Below are positions 1 through 64,000 of a DNA stretch of 64,000 nucleotides, piece after piece. The notes beneath the pieces were generated by a model. The model searched no databases, had not been told where the DNA came from, and saw only the letters and a list, made by a program, of their open reading frames with translations. The DNA is from Gallionella sp. GTDB lineage: Bacteria > Pseudomonadota > Gammaproteobacteria > Burkholderiales > Gallionellaceae. A program made the translations under genes and the position numbers. Positions within the stretch are counted from its first letter, which is position 1. The number at the start of each line of letters is the position of its first letter. The DNA is taken from positions 5,055-69,054 of the forward strand of contig JBARHR010000220.1 of NCBI GenBank assembly GCA_049799335.1, read 5' to 3'.

Positions 1-399
1 ATGCTGGACGCATATTCCGCCGGTGAAATTGACGCAGTACACATCAGCTATAACCGCTTCATAAACACCATGAAGCAGGAGCCGTGTATCGAGCAGTTGT
101 TACCGCTAAACGGCGAACAGCTGGGCACTTCCGAGGGCAACTGGGATTACATCTACGAACCCGATGCGAAACAAGTAATTGACGAATTGCTGCTGCGATA
201 CATGGAGTCACTGGTGTATCAGGCGGTGGTCGAAAACATGGCGTCCGAGCAAAGTGCCCGCATGGTTGCGATGAAAGCTGCTTCGGATAATGCAAAGAGC
301 GTTATCGGGGAGCTCAAACTGGTTTACAACAAGGCTCGACAGGCGGCCATTACCCGCGAAATTTCAGAAATCGTCAGTGGCGCTGCGGCAGTCGGCTAA
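1..399 (+). CDS. atpG: ATP synthase F1 gamma subunit, C-terminal part (5' end outside the window)
   Basis: The ORF is open from base 1. Its tail ...[46 protein letters not shown] is the conserved gamma C-terminal helix. It directly precedes atpD-atpC. Confidence 0.9.
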
Positions 400-1848
<1,449 letters not shown>

Positions 1849-1867
1849 GACTTAAGGGAGCAGCGCC

Positions 1868-2296
1868 ATGGCAATGACCGTTCACGTTGACGTAGTAAGC
1901 GCGGAAGCGTCCATATTTTCAGGACTGGCGGAAGTCATCGTCGTGCCTGGCGTCATGGGCGAATTGGGAATCTATCCACGCCATACTGCCTTGATGACGC
2001 GTATCAAACCCGGTTCGGTCCGGATTAAGCGGCCGGATCAGGAACAGGAAGAGCTGATCTATGTGTCTGGAGGCATGCTGGAAGTGCAACCGGGCGTTGT
2101 GACAGTCCTGGCAGATACCGCAATTCGTGGTGGAGACCTGGATGAAGCGCGCGCGCTGCAAGCCAAGCAGGCGGCGGAAGAAGCGATCAAGAACCGCACC
2201 ACAGATGTAGACTACGCGCAGGCCCAGGCTGAGCTCGCTGAAGCCATTGCGCAACTCAGAGCAATACAACAGATTCGCAAAAGCCCGGGTCACTAA
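1868..2296 (+). CDS. atpC: ATP synthase F1 epsilon subunit
   Basis: 142-aa ORF 20 nt after atpD. The N-terminal beta-sandwich and C-terminal helical hairpin ([14 protein letters not shown]) are typical of epsilon. Confidence 0.95.
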
Positions 2297-2313
2297 TTGC
2301 TCAGTTAGTCAAT

Positions 2314-2339
2314 AAAAAAGCAGCTAGGGCTGCTTTTTT
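2314..2339 (+). terminator. Rho-independent terminator of the atp operon
   Basis: aaaaaagcagc-tagg-gctgctttttt: perfect GC-containing stem (agcagc/gctgct), 4-nt loop and T-run, about 20 nt after the atpC stop. Confidence 0.8.
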
Positions 2340-2440
2340 ATTGCGCGCAACTTGGCGTTCGGACGCCGGACGACAGCAGTATCTTGCCCGCCCGACGGAT
2401 AGTCGAATTGATTATAATCAGCTAATTTTACAAGGCTGAC

Positions 2441-3805
2441 ATGTCCTCGCTAAACATCGTAATTCTGGCCGCCGGAAAGGGAACGCGCATGTGTTCCGAA
2501 CTTCCCAAGGTGCTGCATAAGCTGGCCGGCAAGCCACTAATTCAGCACGTGCTTGATACCTCCTTAAAGCTTGATCCGGCGTGCACTTGTGTCGTATACG
2601 GCCACGGCGGCGAAATTGTCCCGCAGACCCTGCGCCAATATGCTGCGCAATTCATCATTCAGGAACCGCAACTGGGAACGGGGCATGCCGTGCAGCAAGC
2701 GTTACCGCATCTGACGGACGGCACATATACCTTGATTCTCTATGGCGACGTACCGCTGATTCAACACCGGTCATTGCAGCAAATGATGAATACTCAAAGT
2801 GGACTTACGTTACTAACGGTGCAGCTGGACAATCCGGCTGGATATGGTCGCATCGTTCGCGATTGCGACGAAAATGTGCTCGCCATAGTGGAAGATAAGG
2901 ACGCCACGCCGCAACAACGCGAGACCAAAGAAATAAACACGGGCATTATGATGGCGAAGACCGCGCTGCTCAGGGACTGGCTTGCAAAGCTCAACAACAA
3001 TAATGCACAAGGTGAGTACTACCTTACAGACATCGTCGCGATGGCGGTCGCGCAGGGCGTTTCTATTGAGACTGTGCATCCCGCTAGTCGCTGGGAAATT
3101 GAGGGAATCAACAACAAGCAGCAACTTGCAACGCTGGAGCGTGTTTGGCAGCACGACTTGGCAAACCAACTGATGCTGCAGGGGGTGACCCTGTCTGATC
3201 CGAGCCGAATTGATATTCGCGGGAATCTAATTTGCGGCCGAGACGTTGAAATCGACATTGGATGCACTTTTGAGGGTCGGGTTACTTTACAAGACAATGT
3301 GAAAGTAGGTGCTCACAGCATTGTACGCAACTCCACCATAGCGCGCGGTACACAAATCGAACCCTATAGTTATATAGACACTTCAGAAGTAGGCGCTAAC
3401 TGTCACATTGGACCATATGCCAGGCTGCGTCCCGGTAGCAAGCTAGCGGATGACGCGCACGTCGGCAACTTCGTCGAAATCAAAAATAGCGAGATCGGCC
3501 AAGGTAGCAAGGCGAACCACCTGAGCTATATTGGCGACAGCACGGTAGGTAGCCGTGTAAATATAGGCGCTGGTACGATCACATGCAACTACGACGGCGC
3601 GAACAAACATCGCACTGTCATTGAGGACGATGTATTCATTGGTTCAGATACGCAGCTGGTTGCACCGGTTAGGGTCGGCAGGGGTGCGACCATAGGCGCA
3701 GGATCGACAATTACGAAAGAAGTACCGCCAGGAAAGCTATCGCTGTCACGCAGCAAGCAGATAAGCCTTTCCGGGTGGACGCGACCAAAAAAGGGAACAA
3801 AATAG
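2441..3805 (+). CDS. glmU: Bifunctional UDP-N-acetylglucosamine pyrophosphorylase / glucosamine-1-phosphate N-acetyltransferase
   Basis: N-terminal LAAGKGTRM nucleotidyltransferase motif and C-terminal hexapeptide (left-handed beta-helix) repeats. 454 aa, followed by glmS. Confidence 0.97.
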
Positions 3806-3806
3806 T

Positions 3807-5630
3807 ATGTGTGGAATAGTTGGAGCTATTGCGTCGCGAAATATTGTTCCCATTCTTATTCAAGGTTTGTCGCGCCTGGAATACCGCGGATACGATTCAG
3901 CCGGGCTGGTCGTGGTGCACCAAGGTGAGTTGAAGCGAGTTCGTAGCGCGGGTCGCGTTGCCGAGCTGGCAGAAAAATCCGCTGGTACCTATGGAGAACT
4001 AGGTATCGCGCATACCCGATGGGCGACACATGGCGTACCCAGTGAGCGCAATGCGCATCCGCATATCAGCAAAAACAAGATATCAGTTGTACACAACGGC
4101 ATCATTGAGAACTACGAGACGCTCCGCGTAGATCTGGAAGCACAGGGCTATGAATTCGCATCCGACACGGACACCGAAGTAATTGCGCATCTGATACATA
4201 GCCACTACGATCAGGGAAATTTGCTTTCTGCGACGCAGCAGGCGTTGGCCCAGCTTGTTGGCGCATACGCGATTGCGGTTGTCGCCGCCGATATTCCCGG
4301 TCAGCTTATCGCCGCCCGCAAGGGAAGTCCATTATTATTGGGGGTTGGCGAGTGTGAGCACTTCGTAGCTTCAGACATGTCAGCGCTGCTGCAGGTAACG
4401 CGCAAAGTGGTTTACCTCGAGGAGGGTGACCTCGTAGAAGTGAATCTTTCTCACTACCGAATTTTCGACGCTCGGGGCAATGCCGCGTTTAGACCCGAAC
4501 AGGTCAGCGAGCTGGACAATGAAAGTGTAGATCTGGGCAACTATCAGCACTACATGCAGAAGGAAATACATGAGCAGCCCCAAGCCCTAGCGAATACGCT
4601 CGAATCCGTCTGCAACAGTCAATCGCTGGTACCGGGAATATTCGGCGCGGAAGCAAACAGCATTTTTCCGCAGGTCGAAGGCGTTCTAATTCTCGCCTGC
4701 GGTACCAGCAATCACGCGGGCCAAGTCGCGCGATACTGGATCGAAGAAATTGCCGCCATCCCTTGTACGGTAGAAGTGGCCAGTGAATATCGTTATCGCA
4801 AGAGCGTCCCGAATCCGAATTTGCTCGTCGTGACAATCTCGCAGTCCGGAGAAACTGCCGACACGTTGGCTGCACTTAACCACGCGAAGACAACTGGCCA
4901 CGAATTTACACTGGCGATTTGCAACGTTCCGGAGAGCGCCATCATTCGCCAATCCAAACTGCGCATGTTGACAAGAGCCGGGCCGGAGATCGGTGTTGCG
5001 TCGACGAAAGCGTTCACCACACAACTTGCCGCGCTTTACTTACTGACGCTGGTATTGGCCAAGCTACGCGGCAGGCTAAGCCATGATCAGGAACAACAAC
5101 ACCTACATGACCTGCGGCACCTGCCCATCGCCGCGCAAAAAGTGCTGGATCTTGAACCGATGATCGCCAAGCTCGCCGAGCAGTTTGCAAATAAGCACCA
5201 TGCACTGTTCCTTGGTCGAGGAATGCACTATCCGATCGCCCTCGAAGGTGCGTTAAAGCTCAAGGAAATCTCTTACATACATGCCGAGGCCTACCCAGCG
5301 GGAGAGCTAAAGCACGGCCCGCTTGCGTTGGTGGATAAGGACATGCCAGTAGTTTCGGTCGCGCCCAACGACGCCCTGCTGGAGAAGTTGAAATCCAATC
5401 TTCAGGAGGTGCGCGCGCGCGGCGGTGTGCTATATGTGTTTGCGGACGCAAATACGCATATCAAGCAATCTGAAGGGATACACATTATGCAAATGCCCGA
5501 ACACGCAGGGTATTTGAACCCTATTCTGCATACCATCCCTTTACAATTATTGGCATATTACGTTGCCCTGCAAAAGGGAACAGATGTAGACAAGCCACGG
5601 AATCTTGCCAAATCAGTAACAGTAGAGTAG
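3807..5630 (+). CDS. glmS: Glutamine--fructose-6-phosphate aminotransferase
   Basis: Starts MCGIVGA (Ntn Cys), has two SIS domains and ends ...[12 protein letters not shown]. 607 aa. Confidence 0.98.
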
Positions 5631-5716
5631 CGCCAATCTGATAAGACAGGTCCGCCGGGCTTCAATCTCTACAGTATGGATTTCCTTTGCAGCTATCCAA
5701 ACCAATGGAGTGCAAG

Positions 5717-6481
5717 ATGGCAGTTATTGCCGTATTTAACCAAAAAGGTGGCGTTGGGAAAACGACCACCTGTCTTAACGTTACGGCCGCCTTGCACAAT
5801 GCCAACCTGTTTCCAGTTGCGCTCGATCTCGATCCCCAAGCACATCTAACATTGGCGTGCGGTCTCAAACCAGTTGCGTCGGAAAACAGCCTGGCCGCAT
5901 TCTTCAAAAACAAATCGCCGCTGACCGCACTCATGCACGAAACGTCCCGAGGATGGAAAATAATTCCGTCATCGCTCGAACTCGCCAAAATTGATGCTCT
6001 TCTGGGCAACGATCCACAGGCCGCTACCCTTTTGAAGCAGGGTCTACGCGAAGATTTGACATTGACTGGTGAGCCCATATTGATCGACTGCTGCCCAACA
6101 CTTGGCGTTCTGACGCTGAATGCGCTCTTGGCTTCGGACCGGGTGCTTATCCCGGTTTCGGCGGATTTTCTATCGCTACAGGGCGTACACCGGATCGATA
6201 GCGCCCTGACGGCGCTGGAAGCAAAACTCAATCGCAAGTTCGACCGCCGCATCGTTGTTACCCGCTTTGATGGACGCCGCAAATTGTCCTATGAGATCTT
6301 TGACCAATTGAAGGAAAAATATGGGGCGTTGGTGTGCAACACTCGCGTCGGTGAGACAGTCGCACTTGCGACCAGTCCAATGCACGGGCAGGATGTGTTT
6401 GCCTACGCCCCACACAGTCCGGGTGCGGCGGATTATTTTGAATTGACCAAGGAACTGTGGGAATGTGGATTCTTCGCCTGA
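5717..6481 (+). CDS. ParA/MinD-family P-loop ATPase (orphan, no ParB partner seen)
   Basis: Deviant Walker A NQKGGVGKTT lies right after the ATG at 5717, with GGAG 6 nt upstream. The track ORF begins 30 nt earlier. ParA-like throughout (DLDPQ, IDCCPTLG, IPVSADFLSLQG). Confidence 0.85.
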   Translation: MAVIAVFNQKGGVGKTTTCLNVTAALHNANLFPVALDLDPQAHLTLACGLKPVASENSLAAFFKNKSPLTALMHETSRGWKIIPSSLELAKIDALLGNDPQAATLLKQGLREDLTLTGEPILIDCCPTLGVLTLNALLASDRVLIPVSADFLSLQGVHRIDSALTALEAKLNRKFDRRIVVTRFDGRRKLSYEIFDQLKEKYGALVCNTRVGETVALATSPMHGQDVFAYAPHSPGAADYFELTKELWECGFFA

Positions 6482-6569
6482 TTGCTACCGGAGCCCACTA
6501 AACCCCGGTCGGTGAAGATAGCCGCGCGCACTGCGCACTTAACATGACCTGACGAATCTGACACAAATC

Positions 6570-8084
6570 TCAAACAACAGTTATCAGCCCAAGAATAACA
6601 GCCAATAGCACGCCAACGAGAACCAGCAAATAGTTCATGCGCTGCTGTTGTGCGGCGAACAATTGCAACAGCCTCTCTTTGTCATCTCCCGCGTGGCTGT
6701 CGAGATACTGGTGCAGAAGTCGCGGCAACTGAGGTACAAGTGCGACATAGTGCGGCGCTTCTTCGCGAAAATTTCTGAGTAATCCACGCCACCCGATTTG
6801 CTCGTTCATCCAGCGTTCCAGCCACGGCTTGGCAGTCTTCCACAAATCAAGTTCGGGATCCAGCTGCAGGCCCAGACCCTCAATGTTAAGCAAAGTCTTC
6901 TGCAACAAAACCAACTGTGGCTGTACCTTGATGCCGAAGCGACGCGACGTCTGAAACAGGCGCAGCAGCACACGGCCAAATGAAACTTCGCGCAGCGGTT
7001 TGTCAAAGATCGGTTCACAAACCGCGCGTATCGCAGATTCAAGCTCGTCGACTCGTGTTTCCCGAGGTGCCCATCCGGACTCAATATGAACCTGAGCAAC
7101 GCGCTTGTAATCACGCCGAAAAAAAGCAATAAAATTCTGCGCCAGATAATGCTTGTCGACGTCTGTCAGCGTGCCCATGATGCCGAAATCAAGCGCGATA
7201 TATCGGCCATCCGCAGCAACCTGCACGTTACCGGGGTGCATGTCCGCGTGAAAGAAGCCGTCACGAAACACCTGAGTGTAGAAAATCTCAACGCCATTGG
7301 CCGCAAGCTTGGGAATATCAACGCCCGCCGCGCGAAGCACATCAACACGATTTACCGGCATTCCATACATGCGCTCCATTACCATCACATCGGGCGTACA
7401 AAAGTCCCAATACATTTCAGGTACCAGTAACAACCCGGATTTTGAAAAATTGCGCTTCAACTGACTCGCGTTGGCGGCCTCGCGCGTGAGATCAAGCTCG
7501 TCGGCCAGGTGCTTTTCGAACTCCATGACGACCTCGCGCGGCTTGAGTCTGCGCCCGTCTACCCACAGCAACTCCATCATGTCCGATGCTACTTTCAGTA
7601 GAGAAATGTCATGCGCGATAATTTGACTGATACCCGGCCGCAAAATCTTCACCGCAGCATCGCGGCCGTCGGGCAAGACGGCAAAATGAACCTGTGCAAC
7701 GGAGGCACTGGCGACCGGCGTTTCCTCAAAACTTTGAAATACATCCTTCAACGGTCGCTTGAAAGTAGACTCGAGCAGCGCAATCGCCTGAACCGAAGGA
7801 AACGGCGGAACCTGGTCCTGCAGCTTGGCAAGTTCGTCGGCGATATCCGTGGGTATCAAGTCGCGTCTGGTCGACAACATCTGGCCAAACTTGACAAAAA
7901 TGGGCCCAAGATTTTGCAATGCAAGTCGAAGCCGCACAGCCCTGGGTTGGGAAGTATTTCTAAAAAACAAAAGCACCTTGAGCGGCGCCCGCATCCAGCG
8001 CAGTCTTATATGCGACAGCAAGAATTCGTCGAGTCCAAAACGAAAAACGACGAAAACGATCTTTATCAGGCGAAAAATGCGCAT
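6570..8084 (-). CDS. ubiB: Ubiquinone biosynthesis protein kinase-like UbiB (ABC1 family)
   Basis: 504-aa ORF with ABC1/UbiB signatures ([37 protein letters not shown]) and a C-terminal TM helix. It follows ubiJ. Confidence 0.95.
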
Positions 8085-8110
8085 ATTAGCGAGGAGAATT
8101 TTGTGTCGCT

Positions 8111-8701
8111 TCAGTTCGGGAAGGCTTTGTGTTCTCTTGAAATTCTGTTGACGCGTTGCTCTAGCCGCGCGACATCTTCGCGCAGTGTGTCAACCTGCAA
8201 CAAGAACGCCGATATCAGACGCTGGTTAGCCAGGGTGGGCCGCTCCTCTGTGAGGTACTCGGTAACCGCGCGCGAAAAATTCACCACTCCATCCTTAACC
8301 TGCCTACGACTTGCCTGCGCGAGCCGAACAATGCGCTCGGCCACGACATCACCGGCAATGCTGCTCAAATCGTCCCCTGCGTCCCAGCGCAGATTGCGCG
8401 AAAGATAGAAAATCTCGGCAAGCAGCGAAGAATCTCCCTCACACTGGATTTCCCCCTGCGCAAGTTCATCTTGCAACGCCAGGCGGGGCAAAAGCGAGGG
8501 TGGAATGACGCACAAAGCGTCCCAAGGACTTGAAGGATCCGCATTCTGCAGCGTTCCATCCGGCTGGATTGTGTACGCGAACGAAAACGGGGCAACGTCA
8601 AAACGTGCGGTTTTCCCCGCTAGCGGTTTCAGCCTGTCCACCGCCCAGACATTTTGACCAAGCAAATGATTGAGTACGGCAGCTGACGGATGCGGAAACA
8701 C
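8111..8701 (-). CDS. ubiJ: SCP2-domain ubiquinone accessory factor UbiJ-like
   Basis: 196-aa ORF immediately upstream of ubiB on the same strand, which is the position of ubiJ in the E. coli ubiE-ubiJ-ubiB operon. It has an SCP2-like N-terminal half and a coiled C-terminus. Confidence 0.7.
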
Positions 8702-8704
8702 AGC

Positions 8705-9547
8705 CTAGGAACTGAGCGAAGTCTGTTGTATGCCGGCCAACAGCCAGACTGACTTATCGTCGGTGACATTCTTTTGTACGTGCCAGACCTCGTCTATGCT
8801 CTCATGATCTCCGTTGTTTTCCCGCAATTGACCGGTAAAGCGCACGCTCGCAACGGAAAATTCTCCTTCGTTGGCGACTTCCAGCAGCTCGCCATTGATC
8901 GTTACAACGTCGGTCTTCTGGGGCACCGGGTCGTCCCGTTCACTTAGCTGCATAGAAATTTCGGCAAACATTTCCGGCGTCGTGTACTCGCGAATGTCGT
9001 TCAGATCCTTGCGGTCATTCGCGGCTTGCAGGCGGATAAATGTGGTCTTGGCGCTACGCAAAAAATTGGCCGTAGGAAAATCGGCAGGAATGGCCGTGGT
9101 GGCGATCGCGCGATCTTCCTTCGGCGAATTGTTGAAACTGATGGGTTCGGACGTTGCGCCGTAAGCATTCCCGGCGCCAGCAGACTGCAGTGAATGCTGC
9201 TGTCTGCTGCGGAACATGGAAACAATAAAAAACACGGCCAGTCCCGCGAGGACAATCATCAATATGGTGCCCATACCTTGTCCCAGTCCCATGCTGGCGA
9301 ATAGCGCGCCGATTCCGGCACCAATGGCCAAGCCTGCCAATGGTCCCAGCCAGCGATTTCCAGGCTTTTGCGTCGACGAATTTGCCGGCGCCGGGGCGGC
9401 TGCAGGCGCCTTAGGCGCTTGCTGAGGCGCGATTGTGCGCTGCTTACCAAAGCTGCCGCCCCCACCAAACCGGCGAGCTTCCGCAATGCTTGAAAACAAT
9501 GCCAGACATGTAAATGTAATCGTAAGCAAAACAATAAAGCGCTTCAT
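8705..9547 (-). CDS. Tim44-like domain membrane protein
   Basis: Signal/anchor, Gly-rich TM segments, then a C-terminal Tim44-like domain (FLRSAKTTFIRLQAANDRKD...VWHVQKN...WLLAGIQQ). Its stop is 4 nt from the ubiJ start. Confidence 0.75.
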   Translation of the reverse strand: MKRFIVLLTITFTCLALFSSIAEARRFGGGGSFGKQRTIAPQQAPKAPAAAPAPANSSTQKPGNRWLGPLAGLAIGAGIGALFASMGLGQGMGTILMIVLAGLAVFFIVSMFRSRQQHSLQSAGAGNAYGATSEPISFNNSPKEDRAIATTAIPADFPTANFLRSAKTTFIRLQAANDRKDLNDIREYTTPEMFAEISMQLSERDDPVPQKTDVVTINGELLEVANEGEFSVASVRFTGQLRENNGDHESIDEVWHVQKNVTDDKSVWLLAGIQQTSLSS

Positions 9548-9709
9548 GAGTTTCCTATGTATATGATAAAAAATACTGATTCAAGTATAACACCCGCATT
9601 GAGGCGTCAACGTCGCGGGAATGCGGCTACATGTCATACGGGTAAGAGGCAACGGCGACGCAATTCGAGGAATTTCCGGCGGCAACACAACCGCATGCTG
9701 TGGCCTACT

Positions 9710-11305
9710 TCATGCAAAGATAAAGCGCCGTTCGCTGAGAGTTAACAGTATGTCAAAATCGGTGGTATCCAGAATAATCTTGCGCACCTGTTCCTTTAGC
9801 CACAAATCATAAAAATCCACAGGATTGTAGTTGTCGGAAAGTATCATGGCATCCTCGGGAAGTACCAAATCAAACGGCCGCTGCATGCTCTGGCGTACAT
9901 TGCTATCTGCCCCGGGGTGTATGGAGATACTGCTGATGCGATCAAATTGTGGTGCGCGCGCTGCGCCGTCATACGCCATGATTTCGATGTTTCCGGTGCC
10001 AGCGCCAACAGCCGCGTCAAAGGCCGGATAGATTTCGACTTGATCAAAAACTTCGCGCAATGTCTTGACTATCGACGCAGTCATCAGCGTGTGTACCTTG
10101 AGGCTGCCGACCAGATTGATTGCTAAAACACCTTTGGTTGCCAAACGTTGTTTGGCGAGGCGCATGGCCTCTAAGCTTAGCAAATGACCCGGTGTGGTAT
10201 CGCCATTGAAGACGTCCAGCACCATGAAATCAAAACGTTGTGCGGTATTGATCAGAAAATAGCGCGCATCCTCAATATGGACAGGGATATCGGCGTTAAA
10301 CTGAAAGTATTGGCGCGCGACATCAACGACTTCGGGGTCGATGTCGACAACGTCGGTAGCCACACCCTGAGACTGGTACCACGCGGGAACAAGGCCGGCC
10401 CCCAAACCGATTACCAGGCAGTTTTTTCCATTCGGATTTAGCGCATACGGCAGATATTCAAGCAGATAGGCATACTCGTAAACCGACTGACCGCTGTTCA
10501 TATCAACGCCGCCCTGAACCAAGCCGTCGATAAGCAGTTCGCGATTGTGTATTTCCTGGTACGAATAGTCGACAACTTTCAAATTTCCGTAAAAGCTATC
10601 CCGGTTCGCGATTCGTTCCACATGAGTGCCGTCGGGCATAATCTTTTCGACGTGCTTCTCGCCTGGCAGCAACAGAATCGGCAAAATCGCGACCAGCGCT
10701 ACCGCAAACTGCTTACGAAAAAACACGAAATAAATCACACTCAACAGGATCAACGCAGTACCGGTGAAAATGAAAATCTGATTGACGCCGAGATACGCAA
10801 TCAGCACGAAACCGGTGAGCAACGTCCCGATTACACTGCCGACCGTGGAGATGGCATAGAAGCTGCCGACGGTACGCCCGATATTCTGCATCTCACGTGC
10901 GGCAATCTTGACGACATATGGAGAAACGCACCCGAGCAAGAACAGCCCGGGACCAAACAGCAGAAAAGCGCTCGTCAATGACCCCCAGCGCAATCCGAGC
11001 GGCAGACACATTTGCACTATCGGACCCTTCAGCGTAGGGACGAGCAGCTCCAGCAAACCCGAAAGCAAAATAATGCCGTATAGCCAATCCGGAGAACTCC
11101 TTCGGTCTGAAAAATGTCCGCCAATTGCATAACCGGCAGCCAGAGCCACCATGGTCACGGTAATCAGGGATGTCCAAACAAACAGGCTGACACCGAAGAA
11201 CGGTCCGATCACGCGCGAACCGAGCACTTCTATAACCATGACCAAGGCACCGCACAGCGCGGCGGTGGCGACCAGATAAGCGATAAAACCTCTTGAGTGG
11301 TGCAT
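9710..11305 (-). CDS. Fused polytopic membrane domain / spermidine-synthase-like (class I SAM-fold aminopropyltransferase-like) protein
   Basis: About 7-8 N-terminal hydrophobic helices, then a spermidine-synthase-like domain (NCLVIGLGAGL, DVVDIDPEV, MVLDVFNGD). The ATG at 11305 has AGGAG 5 nt upstream. The track ORF starts at a TTG at 11332. Confidence 0.8.
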   Translation of the reverse strand: MHHSRGFIAYLVATAALCGALVMVIEVLGSRVIGPFFGVSLFVWTSLITVTMVALAAGYAIGGHFSDRRSSPDWLYGIILLSGLLELLVPTLKGPIVQMCLPLGLRWGSLTSAFLLFGPGLFLLGCVSPYVVKIAAREMQNIGRTVGSFYAISTVGSVIGTLLTGFVLIAYLGVNQIFIFTGTALILLSVIYFVFFRKQFAVALVAILPILLLPGEKHVEKIMPDGTHVERIANRDSFYGNLKVVDYSYQEIHNRELLIDGLVQGGVDMNSGQSVYEYAYLLEYLPYALNPNGKNCLVIGLGAGLVPAWYQSQGVATDVVDIDPEVVDVARQYFQFNADIPVHIEDARYFLINTAQRFDFMVLDVFNGDTTPGHLLSLEAMRLAKQRLATKGVLAINLVGSLKVHTLMTASIVKTLREVFDQVEIYPAFDAAVGAGTGNIEIMAYDGAARAPQFDRISSISIHPGADSNVRQSMQRPFDLVLPEDAMILSDNYNPVDFYDLWLKEQVRKIILDTTDFDILLTLSERRFIFA

Positions 11306-11439
11306 GTGCACTCCTATGGGGTATTTTGACAAAGGCAGGATTCTACCTCAGCATGGCCAATATTCCGCGTATTTGCCCGGGACGCGGAAAAAACGGGGGA
11401 TTGCGCGACTGCTATCAGTAGACAAAGCACCGCCGTCAA

Positions 11440-12081
11440 TTAGAAAGGGGGATTACATAGCAAATGGAGCGGTTTGGTGCTTCCGGGATTCACAAAATCA
11501 AGCACGCACGCGTGTAACATCAATCTTGGTGCGGTTGCGGCGCTTCCGTACAGCGCATCGCCGAGTATCGGGTGGCCGATTGCGGCGAGATGCACTCTCA
11601 ATTGATGGGTACGGCCGGTAACGGGCAACAATTCGACCCTGGAGTAACTGTCGTTAGGCCCTCCGTCCACTTCCTTCAAAACGCGATAGCGGGTCGTCGA
11701 TGATTTTCCCATGACAAAATCAATCTTGCGCATTGGCCGCCTAGGCCAGTCCGCAGCGATGGGGAGATTGACCTCGCCGTGATCAACGTCGAACTTGCCG
11801 TTCGTCAGGGCGATATAGCGCTTCTCAATCTTGCGCTCCGCGAACATGCCTGACAACGTGCGTTGCATCACGAGGTTACGGGCAAACATCATCAGGCCGG
11901 AAGTGGCCATATCGAGTCGATGTACGACCAGTGCGTCGGGGTAAACTTCTTGAATCCTGGCAGAAAGACAATCCTGCTTGTCTGGGCCACGACCGGGTAC
12001 TGCGAGCAGGCCGGCGGGCTTGTTCGCTACCAGCAACCATTCATCGACATAGACCAGCTCAAGCAGGCTTGTCGTCGTCAT
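11440..12081 (-). CDS. RluA-family pseudouridine synthase
   Basis: Motifs VANKPAGLLAVPG, HRLDMATSGLMMFA and TGRTHQLRVH. The start at 12081 (MTTTSLLELVYVDEW) gives an E. coli RluA-like N-terminus. Longer alternatives are ATG 12168 and GTG 12177. Confidence 0.85.
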   Translation of the reverse strand: MTTTSLLELVYVDEWLLVANKPAGLLAVPGRGPDKQDCLSARIQEVYPDALVVHRLDMATSGLMMFARNLVMQRTLSGMFAERKIEKRYIALTNGKFDVDHGEVNLPIAADWPRRPMRKIDFVMGKSSTTRYRVLKEVDGGPNDSYSRVELLPVTGRTHQLRVHLAAIGHPILGDALYGSAATAPRLMLHACVLDFVNPGSTKPLHLLCNPPF

Positions 12082-12262
12082 TAGGGGAACGAGGGGCTTC
12101 TGTAGAATTTGGACCGGTAGACTTGGAGGGCCGATTTTTTCTTTCGTCCGCCCAGCGAAAACGTCCATAAAGCACACAACCCTTCATTCCTGGGTCACAG
12201 GGTATGTTGTTGATGCGTAGGCACTTGCCGTCAACCTCGTGCGGACAACCCCAACCACCCAT
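12059..12262 (-). CDS. Small Cys-rich hypothetical protein (uncertain)
   Basis: 67-aa ORF with four spaced Cys in its first 30 residues (GWGCPHEVDGKCLRINNIPCDPGMKGCVLYGRF) and a low-complexity tail overlapping the rluA-family start. I see no convincing RBS. Confidence 0.3.
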   Translation of the reverse strand: MGGWGCPHEVDGKCLRINNIPCDPGMKGCVLYGRFRWADERKNRPSKSTGPNSTEAPRSPNDDDKPA

Positions 12263-12294
12263 AATTCAACTTTGCCAAGAAGAGTTGCAGACCA

Positions 12295-12651
12295 TCAAGC
12301 CTTCTTGACGAACTCTGTCTTCAATTGCATGGCGCCAATACCCTCGATCTTGCAGTCGATGTCATGATCGCCATCCACCAATCGTATATTCTTGACCTTG
12401 GTCCCGACCTTTACGACCGAAGATGAGCCTTTGATCTTCAGATCCTTGATCACGGTGATGGTGTCGCCATCCTGCAGCAGGTTGCCGAAGGCATCCTTGT
12501 ATACGCGCTGCTGTTCGACCGCAGCGCCGACCGCGCTCATGTTCCATTCGTGCGCACATTCCGGGCACACATAATTCGCGCCGTCCTGGTAAGCGTATTC
12601 TGAACCGCATTCGGGACACTTGGGATTTGTATTCGTGGTATCAATATTCAT
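12295..12651 (-). CDS. yjdM: PhnA/YjdM zinc-ribbon protein
   Basis: N-terminal CPECGS...CPEC zinc ribbon plus the conserved C-terminal domain ([28 protein letters not shown]...HDIDCKI). Confidence 0.9.
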
Positions 12652-12706
12652 AGTGCTATAAATAAATCGGGCTTTGGCGCTGCTATCGGACGACGATTCA
12701 AACTCT

Positions 12707-13438
12707 TCAAATTTTGTAGCCGCGATGTACGGCGACCACGCCGCCGGTCAGATTGAAAAATTCGACCCGCTCCAGTCTGGCGTCCTTCATCATCTGCTTC
12801 AGCTCCTCCTGCCCCGGATGCATGCGTATCGACTCCGCGAGATAGCGGTAGCTGTCCTCGTCGTTGGCGATCAGTTTGCCAATTTTTGGCAGCAGCTTGA
12901 ATGAATACTGGTCGTAGGCCTTCTCAAGCGGCTCGGCAATTTTCGAAAATTCGAGCACGATAACCCGGCCACCTGGCTTGATAACACGGTACATTTCACG
13001 CAGCGCAGCTTCTTTATGGGTAACATTGCGCAGCCCGAATGCAATGTTCACGCAATCAAAATAATTGTCGGGGAACGGCAGAAATTCAGCATCGCATTGC
13101 GCGGTGGGGGTAGCGATACCGCCATCGAGGAGGCGATCGCGACCAACCCGCAACATAGCATTATTGATGTCGGTAAACACCACCTGGCCGCTGCGGCCGA
13201 CCCGCTTCAGGAATAGTCGCGACAAATCAGCGGACCCCCCGGCTACGTCAAGCACACGTTGTCCGGTTCTTACGCCGCTGAGATCGACTGCGAAGCGTTT
13301 CCATAATCTGTGCAGTCCGACCGACATCAGGTCGTTCATGACATCGTATTTGCTGGCAACCGACGTGAAAACACCCGAGACCCGCTTTGCTTTTTCTTCC
13401 TCCGCGACGGACTCAAATCCAAAATGCGTTTCTGCCAT
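12707..13438 (-). CDS. ubiE: Demethylmenaquinone / 2-methoxy-6-polyprenyl-1,4-benzoquinol methyltransferase
   Basis: 243 aa. Has YDVMNDLMS(V)GLHRLWK, the SAM motif [11 protein letters not shown], and the C-terminal [11 protein letters not shown] typical of UbiE. Confidence 0.95.
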
Positions 13439-13501
13439 TACGTGCTCCTGATGTGAGGTTCAGCGGATGCCGCGAAATGCATATCGACTACAAGATCGAT
13501 G

Positions 13502-13861
13502 TTACGGTTTGGGCTCGCGCGATCCGCCCTCGGCTTCAAGCCGGCCCAGGTAGTCCCGCCAGAGGTTGTCTTGATTCTTGCCCAGGTCGTAAAGATATTC
13601 CCACGAATACAGGCCGCTATCGTGGCCGTCGTCGAATGCCAGTTTAAGCGCATAACTTCCGACCGGCTCAATTTCGCGCAAGACCACATTCATTTTTCCC
13701 ACCTGCAGCACATGTTCACCGGGCCCGTGTCCGCGCACTTCGGCAGAAGGGGAATGTACCCGCAAGAATTCGAACGGCAGATTGAAACGTGCCCCGTCTT
13801 CATAGCTTATTTCCAGTGTCCCGGATTTCTGGTGCAGCGTAATTTCAGTAGGATTGGTCAT
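13502..13861 (-). CDS. DUF971 (gamma-butyrobetaine-hydroxylase-like N-terminal domain) protein
   Basis: 119 aa with the pattern ...LEISYEDG..F.LPFEFLRVHSPSAEV...Y...F.DGHDSGLYSW.YL..L that I recognise as DUF971. Confidence 0.8.
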   Translation of the reverse strand: MTNPTEITLHQKSGTLEISYEDGARFNLPFEFLRVHSPSAEVRGHGPGEHVLQVGKMNVVLREIEPVGSYALKLAFDDGHDSGLYSWEYLYDLGKNQDNLWRDYLGRLEAEGGSREPKP

Positions 13862-13995
13862 ATATCAAACGCGGATAGCGGCAGGGAAGGCATTATCGCA
13901 AGCCGTCCCGGATACATCAAACGATAATCGACGATCCCTCATTTCATTGACCCAACCCATAAAGCGAAACAACGAGGATAAACGCTACTGGGGCC

Positions 13996-14481
13996 CTAAA
14001 GGCTGCGGATCTTTTGCAGAAGTGCCGTCGTGGAGCGCTCATGTAGAAACGGAATGCTGTGAACAATGCCGCCCCAGCCAAGCACTTCCTTGCTGCCGAC
14101 AATATTTTCCGGCTTCCAGTCGCCACCCTTGACCAGCACATCGGGTCGGCAGGCGAGTATCAGGTTTAGCGGCGTATCCTCTTCGAACAATACGACCAGG
14201 CTAACCGCCTCAAGTGCGGCCAGAACCGCGACTCTGTCCTGCTCGTTGTTGATTGGTCGGTCATTGCCTTTGCCCTGTCGCTTTACCGAGCTATCGCTAT
14301 TCACCCCGATTATCATCGAGGCGCCCAATGATCGCGCCTGGGCAAGGTAAGTCACATGACCGCGATGTAGTACGTCAAAGCAACCATTGGTAAAGACCAG
14401 CGGTCGGGGAAGTGCGGCAATCCGCGAAGCCAGTTGGTCCGGCGTACAAATCTTTGTTTCGAATCCGGGTGGTGGGTACAT
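13996..14481 (-). CDS. hldC: D-glycero-beta-D-manno-heptose 1-phosphate adenylyltransferase (RfaE domain II type)
   Basis: Cytidylyltransferase HxGH motif in FTNGCFDVLHRGHVTYL. 161 aa. Adjacent to the SIS/heptose-type gene cluster. Confidence 0.9.
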   Translation of the reverse strand: MYPPPGFETKICTPDQLASRIAALPRPLVFTNGCFDVLHRGHVTYLAQARSLGASMIIGVNSDSSVKRQGKGNDRPINNEQDRVAVLAALEAVSLVVLFEEDTPLNLILACRPDVLVKGGDWKPENIVGSKEVLGWGGIVHSIPFLHERSTTALLQKIRSL

Positions 14482-15047
14482 TAATCGAGATAATCAAAAA
14501 GTTTGACGACCCGCTTTACGTTGGCGGTCCTGCTGGCCACGTCGGCGGCGGCTTTGCCTTCAGCATGATAAACGATCCCCATCAGGTATACAGCCCCATT
14601 CTCTGTGACAACCTTGATGTGCTCGGGACTAAAGCGTGAATTGTGAAGGAACCGAAACTTCACGTTGGAAGTAATCAGGCTATCATTACTGCGTGACAAC
14701 AGCGAACTGTTCGAGGAAATTACCAGTTCGTTGATAACGCGGCGGACCTTCTCGACTCTTGAGACAATTTTACCGATTTCAGCGCGTGAATATTCTTCGG
14801 GGGCTTCTCCGCTAAGCAACACCTGCAGATTGAAGCAGGTCACATTCACATGCATTACACCGGTAAATTCCCTGGATATTAGATTTTCGATTTGAGATTC
14901 AAGCTTCTGGTCTTCGAGGAAGGTGCGATGATCGCGCCGCTCGTGAGACATTACAACGCCGGTGCCGACACCCGCCGCAACTATCGGTAAACAGCCTTGC
15001 AGCAAAAAAGTGACCAATAATGCAGCTGCCGGAGCAAGCAGCCGCAT
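14481..15047 (-). CDS. dolP: BON-domain lipoprotein (DolP/YraP-like)
   Basis: The ATG at 15047 gives MRLLAPAAALLVTFLLQGC (lipobox). Two BON-like halves follow. Its position after diaA matches the E. coli lpoA-yraN-diaA-dolP order. Confidence 0.8.
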   Translation of the reverse strand: MRLLAPAAALLVTFLLQGCLPIVAAGVGTGVVMSHERRDHRTFLEDQKLESQIENLISREFTGVMHVNVTCFNLQVLLSGEAPEEYSRAEIGKIVSRVEKVRRVINELVISSNSSLLSRSNDSLITSNVKFRFLHNSRFSPEHIKVVTENGAVYLMGIVYHAEGKAAADVASRTANVKRVVKLFDYLD

Positions 15048-15049
15048 AT

Positions 15050-15637
15050 TTACTCGCCCAGCAGCAGGAAGTCGATTATGTCGCAAATGCAATGCAGGCT
15101 AACCAAATGTACCTCCTGAATGCGTGCAGTGACTTGTGCCTCAACGCAAATGAGTACGTCGCCCGGCTGCAAAATTGTGGCCATCTCCCCGCCATTTCGT
15201 CCGGTCAGCGCGATGACCCGCATGTCGCGCTCATGTGCGGCTCGTATGGCTGCGACCACGTTGGGTGAATTACCGCTGGTGGAAATTGCCAGCAACACAT
15301 CGCCGGGTAAACCAAGCGCCCGCACCTGCTTGGAAAAAATTAGGTTGAAATCGTAGTCGTTGCCGATCGAAGTGAGCACCGAACTGTCCGTGGTCAGTGC
15401 CACACATGCCAGTCCGGGACGCTCTTTTTCGAAGCGGTTAAGCAATTCAGCAGAAAAGTGTTGTGCATCTGCCGCCGAACCGCCGTTGCCGCAGACCAGA
15501 ATCTTATGGTCATTGGTGACGCTATCGAAGCATGCCTGTGCCGCTTCGGCAATCGGCTGGGCAAGTGCATCCTTCACCCTCAGCTTGAGATCGGCACTAT
15601 CCTTGAAGTGTTTGACGATGCGTTTGTTGATTTCCAT
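15050..15637 (-). CDS. diaA: SIS-domain protein of the DiaA/GmhA (phosphoheptose isomerase) family
   Basis: [40 protein letters not shown] and [10 protein letters not shown] motifs. The yraN-diaA-dolP synteny favours DiaA, but isomerase activity cannot be excluded. Confidence 0.85.
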
Positions 15638-15678
15638 AATAATTTCGTTTCTTTGGGGGAGCGCCAATATTAACTGAA

Positions 15679-16017
15679 TCAGGCATCAAACGCATTCCTG
15701 ATCCACTGCACATTATGTCCGTCGGCATCATCCATCAGCACGGCGTCAAATCGACACGGTGGCACAGGTGCGATCGCAGCAAGATAACATTCTGCAGTAC
15801 GGACGATGCGCTGCTGCTTTCTGCTATCGATGCTGGCAGCCGCACCGCCGAAACGGGCGCTGCTGCGCAGGCGAACTTCGACAAACACCAGGACCTCGCC
15901 ATCGTGCATGATCAAATCGATTTCGCCGAAACGACTGCGATAATTCTGTCCGGCAAGCTTCAAACCTCGCTGTTGCAGGTAACGCGCCGCCCATTGTTCA
16001 GCCAATGCCCCCGTCAT
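15679..16017 (-). CDS. yraN: YraN-family (UPF0102) endonuclease-like protein
   Basis: 112 aa. GEIDLIM...VFVEVRLR core, located between lpoA and diaA. Confidence 0.85.
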
Positions 16018-17255
16018 GGATTGTTGACAGGTTGCTCCGGAAACATTTGAATGGTCTGTGTATGCGAGGAATCCTCAAGTTGCGCCTGCCCCTGCACAAA
16101 TACCGCGGCCTTCTCGGTGCGCTGGAAAGTTTGTCCTATCAGGCTGATATGTCCGCTGACGCCATCCAGCTGCGACGAACCCGACACTCTGTTGACAAGT
16201 ACTCGCCGGATCAATCTGTAAGCATCGACGCCCAGCGCGTAAAGCCGCTCGTTGTCGATTGACAGCGGTGGGGTCGCCCTCGGATAAATCATTACCGCCG
16301 GATTATCGGGTTGCAGCAGCCACGGCATGTCGACAAAATGAATATCGTTCAAATCATAGTTGAGCAGCGTATTGGCGTTGCCGACGAAAACACGGGAGGT
16401 GGCATAAATGGGCAAATTGTTGGACAAGTAAGGGCGTATCAAGCGCGCCTTGATCGCGTCAGCCGCGATAAAAACCATGGTGCCGGGAATATCGGTAATG
16501 TCAGCAAAAATCGACGTATCATCATTAAACTCAACCTCGCGAAGAATCGTGCCTCCTCCGCTGCTCCACTGATCTTCAAATGCCGCCTGTAAGCGCTTGG
16601 ACAGCGGTTCGCGACTGGTGACGATGATCGCCTGACGCAATCCCTGCCGCTGCGCCAGTTGCGCAATTTGACGAGCTTCCGTTTCAATGGACATGCCAAA
16701 GAAATACAGATTTCGAGCAGGCGCTGCGTCAACCACGTTAAGGCTGATAGTTGGCACCTGAATGCTGGTGTAGCCGGCCAATGCGGCCACACCGGTTCGG
16801 GTGAGCGGTCCCACCACAGCCACTGCACCCTCGGAAACTGCCTGCCGGTAGGTGGCTACCACGCTTTCGTTCTCGTCAAAATTCGAATAAACGCGTACCG
16901 GAATTGGCGTCCGGTCTATCCTAGAGGCGGACATGAAGCCCTGTTGTACGGCATTCGCGGCACCCGCAAAAATCGGTGATTGAAGCGGCAGCAGCAGCGC
17001 AATGTGCGCGACTGCGTTTGGTTCGACGATAATGGGTGGCCCAACAGGTGCCTCGGGTGCAATCGGCAACGGGGCGGCTTGCACCGGCGCGACGGCCGCA
17101 GGCGAGGGTGCCGCGCCCGTGCTCCCGCTCGACAACGGGTGCCCCAGTTCGACTATCGGCGCAGGGGTTTGCTCTTCACCGGCTCTGTACGGTACGGTGC
17201 CCGAGCACGCATAGAGTGCAAACACGGTAGCGAGTAAAAGGAGTACACGTTGCAT
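16014..17255 (-). CDS. lpoA: Penicillin-binding protein activator LpoA-like lipoprotein
   Basis: The ATG at 17255 gives MQRVLLLLATVFALYACSG (lipobox). A Pro/Ala-rich linker and a periplasmic-binding-protein-like C-terminal domain follow. Divergent from rsmI, as in E. coli. Confidence 0.8.
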   Translation of the reverse strand: MQRVLLLLATVFALYACSGTVPYRAGEEQTPAPIVELGHPLSSGSTGAAPSPAAVAPVQAAPLPIAPEAPVGPPIIVEPNAVAHIALLLPLQSPIFAGAANAVQQGFMSASRIDRTPIPVRVYSNFDENESVVATYRQAVSEGAVAVVGPLTRTGVAALAGYTSIQVPTISLNVVDAAPARNLYFFGMSIETEARQIAQLAQRQGLRQAIIVTSREPLSKRLQAAFEDQWSSGGGTILREVEFNDDTSIFADITDIPGTMVFIAADAIKARLIRPYLSNNLPIYATSRVFVGNANTLLNYDLNDIHFVDMPWLLQPDNPAVMIYPRATPPLSIDNERLYALGVDAYRLIRRVLVNRVSGSSQLDGVSGHISLIGQTFQRTEKAAVFVQGQAQLEDSSHTQTIQMFPEQPVNNP

Positions 17256-18149
17256 AGCGAACATCCGCAAAAATTGGAACCCGCATTATATGTAGTTGCC
17301 ACGCCGATAGGAAATCTGCGTGACATTACACAGCGCGCGCTGGATGTGCTGGCAGCGGTCGACATAGTCGCCGCAGAAGACACCCGCAACACTGCCCAGT
17401 TGCTCTCACACTTCAACATACGCGCGCCGAAACTTGTCGCTTTACATCAACACAACGAACACGTCGGCGCGTCACGAATTGTCGATTTGCTTCTATCCGG
17501 GCATAGCGTCGCCTTTGCCAGCGACGCGGGCACCCCGGCGGTGAGCGACCCGGGCGCACTGCTGGTACAAGCGGTGCGTGCGGCCGGATTGCGCGTAATA
17601 CCGATACCGGGAGTTGCGGCAGTAACCGCAGCGCTGTCGGCTTCGGGCTTGGCGGAACCTCGTTTTCTGTTCTGCGGATTCCTGCCCAACAAATCTTCGG
17701 CACGATGCCGTGTGCTGGAATCATTGATCGAACATCCCTATACGCTAGTCTTCTACGAAGCGCCGCATCGCATTGTCGAGTGCGTCGCAGACCTGGTGGA
17801 GGTCTTTGGTGGCGAACGCGAAATCGTATTCGCACGCGAAATTACCAAACTGTTTGAAAGCATCCATAGTTGTCGTTTGAGTGAGGCAACGGCATGGCTG
17901 GACGCCGATGCCAACAATCAGCGCGGTGAATTTGTGTTGCTGATATCCGCCGCAAAAACCGCAACTGGCCTGCCGATTGAGGCGCACAGAGTACTGTCCA
18001 TATTGCTTGCGGAGTTGCCGCTCAAACAGGCAGTACAGCTTGCCGCAAAAATCAGCGGAGCGCACCGCAATGACTTGTATCAACATGCCTTGTCGTTGCG
18101 AAATCAAGATGAGGTCGACGGTGACCAAGATGAAACAACCGACGCGTGA
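17250..18149 (+). CDS. rsmI: 16S rRNA (cytidine1402-2'-O)-methyltransferase
   Basis: LYVVATPIGNLRDITQRALDVL N-terminus of the tetrapyrrole-methylase-fold RsmI. The TTG at 17250 would overlap the lpoA start, and an in-frame TTG at 17274 is an alternative. Confidence 0.93.
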   Translation: MHSEHPQKLEPALYVVATPIGNLRDITQRALDVLAAVDIVAAEDTRNTAQLLSHFNIRAPKLVALHQHNEHVGASRIVDLLLSGHSVAFASDAGTPAVSDPGALLVQAVRAAGLRVIPIPGVAAVTAALSASGLAEPRFLFCGFLPNKSSARCRVLESLIEHPYTLVFYEAPHRIVECVADLVEVFGGEREIVFAREITKLFESIHSCRLSEATAWLDADANNQRGEFVLLISAAKTATGLPIEAHRVLSILLAELPLKQAVQLAAKISGAHRNDLYQHALSLRNQDEVDGDQDETTDA

Positions 18150-19683
18150 TCACGATGGCTTGCCGGAGCTAGTCGAGAGACTTCTGGTAGACCCGACCTG
18201 CTTCGACCACCCAGTCCCGCAACTTCGCCTGATCGAAACGCATATCTCGTGGGTAGTGCTGACCGGCGCATTTGCCTACAAGATCAAAAAGCCGCTCGAT
18301 CTGGGGTTCCTCAATTTTTCGACATTGCCACTGCGCAAGCAGGCATGCGAAAACGAAATACGCCTCAACCGGCGTCTGGCGGCTGAATACTATCTCGGTG
18401 TGGTTGCGATTACCGGTGATGCTGCCCATCCACGAATTAGTGGGGGAGGTACTGCTGTCGAATACGCGGTAAAGATGAAACAGTTCGCCCCCGATGTCAC
18501 GCTGGACCAATTCGCCGCGCGCGGGGCACTACAGTATGCCCAGATAGATGCGGTGGCCGCCCGGTTGGCAAAGTTTCATTTGGAAGAATGCGAAATTGCG
18601 CCTGTCGAAAGCCGGTGGGGCCGCCCGGAATCGGTTGCCAAGCCCGTCACCGAAAACTTTCTGGCTTTGGAAAGCTGCCTTGAACATTCAGATTACCGAG
18701 AGCAACTTGCAACGCTCCGCAACTGGTCGGAGACAGAGCACAAGCGGCTAATCGCGTTGATGCGACGCCGCAAGCGCGACGGCATGATCCGCGAGTGTCA
18801 TGGCGATCTTCACTTGGGCAACCTGGCGTGGGTAGGCGCCGCGCCGCTTATTTTCGACTGCATCGAATTCAACGATGCGCTGCGATGGATCGATGTGATC
18901 TCCGAAGTGGCGTTCATCTTCATGGACCTGCTACATCGAAATCTTCTCGGACATGCAATGCGCCTGCTGAACGCGTGGCTGGAAGCAAGTGGAGACTATG
19001 ACGGTGTCGCACTGCTGCGCTATTACACAGTGTATCGCGCGTTGGTGCGAGCCAAGGTTGCCGGGCTGCGCTTGAAGCAAACAGAGACCAGCGATGAACT
19101 TCTTGCCGAGGTCAGATCGTGTTTGCACTTGGCAGAGCAATTGACGCAGGCGATGCCGACACAACTCTGGATCACCCATGGGCTTTCCGGATCAGGAAAA
19201 ACCATCATCAGTCAGCAAATGCTGCAGGACTTCGGCATGATTCGGATACGCTCAGACGTGGAACGCAAGCGGCTCGCCGGACTCAAGCCCATGGACCGCA
19301 CGCATGCCGATGTCGGGGCAAGTATCTATTCCGCTGCGGCGAACAAGAAAACGTACCGGCACCTGGCGAAGTTGGCGGAAAGGCTCCTGAAAACCGGATG
19401 GCCCGTAATCGGTGACGCCGCATTTCTTATCCGCTGGCAGCGTGAACGATTCCTAGAAACAGCCAGGCGTTGCGAATGCCCGTACAAAATTATTGATGTT
19501 CAAGCGGACGTTGAAGTTCTGCGGAGGCGAGTCAGTGAGCGTAGCAAACACGGGGGCGACGCATCTGAAGCGGATAGCGCAGTATTGCAGCACCAGATTG
19601 AAACTGCGCTTCCATTGGAGGATTACGAATTGGCCATAGCAATACGTATCACGAATACATGTTGTCGTTGCGTAACAACATAG
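18130..19683 (+). CDS. Fusion protein: aminoglycoside-phosphotransferase-like kinase domain + C-terminal P-loop (AAA_33-like) domain
   Basis: The ATG at 18130 (MKQPTRDH) overlaps the rsmI end by 20 nt. It has the kinase catalytic loop ECHGDLHLGN, then FDCIEF, and the C-terminal Walker A GLSGSGKT. Confidence 0.8.
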   Translation: MKQPTRDHDGLPELVERLLVDPTCFDHPVPQLRLIETHISWVVLTGAFAYKIKKPLDLGFLNFSTLPLRKQACENEIRLNRRLAAEYYLGVVAITGDAAHPRISGGGTAVEYAVKMKQFAPDVTLDQFAARGALQYAQIDAVAARLAKFHLEECEIAPVESRWGRPESVAKPVTENFLALESCLEHSDYREQLATLRNWSETEHKRLIALMRRRKRDGMIRECHGDLHLGNLAWVGAAPLIFDCIEFNDALRWIDVISEVAFIFMDLLHRNLLGHAMRLLNAWLEASGDYDGVALLRYYTVYRALVRAKVAGLRLKQTETSDELLAEVRSCLHLAEQLTQAMPTQLWITHGLSGSGKTIISQQMLQDFGMIRIRSDVERKRLAGLKPMDRTHADVGASIYSAAANKKTYRHLAKLAERLLKTGWPVIGDAAFLIRWQRERFLETARRCECPYKIIDVQADVEVLRRRVSERSKHGGDASEADSAVLQHQIETALPLEDYELAIAIRITNTCCRCVTT

Positions 19684-19869
19684 CGAACAGCGCCATCAAT
19701 TTCGCGAACGATACCGACTTTCCGTAGCAATTGATTCTGCTGTGTTTTGACATTTGCGATATCAGCCGCAACAGCAGTAGGGGCCGATTTTGATTTTTCT
19801 GGTTTTGATTTGCGTTTGCTGTCAGTTATTGGAGATAGAGTAAATCTTTGTGTCGCGTTACAATCGGAT

Positions 19870-19926
19870 ATGGATGTTACTGGCAATCCTCCGTATGGCG
19901 ATAATAGACAATTGGGAAGAAGTTAG
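19870..19926 (+). pseudogene. Possible relic of an N6-adenine DNA methyltransferase (motif IV only)
   Basis: A frame open from 19735 ends ...LQSDMDVTGNPPYGDNRQLGRS*. D-V-x-G-N-P-P-Y-G is the catalytic motif IV of gamma-class N6-adenine methyltransferases. No motif I or other part of the enzyme is present, so this could be chance. Confidence 0.25.
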
Positions 19927-20122
19927 AGTGCAAGTGCAAGATACAACTGGTGAAGCTTGGCGCACCAAAATACTTAATAGGGGCGAGAAACCAAGTTGGG
20001 CAAAATAACCAAACGCTTTTTAACAATGCGCTCATGCGGGATGTTGCGCCGCGTTGCGCCTTGCGCCCCACGGCTTAATCGTTATACCGCTCGACCCCAA
20101 GCCGTCTGTGAGGTGTGAGCAA

Positions 20123-20746
20123 GTGATCAGCCATTCAAAACGCTTCATATTCACGCACATTCCAAAAACGGCCGGCACGAGCGTCTCCTCGGTATTGTCG
20201 CAGTACGGTATATTCCTGCAAGGAAAGCAGAATTTCGAATCGGTATATTTTAAGCACCTGGAAGCATGCCGCCTGAAGACAACGATGGGAGACGAGTTCG
20301 AGAACTATTTTCGTTTTTCATTCGTCCGTAGTCCCTGGACATGGCTCGTTTCGAACTATGAATATAACCGCGGTTTGCACAGGCCGTTTGTAAGGAAATC
20401 GCATTACGGGGTATACGGGTGTATTCCAGAATGGGCTGAGAAAATGAACTTTTCTAATTGGGTTCCATGGTGGATAGAAACGTTTCGCCCTTCACAATGC
20501 TCGATGTTGGTCGACGCCGATGGGAAACTCCTGATGAATGAGGTTTATAAGTTTGAGAGCCTCGCTTACGACTTTGAAAAGCTATGCGACCGGCTCGAGA
20601 TTGTCACCGAGGGACAGCTGCCGCATCTCATAGTCTCAAGTAGGAGCAAAGACATTCGGGAATATTACGATGACGCAACGCGCGAACTGGTCGCTAAACA
20701 CTTCGCCCGCGATTTTGAGCTGTTCGGTTATTCAACGGAACTCTAA
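20123..20746 (+). CDS. Sulfotransferase family 2-like protein
   Basis: PAPS 5'-phosphosulfate-binding type motif FIFTHIPKTAGTSV close to the N-terminus. The GTG at 20123 has GAGGTG 7 nt upstream. The track ORF starts at 20054. Confidence 0.75.
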   Translation: MISHSKRFIFTHIPKTAGTSVSSVLSQYGIFLQGKQNFESVYFKHLEACRLKTTMGDEFENYFRFSFVRSPWTWLVSNYEYNRGLHRPFVRKSHYGVYGCIPEWAEKMNFSNWVPWWIETFRPSQCSMLVDADGKLLMNEVYKFESLAYDFEKLCDRLEIVTEGQLPHLIVSSRSKDIREYYDDATRELVAKHFARDFELFGYSTEL

Positions 20747-21009
20747 AGTGTTTAAGGGTTATGACAGTTTCGGGACGTTGATAGCAGTCTAGCCTAGGGA
20801 CATCGCTGAAAATTATCTACCAACGCCCGCTATTCTGTCATCCGAATACAGGGAAAGTACCGCGAGTGCGCCGTCTAGTTGAGTCCCCAGATGCGCGAAG
20901 CGCGCCCTATATTCAGAACAACACTAACGTTCTGCAACACCCAAAAAGTCGAAGGGTGCCGCAAAAACGTACCAGTAATTGATATACGGTTATGGTCAAG
21001 CTTTACATT

Positions 21010-21036
21010 CAAACAAGCGTTTGATACGCTAGTTTG
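21010..21036. promoter_or_regulatory. 27-bp palindrome, candidate TetR-type operator upstream of the RND operon
   Basis: caaacaagcgt-ttgat-acgctagtttg: 11-nt arms match in 10/11 positions around a 5-nt spacer, about 170 nt upstream of the MFP start. Assignment to the tetR at 26935 is inference. Confidence 0.35.
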
Positions 21037-21204
21037 CAAATCTGCTTCCTCCTTCCTGTTCCAGAATTTTGAACTTTAGTTCTTGTTCGAAACGGTGGCG
21101 GTCAGGTTTTTCGGTTATCGCTACTGTGATCGCCTGACGCGAAGCGCGTCGGCGCTGTAATTCGGTTTGCTCACGTAACAAAATATTTTAGGGGACTTTA
21201 CAAA

Positions 21205-22371
21205 ATGACAACGCGCGCCAATTCCTTGCTCTTTACGTTGCTCGCTATTTCACTGGCTGCCTGTGGGGGCGGCGACAAGAATGCGAAAGGACCGGGTGGA
21301 CCCGGCGGCGGTATGCCGCCTCCCGAAGTCGAGGTTATAACCGCAGGTTTGGGCAGCGCCACGCTAACCCAGGAATTGCCCGGTCGACTGCAGGCCTACC
21401 GCACCGCGCAGGTGCGTGCACGGGTTGAAGGCGTGATTGAGAAGCGTCTGTTCGAGGAGGGCAGCGAAGTACCGGCAGGTGCGTCGCTGTTCCAGATCGA
21501 CGCGCGCACCTACAAGGCCGCGGCAGCTTCGGCCAAAGCAGACTTGGCGATAGCCAACCAGAATGTTGAACGCTACAAGCCATTGCTGGAAGTCAAGGCG
21601 GTTAGCCAACAGGAATTCGATCTGGCAAAGGCTAAAGCGATGCAGGCAGAGTCGGCGTCGATAGTTGCTGACCAGGCGCTGGAGAACGCAAGTGTTCCCG
21701 CAGCAATTTCCGGACGTATAGGTCGCGCACAAGTAACGGAAGGCGCGTTTGTCGGCAAGGGTGAAGCGACATTGTTGGCAACCATAGAGCAACTGGACCC
21801 CATCTACGCGAACTTTACCCAGTCGGGTGCTGACTTGCTGCGACTCAAAGAGGCAATCAAGGCGGGCAGGCTGAAGCGCGCGGAAACGGCCAGTGTGCAA
21901 TTGGTACTTGAAGACGGCAGCATATATTCGCAGTCAGGCAAACTGTTTTTCACCGACATGGCGGTTGATCCGAGTACCGGCGCCGTGTCGTTGCGTGCGG
22001 TATTCCCCAATCCTCAGCGTGAGCTATTGCCGGGAATGTTCGTGCGGGTTCGCTTCCCGGAAGCGCTGGCTGAAAAAATCATCAAGGTCCCCCAACGCGC
22101 GGTGCAGGCCGGAACGCAAGGTCAGTTCGTGATGATAGTAGGTGCGGAGAACAAGGTTGTGCCGGTGCCGATCAAGACCGGAAGCATGGCCGGAACAGAC
22201 TTCATCATCAATCAGGGACTAAAGGGTGGGGAACAGATCATTGTTAACGGTCTGCAGAAAGTTGGTCCCGGCTCGGTTGTCAGTCCAGTTTCGCTGAATG
22301 ACGCTGCAGCGATCAAGGCGGCAGAGGGTGCCAAGGGTGCATCCGCTTCAACTGCTTCCAACAAGCCATAG
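21205..22371 (+). CDS. RND efflux periplasmic adaptor (membrane fusion protein, AcrA/MexA-like)
   Basis: Lipoprotein signal LLAISLAACGG. Has the lipoyl/hairpin/beta-barrel character of MFPs. It directly precedes the RND pump. Confidence 0.93.
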   Translation: MTTRANSLLFTLLAISLAACGGGDKNAKGPGGPGGGMPPPEVEVITAGLGSATLTQELPGRLQAYRTAQVRARVEGVIEKRLFEEGSEVPAGASLFQIDARTYKAAAASAKADLAIANQNVERYKPLLEVKAVSQQEFDLAKAKAMQAESASIVADQALENASVPAAISGRIGRAQVTEGAFVGKGEATLLATIEQLDPIYANFTQSGADLLRLKEAIKAGRLKRAETASVQLVLEDGSIYSQSGKLFFTDMAVDPSTGAVSLRAVFPNPQRELLPGMFVRVRFPEALAEKIIKVPQRAVQAGTQGQFVMIVGAENKVVPVPIKTGSMAGTDFIINQGLKGGEQIIVNGLQKVGPGSVVSPVSLNDAAAIKAAEGAKGASASTASNKP

Positions 22372-22380
22372 GATCACGTC

Positions 22381-25300
22381 ATGATTGCAAAATTCTTCAT
22401 TGACCGACCAATATTCGCCTGGGTCATCGCGCTGATTATCCTGCTGAGCGGGGGGTTGGCATTGCGCAACCTTCCGGTTGCCTCTTATCCCGCCGTTGCG
22501 CCTCCTGCATTGGCAATTACGCTGAACTATCCGGGTGCCTCGGCACAGGTGGTCGAAGAAACCGCTGTTGCGCTGGTGGAACAGGAACTGAACGGCATCG
22601 AGCACCTGATCAACATGGACTCGTCGTCGCAGCTGGGTATAGGCACCATTACGCTAACCTTTGAGGCGGGTACCGATCTGGACGTTGCGTCCGTTGAGAC
22701 ACAAAACCGCGTTAAGCGCGCCGAGCCCAGACTACCGGAGGACGTGAGACGTACCGGTGTGACCGTTGCCAAGTCGGCGCGAAACTACCTGATGTTCCTC
22801 GCCCTGATTTCGCCGGACAAGAGTCGCGACAACGTGGCGCTCGGCAGCTATGCCGCCGCCAACGTGCTGGAAAACATCCGCCGTGTCCCGGGCGTTGGCG
22901 AAGCGATCCTGTTTGGTACCGAATACTCGATGCGCCTATGGCTGAAGCCTGAAAAATTGCACGCATATGGTCTTACACCCGGAGACATCTCCAAAGCGGT
23001 ACGCGCGCAAAATGCCCAGCTGGCCACCGGTGAGCTTGGCCAATTGCCCGCAGCGGCGGGACAGGAGCTGAATGCGGTCATTGTGACCAGCAGCAAACTG
23101 TCTTCGCCGGAGGAATTCGGCAACGTGATTGTGCGTGCCAATCCGGATGGATCAGCGGTGCGCGTCAAGGACGTGGCGCGCGTCGAACTGGGTGCTCAGG
23201 ACTACTCGATAGCAGCGCGTATCGACGGACAACCGGCTTCGGCGATCGCGATCCGCATGTCGCCGTCGGCCAACGCACTGGACACCGCGAGGGCGGTCAA
23301 AGCGAAGATGACCGAGCTGGCAAAATATTTCCCGGAAGGTATCGACTGGCTGGTGCCTTACGACACCTCCAAATTTGTCGAAATATCCATCAGCGAAGTC
23401 GTCAAGACCTTGGCCGAGGCGATGGTCCTGGTGTTTATTGTCATTTACCTGTTTCTGGGCAATCTGCGCGCGACCTTTATTCCCGCCATTGTCGTACCAG
23501 TGGCGCTGGTCGGCGGGTTGGTGGGACTGTATGCGGTCGGCTATTCGATCAACACACTGACCCTGTTTGCGATGGTGTTGGCAGTCGGTATTGTCGTGGA
23601 TGATGCGATTGTGGTCGTGGAGAACGTCGAGCGCATCATGACCGAGGAAGGACTCGGGCCGCGCGAAGCGACGCGCAAGGCGATGGGACAAATATTTGGC
23701 GCGATCATTGCGATCACGCTGGTGTTGTGCGCGGTGTTTCTGCCGATGACATTTTTCGGTGGATCGGTAGGCGCGATCTACCGCCAGTTCGCGGTTACCC
23801 TGATACTCACCATCCTGTTCTCGGTATTGATGGCACTGACGCTGACCCCGGCGCTGTGCGCATCGCTGTTGCAGAATTCGCCCGGACATGAAATGGTGCC
23901 GACGAGCGGATTTCTGGGATGGTTCAACCGATTCTTCAGCAAGACGACCAAGCGCTACCGCTCGGGAGTTGGCGGTGTGGTTAAACGCACTGGTCGCTAT
24001 ATGCTGCTATACGCTGGTTTGCTGGGCATTGTGGGTTGGCTTTTTGTGCAGTTACCGACGAGCTTCCTTCCCGAGGAAGACCAAGGCTATTTCATCAGCG
24101 TCATCCAATTGCCACCGGGCGCGACACGTGAGCGCACAAAGGAAGTTTTGACCGAAGTTGAGGCATTCTATTTGAAACAACCGGAAGTCTCTCATGTGAT
24201 CGGCGTGCTCGGATTCTCCTTCTTTGGTCGGGGACAGAATGCGGCAATCGCATTTGTACGCCTGAAAGAATGGGAAGAACGTCCCAATTCGGATAACTCT
24301 GCGTCGGCGCTGGTCAATCGCGCTAACATGATGCTGTTCCGCATCAAGCAAGCGATAATCTTTTCGATAAATGTACCTCCCATACCAGAACTGGCAGCGG
24401 TGGGAGGCTTTGACTTCCGCCTTCAGGATCGCGCCGGACAAGGAAGGGAAAAGTTGCTTGAGGCGCGCAACATGGCGCTGGGTATGGCTAGCCAGCATCC
24501 TGCACTAGCTGGCGTGCGCCCCGAAGGCCAGGAACCGGGTCCCCAATTGAAGATCGACGTAGATCGCCTCAAGGCCGAGGCGCTGGGGATTGACATCGCG
24601 GATCTGAACGAAACTCTGCAGTCGGCACTTGGTGTTGCATATATCAATGATTTTGTGCGCGAAGGCAGGATATTGCGGGTGCAGATGCAGGCCGAAGCGA
24701 AAAACCTTACCACGCCGGAACAAATCATGAAGATACCGGTTCGCAATACACACGGTGGCATGGTGCCACTGTCGGAGTTTGCAACGACAAAGTGGGTCGT
24801 CGATTTTCCCAAGATTGACCGCTACAACGGACTTCCTTCAATGAAGATCGCCGGCGGTCCGGCACCCGGCTACAGCAGCGGCGATGCGCTGGCGGCGATG
24901 GAAGAGGTTGCCGCCAAGTTGCCGCTGGGCTTCGGCTTTGAATGGTCTGGAACTTCCAGCGAAGAGCGTTTTTCCGGAAATCAGGCCCCGTTCCTGTTCG
25001 GCTTGTCGCTGGTGGCAGTGTTCCTCTGTCTGGCGGCGTTGTATGAAAGCTGGTCGATACCAATAGCCGTGATTTTGGTGGTACCGATCGGCGTGCTGGG
25101 CGCGTTGACCGCCGTGCACTTGCGAGGACTGCCTAACGACGTGTATTTCAAGGTCGGTCTGATCGTCATAATCGGTCTTGCGGCGAAGAACGCCATCCTG
25201 ATCATCCAGTTCGCCCGCGATTTGCAGGATAAAGGACATGAGTTGGTCGAGGCCACACTTGAAGCTTGTCGACTGCGCTTCCGGCCGATCGTGATGACGT

Positions 25301-25509
25301 CGATTGCGTTTGTTCTTGGCGTGTTGCCGCTGGCGATTTCGACTGGCGCAGGCGCGAACGGTCGTCACGCTATCGGCACCGGCGTAATGGGCGGCATGAT
25401 CGCCGCCACGGTATTGGCCGTGTTCCTTGTGCCGGTATTTTATGTGGTGATCAGGAGAATTTTCCCGGGCCATCCCCGTGAGCACGTCGAGGAGAACAAT
25501 CATGAATAA
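22381..25509 (+). CDS. RND multidrug efflux permease (AcrB/MexB-like, HAE1 type)
   Basis: 1042 aa. N-terminus MIAKFFIDRPIFAWVIALII. 12-TM/two-large-loop layout with the conserved VVDDAIVVVENVER motif. Confidence 0.97.
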   Translation: MIAKFFIDRPIFAWVIALIILLSGGLALRNLPVASYPAVAPPALAITLNYPGASAQVVEETAVALVEQELNGIEHLINMDSSSQLGIGTITLTFEAGTDLDVASVETQNRVKRAEPRLPEDVRRTGVTVAKSARNYLMFLALISPDKSRDNVALGSYAAANVLENIRRVPGVGEAILFGTEYSMRLWLKPEKLHAYGLTPGDISKAVRAQNAQLATGELGQLPAAAGQELNAVIVTSSKLSSPEEFGNVIVRANPDGSAVRVKDVARVELGAQDYSIAARIDGQPASAIAIRMSPSANALDTARAVKAKMTELAKYFPEGIDWLVPYDTSKFVEISISEVVKTLAEAMVLVFIVIYLFLGNLRATFIPAIVVPVALVGGLVGLYAVGYSINTLTLFAMVLAVGIVVDDAIVVVENVERIMTEEGLGPREATRKAMGQIFGAIIAITLVLCAVFLPMTFFGGSVGAIYRQFAVTLILTILFSVLMALTLTPALCASLLQNSPGHEMVPTSGFLGWFNRFFSKTTKRYRSGVGGVVKRTGRYMLLYAGLLGIVGWLFVQLPTSFLPEEDQGYFISVIQLPPGATRERTKEVLTEVEAFYLKQPEVSHVIGVLGFSFFGRGQNAAIAFVRLKEWEERPNSDNSASALVNRANMMLFRIKQAIIFSINVPPIPELAAVGGFDFRLQDRAGQGREKLLEARNMALGMASQHPALAGVRPEGQEPGPQLKIDVDRLKAEALGIDIADLNETLQSALGVAYINDFVREGRILRVQMQAEAKNLTTPEQIMKIPVRNTHGGMVPLSEFATTKWVVDFPKIDRYNGLPSMKIAGGPAPGYSSGDALAAMEEVAAKLPLGFGFEWSGTSSEERFSGNQAPFLFGLSLVAVFLCLAALYESWSIPIAVILVVPIGVLGALTAVHLRGLPNDVYFKVGLIVIIGLAAKNAILIIQFARDLQDKGHELVEATLEACRLRFRPIVMTSIAFVLGVLPLAISTGAGANGRHAIGTGVMGGMIAATVLAVFLVPVFYVVIRRIFPGHPREHVEENNHE

Positions 25510-26938
25510 ATACACAGCGGTCGCAGCTTCGCTTGTGCTGTTGAGTGGTTGCTCGATGATGCCGGAGTATCAGCGTCCCGAGCTGCCTTTGTCGTCGATA
25601 TGGTCTGAAAAAGCCCACTTTGCGACGCCGCAGAAGTTTTCTCAAACGAGCTGGCAGGAGTATTTCCCCGATCCCAGACTGCAGGCATTGATCAACACGG
25701 CCCTGGAAAATAACCGCGACCTGCGCATCGCAACGGCGCGCATTGCCGAGGCGAGAGCGTTGTATGGCGTACAGCAGGCAGACCGGCTGCCGAATGTCAA
25801 TCTGGCCGCTTCGCGCAGCGCGTCGCGAACCCCCGCCGGGGCGTCGATTACCGGCAGTGCGATGAGTACGCAACGCTACGATGTTGCCGTCAGTCTGGTG
25901 TCGTTCGAACTGGACTTCTGGGGGCGTGTCAGCAGTCTGAATACCGCTGCCAAGAATAGCTATTTGGCAACCGAGGCGGCGCAACGTACGTTCCGCCTGT
26001 CATTGATCTCCGATGTGGCAAATGCCTATCTGTCAGTGCTGGAACTTCGCGAGCGCGCCAGGCTGGCGAACGACACGGTCAACGGACGCAAAGAAACCCG
26101 GGATTTGGTGAAGCGGCGTCGCGAAGTCGGTGTGGCCAGCGAGCTGGATTATCTGCAGGCGGAAGGCATATACCAGGCTTCGATCGCCGATCGTGCCAAT
26201 CTGACACAGCAACAAACGGCTGCGTCAAATCTGCTCGACTTGCTGTTGGGCCAATCAGTCGCGAGCATCAAGGCTTTGCCGGATGGGCGCGATCTTTCCG
26301 GACAGGAAATCAAGTCAAATCTGCTCGCGGGGTTGCCGTCAGACGAGTTGCTGACGCGACCCGATGTACAGGCAGCCGAGTACCGATTGATTGCAGCCAA
26401 TGCCAATATTGGCGCTGCCAGGGCCGCATTCTTCCCGCGCATCTCGTTGACGGGTAGCGCCGGCACTGCCAGCGGAAGTTTGTCCGGGCTATTTGATGCA
26501 GGCAGTGGCGCATGGAGTTTCCAGCCTGCGCTGGTCCAGCCCTTGTTCGACGCGGGACGCAATTCTGCGAACGTCGATCTGGCAAAAGCACGCAAAGTGC
26601 TTGCCGTTGCCGACTACGAAAGGATTATCCAGCAGGCGTTTCGCGAAGTGGCTGATCTGCTGAGTGCGCGCAATACGATCAAGGAGCAACTCGCCGCACA
26701 ACAGGCCAATGCGGATGTGCAAAATCAGCGGCTGAAGCTGGTGGAAGCGCGATACCAGGCGGGCGTTGCCAACCACCTCGAGGTACTGGATGCACAGCGC
26801 GACGCCTTCGCTGCCGAGCAAGGGGCGCTGCAGACGAGAAGACTGTCATTGGCTATCGCCACTCAGCTGTACAAGGCACTGGGGGCCGATTTTACCGATG
26901 CGCCGCGGCCCGCCACCCAGGTTAGTGCAATCAAATGA
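25502..26938 (+). CDS. RND efflux outer-membrane factor lipoprotein (NodT/OprM family)
   Basis: The ATG at 25502 overlaps the pump stop (ATGAATAA) and gives MNKYTAVAASLVLLSGC (lipobox). Two OEP repeats follow. Confidence 0.93.
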   Translation: MNKYTAVAASLVLLSGCSMMPEYQRPELPLSSIWSEKAHFATPQKFSQTSWQEYFPDPRLQALINTALENNRDLRIATARIAEARALYGVQQADRLPNVNLAASRSASRTPAGASITGSAMSTQRYDVAVSLVSFELDFWGRVSSLNTAAKNSYLATEAAQRTFRLSLISDVANAYLSVLELRERARLANDTVNGRKETRDLVKRRREVGVASELDYLQAEGIYQASIADRANLTQQQTAASNLLDLLLGQSVASIKALPDGRDLSGQEIKSNLLAGLPSDELLTRPDVQAAEYRLIAANANIGAARAAFFPRISLTGSAGTASGSLSGLFDAGSGAWSFQPALVQPLFDAGRNSANVDLAKARKVLAVADYERIIQQAFREVADLLSARNTIKEQLAAQQANADVQNQRLKLVEARYQAGVANHLEVLDAQRDAFAAEQGALQTRRLSLAIATQLYKALGADFTDAPRPATQVSAIK

Positions 26939-27576
26939 TGACCGAAACGCAAATCCGCAATGCCAGCGAGCAAACGAGAATGCGCTTGCTGGAGGCGGCC
27001 AGAGAGGTATTTTCCCAGTACGGATTTCAGGGAGCGACGGTACGCGAAATCTGCCGCCGTGCGGAGGCAAATGGCGCCGCGGTAAATTATCATTTTGGGA
27101 GCAAGGATGGCTTGCTGGCTGAGGCACTGAACTTTTCCCGGCTCAAGGCGATACAGAAGGCCAATGATGCTGCCGGAGAATGTCCGCGTCTGCGCCTGCG
27201 CTTGTTCATCCGCGATTTCATGATGATGCTGCTCGACGAAAAAAATCCATCATCGCAATGCCAGATCATGGCACGCGAGCTGGCGGACCCCAGTCCGGCA
27301 CTGGATAAAATCGTGCGCGAGGCGATCGAGCCTTTGCACGAGTTTCTCGGCAAGCTGGTACGCGAAATCGTCGGCGAAGATATGGCCGACCCAACTTTGC
27401 TGCGCTGCGTGCACAGCATTTTTGGCCAATGTCTCTTCTATCGGCACTCGCAACCGGTATTGCAGCGTCTGCACCCGCAGTTGCGCTATGACCAGACTGA
27501 AATCGATTCCATTGCCGCGCACATCGCCGAATTTTCGATCGCGGGTATCGTTGCACTTGAGTCCAATCCTCACTGA
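26935..27576 (+). CDS. TetR/AcrR-family transcriptional regulator
   Basis: N-terminal HTH LLEAAREVFSQYGFQGATVREICRRAEANGAAVNYHFGSKDGL. The start overlaps the OMF stop by 4 nt (ATGA). Confidence 0.9.
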   Translation: MMTETQIRNASEQTRMRLLEAAREVFSQYGFQGATVREICRRAEANGAAVNYHFGSKDGLLAEALNFSRLKAIQKANDAAGECPRLRLRLFIRDFMMMLLDEKNPSSQCQIMARELADPSPALDKIVREAIEPLHEFLGKLVREIVGEDMADPTLLRCVHSIFGQCLFYRHSQPVLQRLHPQLRYDQTEIDSIAAHIAEFSIAGIVALESNPH

Positions 27577-27621
27577 GCTTGCCGCCGCATGCGCCGCGGA
27601 AACGGTTTGCGATAAGCGGCA

Positions 27622-28074
27622 ATGAGGATCTGGACGCTGCATCCGCGCTATCTTGATGCCAGGGGACTGGTAGCCGCGTGGCGAGAGGCATTGCTGGCGC
27701 AAAAGGTGTTAGCGGGCGCGACGGCCGGTTACCGAAACCATCCCCAGTTGATCCGCTTTCGCGGACAAGCGGACCCGGTGGCAGTCATATCATGCTATCT
27801 CGCCGGACTGGCCGCCGAGGCAGAGCGGCGCGGTTACCAATTCGATAGCAGCAAAATCTTGGCGAGCCAAGTTGGCGGAAAACTTGAAGAGAGTGACGGG
27901 CAACTACACTACGAGTGGCGGCACCTGTTGGGCAAACTTGCAATTCGGTCTCGAGACACATACGCGCAGTATCGCGACGTCAAAGCAGTGGATCCTCATC
28001 CACTTTTTGCCATAGTGCCCGGTGACGTTCGAGACTGGGAAAAGGTCAGAAGCGATGCGACTTCAGAGATTTGA
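27622..28074 (+). CDS. Pyrimidine-dimer DNA glycosylase (T4 endonuclease V / DenV-like family)
   Basis: N-terminus MRIWTLHPRYLDARGLVAAWREALLAQKVL...YRNHPQL.RF matches my memory of the bacterial Pyr_excise family. 150 aa. Confidence 0.75.
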   Translation: MRIWTLHPRYLDARGLVAAWREALLAQKVLAGATAGYRNHPQLIRFRGQADPVAVISCYLAGLAAEAERRGYQFDSSKILASQVGGKLEESDGQLHYEWRHLLGKLAIRSRDTYAQYRDVKAVDPHPLFAIVPGDVRDWEKVRSDATSEI

Positions 28075-28116
28075 GCCGCGCTACATGCGTCCAGTCGATC
28101 TTGCGGGACTTTTCCG

Positions 28117-28773
28117 TTGAGAATGGCCTACGCTACGCCGGCACGCGCTCAATCACGAGGCGAGGAGCTGGCGAACAGTATCAGCCATGCAATCGGGCTG
28201 ATCGCTGCGCTAGTCGGCACGCCGTTTCTGATCTTGCAGGCAGTTCATGACCACTCAGCCCGAAACGTTGTCGGGGTTAGCATCTTTGCTGCCACGCTGC
28301 TGCTGCTGTATCTGGGCTCGACGATTTACCATGCGCTACCGTCCGGAAAAGCCAAGAATTTGTTTCAACTGATCGAACATTCGGCAATCTACTTGCTGAT
28401 TGCGGGCACCTATACGCCGTTTACGCTCGGCGTGCTCCATGGCCCCTGGGGTTGGGCCTTGCTTGGTGTCGTTTGGGCGCTCGCGCTTATCGGCGTGGCC
28501 TTGAAGATGCTCGGCCTGATGTCGCATCCGATCATATCAACCGGATTGTATTTGCTCATGGGCTGGATGATCGTGGTCGCGATCAATCCCATGTACGTGC
28601 GCATGCCGGCGACAGGCTTGGCGCTGCTGGCAGCAGGCGGAGTCGCATATACCGTGGGTGTCGGGTTCTTTGTGACCGATTCAAGGTTGCGTTACGGCCA
28701 CCTGGTCTGGCACTTGTTTGTGATGGCCGGAAGTGCGTGCCACTACTTTGCGGTGTTCTGGTACGCGGCGTGA
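28117..28773 (+). CDS. Hemolysin III / PAQR-family membrane protein
   Basis: 7-TM protein with EELANSISHAIG, STIYHA and HSAIYLLIAGTYTPF motifs. The start is either TTG 28117 or ATG 28123. Confidence 0.9.
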   Translation: MRMAYATPARAQSRGEELANSISHAIGLIAALVGTPFLILQAVHDHSARNVVGVSIFAATLLLLYLGSTIYHALPSGKAKNLFQLIEHSAIYLLIAGTYTPFTLGVLHGPWGWALLGVVWALALIGVALKMLGLMSHPIISTGLYLLMGWMIVVAINPMYVRMPATGLALLAAGGVAYTVGVGFFVTDSRLRYGHLVWHLFVMAGSACHYFAVFWYAA

Positions 28774-28811
28774 ATTTTCGACTATCTCTATAACTGAAGG
28801 ATACCCAAGCA

Positions 28812-29318
28812 ATGGATAACGATACGCACTGTTCTGGCACAACGTCTGCGAACGCCAGCATCGCCAGCCGCGGATACCCGGTGTTGGCACTCTTGATCTG
28901 GTTGCTATCGGTTGGCGGCTGCGCAACACTCCGCCCGGATTTTGAAAAGCCGTCAGTAACCGTCACGTCATTCAATCCTCTACCCGCATCAAGTCTGGCA
29001 CCAAGCTTTGAGATCGGCCTGCGGGTGGTCAATCCCAATACAGTTTCGCTGAACCTGCGTGGCATCAGCTACAAACTTGCTCTAAATGGATTCGACGTCG
29101 TCGAAGGTGCCGCCAATAATCTGCCTGCGGTACCGGCCCACGGCGAGGCGACCTTCAAGGTAGACGTGACGGTCGGCATGATTGAAGGCATGAGATTTGT
29201 GAGTGACTTGTTGCGGAACAAACACGGGCAGGTGGAATATCGCATCCAGGCCAATCTGGATGTTGGCGCGATGATCCCGACGATACGCATCGAAAAAACC
29301 GGTAGCTACGTTCCTTAG
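28812..29318 (+). CDS. LEA type-2 (water stress/hypersensitive response domain) lipoprotein
   Basis: Lipobox LLSVGGC, then a single LEA_2-like beta-sandwich (VVNPNTVSLNLRGISYKLALNG...). Confidence 0.75.
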   Translation: MDNDTHCSGTTSANASIASRGYPVLALLIWLLSVGGCATLRPDFEKPSVTVTSFNPLPASSLAPSFEIGLRVVNPNTVSLNLRGISYKLALNGFDVVEGAANNLPAVPAHGEATFKVDVTVGMIEGMRFVSDLLRNKHGQVEYRIQANLDVGAMIPTIRIEKTGSYVP

Positions 29319-29398
29319 ACGATACCCGAAACGAACGTTGATCCGCGTCGAGAAGTTCGCACTGTGTCCCGTATTATCGGGCTTCTTGTCGCACGCGC

Positions 29399-30367
29399 TC
29401 AGACGACGCGATCACGAGGCTCGCGACCGGCCGCGATCGCATCCAGATTATCGAGTGCGCGGAAACCCATCGCAACGCGGGTTTCTGCCGTTGCGCTGCC
29501 GATATGCGGCAGCAGGAAGGTGTTTTCCAATTCGCGGTAACCGGGATGGATGTTGGCCGGCTCGTTGTTGAACACGTCCAGTCCGGCAGCCGCGATCTTG
29601 CCAGAACGAAGTGCTTCGACCAGCGCGTCATCGTCGATCACGCTGCCGCGCGCGGTATTCACGACGATCGCGCCATCGGGCAGCAGCGCGATGCGTTGCG
29701 CATTCAACAGGCGAAACGTTTCCGGGGTGGCCGGACAATGCAGTGCCAGATAATCGCAGTGCGGCAGCAGGGCTTCAACGGTATCGAAATATGTCGCTCC
29801 TCGTTCGAGTGCGGGAGTCAACCGGCTGCGATTGTAATACAGAATCGTCATGTCAAAGCCGCGCGCGCGCTGTGCCGTGACTTGACCAACACGCCCCATG
29901 CCAATGATACCAAGGCGTTTTCCAGTGACCTGTCGACCTACCATGAACGCCGGGCTCCAGGATTGCCATTGCTTCGCACGGATCAGCCGCTCGCCTTCGC
30001 TTGCACGCCTGGCTGCGCCGAGCACCAGCAGCATCGCTATTTCCGCCGTCGCGTCTGCGAGTACATCCGGAGTATTGGTGACTATGATGCCGCGCGCCTT
30101 CGCGGCCGCCAGATCAACGTGGTCTACGCCAACGGAAAAATTGATGATCGCCCTGACGGATTCAGGCAGGCGCACAATAACGTCAGCCGGCAGCTTTTCC
30201 GTGTGACACGGAAGGATGGCGTCGGCGCCGCCTGCCAATTCAATCATCTGGTCTGCGCTGTACGGCTGGTCGTCCAGGTTAAAACGCGGTTCATAATGGC
30301 TGCGCAGCCGATCTTCAACTGCTTGTGGCAGCTTGCGCGTCACCAGTACCACGTATCTATTCTTCAT
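29399..30367 (-). CDS. D-isomer-specific 2-hydroxyacid dehydrogenase (glyoxylate/hydroxypyruvate reductase-like)
   Basis: NAD motif GIIGMGRVG. The catalytic region ...NTARG..ID..AL and ...PHIGSAT is typical of the GhrB/glycerate dehydrogenase family. Confidence 0.9.
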   Translation of the reverse strand: MKNRYVVLVTRKLPQAVEDRLRSHYEPRFNLDDQPYSADQMIELAGGADAILPCHTEKLPADVIVRLPESVRAIINFSVGVDHVDLAAAKARGIIVTNTPDVLADATAEIAMLLVLGAARRASEGERLIRAKQWQSWSPAFMVGRQVTGKRLGIIGMGRVGQVTAQRARGFDMTILYYNRSRLTPALERGATYFDTVEALLPHCDYLALHCPATPETFRLLNAQRIALLPDGAIVVNTARGSVIDDDALVEALRSGKIAAAGLDVFNNEPANIHPGYRELENTFLLPHIGSATAETRVAMGFRALDNLDAIAAGREPRDRVV

Positions 30368-30713
30368 CGATTAGCGATATGTGCCATGAACCATCGGAGC
30401 AATAATCTTAACAAGATTGGTGCGTGATTGTCCGATAAACATCATACCGCCGATTGCACGCAGGGGCGGCGCACGATCCGAACGCAGCTATCGCCCGGAA
30501 CAGATAAATGGACCAGACCAATTGCAAACTCCTGTAAAATTTCCCGACAGGTCCAATCGTCCGACTATCGAATTCGCCGCCCGACATTTTTTCACCGCAC
30601 TGATCGATGGGCTACTTCCGCGTCGCACTAGCCAGGCAAGTACCTGCAAATCCGTTAGGAATCTGGCACGTTAATTCGGGTGGAACAACCGCAATACCTT
30701 CTTCGAATCTAAT

Positions 30714-32297
30714 ATGGAATTTCCCGGCAAATCATCCCGAACATCCAGTCACGTTGAAATACGCCAGCTAGCCGTTCTAATCATAGTCGCAGCTGCAGGA
30801 CTAGTTGCGTATAGCAGTTGGCAAATCGACAAGGGCTTGAGCCTTTCTGACGGTGGCTTTCTCTGGTATGGGGCACAAAGAGTCATGCTTGGTGAAGTAC
30901 CCATGCGTGATTTCTTTGCTTACGATATCGGCCGCTATTATTGGTTGGCGGCGTTCATGAGAGTGCTGAACGATGGCGGCATCTTCGCGCTGCGCGTTGG
31001 CCTGAACATCTTTCAAATGCTCGCACTTCTACTCGGTTTGGTGACCATGGTGCGCAGCTGCAAAAGCCAATCCGGCGCGTTCTGGTTGATTGCGTTGTCC
31101 ACCGTGGTTGTCTGGATGACTCCGCAATTTCGCCTCATCGATTTATCACTGCCGCTTATTCTGATCAGCGCATTGGCTTTCCTCATAGAACGGCCTTCCT
31201 TGCGCCGATATTTCCTGGCAGGCGCGGTGCTGGGAATTGTCGCGGTATTCGGCCGGAATCACGGTTTGTACGGTTTGGCGGGCACTGTCTGCGTGATCCT
31301 CTATCTAAAATCAGACGTTCCGGGCAGGCCAACTTTCAAATCGGCTTTGCTCGTTTGGGCACTTGGTCTCGTCGTTGGCTACCTTCCGGTCCTGGTGTTT
31401 ATCGCGTTGGTGTACGGCTATGCGTCCGCGTTCTGGGATAGCGTCAGCGCGTTGATGCGATATCAGACCACCAATCTTCCTCTGCCGGTACCGTGGCCAT
31501 GGACGGTCAATTTCGAGGTAGTACCGCCGCTAGAAGCTGCAAGATCAGTACTGACAGGGGTGTTTTTTTTGGCTGACATCGCAATTGGCGTGTTCGGCAT
31601 GATGTGGCTCGTGGTAAAACGCTACCGTAACCAGCACGTTCCACCGGTACTGGTCGCCGCAATCGTTCTGGTGCTCCCTTATGCGCACTATGCCTATTCA
31701 CGAGCCGATATTGAACATCTGGCACTGGGTGTTCCGCCTTTGCTGATCGCCATCTTCGCGTTTCTGACCGTTGCTCCCGTCAAAATGAAGTGGCCATTCG
31801 CGGTTCTGCTTTGCAGTGCGAGCATGTTCGTCATGCTCCCGGCGCACCCCGGCTGGATTTGTTACACGCATGGAGAGTGTGTGCAGATCAATGTTACGGG
31901 CACGCAGCTCAAGGTGGACCGCGATACGGCCGCCGTCTTGCGAGGAATTACGCGGCTTGCTGAACGATACTCGCCGGGAGAACGTTCATTTCTGGTCGAG
32001 CCGTTCTGGCCGGGAGCATATGCGGCATTGCGGCGCAAGTCGCCAATGTGGGAAATCTATGTGTCCCCATTTTTGCGCGGTGCAGAATTTCAACGTTCCG
32101 AAATTGAACGGATCAGATACGCCAACCCGGGTTTTGTAGTGATCAACGATTTACCATTGGACGGTCGCGATGAGATGCGCTTTAGCAATTCGCACCGACT
32201 TATCGAACAGTACATACGCGAGAATTTCGTGCTCATTAGCGATCCTGGCCGTGCCACGCTGATGGAAATCTATGTAAACCCGGCCGCCATCAATTAG
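30714..32297 (+). CDS. Polytopic membrane protein, possibly a GT-C-type glycosyltransferase (function speculative)
   Basis: 527 aa. At least 10 hydrophobic helices and an early loop DGGFLWYGAQRVMLGEVPMRDFFAYD reminiscent of GT-C/PMT-like enzymes. The C-terminal ~130 aa are soluble. The coding call is solid and the function is weak. Confidence 0.6.
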   Translation: MEFPGKSSRTSSHVEIRQLAVLIIVAAAGLVAYSSWQIDKGLSLSDGGFLWYGAQRVMLGEVPMRDFFAYDIGRYYWLAAFMRVLNDGGIFALRVGLNIFQMLALLLGLVTMVRSCKSQSGAFWLIALSTVVVWMTPQFRLIDLSLPLILISALAFLIERPSLRRYFLAGAVLGIVAVFGRNHGLYGLAGTVCVILYLKSDVPGRPTFKSALLVWALGLVVGYLPVLVFIALVYGYASAFWDSVSALMRYQTTNLPLPVPWPWTVNFEVVPPLEAARSVLTGVFFLADIAIGVFGMMWLVVKRYRNQHVPPVLVAAIVLVLPYAHYAYSRADIEHLALGVPPLLIAIFAFLTVAPVKMKWPFAVLLCSASMFVMLPAHPGWICYTHGECVQINVTGTQLKVDRDTAAVLRGITRLAERYSPGERSFLVEPFWPGAYAALRRKSPMWEIYVSPFLRGAEFQRSEIERIRYANPGFVVINDLPLDGRDEMRFSNSHRLIEQYIRENFVLISDPGRATLMEIYVNPAAIN

Positions 32298-32298
32298 A

Positions 32299-34488
32299 TC
32301 AGCGCTGTCGGACTATCGGTGACCCGGAGATACCGCCACAAGATGCGTCCGCGTCGCGTTTCTCAATCCAAATCGCCTCCAGGCAGCCCTCAAAATTGCG
32401 CGCAAAACGTGATGCATCGAAAAGCGCTGACGCGCCAACTTGTGCGCGAAGCCTAGACCTCAGCGCGGACAGTGCGGCCCAATCTCTTCCAAAGGCCATG
32501 GCCTTGCCGAGGTACTCTTGTTCACTTTCAGCGATCCAGTCGCTCAGTCCTGCAGCGTGGAGCAAACTCGCTCCCTGACGGGACAGCAGCGTGTTTCCGC
32601 TCAGCGTCAGTGTCGGTACTCCCATCCACAAAGCTTCGCAGGTCGTCGTTCCGCCAGGGTAAGGAAAAGTATCGAGCAACACGTCAACTTCGCTGTGCGC
32701 CGCCAAATACGCATTGCGATCCACTGCACCCAGCAGGGATACACGCGCCGCATCGATACCTTGCTGCTCAAATTGCGCGTGCAGTTTTGTTGCGACCACC
32801 GCATCGCCAAATTGCTTGCACTGCCAGCGCAGGCGCGCAGACGGCAATGCGGCAAGCACCCCCGACCAGGCCGCAATAACTGCCTTGTTCACTTTCGCCA
32901 GGTTCTGGAAACTGCCGAAGGTGACGTAACGGTTCGATTGCGCGGGGAGCGGCGCGACAGGCAAATCCGGTTGTGGTGCGCTGAAACACAGACGCGTATC
33001 GGGCAAATAGCGGATCGATTCCGTGAAATTGGCATGAAGTTTTTCCGGAACACCGACCTGATCGGCCAATACATAATCCATCTCTCTGACTCCGGTGGTG
33101 GCAAAATATCCCAGCCAGGAAGCCTGCAATGGTGCCGGCTTCCACGCGAAAACCGGAAGACGGTTGTGCGCGGTATGGCCGGAAAGGTCCAGCAGAATAT
33201 GCAAACCGTCGCCATGAATCAGCCGTGCCGCCTGTTCATTGCTCAAGCCAGCCAACGGCCTCCACGCGGAAAAGCGCGGTTTGATACGCAAGGTCAGTTC
33301 GTCTGACTTGCGATCGGTCGGGTACGCGAACAATTCGATCCGGGCCGGATCGATATGCGCGAGCAGACCCTCAAGAAAGTATCCTACCGGATGATTACGC
33401 AAGTCCCCGGACACCATCCCGACGCGCAGAGGTTCAGCCGAGCAGTCGCATGCCCAGGAAACAAACGGTTGGAAAGCTTTGGAAGATGCCATGCGACCAT
33501 AAATGCGTGCCTGATCTAGGCAATACTCGGCAGAATATATTGCGGAATAATTCAGTATGAACAGCAAACTGCTCTGCGCGTCGGCGTAATCCGGCTTAAG
33601 TTCCAGCGCGCGTCGATAATTTGATATTGCACCATCGAGGTCTCCGATATCCTTCAGCAGTGATCCTATGTTGCCATAGGCTTCGGCGAAACCGGGATTG
33701 ATCTCGACTGCCCGCTGATAGCTTGCGAGTGCTTCCTGATATCGCGACAGCTCTTTGTACGTGGTGGCCAGATTATTGTGCGTGTCGGAGTGGCCTGGCC
33801 TAAGCTGTATCGCGCTTTCGTAACTTGCCACAGCTGCGCTGAGTTGTCCTTGCTCCCTCAACGCGTTGCCAAGATTGTAATAAGCATCGCCATAGTTGGG
33901 GTGCAATTGCAATGCATGGCGGTAACTTTCCACTGCTTCGCCGATTCGCCCGAGGTCCTTTAGTGCGGTACCGAGATTGTTGTGTGCTTCGGGAGAGTTC
34001 GGCTTGATCTGCAATGCGCGACGAAAGCCTTGTACGGCTGCGTCAAGCTGACCGAGGTCCTTGAGGACATTGCCGAGATTGCTGTGCGCTTCCGCATAGT
34101 TTTCCCTGATTGCCAATGCCCGCCGATAACTTGCAGCGGCCTCGTCGAGCTTTCCGGCAAGTTTCAACACCACACCCAGATTGAAGTGCACCTCCGCGTC
34201 CTCCGGCATCAGCTCGGCCGCTTTTTGAAACGCCGTTACTGCAATCTTGCCCTGCATTTGCTGCGCGGCACCGAGCAGCTTCCAGATAAAACCGGTGCCG
34301 GGATACTGGCGCAATAGTGATTGTGCTCGAACTTCCATTTCCGGATAAAGCCGCGCGTTGTACAACGCAAGCAATTCGCTAATCTGATTTGGTGGCGGCC
34401 CGGACGTCGCGGCCGCCTTGCCCTCGCAGCAATTCTTGAACTTCCTGCCGCTGCCACAGGTGCATGGATCGTTTCGGCCCGGTTTCAA
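32299..34488 (-). CDS. SEC-C motif / TPR repeat / SPINDLY-OGT-like (GT41, COG3914-type) glycosyltransferase
   Basis: (M)KPGRNDPCTCGSGRKFKNCCEG, then about 9 TPR units, then a C-terminal domain with GDLRNHPVGYFLEG, LDLSGHTAHNRLPVFAWKPAPLQASWLGY and GGTTTCEALWMGVPTLTL. The likely TTG start at 34488 overlaps the upstream stop (TTGA). An ATG at 34530 is the alternative. Confidence 0.85.
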   Translation of the reverse strand: MKPGRNDPCTCGSGRKFKNCCEGKAAATSGPPPNQISELLALYNARLYPEMEVRAQSLLRQYPGTGFIWKLLGAAQQMQGKIAVTAFQKAAELMPEDAEVHFNLGVVLKLAGKLDEAAASYRRALAIRENYAEAHSNLGNVLKDLGQLDAAVQGFRRALQIKPNSPEAHNNLGTALKDLGRIGEAVESYRHALQLHPNYGDAYYNLGNALREQGQLSAAVASYESAIQLRPGHSDTHNNLATTYKELSRYQEALASYQRAVEINPGFAEAYGNIGSLLKDIGDLDGAISNYRRALELKPDYADAQSSLLFILNYSAIYSAEYCLDQARIYGRMASSKAFQPFVSWACDCSAEPLRVGMVSGDLRNHPVGYFLEGLLAHIDPARIELFAYPTDRKSDELTLRIKPRFSAWRPLAGLSNEQAARLIHGDGLHILLDLSGHTAHNRLPVFAWKPAPLQASWLGYFATTGVREMDYVLADQVGVPEKLHANFTESIRYLPDTRLCFSAPQPDLPVAPLPAQSNRYVTFGSFQNLAKVNKAVIAAWSGVLAALPSARLRWQCKQFGDAVVATKLHAQFEQQGIDAARVSLLGAVDRNAYLAAHSEVDVLLDTFPYPGGTTTCEALWMGVPTLTLSGNTLLSRQGASLLHAAGLSDWIAESEQEYLGKAMAFGRDWAALSALRSRLRAQVGASALFDASRFARNFEGCLEAIWIEKRDADASCGGISGSPIVRQR

Positions 34489-36440
34489 GCGTGACCGCCC
34501 GCATTTGTATCCTTTTGCCACATTTCCCAAAGAGCATGCTCAAAATTGCGAGCGAATCGGGGTGCATCGAACAACGGTGAAGTCAGTACCTGCTCGCGCA
34601 GCCTTACGCGTAAGGCTGCCAAGTCAGGGGTATTGGAAGCATAATGGGCTGCCTTGCGGACATAGTCATCCTTGTCGGCTGCGACCCAATCCGGCAATCC
34701 GGCGTAGCAGGCTACACTTTTTGCTGTCAGGGACAGGAAGCGATCTCCCAGCAATGTCAGTACCGGCACACCCATCCACAATGCCTCAACGCTGGTGGTT
34801 ACACCGGGGTAGGGAAACGGGTCCAGTGCGATGTCCACTTTGCCGTACTCAGCCAGATGCTCCGGTATGGACCCCGACCGACCTGCCAGCAGCAATCGTT
34901 CGGGAACAACGCCACAAGACGCAAAGCGCTGCCGGGTTTGTTCGCAGATGCGCTCATCATTCAACTGAGCGGACTTCAGGTACAACACGGAGTCGGGCAC
35001 TTTGAGCAGTAGCTGCGCCCAAAGTGCGACAACGTCATCGTTCATCTTGGTGAGATTGTTGAAGCTACCAAAAGTGACAAATCCGTTTGTATCTGCCGGG
35101 AGCGACGATACCGGCAGCGGGTAGGCGGGCGGGGAAAAGCATAAATAGCAGTCCGGGAGTCTCCACACCTGCTCGGAAAAATGCCCTTCGTGTGCAACCG
35201 GTATGGCTAGGGAATCGCCAAGTATGTAGTCAATCTCGCCGATGCCGGTTGTGTACGGAAATCCCAGCCAGCTAACCTGGACCGGAGCCGGCTTGTATGC
35301 GAATACCGGCAAACGATTGTTCGCCGTGTGACCGGACACGTCTATCAGGACATGTACGCCATCGCCATGGATCATACGCGCGGCCGCTTCGTCGTTCATT
35401 GAAAACAACGGCCTCCATGCCGAAAAAAATGGGCGGATACGTTGAGTCAGATTGTCTTCCTTGTAGTACGTTGGATAGGCGACAAACTCGATGCGTGCGG
35501 GATCAATCTGCGCCAGAAAACCTTCCAGAAAGTGACCCACTGAATGTGCTCGCAGGTCACCCGATACCAGTCCGACGCGCAGACGTTCTGGCGTCTTGTC
35601 ACAATGCCATTCGGTAAAGTGTGCGGTGGCTTTTTCCGAAAATAGCTTGCCGAACCGGCGCGCTTGTTCAAGACAATATTCTGGTGAATATCCGGACGTG
35701 TAATTTTGGACAAACAGCATATTGCTGTATGCCTCAGAAAGATCGGGCTTGATATCCAGCGCACGGCGGTAGCTGGCCAGCGCGGCTACAATATCTCCCA
35801 TTTCCTTATGGAGGTTGCCGAGATTTCCCAGAGTTTTGTAGTTGTTCGGGTTGAGCTTTGTCGCTTCCGTATAGCTTGCTAACGCTTCATCGAACTGGCC
35901 CAGTTCCTTAAGGAACGTACCGAGATTATTGTGCGCCTCGGCGTAGTCCGGCCTGAGTCGCACGGCACGCCTCGCACTCTTCACAGCTTCACTGATTTTG
36001 CCGCGTTCAAAAAGGATAACGCCATAGTTATTCTGCGCTTCGGCCGAATCCGGCCCGAGCTCGGCGACGCGACGGTAGCATTCCTCGGCATCCGCCACTT
36101 GCCCAAGTTGAAAGAACGCCGTGCCCAGCTTGAACTGTGCCTCTGAATCAGCCGGCATCAGTGCGGCGGTCTTTTGCAGGGCGGGCAATGCATTTTTTCT
36201 CTGCATTTGCAACGAGGCACCCAGCAATTTCCAGGCAACTCCGGAACTCGGATAAACAGCGACCAGCTTTTGCGCGCGACTCTCCAGCTCCACAAAGCGA
36301 CGCGCATTGAACAACGCCATCAACCGGTTCAATTCAACGGCAGAAGGTGCGGCGGAACGGGACGACAATTTGCCTTCGCAGCAATGCTTGTATTTCTTGC
36401 CGCTGCCGCAGCCGCAGGGGTCATTTCTTCCTGGTTTCAT
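34485..36440 (-). CDS. SEC-C motif / TPR repeat / SPINDLY-OGT-like (GT41, COG3914-type) glycosyltransferase, tandem paralogue
   Basis: Starts MKPGRNDPCGCGSGKKYKHCCEG. It has fewer TPRs and the same C-terminal blocks (GDLRAHSVGHFLEG, IDVSGHTANNRLPVFAYKPAPVQVSWLGF, GVTTSVEALWMGVPVLTL). Confidence 0.85.
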   Translation of the reverse strand: MKPGRNDPCGCGSGKKYKHCCEGKLSSRSAAPSAVELNRLMALFNARRFVELESRAQKLVAVYPSSGVAWKLLGASLQMQRKNALPALQKTAALMPADSEAQFKLGTAFFQLGQVADAEECYRRVAELGPDSAEAQNNYGVILFERGKISEAVKSARRAVRLRPDYAEAHNNLGTFLKELGQFDEALASYTEATKLNPNNYKTLGNLGNLHKEMGDIVAALASYRRALDIKPDLSEAYSNMLFVQNYTSGYSPEYCLEQARRFGKLFSEKATAHFTEWHCDKTPERLRVGLVSGDLRAHSVGHFLEGFLAQIDPARIEFVAYPTYYKEDNLTQRIRPFFSAWRPLFSMNDEAAARMIHGDGVHVLIDVSGHTANNRLPVFAYKPAPVQVSWLGFPYTTGIGEIDYILGDSLAIPVAHEGHFSEQVWRLPDCYLCFSPPAYPLPVSSLPADTNGFVTFGSFNNLTKMNDDVVALWAQLLLKVPDSVLYLKSAQLNDERICEQTRQRFASCGVVPERLLLAGRSGSIPEHLAEYGKVDIALDPFPYPGVTTSVEALWMGVPVLTLLGDRFLSLTAKSVACYAGLPDWVAADKDDYVRKAAHYASNTPDLAALRVRLREQVLTSPLFDAPRFARNFEHALWEMWQKDTNAGGHA

Positions 36441-36753
36441 TTTCGTAAGTTTGAAGACTGTTAGCAGTAACCGACATGTTACCGAGCAAACAATGCGACG
36501 CTGTCCAAATCAAACACCGGACTGTTCAATCGCGACTGAAGCAAATCGAAAATCAGGTTTCGTATCCAACAAATTGATTATTTCAAATATGTGCAATGTG
36601 TTCCAGCCTTTTCGTTCGATGGCAGAACTCGCGAGTATCGGTGTAGTTCGGATGCCCGTTGCAACACGCTGAAAATTTGGTCCGCGCCATTTGATTTTGT
36701 TCGACACCGGTGTCAAGCTCTCCGAAATATCTGGCTGGCTACAGGGGGAAAGT

Positions 36754-37398
36754 TTGTTTATTGGCCATTTCGGCGTGGGGTTCGGATCCAAGGAAGTCGC
36801 CAGAAATGTGTCGCTGGGCACGTTGCTTATGGCGGCGCAATTCATTGATCTGCTCTGGCCAACGTTATTGCTGTTTGGCGTGGAAAAAGTTCAAATCGCT
36901 CCCGGCGCCACTACAGTCACACCATTGCGGTTCGTGCATTACCCGGTTTCGCACAGTTTGCTGGCTGTTATTTGCTGGGGTTTGCTGGTCGGTGCAGCGC
37001 ACTTTGTCGCACGGCGGCAGTACAAATCTGCACTCATTGTGGGTTTGCTGGTTGTCAGTCACTGGCTACTCGACGTAATCGTTCATCAACCGGACTTGCC
37101 GCTCTATCCCGGCAGTTCCACATTGTTGGGCATGAATTTGTGGCAATCATTGCCAGCCACCCTCGCTGCAGAACTCACCCTATTTACGTTGGGTATCGTG
37201 GCTTATACAAGAGCCACGGTAGCTAAAGACCGTGCCGGTAGGTGGGGACTATGGGGACTGGTTGCATTCTTGTTGACTATTTATGCGGCCAACTTGTTTG
37301 GGCCCCCGCCACCTAGTGTTGCGGCGGTAGCGTGGGCAGGGCACCTGCAATGGCTATTTGTCATTTGGGGATATTGGCTGGACAAACATCGCGTTTGA
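36754..37398 (+). CDS. Integral membrane protein, unknown function
   Basis: About 6 hydrophobic helices with conserved-looking His residues (FIGHFGVG, HYPVSHSLL, VSHWLLDVIVHQPDLPL). The start is uncertain: TTG 36754 after GGGGAA, or TTG 36691 as in the track. Confidence 0.7.
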   Translation: MFIGHFGVGFGSKEVARNVSLGTLLMAAQFIDLLWPTLLLFGVEKVQIAPGATTVTPLRFVHYPVSHSLLAVICWGLLVGAAHFVARRQYKSALIVGLLVVSHWLLDVIVHQPDLPLYPGSSTLLGMNLWQSLPATLAAELTLFTLGIVAYTRATVAKDRAGRWGLWGLVAFLLTIYAANLFGPPPPSVAAVAWAGHLQWLFVIWGYWLDKHRV

Positions 37399-37445
37399 GG
37401 CACCGGAGCCGATCAGCGCCGATGTTTGTCAGGGGGAGGAAAGGT

Positions 37446-37775
37446 ATGGCATTCGATGAGGGTCTGGCAGAGCGTATCCGCGAGGTACTCGGGGATCGCG
37501 GCGGCGTGGTGGAAAAGAAAATGTTCGGCGGTCTGGCGTTCCTGCTTAACGGCCATATGTTCATAGGCATAAGCGGCGAAAATTTGATGGCCAGGGTAGG
37601 GGTGGACGGATATGAATTAGCGTTGCATCGGCCACACGTGCGCGTCATGGACTTTACCGGGAAGCCAATGAAAGGCTATGTATACGTGGACACAGACGGT
37701 TACGAGTCTGACGATAGTCTGCGGTTCTGGGTGAACGTTTGTGTTGAATTCGTCGAATCGCTGCCACCAAAATGA
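37446..37775 (+). CDS. TfoX N-terminal-domain protein
   Basis: The ATG at 37446 follows GGAGGA. MAFDEGLAERIREVL...KKMFGGLAFLLNGHMF is the TfoX_N pattern. 109 aa. Confidence 0.8.
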   Translation: MAFDEGLAERIREVLGDRGGVVEKKMFGGLAFLLNGHMFIGISGENLMARVGVDGYELALHRPHVRVMDFTGKPMKGYVYVDTDGYESDDSLRFWVNVCVEFVESLPPK

Positions 37776-37887
37776 ACGCAGTTTGAAACACGAGGTGTAC
37801 GCTTACCGCGTTTCTCAGAATCGGTTGTCGCCCGCAGCGCTGCTTTGAACTACAATCCCGAACACACCCTCAGGAGCACTTTCTATC

Positions 37888-38922
37888 ATGCAACAACTTG
37901 CTATCACGCGACCTGACGATTGGCACTTGCATCTTCGTGATGGCGTATTGATGCAGTCGGCGTTGCGGGACTCGGCGCGGCAATTTGCACGTGCCATCGT
38001 CATGCCCAACCTCAGACCGCCGGTGACTACTACGCAAGCTGCACGTGAGTATCGTGCGCGTATTGTCGGTGCGCTGCCATCGGGTTCCTCGTTCGAACCG
38101 CTGATGACAATTTATCTGACCGACAACACCTCGGCAGATGAAATTCGCCGGGCCAACGCAAGCGGGATCGTTCATGGCGTCAAGCTATACCCGGCCGGTG
38201 CGACCACCAATTCCGACGCGGGCGTAACCGATTTGCACAACACATACCCGGCGCTTGACGCAATGCAACAATGCGGGATGCCGTTACTGGTGCATGGTGA
38301 AGTGACCGATCCGAACGTCGACATTTTTGACCGCGAAGCCGTGTTCATAGAGCGCGTGTTGCAGCCATTGTTGAAAGATATGCCCGGCCTGCGCGTGGTG
38401 TTTGAACATATCACCAGCAAGCAGGCGGCACAATTTGTAGCGGATGCTCCGGCGCACATTGCCGCCACGATTACTGCGCATCATTTGCTCTACAACCGCA
38501 ATGCCATGCTGGTGGGCGGTATCCGTCCGCACTACTACTGTTTGCCGGTGCTCAAGCGTGAAGCCCATCGCACGGCACTACTCACTGTGGCTACCAGCGG
38601 CAGCGCGAAGTTCTTTCTCGGTACCGATAGCGCACCGCACGCGCAACACACCAAGGAAACGAGCTGCGGTTGCGCGGGTTGCTACACGGCGTTTGCCGCG
38701 ATCGAGTTGTACGCCGAGGCGTTCGAGTCGGCCAACGCGCTGGATAGACTGGAGGGGTTCGCCAGCTTTTACGGCGCGGATTACTATGGCCTCGCGCGAA
38801 ACAAAACGACCGTTACGTTGCGCAAAACAATGTGGCAGGTGCCGGATTCGCTGGAGTTTGGCGAGCACCGGCTTGTGCCGCTTAGAGCCGGCGAAACGCT
38901 CGCCTGGAAACTGGAGTCGTAG
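37888..38922 (+). CDS. pyrC: Dihydroorotase (homodimeric type)
   Basis: [14 protein letters not shown] metal site, ...VMPNL.PP, ...[11 protein letters not shown] and ...LGTDSAPH. 344 aa. Confidence 0.95.
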
Positions 38923-38924
38923 CG

Positions 38925-39464
38925 GTGCCGACATCGGCATATCTGGATATTAGCCCGGTACTTGGCGAGCGTACCTTTCTTCACAAGTCCTGTCAGGTCA
39001 TCGGCGAAGTGATGCTTGGTGAAGATGTGTCGATCTGGTGCAATACCGTGTTACGTGGCGACGTGAATCGCATCATCGTCGGCAAGGGATCCAACGTGCA
39101 GGATCTGACGGTGTGTCATGTGTCGCACAAAACCGCGGAAAACCCGGCGGGTTCCCCGCTGGTCATCGGGGATTATGTAACTGTTGGCCATTCGGTGATT
39201 CTGCACGGCTGCACCATAGGCAACGAATGTCTGATCGGCATGGGATCCATCATCATGGATGATGCGGTGATCGGGGAAAGCGTGATGCTTGGCGCCGGTA
39301 GCCTGGTTTCGCCGGGCAAGATTCTGGAAAGTGGAACGCTTTACGTGGGACGACCAGCCAGGGCAGTGCGTGTGTTGACACCAGATGAACTAAAGTATCT
39401 GCGCTATTCGGCCGACCACTATATGAAATTGAAAAATAATTACCTGCCCGCGCCGGGGAACTAG
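38925..39464 (+). CDS. Gamma-carbonic-anhydrase-like / hexapeptide-repeat (YrdA/PaaY-type) protein
   Basis: Left-handed beta-helix repeats with IWCNTVLRGDVNRIIVGKGSNVQD and HVSH...GDYVTVGH. GTG start 3 nt after the pyrC stop. Confidence 0.9.
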   Translation: MPTSAYLDISPVLGERTFLHKSCQVIGEVMLGEDVSIWCNTVLRGDVNRIIVGKGSNVQDLTVCHVSHKTAENPAGSPLVIGDYVTVGHSVILHGCTIGNECLIGMGSIIMDDAVIGESVMLGAGSLVSPGKILESGTLYVGRPARAVRVLTPDELKYLRYSADHYMKLKNNYLPAPGN

Positions 39465-39466
39465 AC

Positions 39467-39841
39467 ATGTTTTCCAACAGCTTCCTGCTGAAGGACGAGC
39501 GTGAGATCGAAGTAGAGATCGAGCGCAAGTGTCTGGCGCTCGGACTCGACTGCACCGATGGGTATGCGGTTAGTCGGCTGGCGCGTGAGTTGATAAACCA
39601 CATAGACACACTGCGGAAGGCCGCGAACGACGGCGACATGCATGCGCGCATCAAGGTGGAGCTATACGGACTTGCAATGCTGATGCACATGACCAACACG
39701 GAAACCTTTGGTCCGGGTTACATGAGCCAGATCAAATCACTGTCAAAAAGCGAGTCGGCATGGTCGGCGATTGCCCAAGCGATATGGAATGAACTTGATC
39801 GTAGCGCTCCGACCGGCGGGAGTCAGGATACAAAAGAATGA
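39467..39841 (+). CDS. Hypothetical protein (no family recognised)
   Basis: 124-aa ORF starting 3 nt after the upstream stop. Its own stop overlaps the next start (ATGA). The tight operon packing supports translation. Confidence 0.6.
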   Translation: MFSNSFLLKDEREIEVEIERKCLALGLDCTDGYAVSRLARELINHIDTLRKAANDGDMHARIKVELYGLAMLMHMTNTETFGPGYMSQIKSLSKSESAWSAIAQAIWNELDRSAPTGGSQDTKE

Positions 39842-40152
39842 CTAGAGACATTCCACAAGATTTGTATAAAGCCAAAGTAAATCTGGAAACCGCGCAAATC
39901 GCATGGAAGGAACTACAACGGTTATTTGCCGGAGGTGTCGTGCTGATGATTTCGCGCGAACTTGATTTGGTAGAGGTCGCGTTCCAAATATCCAAAGACA
40001 ATGTTGGGCTGATCAGGGGATGGGCCGAACAGGGCAAGTTGCTCAAGGTTTCCGATACACAGGCCGCTTCATGGTTCGAAGACGATGCGCTGGTGTGGGC
40101 GGTAGTGGCCAGTCCGTGGGTGCTGGTGCAGCCAGCGGATAAGCTGCAGTAA
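39838..40152 (+). CDS. DUF2288-like protein
   Basis: 104 aa. The pattern ...IAWKELQRLFAGGVV..ISRELDLVEVA..I..D.....GW...G.L.......A..W......WAVV.SPWVLVQ matches my recollection of DUF2288. Confidence 0.7.
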   Translation: MTRDIPQDLYKAKVNLETAQIAWKELQRLFAGGVVLMISRELDLVEVAFQISKDNVGLIRGWAEQGKLLKVSDTQAASWFEDDALVWAVVASPWVLVQPADKLQ

Positions 40153-40172
40153 ATGGATATAGGAGGGCAACA

Positions 40173-40607
40173 GTGATATCAGAACAAAGCTGGTTCTTTT
40201 GGGCGTTGCTATCGGCAGTATTCGCTGCGATGACGGCGATATTCGCCAAAATTTGTTTGGAAGGTGTGGATTCGGATTTCGCAACCCTGATACGGACAAT
40301 CGTTATTTTGCTGGTGCTGTCCGGCTTTGTATATTTTGCGGGAAAATGGAGCGATCCGTTTGCACTGAATCCAAAATCATGGCTGTTCCTTTCGCTTTCC
40401 GGGTTGGCAACGGGTGCATCCTGGGTGTTTTACTTCAGAGCGCTGCAATCAGGTGCGGCGTCCAAAGTTGCACCGGACGACAAATTCAGTCTTGTCCTAG
40501 TCGCGATATTTGCGGTAATTTTCCTGAACGAGCGGCCCGGTTTGCGAGAGTGGCTGGGTATCTCGCTGGTTGCCGCAGGCGTGCTGGTATTGAGCATCAG
40601 GCGCTAG
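40173..40607 (+). CDS. Small EamA-domain (DMT superfamily) membrane protein
   Basis: GTG start with AGGAGGG 5 nt upstream. 144 aa, 4-5 TM, single EamA-like half (WFFWALLSAVFAAMTAIFAK). Confidence 0.8.
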   Translation: MISEQSWFFWALLSAVFAAMTAIFAKICLEGVDSDFATLIRTIVILLVLSGFVYFAGKWSDPFALNPKSWLFLSLSGLATGASWVFYFRALQSGAASKVAPDDKFSLVLVAIFAVIFLNERPGLREWLGISLVAAGVLVLSIRR

Positions 40608-40639
40608 CCGCCTGTTCGAACTCGCCGGATTGCAATGTA

Positions 40640-41092
40640 CTACAGAAAATCCGGGGATATGACCAAGCGCAACGTGGCACGTGCGGCACCGTCACTCTCG
40701 CGATGACTGAACCACCACAGCGCCCCCTTTTTGACACTTAGCGAATAGCTGTCGCATTCGAGGAGCTGAGCGGCCACCGAACCGAGTGTCGGCTGATGGC
40801 CGACGACCAGTACGGTTCCAGCGGAATCCGGCCAACCCGCCGCAGATAGCACTTCTGCAGCTGCGGCACCGGGCGCGATAGTCGGGACCAGTGAAAATTG
40901 ATCGGTAAGTGCGCTGACGGTTTGTCGCGTGCGCACAGTGGGGCTGACCAATATCCTGCTGTCTGCCGGCAAATGCTGGCGCAAAAAATTCGCGACTTTT
41001 TCGGCTTGCTTGAAACCCTTGGGGGTCAGCTCCCTGATGTGATCCGGACTTCCTTCTTTGGCTTCGGCGTGTCGCCACAACAGCAGGTCCAT
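40640..41092 (-). CDS. sixA: Phosphohistidine phosphatase SixA
   Basis: The ATG at 41092 gives MDLLLWRHAEA (RHG-type catalytic motif). Has ...LTPKG..QA and ...VGHQPTLG. About 150 aa. Confidence 0.85.
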   Translation of the reverse strand: MDLLLWRHAEAKEGSPDHIRELTPKGFKQAEKVANFLRQHLPADSRILVSPTVRTRQTVSALTDQFSLVPTIAPGAAAAEVLSAAGWPDSAGTVLVVGHQPTLGSVAAQLLECDSYSLSVKKGALWWFSHRESDGAARATLRLVISPDFL

Positions 41093-41231
41093 AGACGTTC
41101 CACAATAATTAAGGAGTTGGTTACGATCAAACAGCGCCACTACTGCTCTGTTTGGCGCGCGCGCGAAGTGGTAGCGTTGAATGCGCGAGGTTATTCAAAT
41201 TCGGGGCATGGTGGGCAGGCATGCTGCGCGA

Positions 41232-43238
41232 CTATCCCTCAGACCGCCGGCGCACAAAAGGAACGCTGTAGGTAAAAATCAAAATTCCAATTACTGCAGC
41301 TTGCGCGAGCAGGGTTTGCCAAGTCGGCAGCACCCCGAGTATAGGTAACGAAATGAAATTGACACGGCTGATCGCCACAATTCCCGCGTCTTGTAGCGAT
41401 GCAACACCCTGGCCTGCAAAGATGACCGCAAGGACGCCCAGCAACAGCGAAGCAGCGGAGAAGAATTTTCCAAGCGGCAGGCGCAGGCCAAACCGAAACA
41501 GTCCCCAACCGACTACAGCCAATGTTAAGCTACCTGCCAGCAGACCGCTCCACAAGGCTGGACGTGTTCCTACAGTGGTTTGGGTCCAAAGCGCCTCGTA
41601 AAACAGCACGGTCTCAAATATTTCCCGGTATATTGCAAAGAAAGAAATCAGTGTCAGCGTCCAGACAGTCTTCTGTTCCAAAGCATTTCCCACCTTGTCT
41701 TGCAGGTATGTTTTCCAAACCTCGGCCTTTTGTTTGTCATGCAGCCAGAAGCCGACATAAATGAGCATGGCGGAAGCTACCAGCGCGGTAACACCCGAGG
41801 TAATCTCGCGACCGGCACCTGAAATGTCTATCAGCCATGCGGCTGCCGCCCATGTGAGCAGGCCCAGCACAATCGCGCCTCCCCAACCGGCGTGAATGTA
41901 GGGTAGAACCTGCCTTTGGCCGCTCTTTATCACGAAGGCGATCACTGCTGCCAGAACCAGTATTCCTTCCAGCCCCTCTCTCAACAGAATGAAAAGCGAG
42001 CTAACGAATGCGCCCGTTATGGATAGCTTGCCTTCTCTCAAAAGCTCGTCAGCCTGGCCGAGTTTCGCCTTCGCCAGTTCGATCTTGGCCGCCAACTCGT
42101 CTGACGGCGCGCCAACGCTGATTGCCTGACGGATCGCCATCATTTGCTGCTCGATATCGAGGCGAAGTTCAGCATTAAGATTGATCAGACTGATTTCCAT
42201 CGGCTCAAATCCCTCCAGATAGGCGGCGATGGCGAAGCCTAGCGCACCGTCTTTGTTTCCGTTGCGATATTCACTGAGCGATTTGTCCAGTTGTTGTGTG
42301 GAGAATGCCAATGTCGCGTGACGCGTGGAAAAAAGCGCATCGGGCTGGCTGCGCAGAAACTCGAAAACCGCGCGGGTGTTGTCACCGTATTTGATACCGA
42401 TCTCGTTTGGGGTCAACGTGGAAAGTGCAACAAGATTCGGGATCGCGCCTTGAAAGTCGCGCCGTTCCCAAAGTCTGCGTCCCAGGTCTACACGGCTGGG
42501 GTCGTTGTGCAAATTTGAAACATAGAACGCGAGGCCCCAACGTTCTTCTTCTGGAAGTTGCGGAAACCCTGTCATTGGTGTTCCCGCGACGCCCAGGGAT
42601 ATCGTACTGTACAGCCCATAGACGCTGCGTTTTGCCATCCGCGTTACATCGTGAAAATTTTGCGGCTTCTGTGAAATTTTGAGACTTTCCGGACCGTCGC
42701 CATATCCGTCAGGTCCGTGACATTTGACGCACAATTGCCGATACAAAAATTCAGCACGCTGTGCATCGGGGATCTTTCTTGGCGAGACCGGCACCTTGTA
42801 GATGGTAATTATCTCCCTGCGCAGTTTCTGTGCCGAGGCGCTAATAATCTCGGCGTTGGCCTTGTCGCCGACGTTGCGCGCCAGTTCCCGGGCATCTTCG
42901 ATAAGTTCCGGCAGAATCGGCTGGTAGGGCAGCAAATTGATGAGCTTCAGCGCCTGCCCGGCGAACTCCGCCTGTTCGAGATATTCTCCAGAGTTGAGTA
43001 TTCGTCCAAACAATACCGCGCCGCCATAGTCGACACTGAGGTAGTCGAGCATATGCAGTATGGATTGCACGTCGCGATCCAGCGCGGCATCACTGACCGA
43101 GTAGGAATCGGTCTCCGAGTGATCGTCAATCTCTGCGTGCACCGGGGTCGTCATCAATATCAGCAGCAATATTGTGAAAACAGCGGGCAAGCGGCGAAAA
43201 GCTATTGAACACATTGAGCTGCTTCCTGAGAAAGCCAT
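41232..43238 (-). CDS. Cytochrome c / FTR1-family iron permease fusion
   Basis: Signal peptide, a periplasmic domain with the haem c site CVKCHGPDGYGDG, then a 7-TM FTR1 module with two RExxE-type motifs (LREGLEGI and YREIFETV). Confidence 0.9.
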   Translation of the reverse strand: MAFSGSSSMCSIAFRRLPAVFTILLLILMTTPVHAEIDDHSETDSYSVSDAALDRDVQSILHMLDYLSVDYGGAVLFGRILNSGEYLEQAEFAGQALKLINLLPYQPILPELIEDARELARNVGDKANAEIISASAQKLRREIITIYKVPVSPRKIPDAQRAEFLYRQLCVKCHGPDGYGDGPESLKISQKPQNFHDVTRMAKRSVYGLYSTISLGVAGTPMTGFPQLPEEERWGLAFYVSNLHNDPSRVDLGRRLWERRDFQGAIPNLVALSTLTPNEIGIKYGDNTRAVFEFLRSQPDALFSTRHATLAFSTQQLDKSLSEYRNGNKDGALGFAIAAYLEGFEPMEISLINLNAELRLDIEQQMMAIRQAISVGAPSDELAAKIELAKAKLGQADELLREGKLSITGAFVSSLFILLREGLEGILVLAAVIAFVIKSGQRQVLPYIHAGWGGAIVLGLLTWAAAAWLIDISGAGREITSGVTALVASAMLIYVGFWLHDKQKAEVWKTYLQDKVGNALEQKTVWTLTLISFFAIYREIFETVLFYEALWTQTTVGTRPALWSGLLAGSLTLAVVGWGLFRFGLRLPLGKFFSAASLLLGVLAVIFAGQGVASLQDAGIVAISRVNFISLPILGVLPTWQTLLAQAAVIGILIFTYSVPFVRRRSEG

Positions 43239-43321
43239 TGATTAAGCGTGTAATTGATCCTCTAGCAGCATGATTTTTATTTATTTGCTGCTACCCCACT
43301 GAGATTCCCCATTATCCTATA

Positions 43322-43336
43322 TGATAATGATTCTCA
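43322..43336. promoter_or_regulatory. Fur box candidate
   Basis: tgataatgattctca matches the 7-1-7 Fur motif TGATAATnATTATCA at 13 of 14 specified positions. It lies 84-98 nt upstream of the cyt c-FTR1 start, in the divergent region shared with the M1-like peptidase gene. Confidence 0.6.
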
Positions 43337-43594
43337 AACGCAAGTGGTAATTCGACACCTGTTGCCAAGCGATACCCCTGATATCGCGTAAGGCATTATG
43401 CCAGCGACTCGTCATTATTCAAAACGTTGTTGATAAAGCGACCGCATCGAACCGAGACGTTGCAAATCGAACAAACTCCAACAAATATTTCGTATCATGT
43501 CCGCTGTTCTGCGCTGCAGTACTCACCTGCCAAAACTCGGGCCCGTGCAGGGTTCCATGCAGCAAAGTTAACCACCGGGAAGGACCCAAACAGG

Positions 43595-45739
43595 ATGCAT
43601 CGAACCGTCTCCATATTGTTGATGTTTTATGCCATGAGCTGCCATTCCCAGGTCTTGCCACATCATCGCCTGAAGATTCGGCTGCTCCCTGAAACTCACA
43701 CGCTCGAAGGCGTAGATCGGGTCAGCATTCCCCCGGGCTCGCCGCGCAACTTGATTTTTTCAATGAACGGTGCCCTTCAACCGCATTCGCCGGACGCAAA
43801 GCTGGTCGCAAATGAGGTGGTTGAGCCTGGCGGCTTGACCAGATTTCGCATCACATTACCCAAAGGTCGTGCGAGCTTTACCGTGATCTATTCCGGAGAT
43901 ATTTTTCAACCACCGCGGCAGGATGCGCGCGAGGCAAGGGTTTTCGAAACCTCCAGCGGGATCATTGCCGTCGACGGCGCTGTGCTGAGCGGTTCCAGCG
44001 GCTGGTTCCCGATGGTTGAGGACGCAGCGGGAGCCGGCATGTTTACCTTCGCGCTGGATGTGACGGTTCCCGCAAACTGGGAAGCCGTCAGCGGGGGAAG
44101 AATGACCGGCAGAAAATTACTGGACAAGAATGCGGGGGTGCAAATTGCATGGGCCGAAACCCACCCTCAGCAGGACATACATTTGATTGCGGCGCCGTTC
44201 AAGGTCTATCGGCAGGTCGAGTCGGGAGTCGAAGAGCTGGTGTATCTGCGCAGTGAAGATCCAGCGCTTGCGCAACGCTACCTTGAAGCGACTGCTACCT
44301 ATCTTGGATATTACCGCAAGTTGATAGGCGAATATCCGTACGCGAAATTCGCATTGGTGGAAAATTTCTGGGAAACCGGATACGGCATGCCGTCTTTTAC
44401 ATTGCTGGGAAGTCAGGTCATACGCCTGCCCTTCATCATCAATACTTCCTATCCCCATGAAATACTGCATAACTGGTGGGGCAATGGCGTGTATGTGGAT
44501 TACCAGAGTGGCAATTGGTCGGAGGGGCTAACCGCGTATCTCGCCGACCACCTGTTGCAGGAAGAGCAGGGCAGTGCGGTCGAATACAGGCGCGGCACGC
44601 TGCAGAAATATACCGACTACGTCAACTTGGGACGAGACTTTCCACTGAGCGAATTTGTGTCCCGCCACAGCGCTTCGAGCGAGGCAGTCGGCTACGGCAA
44701 AGCCCTGATGTTGTTCCACATGTTGCGCAGACGCATGGATGACGATAAATTTCGGGCGGCACTGAAAAGCCTCTATGCCGACTTCAAATTCAAGCGCGCC
44801 GGTTTCAGGGACCTTGAAACTACCTTTTCGCGCGTCGCCGGTGAGGATCTCAAACCATTCTTCCGGCAATGGGTACAACGGCAGGGTGCGCCTGAATTGC
44901 GTCTTGATTTCGCTAACGTAAAGCAGAGCGCATCCGGATATGATCTGAATATCGGGATCGAACAAACGCAGGCTGGCGATGCTTTCACACTTGATCTGCC
45001 CTTGGCGGTAACGTTTGCGGGTGAACATAAGGCCTCGCTTGTGCGCGTCACCATGAACACCAAGAACGCCGAATGGAATCTGCACCTCAATCAAAAGCCG
45101 CTACGCGTGGATGTTGATCCGGAGTTCGATGTATTTCGCCGACTGGACTCCAGCGAAGTTCCCCCTGCGATGTCGCAGATTTTCGGCGCAGCACGCCTGC
45201 TGTTAGTGTTGCCGCGAGCCGCACCGGTAGAATTGAAATCCCAATATCTGGCGGTGGCAAATAAATGGCGGCAGCAGGCGGGTGACCAGGCGGAAGTCGT
45301 GTGGGACGATCAAATAAGTGACATTCCGAATCGAGGTAGCGTGTGGCTGTTCGGATGGGAAAACCGCTGGCGCGAACAACTGCGGGTCCCCCTGCAGGAG
45401 TTCAATACTGTGATGTCGGCAGACACTGTCAGTCTTGGCAAAAGCGTGTACTTGCAATCCACAAACCCGCTTGCACTGACGGCGCATATCGGCGACACGC
45501 CGGTCGGATGGCTGGCGGTTCCAAAGGCGGAAATGATGCCGATTCTGGCGCGAAAATTACCCCACTACTCGAAATACAGCTACGTGATTTTTGAAGGCGA
45601 CGAATTGCGCAACCTGGAAAAAGGCATGTGGCCGGTGACCAGGTCGGCACTGCAAATGATGGTGCATGATGAACGGGGAGAGTTCACGGATACAATGCGT
45701 GGCGAACTTCCGCTGCGCAACGGCTTGCTTGTCCGGTAG
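43595..45739 (+). CDS. Secreted M1-like (gluzincin) metallopeptidase
   Basis: The ATG at 43595 gives the signal-peptide-like MHRTVSILLMFYAMSCHSQ. The zinc site is HEILHNWWGN...NWSEGLTAY. The track ORF starts 168 nt earlier in non-protein-like sequence. Confidence 0.85.
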   Translation: MHRTVSILLMFYAMSCHSQVLPHHRLKIRLLPETHTLEGVDRVSIPPGSPRNLIFSMNGALQPHSPDAKLVANEVVEPGGLTRFRITLPKGRASFTVIYSGDIFQPPRQDAREARVFETSSGIIAVDGAVLSGSSGWFPMVEDAAGAGMFTFALDVTVPANWEAVSGGRMTGRKLLDKNAGVQIAWAETHPQQDIHLIAAPFKVYRQVESGVEELVYLRSEDPALAQRYLEATATYLGYYRKLIGEYPYAKFALVENFWETGYGMPSFTLLGSQVIRLPFIINTSYPHEILHNWWGNGVYVDYQSGNWSEGLTAYLADHLLQEEQGSAVEYRRGTLQKYTDYVNLGRDFPLSEFVSRHSASSEAVGYGKALMLFHMLRRRMDDDKFRAALKSLYADFKFKRAGFRDLETTFSRVAGEDLKPFFRQWVQRQGAPELRLDFANVKQSASGYDLNIGIEQTQAGDAFTLDLPLAVTFAGEHKASLVRVTMNTKNAEWNLHLNQKPLRVDVDPEFDVFRRLDSSEVPPAMSQIFGAARLLLVLPRAAPVELKSQYLAVANKWRQQAGDQAEVVWDDQISDIPNRGSVWLFGWENRWREQLRVPLQEFNTVMSADTVSLGKSVYLQSTNPLALTAHIGDTPVGWLAVPKAEMMPILARKLPHYSKYSYVIFEGDELRNLEKGMWPVTRSALQMMVHDERGEFTDTMRGELPLRNGLLVR

Positions 45740-45746
45740 CGATGGA

Positions 45747-46904
45747 TCAGCGCAGCGGCACAGTCAATTTCACTACTCCTTTGTCCGCCAGAAGGTGGTT
45801 TCTACGCAGCGTAAGATGCACGACGTCGCCGGGAAGTTTGTCGAACATAACTGCCTTGATATCCGCAAAGCTCGAGATATTCAGGCCTTCAAGCGTGATG
45901 ATGCGGTCACCGAGCTCTATGCCGGAGTCTCGAGCGGCACCATCGGCCAGTAGCTGGGTAATAACGACGCTTTCGCTGGAGTCATCGATGGTGATGCCCA
46001 GTTTCCCGGGCTTGGGCAATTGCCTGTCACTTTTTGCAGCAACAATATAGTCCGCTACCCCGGGATAATTGGCGATCTGATCACCGTTGATTGCGATCGC
46101 GCTGAATCTGCCCCCGAGGCGCCGATCAAGCGCGGTTGGAATACCATCGCCAAACATCATGTGTCCGAGGCCGGCCAATACGACCAATTTTGTATGCGGA
46201 TGCTCTTTCAGATAATTTGCCGAAACATCTGCCATCGATTCATCCCAGAGCATTTGGCCCTCGACAAATGTTTCGAACTTTGTGCCTTCCGGATGTGAAT
46301 TGAAAATAGTGCTCAACCGGTTCCTGTAGTCGCTGCTGATCGGTTGAAGATCCGAGGGCACCAGCTTCCGCTCCCGTGGTGTCAGACTCTTCAGGCCATC
46401 CTCGAAAACCTTGTGATGAATTTCCTCGGAAATATTCAGCGCAAGCACAGGAATGCGCTTTTCACGCGCGAACTTGAGTATCGGCTGTACCATGCGGTAG
46501 TCGATTTTCCAGCGCTTGAAATATTCGGATCTGACCAGCATTTCCTTTTCATCAATGTACCCGGCGATGTAATCATTGATGACCGACTGAAATGGCTGTT
46601 GAAAATATTCCACGCCTATGGCGATGTCCTGATTGTTTTCGTAGAGCGCCTGAATGACGCGTAGCTGATTTTCATGGTGCTCGGGAATATCGTGGATTTC
46701 GCCAATGAACAAGGCGCGCTTGTCCTGCAGCTTGTCGAGCAGCATCTGCAATCTCCACGCGGAACTGACATCAACCCATTCCGTTTTCAGCTTGCTGTCG
46801 GCAACAGGAACCGGCAATCCCATCCCTCCGCGATCCTGATGCAATGTCGCACAGGATGCACAAAAAGACGCCAGTGTGAGAACCAAGGTATGGAAATATC
46901 GCAT
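45747..46904 (-). CDS. ChaN-family (haem-binding uptake / Tiki-fold) protein with C-terminal PDZ domain
   Basis: Signal peptide. ChaN signatures FIGEIHDIPEHH and LAGLGHMMFG. The C-terminal ~90 aa are PDZ-like (GITIDDS...VVITQLLADGAARDSGIELGDRIITLEG). Confidence 0.8.
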   Translation of the reverse strand: MRYFHTLVLTLASFCASCATLHQDRGGMGLPVPVADSKLKTEWVDVSSAWRLQMLLDKLQDKRALFIGEIHDIPEHHENQLRVIQALYENNQDIAIGVEYFQQPFQSVINDYIAGYIDEKEMLVRSEYFKRWKIDYRMVQPILKFAREKRIPVLALNISEEIHHKVFEDGLKSLTPRERKLVPSDLQPISSDYRNRLSTIFNSHPEGTKFETFVEGQMLWDESMADVSANYLKEHPHTKLVVLAGLGHMMFGDGIPTALDRRLGGRFSAIAINGDQIANYPGVADYIVAAKSDRQLPKPGKLGITIDDSSESVVITQLLADGAARDSGIELGDRIITLEGLNISSFADIKAVMFDKLPGDVVHLTLRRNHLLADKGVVKLTVPLR

Positions 46905-47029
46905 CAGACAATGACTACCGGGTGCGGAAATGATTCAATTCTGACAGTAATTTTCCAAAGCACAATGAAAATTCGCTGCGACAGGTGGTAATCCGAACCG
47001 ACCAAATGAAATACCGGCTGGAGGCTTGG

Positions 47030-49117
47030 TTATATGGCCTTGCGACCTTTATGGTCACCAATCATATTCAGCAATTCAGTCTGCGCACAAGTCACCGCAG
47101 CTCGCCGGGATTTCTTGCGATGATAGTGTCCGTTGCTGTCCATGTCCCACGCCTGGCTGTTATCACTCAAATAGATCTTCAAGCCCTCCTCGATAACGCG
47201 CTTTTTCAGCTTAACATCAAGAACCGGAAAACACACCTCTATCCTGCGGAAGAAATTCCTGTCCATCCAGTCGGCGCTCGCCAGATAGACACTGTGCTTC
47301 AGGTTGTTGCGAAAATAGAAGATACGGGTATGTTCCAGAAATCTGCCGATTATCGATACCACACGGATGTTGTCCGATAGACCCGTTACACCCGGCTTCA
47401 ACGCGCATACTCCACGCACAATCAAATCGATCTTTACGCCGGCCTTGGACGCATCGTACAGGGCGGTAATCGTCTCCGGTTCCAGTAGCGAGTTCATTTT
47501 CGCGATGATATGCGCACGCTTACCGGACTTCGCGAGTTGAATCTCATTTCTGATTGCGTGCAACACCTCGACATGCAGCGAAAAAGGCGACTGCCACAAA
47601 TAGTTGAGCGTCCTGGCTTTACCAAGGCTGGTCAGCTGGCTGAAGACTTCATTTACGTCTGCGCATATCATCTCATTGCTGGTGAACAGACCAAAGTCGG
47701 TATACATCCTCGCAGTGCGCGGATGATAGTTGCCCGTACCCAAATGTACATAGCGGCGCATCCCATTGTTCTCGCGCCGCACCACCATCAACATTTTTGC
47801 ATGCGTCTTGTGACCCACCACACCGTATACGACATGCGCGCCGATCTTTTCGAGGCGATTGGCCCAGTTGATATTTGCCTCCTCGTCGAATCGCGCGAGC
47901 AGCTCCACGACCACGGTGACTTCCTTTCCGCGTTGCGCGGCAGCGATCAGTGCATCCATCAGCGCCGAGTCCGCGCCGGTGCGGTAAACCGTTTGCTTGA
48001 TGGCAACGACATCCGGGTCGCTGGCTGCCTGCTGAATGAAATCAATTACCGGCTTGAACGACTGGTAGGGATGGTGCAACAAGACGTCGCCCTTGCGCAT
48101 CACCTTGAACATGTCCGCGCCCTTCTTTTGCAGCAAGGCGGGCATCGAGGGCATAAATGCCGGAAACTTGAGTTCGTCGCGATCGACCATGTCGGGAATC
48201 CGCATCAAACGCACCAGATTTACCGGACCATGTACACGGTAAAGATCGGCATCGGAAAGATTGAATTCCCTGAGCAGCAATTCGGCGATATGTGACGAAC
48301 AGTTGTCTGCAACTTCCAGACGCACTGCATCGCCGAAATGGCGTTGCGGCAGTTCCCCCTGCAGGCTAAGCCGCAGATTCTTGATTTCTTCCTCGTCCAC
48401 AAATAGGTCACTGTTGCGCGTAACCCGGAATTGGTAGCAGCCCAACACCTCCATGCCGGAGAAAAGCTCTCCCACATGCGTATGCAAAATTGATGACAGG
48501 AAAACGAATCCATATTCGCAGCCGCTGATTTCCGCGGGCATAAGTATGGTGCGCGGCACAACGCGGGGTGCCTGCACGATCGCGCGGGTCGAGTTGCGCC
48601 CGAAAGCATCCTTGCCATGCAGCTCAACCGCGAAGTTAAGGCTCTTGTTGATTACACGCGGAAAGGGATGCGCCGGGTCCAGACCAATAGGCGTCAATAC
48701 CGGGAACACTTCGCGAAAGAAGTAATCCTTGACCCATGCTTTCTGTGCATCGTTCCAATGGGTGCGGCGGATGAACTTGATTCCCTGTTCAGCCAGCGCG
48801 GGCGTGATGTCATTATTGAACAGCTGATACTGCCGCTCGATCAATTGGTGCGCCTGATCGCGCACCAGACTGAACGTCTGGGAGGCAGTCAATCCATCGG
48901 TGCTTGCAGACACACTGCCAAGTTTGATCTGTTCCTTCAATCCGGCGACGCGAATCTCGAAGAATTCGTCGAGATTACTGCTGACTATGCACAAATATTT
49001 CAGCCGCTCCAGCAATGGAACGGACGGGTCTTCAGCCTGAGCGAGCACGCGCCGGTTGAATTCAAGCTGACCGAGTTCGCGATTGAGGAACTGCTGGGGA
49101 ACGAATTTATTGGCCAA
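47030..49117 (-). CDS. ppk1: Polyphosphate kinase 1
   Basis: 695 aa. N-terminus FLNRELGQLEFNRRVL, and two PLD-like HKD regions including VVGHKTHAKMLMVVR. Confidence 0.97.
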   Translation of the reverse strand: MANKFVPQQFLNRELGQLEFNRRVLAQAEDPSVPLLERLKYLCIVSSNLDEFFEIRVAGLKEQIKLGSVSASTDGLTASQTFSLVRDQAHQLIERQYQLFNNDITPALAEQGIKFIRRTHWNDAQKAWVKDYFFREVFPVLTPIGLDPAHPFPRVINKSLNFAVELHGKDAFGRNSTRAIVQAPRVVPRTILMPAEISGCEYGFVFLSSILHTHVGELFSGMEVLGCYQFRVTRNSDLFVDEEEIKNLRLSLQGELPQRHFGDAVRLEVADNCSSHIAELLLREFNLSDADLYRVHGPVNLVRLMRIPDMVDRDELKFPAFMPSMPALLQKKGADMFKVMRKGDVLLHHPYQSFKPVIDFIQQAASDPDVVAIKQTVYRTGADSALMDALIAAAQRGKEVTVVVELLARFDEEANINWANRLEKIGAHVVYGVVGHKTHAKMLMVVRRENNGMRRYVHLGTGNYHPRTARMYTDFGLFTSNEMICADVNEVFSQLTSLGKARTLNYLWQSPFSLHVEVLHAIRNEIQLAKSGKRAHIIAKMNSLLEPETITALYDASKAGVKIDLIVRGVCALKPGVTGLSDNIRVVSIIGRFLEHTRIFYFRNNLKHSVYLASADWMDRNFFRRIEVCFPVLDVKLKKRVIEEGLKIYLSDNSQAWDMDSNGHYHRKKSRRAAVTCAQTELLNMIGDHKGRKAI

Positions 49118-49135
49118 GATACGCTATTGCGGCAT

Positions 49136-49408
49136 TCAGTTCTTTGGTGGCACGTATCCTTGGGGCATGGCAGCGCCGTCGCCGAAAAAATATTGTTCCA
49201 TCAGGGCCGCAAGGTGTTTTCGTGCTGCCGCGTCCGCGAGGTTCAGGCGATTTTCGTTCACCTGCATCGTTTGATAGCGTAGCCAGCCCTGCCACGCTTC
49301 CTTGGATACACTTTCAAAAATCCGCTGCCCCAGGGCACCGGGATACGGCAGACGCTCCAGTCCTTCTGCCTCTCGGCCTAGTTTTACACACTGCACCATT
49401 CTAGTCAT
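49136..49408 (-). CDS. yggX: Fe(2+)-trafficking / oxidative damage protection protein YggX
   Basis: The ATG at 49408 gives [17 protein letters not shown]...PYPG.LG.RIFE.VSKEAW..W...QTM..NE..L, the YggX pattern. 90 aa. Confidence 0.9.
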
Positions 49409-49476
49409 GAAACGAATTCTCCGTGAACGATAAACAAAAGGCAATTATTACAAATAGGTGACAACAATTGGCTGCG

Positions 49477-50301
49477 TCAATTTGCGGTCCAGTTTACCAA
49501 CCCGCCATATGACGTACCAAGCACGATCAGACCAAACGCAATCCGGTACCAGGCGAAAGCGGTGAAATCGTGATGGCTGATATAGCGCAGCAACCAGCGC
49601 ACGCACAGGAACGCGCTGATGAACGAAAAAATGCCGCCTACTGCAAACATGCCGAGATCCTGCGACTGAAATAAATCGCGGTACTTCACTACCTCGTAAA
49701 CGGTCGCTGCAGTCAGCGTCGGTATCGCCAGAAAAAATGAAAACTCGGTCGCAGCCTTGCGCGACAAACCAAATAACAGGCCGCCAATGATCGTCGAGCC
49801 CGAGCGGGACATACCCGGAATCAGCGCCAGCGTCTGGGCAAAACCGACCTTCAGCGCATCGGTCCAGCGCATCTCATCCACCTCTTCGACGGCAATATTG
49901 TGTTCGCGCTTCTCCGCCCACAGAATGATCAGGCCGCCAACGATGAACGCAAGCGCCACCGGCACCGGCGCAAACAGATGCGCCTTGATCGCCTTCGCAA
50001 ACAACAGACCGAGCACCGCGGCAGGTATAAACGCCACCATCAGATTGATGGCGAAACGTCTTGCCGCTTTCTCTGTGGCGAGGCCACCAACTACCACCAG
50101 TATCTTGGCGCGGTATTCCCAGCAAACTGCAAGGATCGCTGCGAACTGGATCACGATCTCAAATACTTTGCCCTTCTCGTCGTTGAAATTCAGCAAGTCG
50201 CCCGCGAGTATCAGGTGGCCGGTAGAAGAGATCGGCAGAAATTCGGTCAATCCTTCGACGACCCCGAGAATCGCGGCCTTGAGCAACAGCAATATGTCCA
50301 T
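49477..50301 (-). CDS. uppP: Undecaprenyl-diphosphate phosphatase
   Basis: The ATG at 50301 gives [29 protein letters not shown], plus PG(M)SRSGSTI. 274 aa, 8 TM. Confidence 0.95.
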
Positions 50302-50407
50302 GGAATCTGAAAATAGTGAAATTTGAATGGGCTCGTAACGGACAAAGCCCAACGAAGTCGCGATTATACCTTTCTCAACCAGCCAAATCCGTGACCGCCA
50401 TGAATCG

Positions 50408-50666
50408 TCAATCCGGAGTGGTCACAATTTCCAAATGGGTAAGCCGCACGAACGCGGCATCTCGCGACTCACCGCACAATTCCGTTGACGGTTGCAGCGT
50501 GCAACAAAATGACTGTCAGCTCGGGCTGACCGAAAATCGCGCACCGGTCATCAACGGTCAGTTGCACGCAACGCACTCCGGCGGGTTTGCCGTTTGGCAT
50601 TCCGGGGAAAGGCGAATTGATCGAAGGCGCGAAGCAACAGGTGGAGCAGTGGGGGCGGCAGGACAT
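50408..50666 (-). pseudogene. YkgJ-type Cys-cluster (CxxCxxCC) protein, apparently frameshifted
   Basis: The 65-aa [52 protein letters not shown]... loses the family pattern near 50515. The expected continuation [34 protein letters not shown] is intact in the +1 frame down to the stop at 50408. This is either a real frameshift or a sequencing error in a T-run. Confidence 0.55.
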
Positions 50667-50682
50667 TCCGAATTCCTGCTGC

Positions 50683-50823
50683 TTAGAGTAGTTGCGGCAG
50701 TGCCTTCTTGATTGCTTCCCTCTGCGCTTTCCGCTCGGCCTTCCAGAATACCCGCTTGAACTCCTTTAAATGCCTCCACCACTGGGGGGCGGGCGTCAGA
50801 GTGCTTTGCTTTACATTTGCCAT
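50683..50823 (-). CDS. Small basic hypothetical protein (uncertain)
   Basis: 46-aa ORF from an internal ATG ([46 protein letters not shown]). It ends 17 nt before the ykgJ-like start and has native-looking composition. No family recognised. Confidence 0.3.
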
Positions 50824-50946
50824 ATTCCACTTTTCAATAATTCTATGTTGAGATGATAAGCCCAATGGTGCCTGCGGAATAATCGTTTTACACAAGAAAG
50901 GGAAAGGGTATTCTTCGCCGGCCTTCTAGATGGTTATACATACAGA

Positions 50947-52923
50947 ATGAAACGGGCATATTACTCAGCTTTGATTCCCGCCTTTCTTCGTGCATTAACT
51001 GAAGAAATTATGGGCGCATTGTCGCTCAACAACGACTATGCGCTCATTCAAACACAGCGTGACGCGTGGGCTGCGCAAATTGAGATGCTTCGCTCCACGC
51101 TGACTGGGCGCGAAGGCTCGATATATTTCGAATATTCGATTCCTCGTATGGGGCGAAGGATTGACGTTGTATTGTTGATCGGCCCGGTGATATTTGTTCT
51201 TGAGTTTAAAGTAGGCGAGAAAACACATACTACTTATGCTTTTGATCAGGTGTTTGACTACGCCTTGGATTTGAAGAACTTTCACGAATCAAGTCATGAA
51301 CAATTCATTGCGCCGGTCTTAGTTGCGACGGAAGCGGTGCAACTGCCAATAATGATTTCGTACACTCCAAGAAACGACAAACTGTTTATTCCAGTAAAAA
51401 CGAATAAAGAACAGCTAGGGGAAGTTCTAGTCGAAATATTGAAGTTGATTGGTGAAGGTAAAGTTGATGCAGGCGAATGGGAAGCCGGGCGCTATTGTCC
51501 CACGCCTACAATTATCGAAGCCGCAATGGCCTTGTATAACAACCACTCGGTTGTTGATATTACTCGTTACGATGCGGGTGCAACCAATCTAAGGCTTACT
51601 TCCTCTGCAATTTCTGAAGTTATTAATCTCTCTAAAGAACGTAAACATAAATCCGTCTGCTTGGTAACTGGCGTACCCGGTGCAGGGAAGACTTTAGTTG
51701 GGCTGGATATTGCGACAAAACACTCTGAGGCGGCAGACGATTTGTTCAGCGTGTATCTGTCTGGCAATGGCCCGCTTGTAAAGATTCTTTGCGAGGCGCT
51801 CGCACGTGACCAAGTCGATCGCGGAAAAAACAAAGGTAAGCGCGTAAAGATCGGAGAAGCAAGAAGCTCCGTAAAAGCCTTCATTCAAAATGTTCACCAC
51901 TTCAGAGATGAATGCTTGCGAGATGAAAACATCGCACCTATTGAACATGTAGCGATTTTCGATGAAGCGCAACGGGCTTGGAATGTCGAACAAACATCTT
52001 CGTTTATGCGACGCAAGAAGAATCATCCAAACTTCAGTCAGTCCGAGCCGGAGTTTCTTATCTCTTGCATGGATAGACACAAAGATTGGGCAGTAATTGT
52101 TTGCCTTGTAGGCGGAGGACAAGAAATCAATACGGGAGAAGCTGGAATTGGAGAGTGGGTTAGTTCAATAACGCGCACATTTCCAGACTGGCGCATCTAT
52201 ATTTCCTCTCGCTTGACGGATAGCGAATATCAGGCAGGTGCGGCGCTCAAGCAGCTTGCGTCTCACGCCAACGTAAGCTATTTGGATGAGTTGCATTTGG
52301 GTGTATCGATGCGGTCTTTCCGGGCAGAAGACGTATCACTTTTGGTAAAGCAGTTACTTGATTTAGAAATTGACTCGGCAAAACTTACTTACGAGAAAAT
52401 AAAGACTCGATATCCGATCGCAATTACAAGGGATTTAGGGAAGGCAAAGGCTTGGCTGAAGCGCAATGCCCGAGGCAGCGAGCGCTACGGGATTGTTGTT
52501 TCATCACAGGCTGAGCGATTAAAACCACATGCGATAGATGTTAGATCGCCAATGGACCCGGTGAATTGGTTCCTAAACGAAAAAGACGATGTTCGATCTT
52601 CCTACTACTTAGAGGATGTCGCGACCGAATTTCATGTTCAGGGACTGGAGTTGGATTGGACCTGTGTTACATGGGATGCCGACTTCCGTCATACAAAGAA
52701 CGGCTGGAGTCATCATTCATTTCGCGGAACTGGCTGGAACAGAATTAATATGGACGAGCGGAAGCAATATTTGAAAAATGCTTATCGAGTGTTGTTAACT
52801 AGGGCGCGGCAGGAAATGGTTTTGGTAGTGCCCAATGGTGATCTCGAAGATAGCACCCGCAGCCCCCAGTACTATGATGGCACCTTCAAATATCTGAAGG
52901 AAATTGGGTTTGTTGAAATCTGA
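50947..52923 (+). CDS. DUF2075-type protein: N-terminal PD-(D/E)xK-like nuclease signature + SF1 helicase-like P-loop NTPase
   Basis: 658 aa. Has RRIDVVLL...VLEFKVGEK (D73/E86/K88), Walker A GVPGAGKT (K248), a DEAQ box [10 protein letters not shown], and the C-terminal [17 protein letters not shown]+C is visibly lower than in the flanks. Confidence 0.85.
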
Positions 52924-52938
52924 CGAGGACTAATCACA

Positions 52939-53121
52939 ATGCAACTTCTAAAGCATCAGCCGGATTATCCAATATACTTCATCATGTCCGATCAGCCAGA
53001 CACCTGCGGATATTGTGGGGCGCGTCTTGAGTATCTTGCAATAAAGGAAATCGAAGGCGAGCGAGTTTTTGTTAACGAATGTTTAGGCTGCAAGCGTGAA
53101 ATACTAATGGTTGAAAGCTAA
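52939..53121 (+). CDS. Small zinc-ribbon-like protein (CxxC...CxxC)
   Basis: 60-aa ORF 16 nt after the DUF2075 stop, with GAGGA 9 nt upstream of the ATG. It has two Cys pairs (CGYCG ... CLGC) and the same low G+C as the upstream gene. Confidence 0.45.
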   Translation: MQLLKHQPDYPIYFIMSDQPDTCGYCGARLEYLAIKEIEGERVFVNECLGCKREILMVES

Positions 53122-53165
53122 ACGGACAGCATGTGCGGCCCGTTTGTTCGGCAAGATGAAAAGCC

Positions 53166-53415
53166 TCACGCCTTGAGATAAACCTCCGCCCCTGCTTCAC
53201 AAACTCTACCGACTTCACTTCCATCCTCTTCTGTAGCGCGGCCTGCTCGTCCAAGCCCTCCTTCGCAGCAAAGCCGCGCACGTCCCCTGGGAAATCTTCA
53301 TCGAACAGAAATGCAGGCCGCACATGGAGCAGAAGTAGATGACCTTTGCGATTACTTTGGGCAGTATCCGTCGAGATTATGCGTTTCCGCTATTGCGGTG
53401 TGTCGAGGCCGAGTG
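53166..53415 (-). pseudogene. thiC: Decayed duplicate of the thiC 3' end (last ~80 codons)
   Basis: Reads ...LGLDTPQ*...[44 protein letters not shown](frameshift)AEVYLKA*. Intact thiC reads ...LGLDPDR...[51 protein letters not shown]. The DNA is colinear with 54877-55119. Confidence 0.8.
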
Positions 53416-53689
53416 TTTTAGCATGCCGACTGATGCGGGCGATGATGTCGTCCATGAGCATGCGAGAGGCTTCGTCCGCCGTTTGCAGGGCTTCGAGAAA
53501 CAGTCCCGCTTCGGCCATGTATTCGTGAACGAGAAGATTGCGGAGTTTTCTTGCGCTAATGAATAATTCAGTGCTTTCCAACCAAGAATTCAGGAATAAC
53601 AAGGTCGCCGCAATACCGCGCGCGAGCGGATGGCGTATCAGGAATTGCGCGGTCCAAGTTGGCGGGTAATTCGCGTTTGCCAGCATCAA
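53390..53689 (-). CDS. HEPN-domain (DUF86/HepT-like) fragment, probably defective
   Basis: 99-aa ORF containing the Rx4H HEPN motif in ARKLRNLLVHEYM. It lacks the usual N-terminal ~50 aa of HepT proteins. Its last codons (..LGLDTPQ*) are thiC-derived. No intact MNT partner is present. Confidence 0.5.
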   Translation of the reverse strand: MMLANANYPPTWTAQFLIRHPLARGIAATLLFLNSWLESTELFISARKLRNLLVHEYMAEAGLFLEALQTADEASRMLMDDIIARISRHAKTLGLDTPQ

Positions 53690-53820
53690 TTGGCGAAATC
53701 AGAGCGGGTTGTCGGACGCGTGAAGCGAGTAGTTGACTTTGCCCGATGCTATCGCGATGCCCGCTACCGAAGAAAATATATCGCGCATCGGGTGCATAAA
53801 ACACACCCTTGTACGAATAT

Positions 53821-54441
53821 TCAGGTTGCCCTGACTCGCTTTTTCGCGACAGGCACGCGTACACACCGCGCAACCTGGGTGGCGCTGTCTTCCAGATCAA
53901 ATGCCTTGGGGTCGAATTCGTCGCCCATCCACTCTAATATTTCCTCGTGCTCCGGATTGTTGGGGTCGGAGAACGCGGCGCATAGTCCGGCGTAACCCCA
54001 AGGCCCGCCGCAATCCTCTGGCGGGCAGGCATTTTCGCCGTCGATCAGCCGTGCGGGCGGTTCGCCCGGTTTTACGTCCACACGCTTTTCGATGGTTATT
54101 TCATGCCACCAGTCGTCACCGAAGTCATACCAGTATCGAAATTTCTTGTGGTGCGCGAGTGTTTCGCCGAGGCGATGTTTGTTTTCGGGAAGTGCAGTGT
54201 CGCCACCGAAAAAATTGTCCTCCTTGGAGGCTGTGCCGATACTCTGGCGGCCAACCTGAAATTCGTGCAGGTGGCAATCTTCCCATCCCATAGCCGCTTG
54301 TATTACATGGTGCAATTGCAGAAAGGTAAGGTTTGCGCTGACCATGACACGTCGCAGTACAGGAGGTTTGACATTCAGGAGCGTGATGCGCAGCTGCAGC
54401 ATTTGTTGCAGCGATACGCTTGAGGGCGTTTTGCTAGTCAT
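53821..54441 (-). CDS. Plasmid pRiA4b ORF-3-like family protein
   Basis: LQLRITLLNVKPPVLRRVMVSANLTFLQLHHVIQAAMGWEDCHLHEF ... YWYDFGDDWWHEITIEK is the hallmark of the PRiA4_ORF3 family. 206 aa. Confidence 0.8.
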   Translation of the reverse strand: MTSKTPSSVSLQQMLQLRITLLNVKPPVLRRVMVSANLTFLQLHHVIQAAMGWEDCHLHEFQVGRQSIGTASKEDNFFGGDTALPENKHRLGETLAHHKKFRYWYDFGDDWWHEITIEKRVDVKPGEPPARLIDGENACPPEDCGGPWGYAGLCAAFSDPNNPEHEEILEWMGDEFDPKAFDLEDSATQVARCVRVPVAKKRVRAT

Positions 54442-54598
54442 GGCGTAATCTCAATGCGTTGCGATGCACTACAAATATCTATCCGGATGCGTGGATAGTG
54501 CACTTCAGCACAATTCGTAAGCGGCCGCAATAATCCGCCGTCGTCGAGCACAATCGAACGCCATGCTCTGCGAGAAAGTCGACGGCGAACCCGTATCG

Positions 54599-54817
54599 CT
54601 ATTTCTTTGTATCGTACTTGAAAGACAACGCAACTCTGGCGCGATAGGCAGTAACTTTGCCATCTTCGACGGCCATATCAAGTTTGACGACTTCGGCGAC
54701 TCGCAAGTCTCGCAGCGTTTTGGATGCCGCTTTGACGGCGTTTTCCGCGGCATCTTCCCAGGATTTTTTGCTGGTTCCAACGATTTCGGTGATACGGTAA
54801 ACACTGTCTGCTGCCAT
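54599..54817 (-). CDS. Dodecin-family flavin-binding protein
   Basis: 72 aa. VYRITEIVGTSKKSWEDAAENAVKAASKTLRDLRVAEVVKLDM.VEDGKV..YRA.V..SF is the dodecin pattern. Confidence 0.85.
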   Translation of the reverse strand: MAADSVYRITEIVGTSKKSWEDAAENAVKAASKTLRDLRVAEVVKLDMAVEDGKVTAYRARVALSFKYDTKK

Positions 54818-54876
54818 GATTTTCTCCTCACTAGTTATAGTTGAACGGACGAAATACCAATGTTGCAGATTGCATA

Positions 54877-56870
<1,994 letters not shown>

Positions 56871-57117
56871 GGGACAAGGTACTGGAAAGTCGCGGTGATG
56901 GCAAGCGCCAAAAGACCCGCTGGGCGGGAGTAGATTCAAGGTCAGGTTATGCAGCGTAGGGAAATGTTTTGTGTGAAAATGCGCGGGCATTAAACATCCG
57001 TGACCGAATTTGCCCAGAAACACGCGTTGCGGCCTGGATTGTGGCAACATTTCGACAACATCATCGCGTACTAAATAAATTGCAACGACAAGAATTAAAA
57101 GCAGGTGTCCAGCCTTC

Positions 57118-57528
57118 ATGAACAGACGTAACTTCATTTTACTCAATTGCTTGTGGTCAATATTCCCGTCCCTGGCATTGGCAAAGCCGGCGCAATTTGC
57201 CCCGAGTGCGGCACTAGGACGGGTAACTGACGCGCATCGCAGTATCGCGCAGGAAATTGCCGCCCTATTTACCGATCTGGATGCTGCCCGTGCGATAGGG
57301 CGGGAATATCTGCGGAATTATCCGGTGTCTGGCGATCCGGATGCTTTGATCGCCGATCTCGAATTTGCGGACGGTCACGACACAGGCGCAAGTCTGCGAA
57401 ACCGGGTGGCAAAGCTGCGCTCAGCCGAATTTTTGTCGGGCCGAACTGTAGTCGTCAACAACTGGATATTGCCCCGGATAGAAGCTGACTTGTGTGCGCT
57501 CACCGTGCTGCTACCCGCAGGTGTATAG
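57118..57528 (+). CDS. Tat-signal small protein, probable small subunit of the adjacent GMC flavoprotein dehydrogenase
   Basis: Twin-arginine signal MNRRNFILLNCLWSIFPSLALA. 136 aa. Its stop is immediately followed by the ATG of the GMC gene. The layout resembles gluconate 2-dehydrogenase subunit-3-type partners. Confidence 0.7.
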   Translation: MNRRNFILLNCLWSIFPSLALAKPAQFAPSAALGRVTDAHRSIAQEIAALFTDLDAARAIGREYLRNYPVSGDPDALIADLEFADGHDTGASLRNRVAKLRSAEFLSGRTVVVNNWILPRIEADLCALTVLLPAGV

Positions 57529-59127
57529 ATGTTTATAGATTTCCGCGACGCTCGCGCCCCGGCGCACATCGAATGTGACTTGTGCATCATCGGGGCGGGA
57601 GCGGCGGGCATTACCATGGCGCGAGCGCTCACTGACTCGGGCATCCACGTATGCGTGCTGGAGAGCGGTGGCTTTGAACAGGAAGAGGCTACCCAAAATC
57701 TCTATGCCGGGGAAACGGTCGGTCTGACCAACGCCGATCCCTTGGCATGTCGCCTGCGTACCTTCGGCGGTACCACGATGCATTGGGGTGGCTGGTGTGC
57801 GCCGCTGCATGAACACGACTTCCAGGTTCGTTCATGGGTGCCAAACAGCGGCTGGCCAATTCAATACGACGACCTGCAACCCTATTATCAACAAGCGCAA
57901 AAAGTTTGCGAGATCGGTCCGTTCAAGTACGGCGCAGATGCATTTCTTCAGGATACCTATAAATTTCCGCCATTTCATCCGGACAAGATCGACATCGGGT
58001 TCTTTCAGTACAGTCCGCCGACGCGGTTCGGTACCGTATACAAGGACGCACTGGCGCGCGCGCGCAATGTTGATGTTGTCCTCCACGCCAATGTAACGCG
58101 CATCAGCACCGACCAGTCCGCATCAAGAATAACCCGGCTCCAGATTCAAACCCTGGAAGGAAGAACAGGCAGCGTCAAGGCGAAAATATTTGTTCTGGCA
58201 TGCGGAGGTATGGAAAACGCGCGCATGCTGCTATTGGCCAACGATATCCAGAAGAACGGCTTGGGCAACGGCTCCGGACTGGTGGGCAAATATTTCCTGC
58301 AACACGTTGAAATCGGGGCAGTGGCAAGAATAGTGAGCAAGGATCCGAAGAGCCTGTTTGATGCCTTTCGCAAATACACGCTGCCGGATGCCACAGTCGC
58401 TGCGGAAATGAGAACCTCGGTGAAAGCCCAGGAAAAGAACAAGTATCTGAATTGCGCCTTCACCCTGTTGGAAACGGAATGGTGGGACGGGGCGTGGGAC
58501 AAAACCGGTTACGACAGTCTCAGGGAAGTCTGGCGTCAGGTCAAAAATGGACACTTGCAGAACGATTTCACCAAAAAGCTATGGTCCGTAGTCACCGATC
58601 TGGACTCCGCCGTGGAAGGCACCTACAAGCAGATGCGCGACTTGCCGTATGACGGCGAGTTGAAAGAACTCGTGCTGTGGGCGCGATCGGAACAGTCGCC
58701 AAATAAGAATAGCAGCGTCGATCTTGGTTCCGATGTTGATCACTTCGGGTTGCGCAAGATACGAGTGAATTGGCAGCTTACAGAATTCGACAAACGCTCT
58801 GTCCGTTCAGGGTTACGCACCATCGCGGAGGAGTTGGGGCGATTGAACCTGGGACGCATGCAGGTCGCGGACTGGTTGATGGCGGACGATACTTCCTGGG
58901 CCGAGCCGGTGTGGGGCGGCTGCCACCATATGGGTACCACCCGCATGTCCGACGATCCAAAAACCGGTGTGGTCGACCGGAACAGCCGTATGCATTCCGT
59001 CCAGAATCTTTATATTGCCGGTAGTTCGGTATTTCCCACCACGGGATATGTGCCTCCGACGCTGACGATTGTTTCGCTCGCACTGCGACTCGCTGACCAT
59101 CTGAAACAGCAGTTGCCGACAAGCTGA
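57529..59127 (+). CDS. GMC-family FAD-dependent oxidoreductase
   Basis: N-terminal FAD fold CDLCIIGAGAAGITMARAL and C-terminal GMC signature WGGCHHMGTTRMS...NLYIAGSSVFPT. 532 aa. Confidence 0.9.
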   Translation: MFIDFRDARAPAHIECDLCIIGAGAAGITMARALTDSGIHVCVLESGGFEQEEATQNLYAGETVGLTNADPLACRLRTFGGTTMHWGGWCAPLHEHDFQVRSWVPNSGWPIQYDDLQPYYQQAQKVCEIGPFKYGADAFLQDTYKFPPFHPDKIDIGFFQYSPPTRFGTVYKDALARARNVDVVLHANVTRISTDQSASRITRLQIQTLEGRTGSVKAKIFVLACGGMENARMLLLANDIQKNGLGNGSGLVGKYFLQHVEIGAVARIVSKDPKSLFDAFRKYTLPDATVAAEMRTSVKAQEKNKYLNCAFTLLETEWWDGAWDKTGYDSLREVWRQVKNGHLQNDFTKKLWSVVTDLDSAVEGTYKQMRDLPYDGELKELVLWARSEQSPNKNSSVDLGSDVDHFGLRKIRVNWQLTEFDKRSVRSGLRTIAEELGRLNLGRMQVADWLMADDTSWAEPVWGGCHHMGTTRMSDDPKTGVVDRNSRMHSVQNLYIAGSSVFPTTGYVPPTLTIVSLALRLADHLKQQLPTS

Positions 59128-59881
59128 CTGCTGGTGGTTTGGCAACTACGGAATAAGCTCCAAATCCAAACTTCCAATAATAAATAGTTTAGTCGATGAC
59201 GCCCCGTTGGGGAATTCAAGTGTCCATGCAAGTCAAACAATTTCACTTTCCAACAAGCGAAACTTCAATGGGATGCCTGATCTGCACTGCGACTGTGCAG
59301 CTCCATCGACCATAGAGTTAGGACTCTTGCGATTACTCAGTAACATGGACAGATACTTTTGAAACGAAGCGGGTCGAGGGTGCTGGATAAGTGCGACCCA
59401 TCGTTTCCTTTGGTATACATTGGGCTGCACTCCCTTCAGACAAAACCATGACTTGCTCTTGCTTGCCGGTTTCGCCGATCGCGATAAGTGCCGTGATGTC
59501 GCCACTAAAATTTCTCGCCAAACACGCTTGCATTACGCGTCCTGCAGCGAAGAAGCTCGGCGCAAATTTTGACTCGAAGTTTTTCCCTTATGGCGTCGCT
59601 GTGTCTTTAGCAGTGAGTTCTGTCATCTGTTTCAGCTGCTTTGGAAATTTGGAAATGAAAAAGCAACAGCGTACCGCCGCTGTTCACCAGCACTCGATAA
59701 GCACAGCACAGCGGTCAGCTTAGGCCCAAGGTTTGAAGACGTTACGAAACGAAATATGCTAAATTCCTCTTGCACTGGAGCGCAAATAACGAGCTTCAGG
59801 GTTTGAGTAAGGCAAGCGCGATGGGGGATGCGAGCAAAAATTCAATAATCGCCGCGCGCCAAAAAGGGGGAGATTGGTGAA

Positions 59882-61921
59882 ATGATTGAAGTTGCGCGTT
59901 TGCGATACACGGCGATCGCGATAGCTATGCTGACCGTAATTCCCGCAAGCAGTTGTCTGGCGAGCGAACCAGACTATCCCGAGTTGGCGATACTGCAAGA
60001 ACTGCCGGTGGTGCTCAGCGCTTCGCGATTGAGTCAGCCGTTGTCCGAAACGCCCAATGCCGTGACCGTGATTGACCGCGCCATGATCGCGGCATCCGGT
60101 TTCAGAACGATACCCGAGTTGTTCAAACTGGTCCCCGGCATGTATGTCGATTATCAGAGCGGATCCGAGCCGCTGGTTGGCTATCGTGGCGCAACGGACG
60201 CTTTCCCGCGCAGGATGCAGGTACTGGTGGATGGTCGTTCAATCTATATGCCGCCATTTACTGTCGTCGACTGGGGTGATTTGCCACTGGACATAAACGA
60301 TGTTGAAAAAATAGAAGTGGTGCGCGGTCCGGCGGCAACGTCCTACGGGTCCAATTCCATACTAGGGGTAATCAATATCATTACGCGCGAAGCCTACGCC
60401 GTTCATGGAACAAGCATTTCATTGACCAAGGGAAATGTGGGAGATGGCAATGGCATTTCGGACGTTGTTGCCCGTTTGGGAAAACGCGGAGAACGAATCG
60501 ATTACCGCGTTACGTTCGGCCAACGCACGGATAACGGCCTTTATTTTCCACCGGGCTTCCACAACGTATTCGACGGATACAACGATAACAACATGCTGCG
60601 TTTTGCCAACTTTCGCAGCAACTACCAACCAGGTACGACTGACAGCTTCGATATTCAATTCGGCTACAGCGAGGGCGTGCGAGCCACCGGCAATCCAGAA
60701 CGGGAGCAGTCTCAGCCACGCAATGTATTGACGAATTCTGCTTACCAACAGTTCACCTGGTTACGTACCCTGGGCCAATACGATGACCTCCAGTTGCATT
60801 ACTTTCACCAGTCACACAGCTCAGCAGACGACAGCTATACGCTGCCCATTGGCGGCATTGTTTATCCGCTCAGCGACCACCTTCGCGCAGATCGCCATGA
60901 GACGGAATTGCAACATCGGTATCAATTGAATAAACAGAACCGCATTGTATGGGGCGCAGCATTGCGCTATGACTCTACTGATGCCGCGTTCCTTTTCACC
61001 AGCCGCGTGCAGGTACGACAATCCCGTTTGTTTCTTCATGACGAATGGCGCATTGCGTCGCCATTGCTCCTGAATATCGGGAGTATGCTGGAAAACGATG
61101 GCATGGGTAACAGACGACTTTCACCGCGCATGGCAGTGAATTATCACATGACGGAAACTGACACGCTGCGCGCCAGTATTTCGGTGGCCCATCGAAATCC
61201 AGCGCTCGGCGAGGAATTCGGCAACAGGAGTCACACTCTGGGCGGAATCCTGTATCAAGACTGGTATTCCCTCGGCGCACTAAAACCGGAACGTGCCCTT
61301 TCACGCGAAATTGGCTATATCAGAAGCGCTAATCAGGGATGGTCGATCAATGCCAGAATATACGATGATCATGTCAGCGACATGATATGGGTAAACGCGA
61401 TTCAGGTACCGCGCAACTCTTACGACAGAGCTTGGGATTTTCGCAACGAAGCAACAGCTCATTACACCGGACTGGAGAGTACTTTCAAGTACACCTGGGA
61501 TACGAGCAGCCTGACCATCAATTATGCGCACCAGATGTTAAGCGCGGTAGCGCAAGGTGAAACTGTCACCCCACTCTTCTTGCCGGTGCTGCAGGAGTAT
61601 CTCAGCAATTTCAATAAAACCGCCCCGGTTAACAGTGGCAGCCTGTTGTGGTCAACCCGCCTGAATTCCGGTTGGTCGTGCGATTTTGGGTATTACCAGC
61701 AAAGCAGCGTTACGGTTCTGGATGGTGTGACACCGCAGCCCCTTTCGCGCAGATCAGATTTGCGTATAGCAAAACGTTTCGGCGGGGACGATTATTCAGT
61801 GGGTGGCAAGGGAGCTGAAATTGCGATGGTCGTACAGAATGTGTTTAAGGACGCCAGCCTTGGATATAGCGGCTATTACTTTGTCAGGCGAATCTATTTG
61901 ACCGGCACCATGAATTTCTAG
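59882..61921 (+). CDS. TonB-dependent outer-membrane receptor
   Basis: Signal peptide, plug domain (PNAVTVIDRAMIAASGFRTIPELFKLVPGM, VEKIEVVRGPAATSYGSNSILGVINIIT), a long beta-barrel and a terminal aromatic residue (..GTMNF). Confidence 0.9.
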   Translation: MIEVARLRYTAIAIAMLTVIPASSCLASEPDYPELAILQELPVVLSASRLSQPLSETPNAVTVIDRAMIAASGFRTIPELFKLVPGMYVDYQSGSEPLVGYRGATDAFPRRMQVLVDGRSIYMPPFTVVDWGDLPLDINDVEKIEVVRGPAATSYGSNSILGVINIITREAYAVHGTSISLTKGNVGDGNGISDVVARLGKRGERIDYRVTFGQRTDNGLYFPPGFHNVFDGYNDNNMLRFANFRSNYQPGTTDSFDIQFGYSEGVRATGNPEREQSQPRNVLTNSAYQQFTWLRTLGQYDDLQLHYFHQSHSSADDSYTLPIGGIVYPLSDHLRADRHETELQHRYQLNKQNRIVWGAALRYDSTDAAFLFTSRVQVRQSRLFLHDEWRIASPLLLNIGSMLENDGMGNRRLSPRMAVNYHMTETDTLRASISVAHRNPALGEEFGNRSHTLGGILYQDWYSLGALKPERALSREIGYIRSANQGWSINARIYDDHVSDMIWVNAIQVPRNSYDRAWDFRNEATAHYTGLESTFKYTWDTSSLTINYAHQMLSAVAQGETVTPLFLPVLQEYLSNFNKTAPVNSGSLLWSTRLNSGWSCDFGYYQQSSVTVLDGVTPQPLSRRSDLRIAKRFGGDDYSVGGKGAEIAMVVQNVFKDASLGYSGYYFVRRIYLTGTMNF

Positions 61922-62019
61922 ACTCATTTGTGGATCGCCTGAACGAGTTACGCATATTCATGAGCTTTACGTTCGTACTCGCATGCTTGAGCATTGCCAG
62001 CCTCCAGCGGAGTTTGAAT

Positions 62020-62247
62020 TTATGGGGACAATTGCGACACGCTAATGTGTCTGATAGTCACCAGACTTTCAGAATTGGGTGCTTTCAAAATTATCTGTCG
62101 CAGTAGCTTTTCATCATGCGACTCGGAAAACATAGGCGTTTTATCTTCTTGCCATTCAAACCGGTACGCTGGACGTGATTTGTTCCATTGTTCTCGCTGC
62201 GCGTTCTTGTACTTCGCTGAATCGAATGAGGGTTGCTGTTCGGTCAC
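62020..62247 (-). CDS. Short ORF resembling the N-terminal stub of a class I SAM-methyltransferase (possibly a remnant)
   Basis: GTG start with GAGGAGGA 7 nt upstream. FDSAKYKNAQREQWNKS... resembles the N-terminal leader of many small-molecule methyltransferases. No GxGxG SAM motif is present, and the ORF stops after 75 aa. Confidence 0.3.
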   Translation of the reverse strand: MTEQQPSFDSAKYKNAQREQWNKSRPAYRFEWQEDKTPMFSESHDEKLLRQIILKAPNSESLVTIRHISVSQLSP

Positions 62248-62366
62248 AGAATGTCCTCCTCTCGCTTAGACGTTGATATTGCCTCGCAGCGCCCACACGA
62301 ATGGCCACAACGAGCCTTGAAATCTCTCACGCGGTCTCAGATTACAACGATCACTGCAGCAGGGCA

Positions 62367-64000
62367 TCAAGCGTCCGCATCGTGATGCTTGCGAGATCGC
62401 CACATCTCCCATAGCGCTGATTCGAAGTTGTGCGCGAAGCGAGCCGCGTCGAACAGTGGCGACACCAAAACCCGTTCACGCAATTCCGCACGCAAAGTAG
62501 CCAGACCTTCCAAGTCCGACGCGTACTTTACGGCCAGTGCAATATATTCTTCGTCATCGTTGGCGACCCAATCCGCCAATCCCGCGTTGCTATCCATACT
62601 TAGCCCGCAACGGGAAATAAATCTGTCGCCGGTACGTGAGAGTACCGGAACCCCCATCCAAAGCGCTTCGGCACTGGTTGTCGCGCCGCTATAAGGGAAC
62701 GGATCAAGCGCGATATCCACCTGGCCATAGGACGCGATCAACTCCAGTCTGGGGGAGCCACCCTCTATAACTATCCGTTCAGCGGCAATTCCATGCGCGA
62801 CAAAACGAGCGCGCGTTTCGTCGCGGACTGCCTCATCGTTCAATTGGCGGGTCTTCAGAAACAATCGCGAATCAGGAAGGGCCGTGAGCAATCGCGACCA
62901 CACCGCGACCACCCTATCGTTCATTTTTGAGATGTTGTTGAAACTTCCAAAAGTGATAACACCCGTCGTCAATGCGGGCAATTCGTTGACCGCCAACGGT
63001 TCGGTTGGCGGTGTGAAGCAGCAATAGGATTCGGGCATTTGCCAGATGGTTTCAGAATACTTGGCCGAGTCCTCCATCGGCGTTACCGACGGATCTCCGA
63101 GCAGGTAATCGATTTCATTCACGCCACTCGCGCCCAGGAATCCCAGCCAGCTGACCTGCACCGGCGCCGGTCGATAGGCAAACACAGGCATGCGGTTGTG
63201 TGCCGTATGTCCGGACAAATCGAACAGGATGTGAATGCCGTCGGCATTTATCATTCGCGCCGCCGCCTCATCGCTCATCCCGATCAACGGTTTCCACGCC
63301 GAAAAATGATGGCGGATGCGCTTGGTAAGCTCGTCATCCTTCCGGTAAGTTGGATAGGCGAAAAATTCGACGCGCGTCGTATCGATATTGATCAGCGTAC
63401 TTTCAAGAAAGTGCGCGACGGGATGATTGAACAGTTCGGCAGTAACGAACCCGATGCGTAGTTGCGTTGGATTTGCTTCACATTGCCAACTGTTAAACCG
63501 CTGCGGAATTGCGTTCGCCAACAACTGGCCGTATTGGCGTGCAATATCCAGACAATATTCGGCCGTGTAGTTGGGCGAATAATTAAGCGTGAACAGCAGG
63601 TAGTTGTAGGTCTCCGCGAATTTTGGGTTAATTTCCAAAGCCCGGCGGAAACACCCAATAGCTTCCTCGGTACGTGCGATATCCTTAAGCGCGATTCCGA
63701 GGTGTATCTGCGCATCAACAAATTCCGGATTGATCTCGATCGCGCGCTTGTAGCACTCGATAGCCTCCCCGGTACGGTCGAGGTCCTTCAGTAGAATGCC
63801 AAGGTAATCATGTGCAGGGAAGAAATTCGGATTGAGTTCCAGTGCGCGCCGATAGCTGGCCTCCGCATCCGCAAACTGACCGAGCAATCGCTGCGTGGCC
63901 CCCAGGCTGGTAAGCGCTTCCACTGAGTAGGGCTTGAGTGCGACTGCGGTGCGGAAGCCGAGTGCCGCGTTTTCAAGCTGGCCCAGGTCCTTCAAAACGG
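62367..64000 (-). CDS. TPR repeat / SPINDLY-OGT-like (GT41, COG3914-type) glycosyltransferase, third paralogue (N-terminus outside the window)
   Basis: The frame is open to the window edge. It has TPR units, then the same C-terminal blocks as 32299-36440 (AELFNHPVAHFLES, FDLSGHTAHNRMPVFAYRPAPVQVSWLGF, GATTSAEALWMGVPVLS). Confidence 0.85.
   Translation of the reverse strand, partial: VLKDLGQLENAALGFRTAVALKPYSVEALTSLGATQRLLGQFADAEASYRRALELNPNFFPAHDYLGILLKDLDRTGEAIECYKRAIEINPEFVDAQIHLGIALKDIARTEEAIGCFRRALEINPKFAETYNYLLFTLNYSPNYTAEYCLDIARQYGQLLANAIPQRFNSWQCEANPTQLRIGFVTAELFNHPVAHFLESTLINIDTTRVEFFAYPTYRKDDELTKRIRHHFSAWKPLIGMSDEAAARMINADGIHILFDLSGHTAHNRMPVFAYRPAPVQVSWLGFLGASGVNEIDYLLGDPSVTPMEDSAKYSETIWQMPESYCCFTPPTEPLAVNELPALTTGVITFGSFNNISKMNDRVVAVWSRLLTALPDSRLFLKTRQLNDEAVRDETRARFVAHGIAAERIVIEGGSPRLELIASYGQVDIALDPFPYSGATTSAEALWMGVPVLSRTGDRFISRCGLSMDSNAGLADWVANDDEEYIALAVKYASDLEGLATLRAELRERVLVSPLFDAARFAHNFESALWEMWRSRKHHDADA

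Follow-up and report, generated by a model that had tools for sequence, protein, structure and literature searches.

A predicted Nhi-like (PDC-S41) nuclease-helicase in a small islet anchored on the thiC 3' end of a Gallionella sp.

The nuclease-helicase Nhi of Staphylococcus has 3'-5' exonuclease and nickase activities in its N-terminal ~230 amino acids, combines these with a bidirectional helicase and is subject to auto-inhibition (10.1101/776245). The Nhi-like protein of Bacillus, tested as a one-gene system and listed as such (Millman et al. 2022), is escaped by phages through loss of the phage DNA methylase (10.1101/2022.08.27.505566). The window analysed here, a stretch of 64,000 nucleotides from Gallionella sp., contains a gene in which a nuclease and an SF1 helicase had been predicted to form a stand-alone defence module. 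The gene and its two domains are located as follows:

50947 to 52923, + strand: Nhi-like (PDC-S41) nuclease-helicase gene, 658 amino acids, intact (open reading frame with an ATG start; Pfam, PADLOC, BLASTP, AF2)
50947 to 51642, + strand: N-terminal PD-(D/E)xK nuclease domain, residues 1-232 (conserved residues, predicted fold, Foldseek)
51649 to 52833, + strand: SF1 helicase core, residues 235-629 (Pfam stretch, invariant columns, Foldseek)

Family membership and domains of the nuclease-helicase

The predicted 658-amino-acid protein, originally recognised as a DUF2075 or Schlafen-group-3-like helicase, belongs where it had been placed: it matched Pfam PF09848 (SLFN-g3_helicase, formerly DUF2075) with 274.5 bits against a threshold of 24 (E = 1.9e-81), residues 235-629 covering model positions 1-353 of 354. 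Among defence models, PADLOC PDC-S41 was matched end to end (936.5 bits, E = 1.9e-282; residues 1-657 on HMM positions 1-652 of 657). An exact-sequence search for the window protein gave no match, NCBIfam contained no model for it, a PDB sequence search with the protein and with its N-terminal profile gave nothing useful, the profile search being empty, and a full-text literature search by the name PDC-S41 found no paper. The AF2 model of the protein had a pLDDT of 90.1.

The sequence of the verified Nhi-like protein of B. cereus FSL H8-0482 was taken from the supplement of Millman et al. 2022, and the first 399 of its 611 residues were compared with the window protein. The two were 29 % identical over 392 columns (BLASTP, E = 2e-39), in a collinear alignment which covers window residues 27-408 and runs through the nuclease motifs and Walker A and B. 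The best HMM match of the B. cereus protein was likewise PDC-S41 (8.8e-76), with a weak match to Nhi (6e-07). In addition, Ferriphaselus amnicola OYT1 appears in the Nhi-like family of Millman et al. (Table S17), a genome-level link to a syntenic orthologue with 83 % identity. Judged by sequence, PDC-S41 is the Nhi-like family of Millman et al. 2022, and the window protein is a homologue of an experimentally verified Nhi-like protein, i.e. a further member of a known family. The suggested link to Nhi-type immunity is therefore kept at the level of this homologue, but does not extend to sequence-level membership with the Staphylococcus Nhi, since the PADLOC Nhi model reached 21.4 bits and matched only residues 231-261, around the P-loop. 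A paper on bacterial Schlafen proteins was set aside as a precedent, its topic being the RNase domain and not the DUF2075 helicase.

For a defence gene, the subfamily to which the window protein belongs showed unusual conservation (72-94 % identity, a constant 658 amino acids, pN 0.12). In sampled scans, homologues were also found on plasmids and on a few viral contigs, and distant members of the family occurred at unrelated loci, many of them with housekeeping neighbours.

All four sequence elements described beforehand were located in the protein, namely the nuclease signature with RRIDVVLL at residue 70 and VLEFKVGEK at 84, the P-loop GVPGAGKT at 242, the Walker B box [10 protein letters not shown] at 336 and the C-terminal motif [16 protein letters not shown] at 613. 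Because these positions were confirmed, the numbering of D73, E86, K88 and K248 is also correct. The conserved PD-(D/E)xK centre lies ahead of the SF1 core, in agreement with the proposed layout.

The nuclease centre consists of E62, D73, E86-x-K88 and Q101-xxx-Y105. Among 69 homologues with 34-83 % identity, E62, E86, K88, Q101 and Y105 were invariant and D73 was present in at least 90 %, and all six residues were invariant across 34 N-terminal domains. The predicted core has the order alpha-beta-beta-beta-alpha-beta, and the conserved motif lies on its beta2-beta3 hairpin, with D73 on the beta strand of residues 70-78 and E86-x-K88 on that of residues 81-88. The Foldseek neighbours of the domain (McrC, Cdn1, Can2, Card1, Cas4-like ACE1, Hjc and the DdmD nuclease among them) were nearly all PD-(D/E)xK proteins, at marginal E-values of 1e-3 to 1e-1 (best 1.4e-3). 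Pfam gave no match for the N-terminus of the window protein itself; the N-termini of its relatives gave sub-threshold matches, to NERD in 13 of 34 (best E 0.0031) and in a few cases to PDDEXK_9, HSDR_N, PDDEXK_1, CoiA_nuc or Cas4. Residues ~1-230 thus model as a PD-(D/E)xK nuclease which carries the motif of the superfamily and has an intact predicted catalytic centre.

Invariant residues of the helicase comprise Walker A (G242-T249, including K248), D339-E340 of Walker B, Q342-R343 and the motif VI arginines R614, R619 and R621. The top Foldseek matches of the full-length model were SLFN11, SLFN14, RecD, Dna2, Upf1 and nsp13, and PcrA was also matched. Walker A, Walker B, the motif VI arginines and two RecA-like domains, the hallmarks of SF1, are all present, and the ATPase/helicase core is intact. 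A Schlafen-core (AlbA_2-type) RNase domain was not found in the protein, of which only the helicase domain matches PF09848.

The conserved ORF downstream of the helicase

The nuclease-helicase gene is intact and codes for a single protein, as expected of a stand-alone module. The interval 50830-53130 attributed to that module, however, also contains a second conserved reading frame, which always follows the helicase in the subclade of Gallionellaceae:

52939 to 53121, + strand: conserved 60-amino-acid ORF, CxxC...CxxC, zinc-ribbon-like (15 nt after the helicase stop; GAGGA upstream)

Sampled scans yielded 62 protein clusters for this ORF, all of ~60 amino acids and 59-100 % identical, and no significant family match was obtained for it in the profile libraries. 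A two-gene system, in which the helicase-nuclease needs the 60-amino-acid protein as a regulator, an antitoxin-like brake or a trigger sensor, would be consistent with the short spacing behind GAGGA, with the G+C content of 0.43, low like that of the helicase gene, with the presence of the ORF after the helicase in 16 subclade loci, and with a median dN/dS of 0.15, indicating purifying selection, under which all four cysteines were kept. In the wider family, however, the ORF was found in 6 of 70 loci and was missing in the other 64, including those of the close members L004, L088 and L091; the protein has no recognisable family, and the verified Bacillus system is a single gene. Moreover, at loci which have lost the helicase or carry an HNH gene in its place (L174, L177) the ORF is still intact, and it is on this account independent of the helicase. 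A requirement for the small protein is thus unlikely. A modular role, in which it could pair with the helicase or with the HNH protein, was also considered, and was ruled out by a 40-amino-acid helicase remnant in L177, from which it follows that the HNH gene simply replaced the helicase.

It is unlikely that the Nhi-like protein of this Gallionellaceae subclade acquired a dedicated zinc-ribbon partner of 60 amino acids, making it a two-component variant with the partner as brake or trigger sensor; such a partner would also have its own function, because it survives intact once the HNH nuclease has taken the place of the helicase. Most likely, the 60-amino-acid protein is an accessory specific to the lineage rather than an obligatory partner.

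The insertion slot between thiC and uppP

The features which surround the nuclease-helicase gene and the small ORF are, from left to right:

49477 to 50352, - strand: uppP (BacA), left-hand anchor, directly abutting thiC in insert-free genomes
50414 to 50666, - strand: CxxCxxCC (YkgJ-type) pseudogene, frameshifted (tblastn; two frames overlapping at 50520-50545)
~50700 to ~53100, no strand: low-G+C block, ~0.40-0.50 in 200-nt windows, comprising the helicase gene, the small ORF and ~250 nt upstream
53167 to 53335, - strand: original 3' end of thiC, displaced, its last ~56 codons with two frameshifts
53390 to 53689, - strand: remnant of a HepT-like gene (RNLLVHEY motif), part of a secondary 1.7-kb insertion (comparison with L173)
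53821 to 54441, - strand: PRiA4_ORF3-family gene, 206 amino acids, part of the secondary insertion (Pfam PF07929, 3.7e-62)
54599 to 54817, - strand: dodecin gene, 72 amino acids, adjoining thiC (Pfam PF07311, 1.3e-26)
54877 to 56778, - strand: thiC, constant right-hand anchor, with its likely true start at the ATG at 56748

The drop in G+C content within the block had been described from five hand counts, each of which was exact (28, 22 and 25 of 60 nt inside the block; 34 of 60 for uppP, 36 of 60 for thiC). The nuclease-helicase gene has a G+C content of 0.460, compared with a mean of 0.539 (sd 0.023) for all 1977-nt windows of the 64 kb. Only 0.5 % of these have so low a value, and the minimum of the whole window (0.455), which marks its most AT-rich 2 kb, starts at 50801. 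The frameshifted gene and the decayed thiC copy which had been said to flank the block were both identified. The former, with 67 % and 48-57 % identity to the genes of L003 and L001, has a native G+C content (0.57) and is a resident neighbour outside the low-G+C block. The displaced end of thiC forms a direct repeat with the live 3' end (53184-53285 and 54896-54997, 75 %), and a distance of 46 nt separates its restored stop from that of the small ORF, matching the gap of ~45 nt in L001 and L003.

The HepT-like remnant was 80 % identical to the C-terminal 65 amino acids of a 164-amino-acid gene of L173 (9337-9831); as Pfam gave no significant match, the remnant was assigned by its motif and by the MNT-like gene which adjoins the gene in L173 and L174. 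A dodecin gene is also located between the helicase and thiC in L137. A 70-amino-acid ORF at 50683-50895 (- strand) was treated as spurious, having no family match and lying in part upstream of 50852, where the DNA is not shared among carriers. Scans for promoters and terminators gave no signal above chance in comparison with shuffled sequence.

Comparison of related genomes, which had been proposed as a check, revealed the insert in some relatives and its absence in others. The nuclease-helicase was present at the thiC-uppP junction in a subclade of the Gallionellaceae, and was absent from 80 of 80 thiC-sampled genomes, the closest ThiC relatives listed included (best ThiC match 87 % among the matches listed), in which thiC and uppP abut; these and the other locus counts from genomes and metagenomes are samples, not censuses. 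Synteny in three of three genomes was at first taken to speak against an insert, a reading reversed by the unbiased thiC-centred sample. In relatives the slot held restriction-modification genes with Vsr, PDC-S13, PDC-S36/NOV_C, GmrSD, Mrr, HNH and many toxin-antitoxin (TA) modules; the junction, for which the original prediction had proposed a local insertion hot spot, is a hot spot for defence cargo.

Orthologues at the same locus in all relatives and of native composition had been named in advance as an argument against a defence module. Co-located orthologues were indeed found in many relatives, but the gene was AT-rich in every carrier, with a GC3 near 0.45, and its G+C content was below that of its flanks at 62 of 68 sampled loci. 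The insertion was not recent, because the co-located orthologues show saturated synonymous divergence. The AT-richness of the gene at a fixed site could be actively maintained, for example by nucleoid-protein silencing, and would then not be a trace of recent transfer.

A housekeeping helicase-nuclease of repair or recombination, like RecB, AddA or Dna2, which adjoins thiC by chance, would account for the strong conservation, constant length and fixed position in the subclade, and it could be reconciled with the RecB/Cas4-type QxxxY motif, the structural likeness to RecD and Dna2 and the many housekeeping neighbours at other loci; it is nevertheless highly improbable in view of the 80 sampled genomes without the gene, its AT-richness relative to the host, its replacement by an HNH defence gene in two lineages which show no compensation, the homologues on plasmids and viral contigs, and the homology to a protein of demonstrated anti-phage activity.

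Duplications of the thiC 3' end recur (in the window and L174, and twice over in L173), the genes of the slot change around a constant thiC anchor, and the helicase and thiC trees disagree, all of which would suit a small mobile element targeting the thiC 3' end, with the helicase-nuclease serving its mobility or maintenance. This explanation is equally remote, as the thiC remnants bracket TA-type insertions and not the helicase, homology among carriers begins at the helicase start codon with no conserved end sequences, distant family members occupy unrelated loci, and no integrase, transposase, tRNA/att site or terminal repeats, inverted ones included, were found around the helicase. There was no tRNA in 40-64 kb, and the ORFs of 46-58 kb, part of which were profile-scanned, included no evident integrase or methyltransferase, in line with the initial description of the block.

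Proposed function and comparison with known systems

The gene probably codes for a single-polypeptide anti-phage nuclease-helicase of the Nhi-like (PDC-S41) type, located in a small islet of defence genes with the thiC 3' end as its anchor. By homology and analogy, the helicase would load on invading DNA and translocate with ATP, and the nuclease would nick or degrade this DNA and thereby prevent the accumulation of phage DNA. Before contact with its substrate, the full-length enzyme is probably auto-inhibited, by analogy with the Staphylococcus Nhi. The step which separates self from non-self is the least certain; recognition of modified DNA, with a logic like that of type IV restriction, is the leading guess, because phages escape the verified Bacillus protein by losing their own DNA methylase. 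Alternatively, phage replication intermediates may be sensed, as in Nhi.

PDC-S41, a nameless PADLOC candidate, is now tied to an experimentally validated defence family, so that its matches in proteobacterial genomes and metagenomes can be interpreted more confidently. A compact hot spot of defence genes, free of integrases and anchored on thiC, has been documented in iron-oxidising Betaproteobacteria; the replacement of a helicase cassette by HNH and the serial insertions, each leaving a thiC 3' footprint, make it a tidy natural system for the turnover of defence islets by recombination. The proteobacterial branch, being highly conserved and abundant and having a confident structural model, would be a good biochemical subject for the mechanism of Nhi-like proteins, in particular for their possible sensing of methylated DNA. 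Current concepts are unchanged by these results.

With the Nhi-like protein of B. cereus FSL H8-0482 the window protein has in common the order of nuclease and DUF2075 SF1 helicase, homology in both domains and the motifs FEY, D, ExK, PTPxxxEAA, Gx[23 protein letters not shown] and GxGQEI. The Bacillus protein has 611 amino acids, whereas the window protein has 658, a proteobacterial host, a chromosomal slot anchored on thiC and a downstream ORF of 60 amino acids. Nhi of Staphylococcus epidermidis (SERP2475; Bari et al. 2022) also has a PD-(D/E)xK nuclease of ~230 residues followed by a DUF2075 SF1 helicase, and plausibly shares the logic of phage DNA degradation, but there is no detectable sequence relationship beyond the P-loop (21 bits, ~30 residues). 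Its nuclease is HsdR-like, whereas that of the window protein is of the RecB/Cas4 type with QxxxY and weak NERD-like matches, and the escape routes differ, phage SSB for Nhi and the phage methylase for Nhi-like. The helicase domain of group III Schlafen proteins (SLFN11, SLFN14) shares PF09848 and ranked first among the structural matches of the full-length model, although TM-scores were only ~0.3 over the whole chain and the window protein has a PD-(D/E)xK domain of the DNA-nuclease type at its N-terminus where a Schlafen-core RNase would be expected. Hna, DdmD and HmaA have SF2 helicases, C-terminal nucleases and unrelated sequences, but likewise fuse a helicase motor and a nuclease in one defence polypeptide.

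The nuclease-helicase gene and its domains

The reading frame of the original prediction is present in the window and is flanked by two decayed genes, as had been described:

50414-50666, - strand: frameshifted CxxCxxCC (YkgJ-type) gene, spread over two frames
50947-52923, + strand: nuclease-helicase gene, ORF call of 658 amino acids
53167-53335, - strand: thiC remnant, the last ~56 thiC codons with two frameshifts

The four motifs recognised earlier were found at residues 70/84, 242, 336 and 613, the residues proposed for mutation (D73, E86, K88 and K248) are numbered correctly, and all five hand counts of G+C were exact. The G+C content of the gene is 0.460, compared with a mean of 0.539 (sd 0.023) for all equal-length windows of the 64 kb, only 0.5 % of which are as low, excluding a chance fluctuation. 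The lowest of these windows begins at 50801 and the low-G+C block, scanned in 200-nt steps, extends from ~50700 to ~53100, while the YkgJ-type pseudogene has native G+C. The YkgJ-type gene, frameshifted at ~50520-50545 in the window, is intact in loci L001, L003, L173 and L174 of other genomes, where it is followed by a DUF1289 gene that is absent from the window.

Residues 235-629 match PF09848 (SLFN-g3_helicase, formerly DUF2075) with 274 bits against a Pfam cut-off of 24, bearing out the family recognised by eye. In PADLOC the protein matched the candidate family PDC-S41 from end to end (E = 1.9e-282), and no match was obtained in NCBIfam or in a PDB sequence search. The family is large, with 4,975 homologous clusters at the 50 % level at E <= 1e-3 and 1,119 at E <= 1e-30, many of which align over the full length. 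The best 120 matches have 72-94 % identity and are nearly all exactly 658 amino acids long; the named sources among them are Gallionellaceae or Nitrosomonadales.

Both catalytic centres are intact. Across 69 aligned full-length homologues with 34-83 % identity to the window protein, Walker A (G242-T249), Walker B (D339, E340, Q342 and R343) and motif VI (R614, R619 and R621) are invariant, as are E62, E86, K88, Q101 and Y105 of the N-terminal domain, in which the conservation of D73, R67 and R71 reaches at least 90 %. The AlphaFold2 model of the full protein is confident (pLDDT 90.1, pTM 0.87) and, among solved structures, lies closest to the SLFN11 and SLFN14 helicase domains, with RecD, Dna2, Upf1 and nsp13 next, which makes the protein an SF1 helicase.

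The N-terminus of the window protein itself had no Pfam match, and 34 related N-termini gave weak matches to members of the same clan only, chiefly NERD (13/34). Residues 1-232, modelled alone (pLDDT 87.6), form an alpha-beta-beta-beta-alpha-beta core in which strand two carries D73, strand three E86-x-K88 and the helix after it Q101-xxx-Y105. The structural neighbours, with marginal E-values of 1.4e-3 and weaker, are almost exclusively PD-(D/E)xK nucleases, including McrC, Cdn1, Can2, Card1, a Cas4-family protein, a restriction-enzyme subunit, Hjc and the DdmD nuclease. Motif, conservation and fold combined support the nuclease fold well, and the domain is presumably active as a nuclease.

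History of the insert beside thiC

In three relatives found via the protein, the helicase gene has thiC on one side and uppP (or small genes near uppP) on the other, which first suggested a conserved resident gene; this reading was overturned when genomes were scanned with ThiC (at least 80 loci, ThiC identity 73-87 %), since the helicase gene was within 10 kb in none of the 80 loci listed. In 10 of the 24 listed loci retaining both genes, thiC and uppP are 16-266 bp apart, and one Gallionella MAG has the window order thiC-uppP-yggX-ppk without the insert. Among loci retrieved via the protein or the small ORF downstream of it, only members at least 72 % identical are at the thiC site (the window, L001, L003, L004, L086-L088, L137, L173, L176 and L179-L183), more distant members being found at unrelated loci. 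The comparison of relatives proposed in the original prediction therefore identifies the helicase gene as an accessory insert, which one subclade has fixed beside thiC and many relatives lack.

No integrase or transposase was found among the ORFs of 46-58 kb, no tRNA was found in 40-64 kb and no terminal repeats surround the helicase gene. Carriers that differ in their left flanks, of which there are four kinds, share nucleotide homology from the start codon, or from at most 95 bp before it, across the small ORF and into the former end of thiC. The thiC ORF listed for the window opens with GTG, 30 nt before an ATG (56748-56778); the ATG form (MNANPQFL...) agrees with the thiC start in relatives, and this shorter version is probably correct.

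The helicase gene has a G+C content of 0.45-0.47 and a GC3 of 0.42-0.46 in every thiC-site carrier, against a GC3 of 0.67-0.84 in thiC and uppP; a low GC3 (0.42-0.47) relative to neighbours was seen in the window, L001, L003, L004, L173, L176, L179 and L181. A recent arrival awaiting amelioration is ruled out, since synonymous divergence among carriers has reached saturation (pS 0.76, pN 0.12). The insert is an old one, syntenic within its subclade. The helicase and ThiC trees are incongruent: by ThiC the window is nearest to L088 (90.4 %), whereas by the helicase it is nearest to L003 and L001 (84 and 83 %), with L088 at 78.6 %. Alleles are inferred to have been exchanged repeatedly within the clade via recombination in the conserved flanks. 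Alternatively, the AT-richness could result from selection on composition rather than from allele exchange with an AT-rich pool. Across the family, the helicase gene is below its flanks in G+C in 62 of the 68 loci with usable flanks, by a mean of 6.6 points over all 68, in hosts of 30-69 % G+C.

Cargo at the thiC-uppP junction and the small companion gene

The thiC-uppP junction is an integrase-free hot spot for defence and toxin-antitoxin (TA) genes, in agreement with the insertion hot spot proposed earlier; its cargo varies among relatives.

Cargo between thiC and uppP in loci of other genomes
L009 (Sideroxyarcus): C5 methylase, HNH endonuclease and Vsr; Bro-N/PDC-S13 protein
L010: NOV_C/PDC-S36 protein
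L038: GmrSD-type enzyme
L004: helicase, Mrr-type nuclease and HepT/MNT
L173: helicase, MazE/PemK, Phd, TacA/GNAT and HepT/MNT
L181-L183: helicase, Phd/ParE, ORF6N, VapBC and Bro-N genes
L174 (7218-7994) and L177 (4366-5142): HNH_2 nuclease of 258 aa in the helicase's place (PADLOC HNH, 3.7e-119)

In L177 the last 40 helicase codons survive at 5879-6001 directly upstream of the small ORF, with 80 % identity to residues 618-657, showing that the HNH cassette directly replaced the helicase. In both L177 and L178 this 40-codon remnant precedes the small ORF and is fused to it.

At the unrelated loci of distant members, the two nearest ORFs per side are mixed and many are housekeeping genes. Roughly a dozen of 82 are of defence type (SoFic, AbiEi/Eii, SspH, PDC-S02, HNH, a methylase, a DUF1848 protein matching the PADLOC DRT-associated model and two more DUF2075 proteins), an approximate count without a control set in which families may overlap on one protein. 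A second, different DUF2075 protein is encoded directly upstream of the PDC-S41 gene at two of the unrelated loci, L109 (3764-5737) and L135 (3540-5582); the L135 protein ends in a Peptidase_S24 domain and has a weak match to GIY-YIG.

The features to the right of the helicase gene are:

52939-53121, + strand: small ORF of 60 amino acids with two CxxC pairs and an IMSDQPD motif
53390-53689, - strand: HepT-like remnant, C-terminal third of a 164-aa gene, with the motif RNLLVHEY
53821-54441, - strand: PRiA4_ORF3-family gene, between thiC remnant and live thiC
54599-54817, - strand: dodecin gene, between thiC remnant and live thiC

The small ORF, overlooked when the helicase was proposed as a stand-alone module, starts 15 nt after the helicase stop codon behind GAGGA. 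Its family is narrow, comprising 62 clusters, all of ~60 amino acids and 59-100 % identical; it evolves under purifying selection (median dN/dS 0.15) and has no significant match in Pfam or PADLOC. It follows the helicase in 16 subclade loci, is missing from 64 of 70 wider-family loci (including L004 and L088) and is intact in lineages lacking the helicase. This makes it a genuine gene and a companion specific to the subclade, though probably not a strictly required subunit. Carriers of the small ORF are L001, L003, L086, L087, L089, L090, L092 and L173-L183.

The restored stop of the thiC remnant is 46 nt from that of the small ORF (a gap of ~45 nt in L001 and L003). The remnant and the live thiC 3' end (54877-55045) form a 102-nt direct repeat, 1712 nt apart, and are only 75-79 % identical in nucleotides, so the incoming cassette carried in a foreign thiC 3' end. 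The HepT-like remnant is 80 % identical to the C-terminus of the 164-aa gene of L173; in L173 and L174 the full gene adjoins a weak MNT-like gene. Together with the PRiA4_ORF3 and dodecin genes it makes up a secondary 1.7-kb insertion; a dodecin gene also lies between helicase and thiC in L137. L174 has the layout of the window, with a thiC remnant at 8227-8343, and L173 has two separate remnants (8232-8348 and 9154-9363), one beside each TA module. Small cassettes have therefore entered repeatedly at the thiC 3' end, each with a replacement 3' end, separately from the helicase insertion. The displaced 3' ends are recurrent, each adjoining an inserted TA-type cassette.

Relation to Nhi-like and Nhi

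The original observation is confirmed and its interpretation as a defence module supported, the Nhi-type link being refined to the validated Nhi-like family. The points of main note are the tidy hot spot anchored on thiC, the lasting AT-richness and the small ORF.

Nhi of Staphylococcus epidermidis is one of two described defence proteins with this domain order (Bari et al., 10.1101/776245). A Bacillus protein with the architecture of Nhi, and without sequence identity to it, was named Nhi-like and verified in B. cereus FSL H8-0482 (611 aa; Millman et al., 10.1101/2022.05.11.491447). BLASTP with the first 399 of its 611 residues, as printed in the supplement, gave a collinear alignment to residues 27-408 of the window protein (392 columns, 29 % identical, E = 2e-39). 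The best PADLOC match of the verified protein is PDC-S41 (8.8e-76), the Nhi model being weak (6e-07), so PDC-S41 and Nhi-like are two labels for one family, and the window protein is a member of it. Ferriphaselus amnicola OYT1 is listed in the Nhi-like family table (10.1101/2022.05.11.491447). This genome has an orthologue of 83 % identity at the corresponding site beside thiC, which is probably the listed entry. Full-length matches of ~29 % identity on Bacillus cereus-group megaplasmids fit the assignment. The family is also carried by mobile elements, as members occur on plasmids and viral contigs. Full-length members of 43-50 % identity are found on Persicobacter plasmids CP012854/CP012865 (Bacteroidota) and several viral contigs, and members of ~29 % on viral contigs and the Bacillus megaplasmids; viral contigs among the matches listed include MT836127 (gut 'Bacteriophage sp.') and the IMG/VR loci L166-L172.

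The helicase would translocate on invading DNA driven by ATP, coupled to nicking or degradation of that DNA by the N-terminal nuclease, and the resting enzyme would probably be held in check. The first 230 residues of Nhi, taken alone, show 3'-5' exonuclease and nickase activity, full-length Nhi has almost none, and its helicase can unwind from overhangs of either kind (10.1101/776245). Phages that inactivate their own DNA methylase evade Nhi-like (10.1101/2022.08.27.505566), which points to recognition of modified DNA as the possible basis of target choice; alternatively, replication intermediates may be sensed, as has been suggested for Nhi. The homology of the window protein to Nhi-like takes in the nuclease motifs and both Walker boxes, whereas with Nhi it shares the domain order, the PADLOC models of Nhi and AbiO matching it at the P-loop level only.
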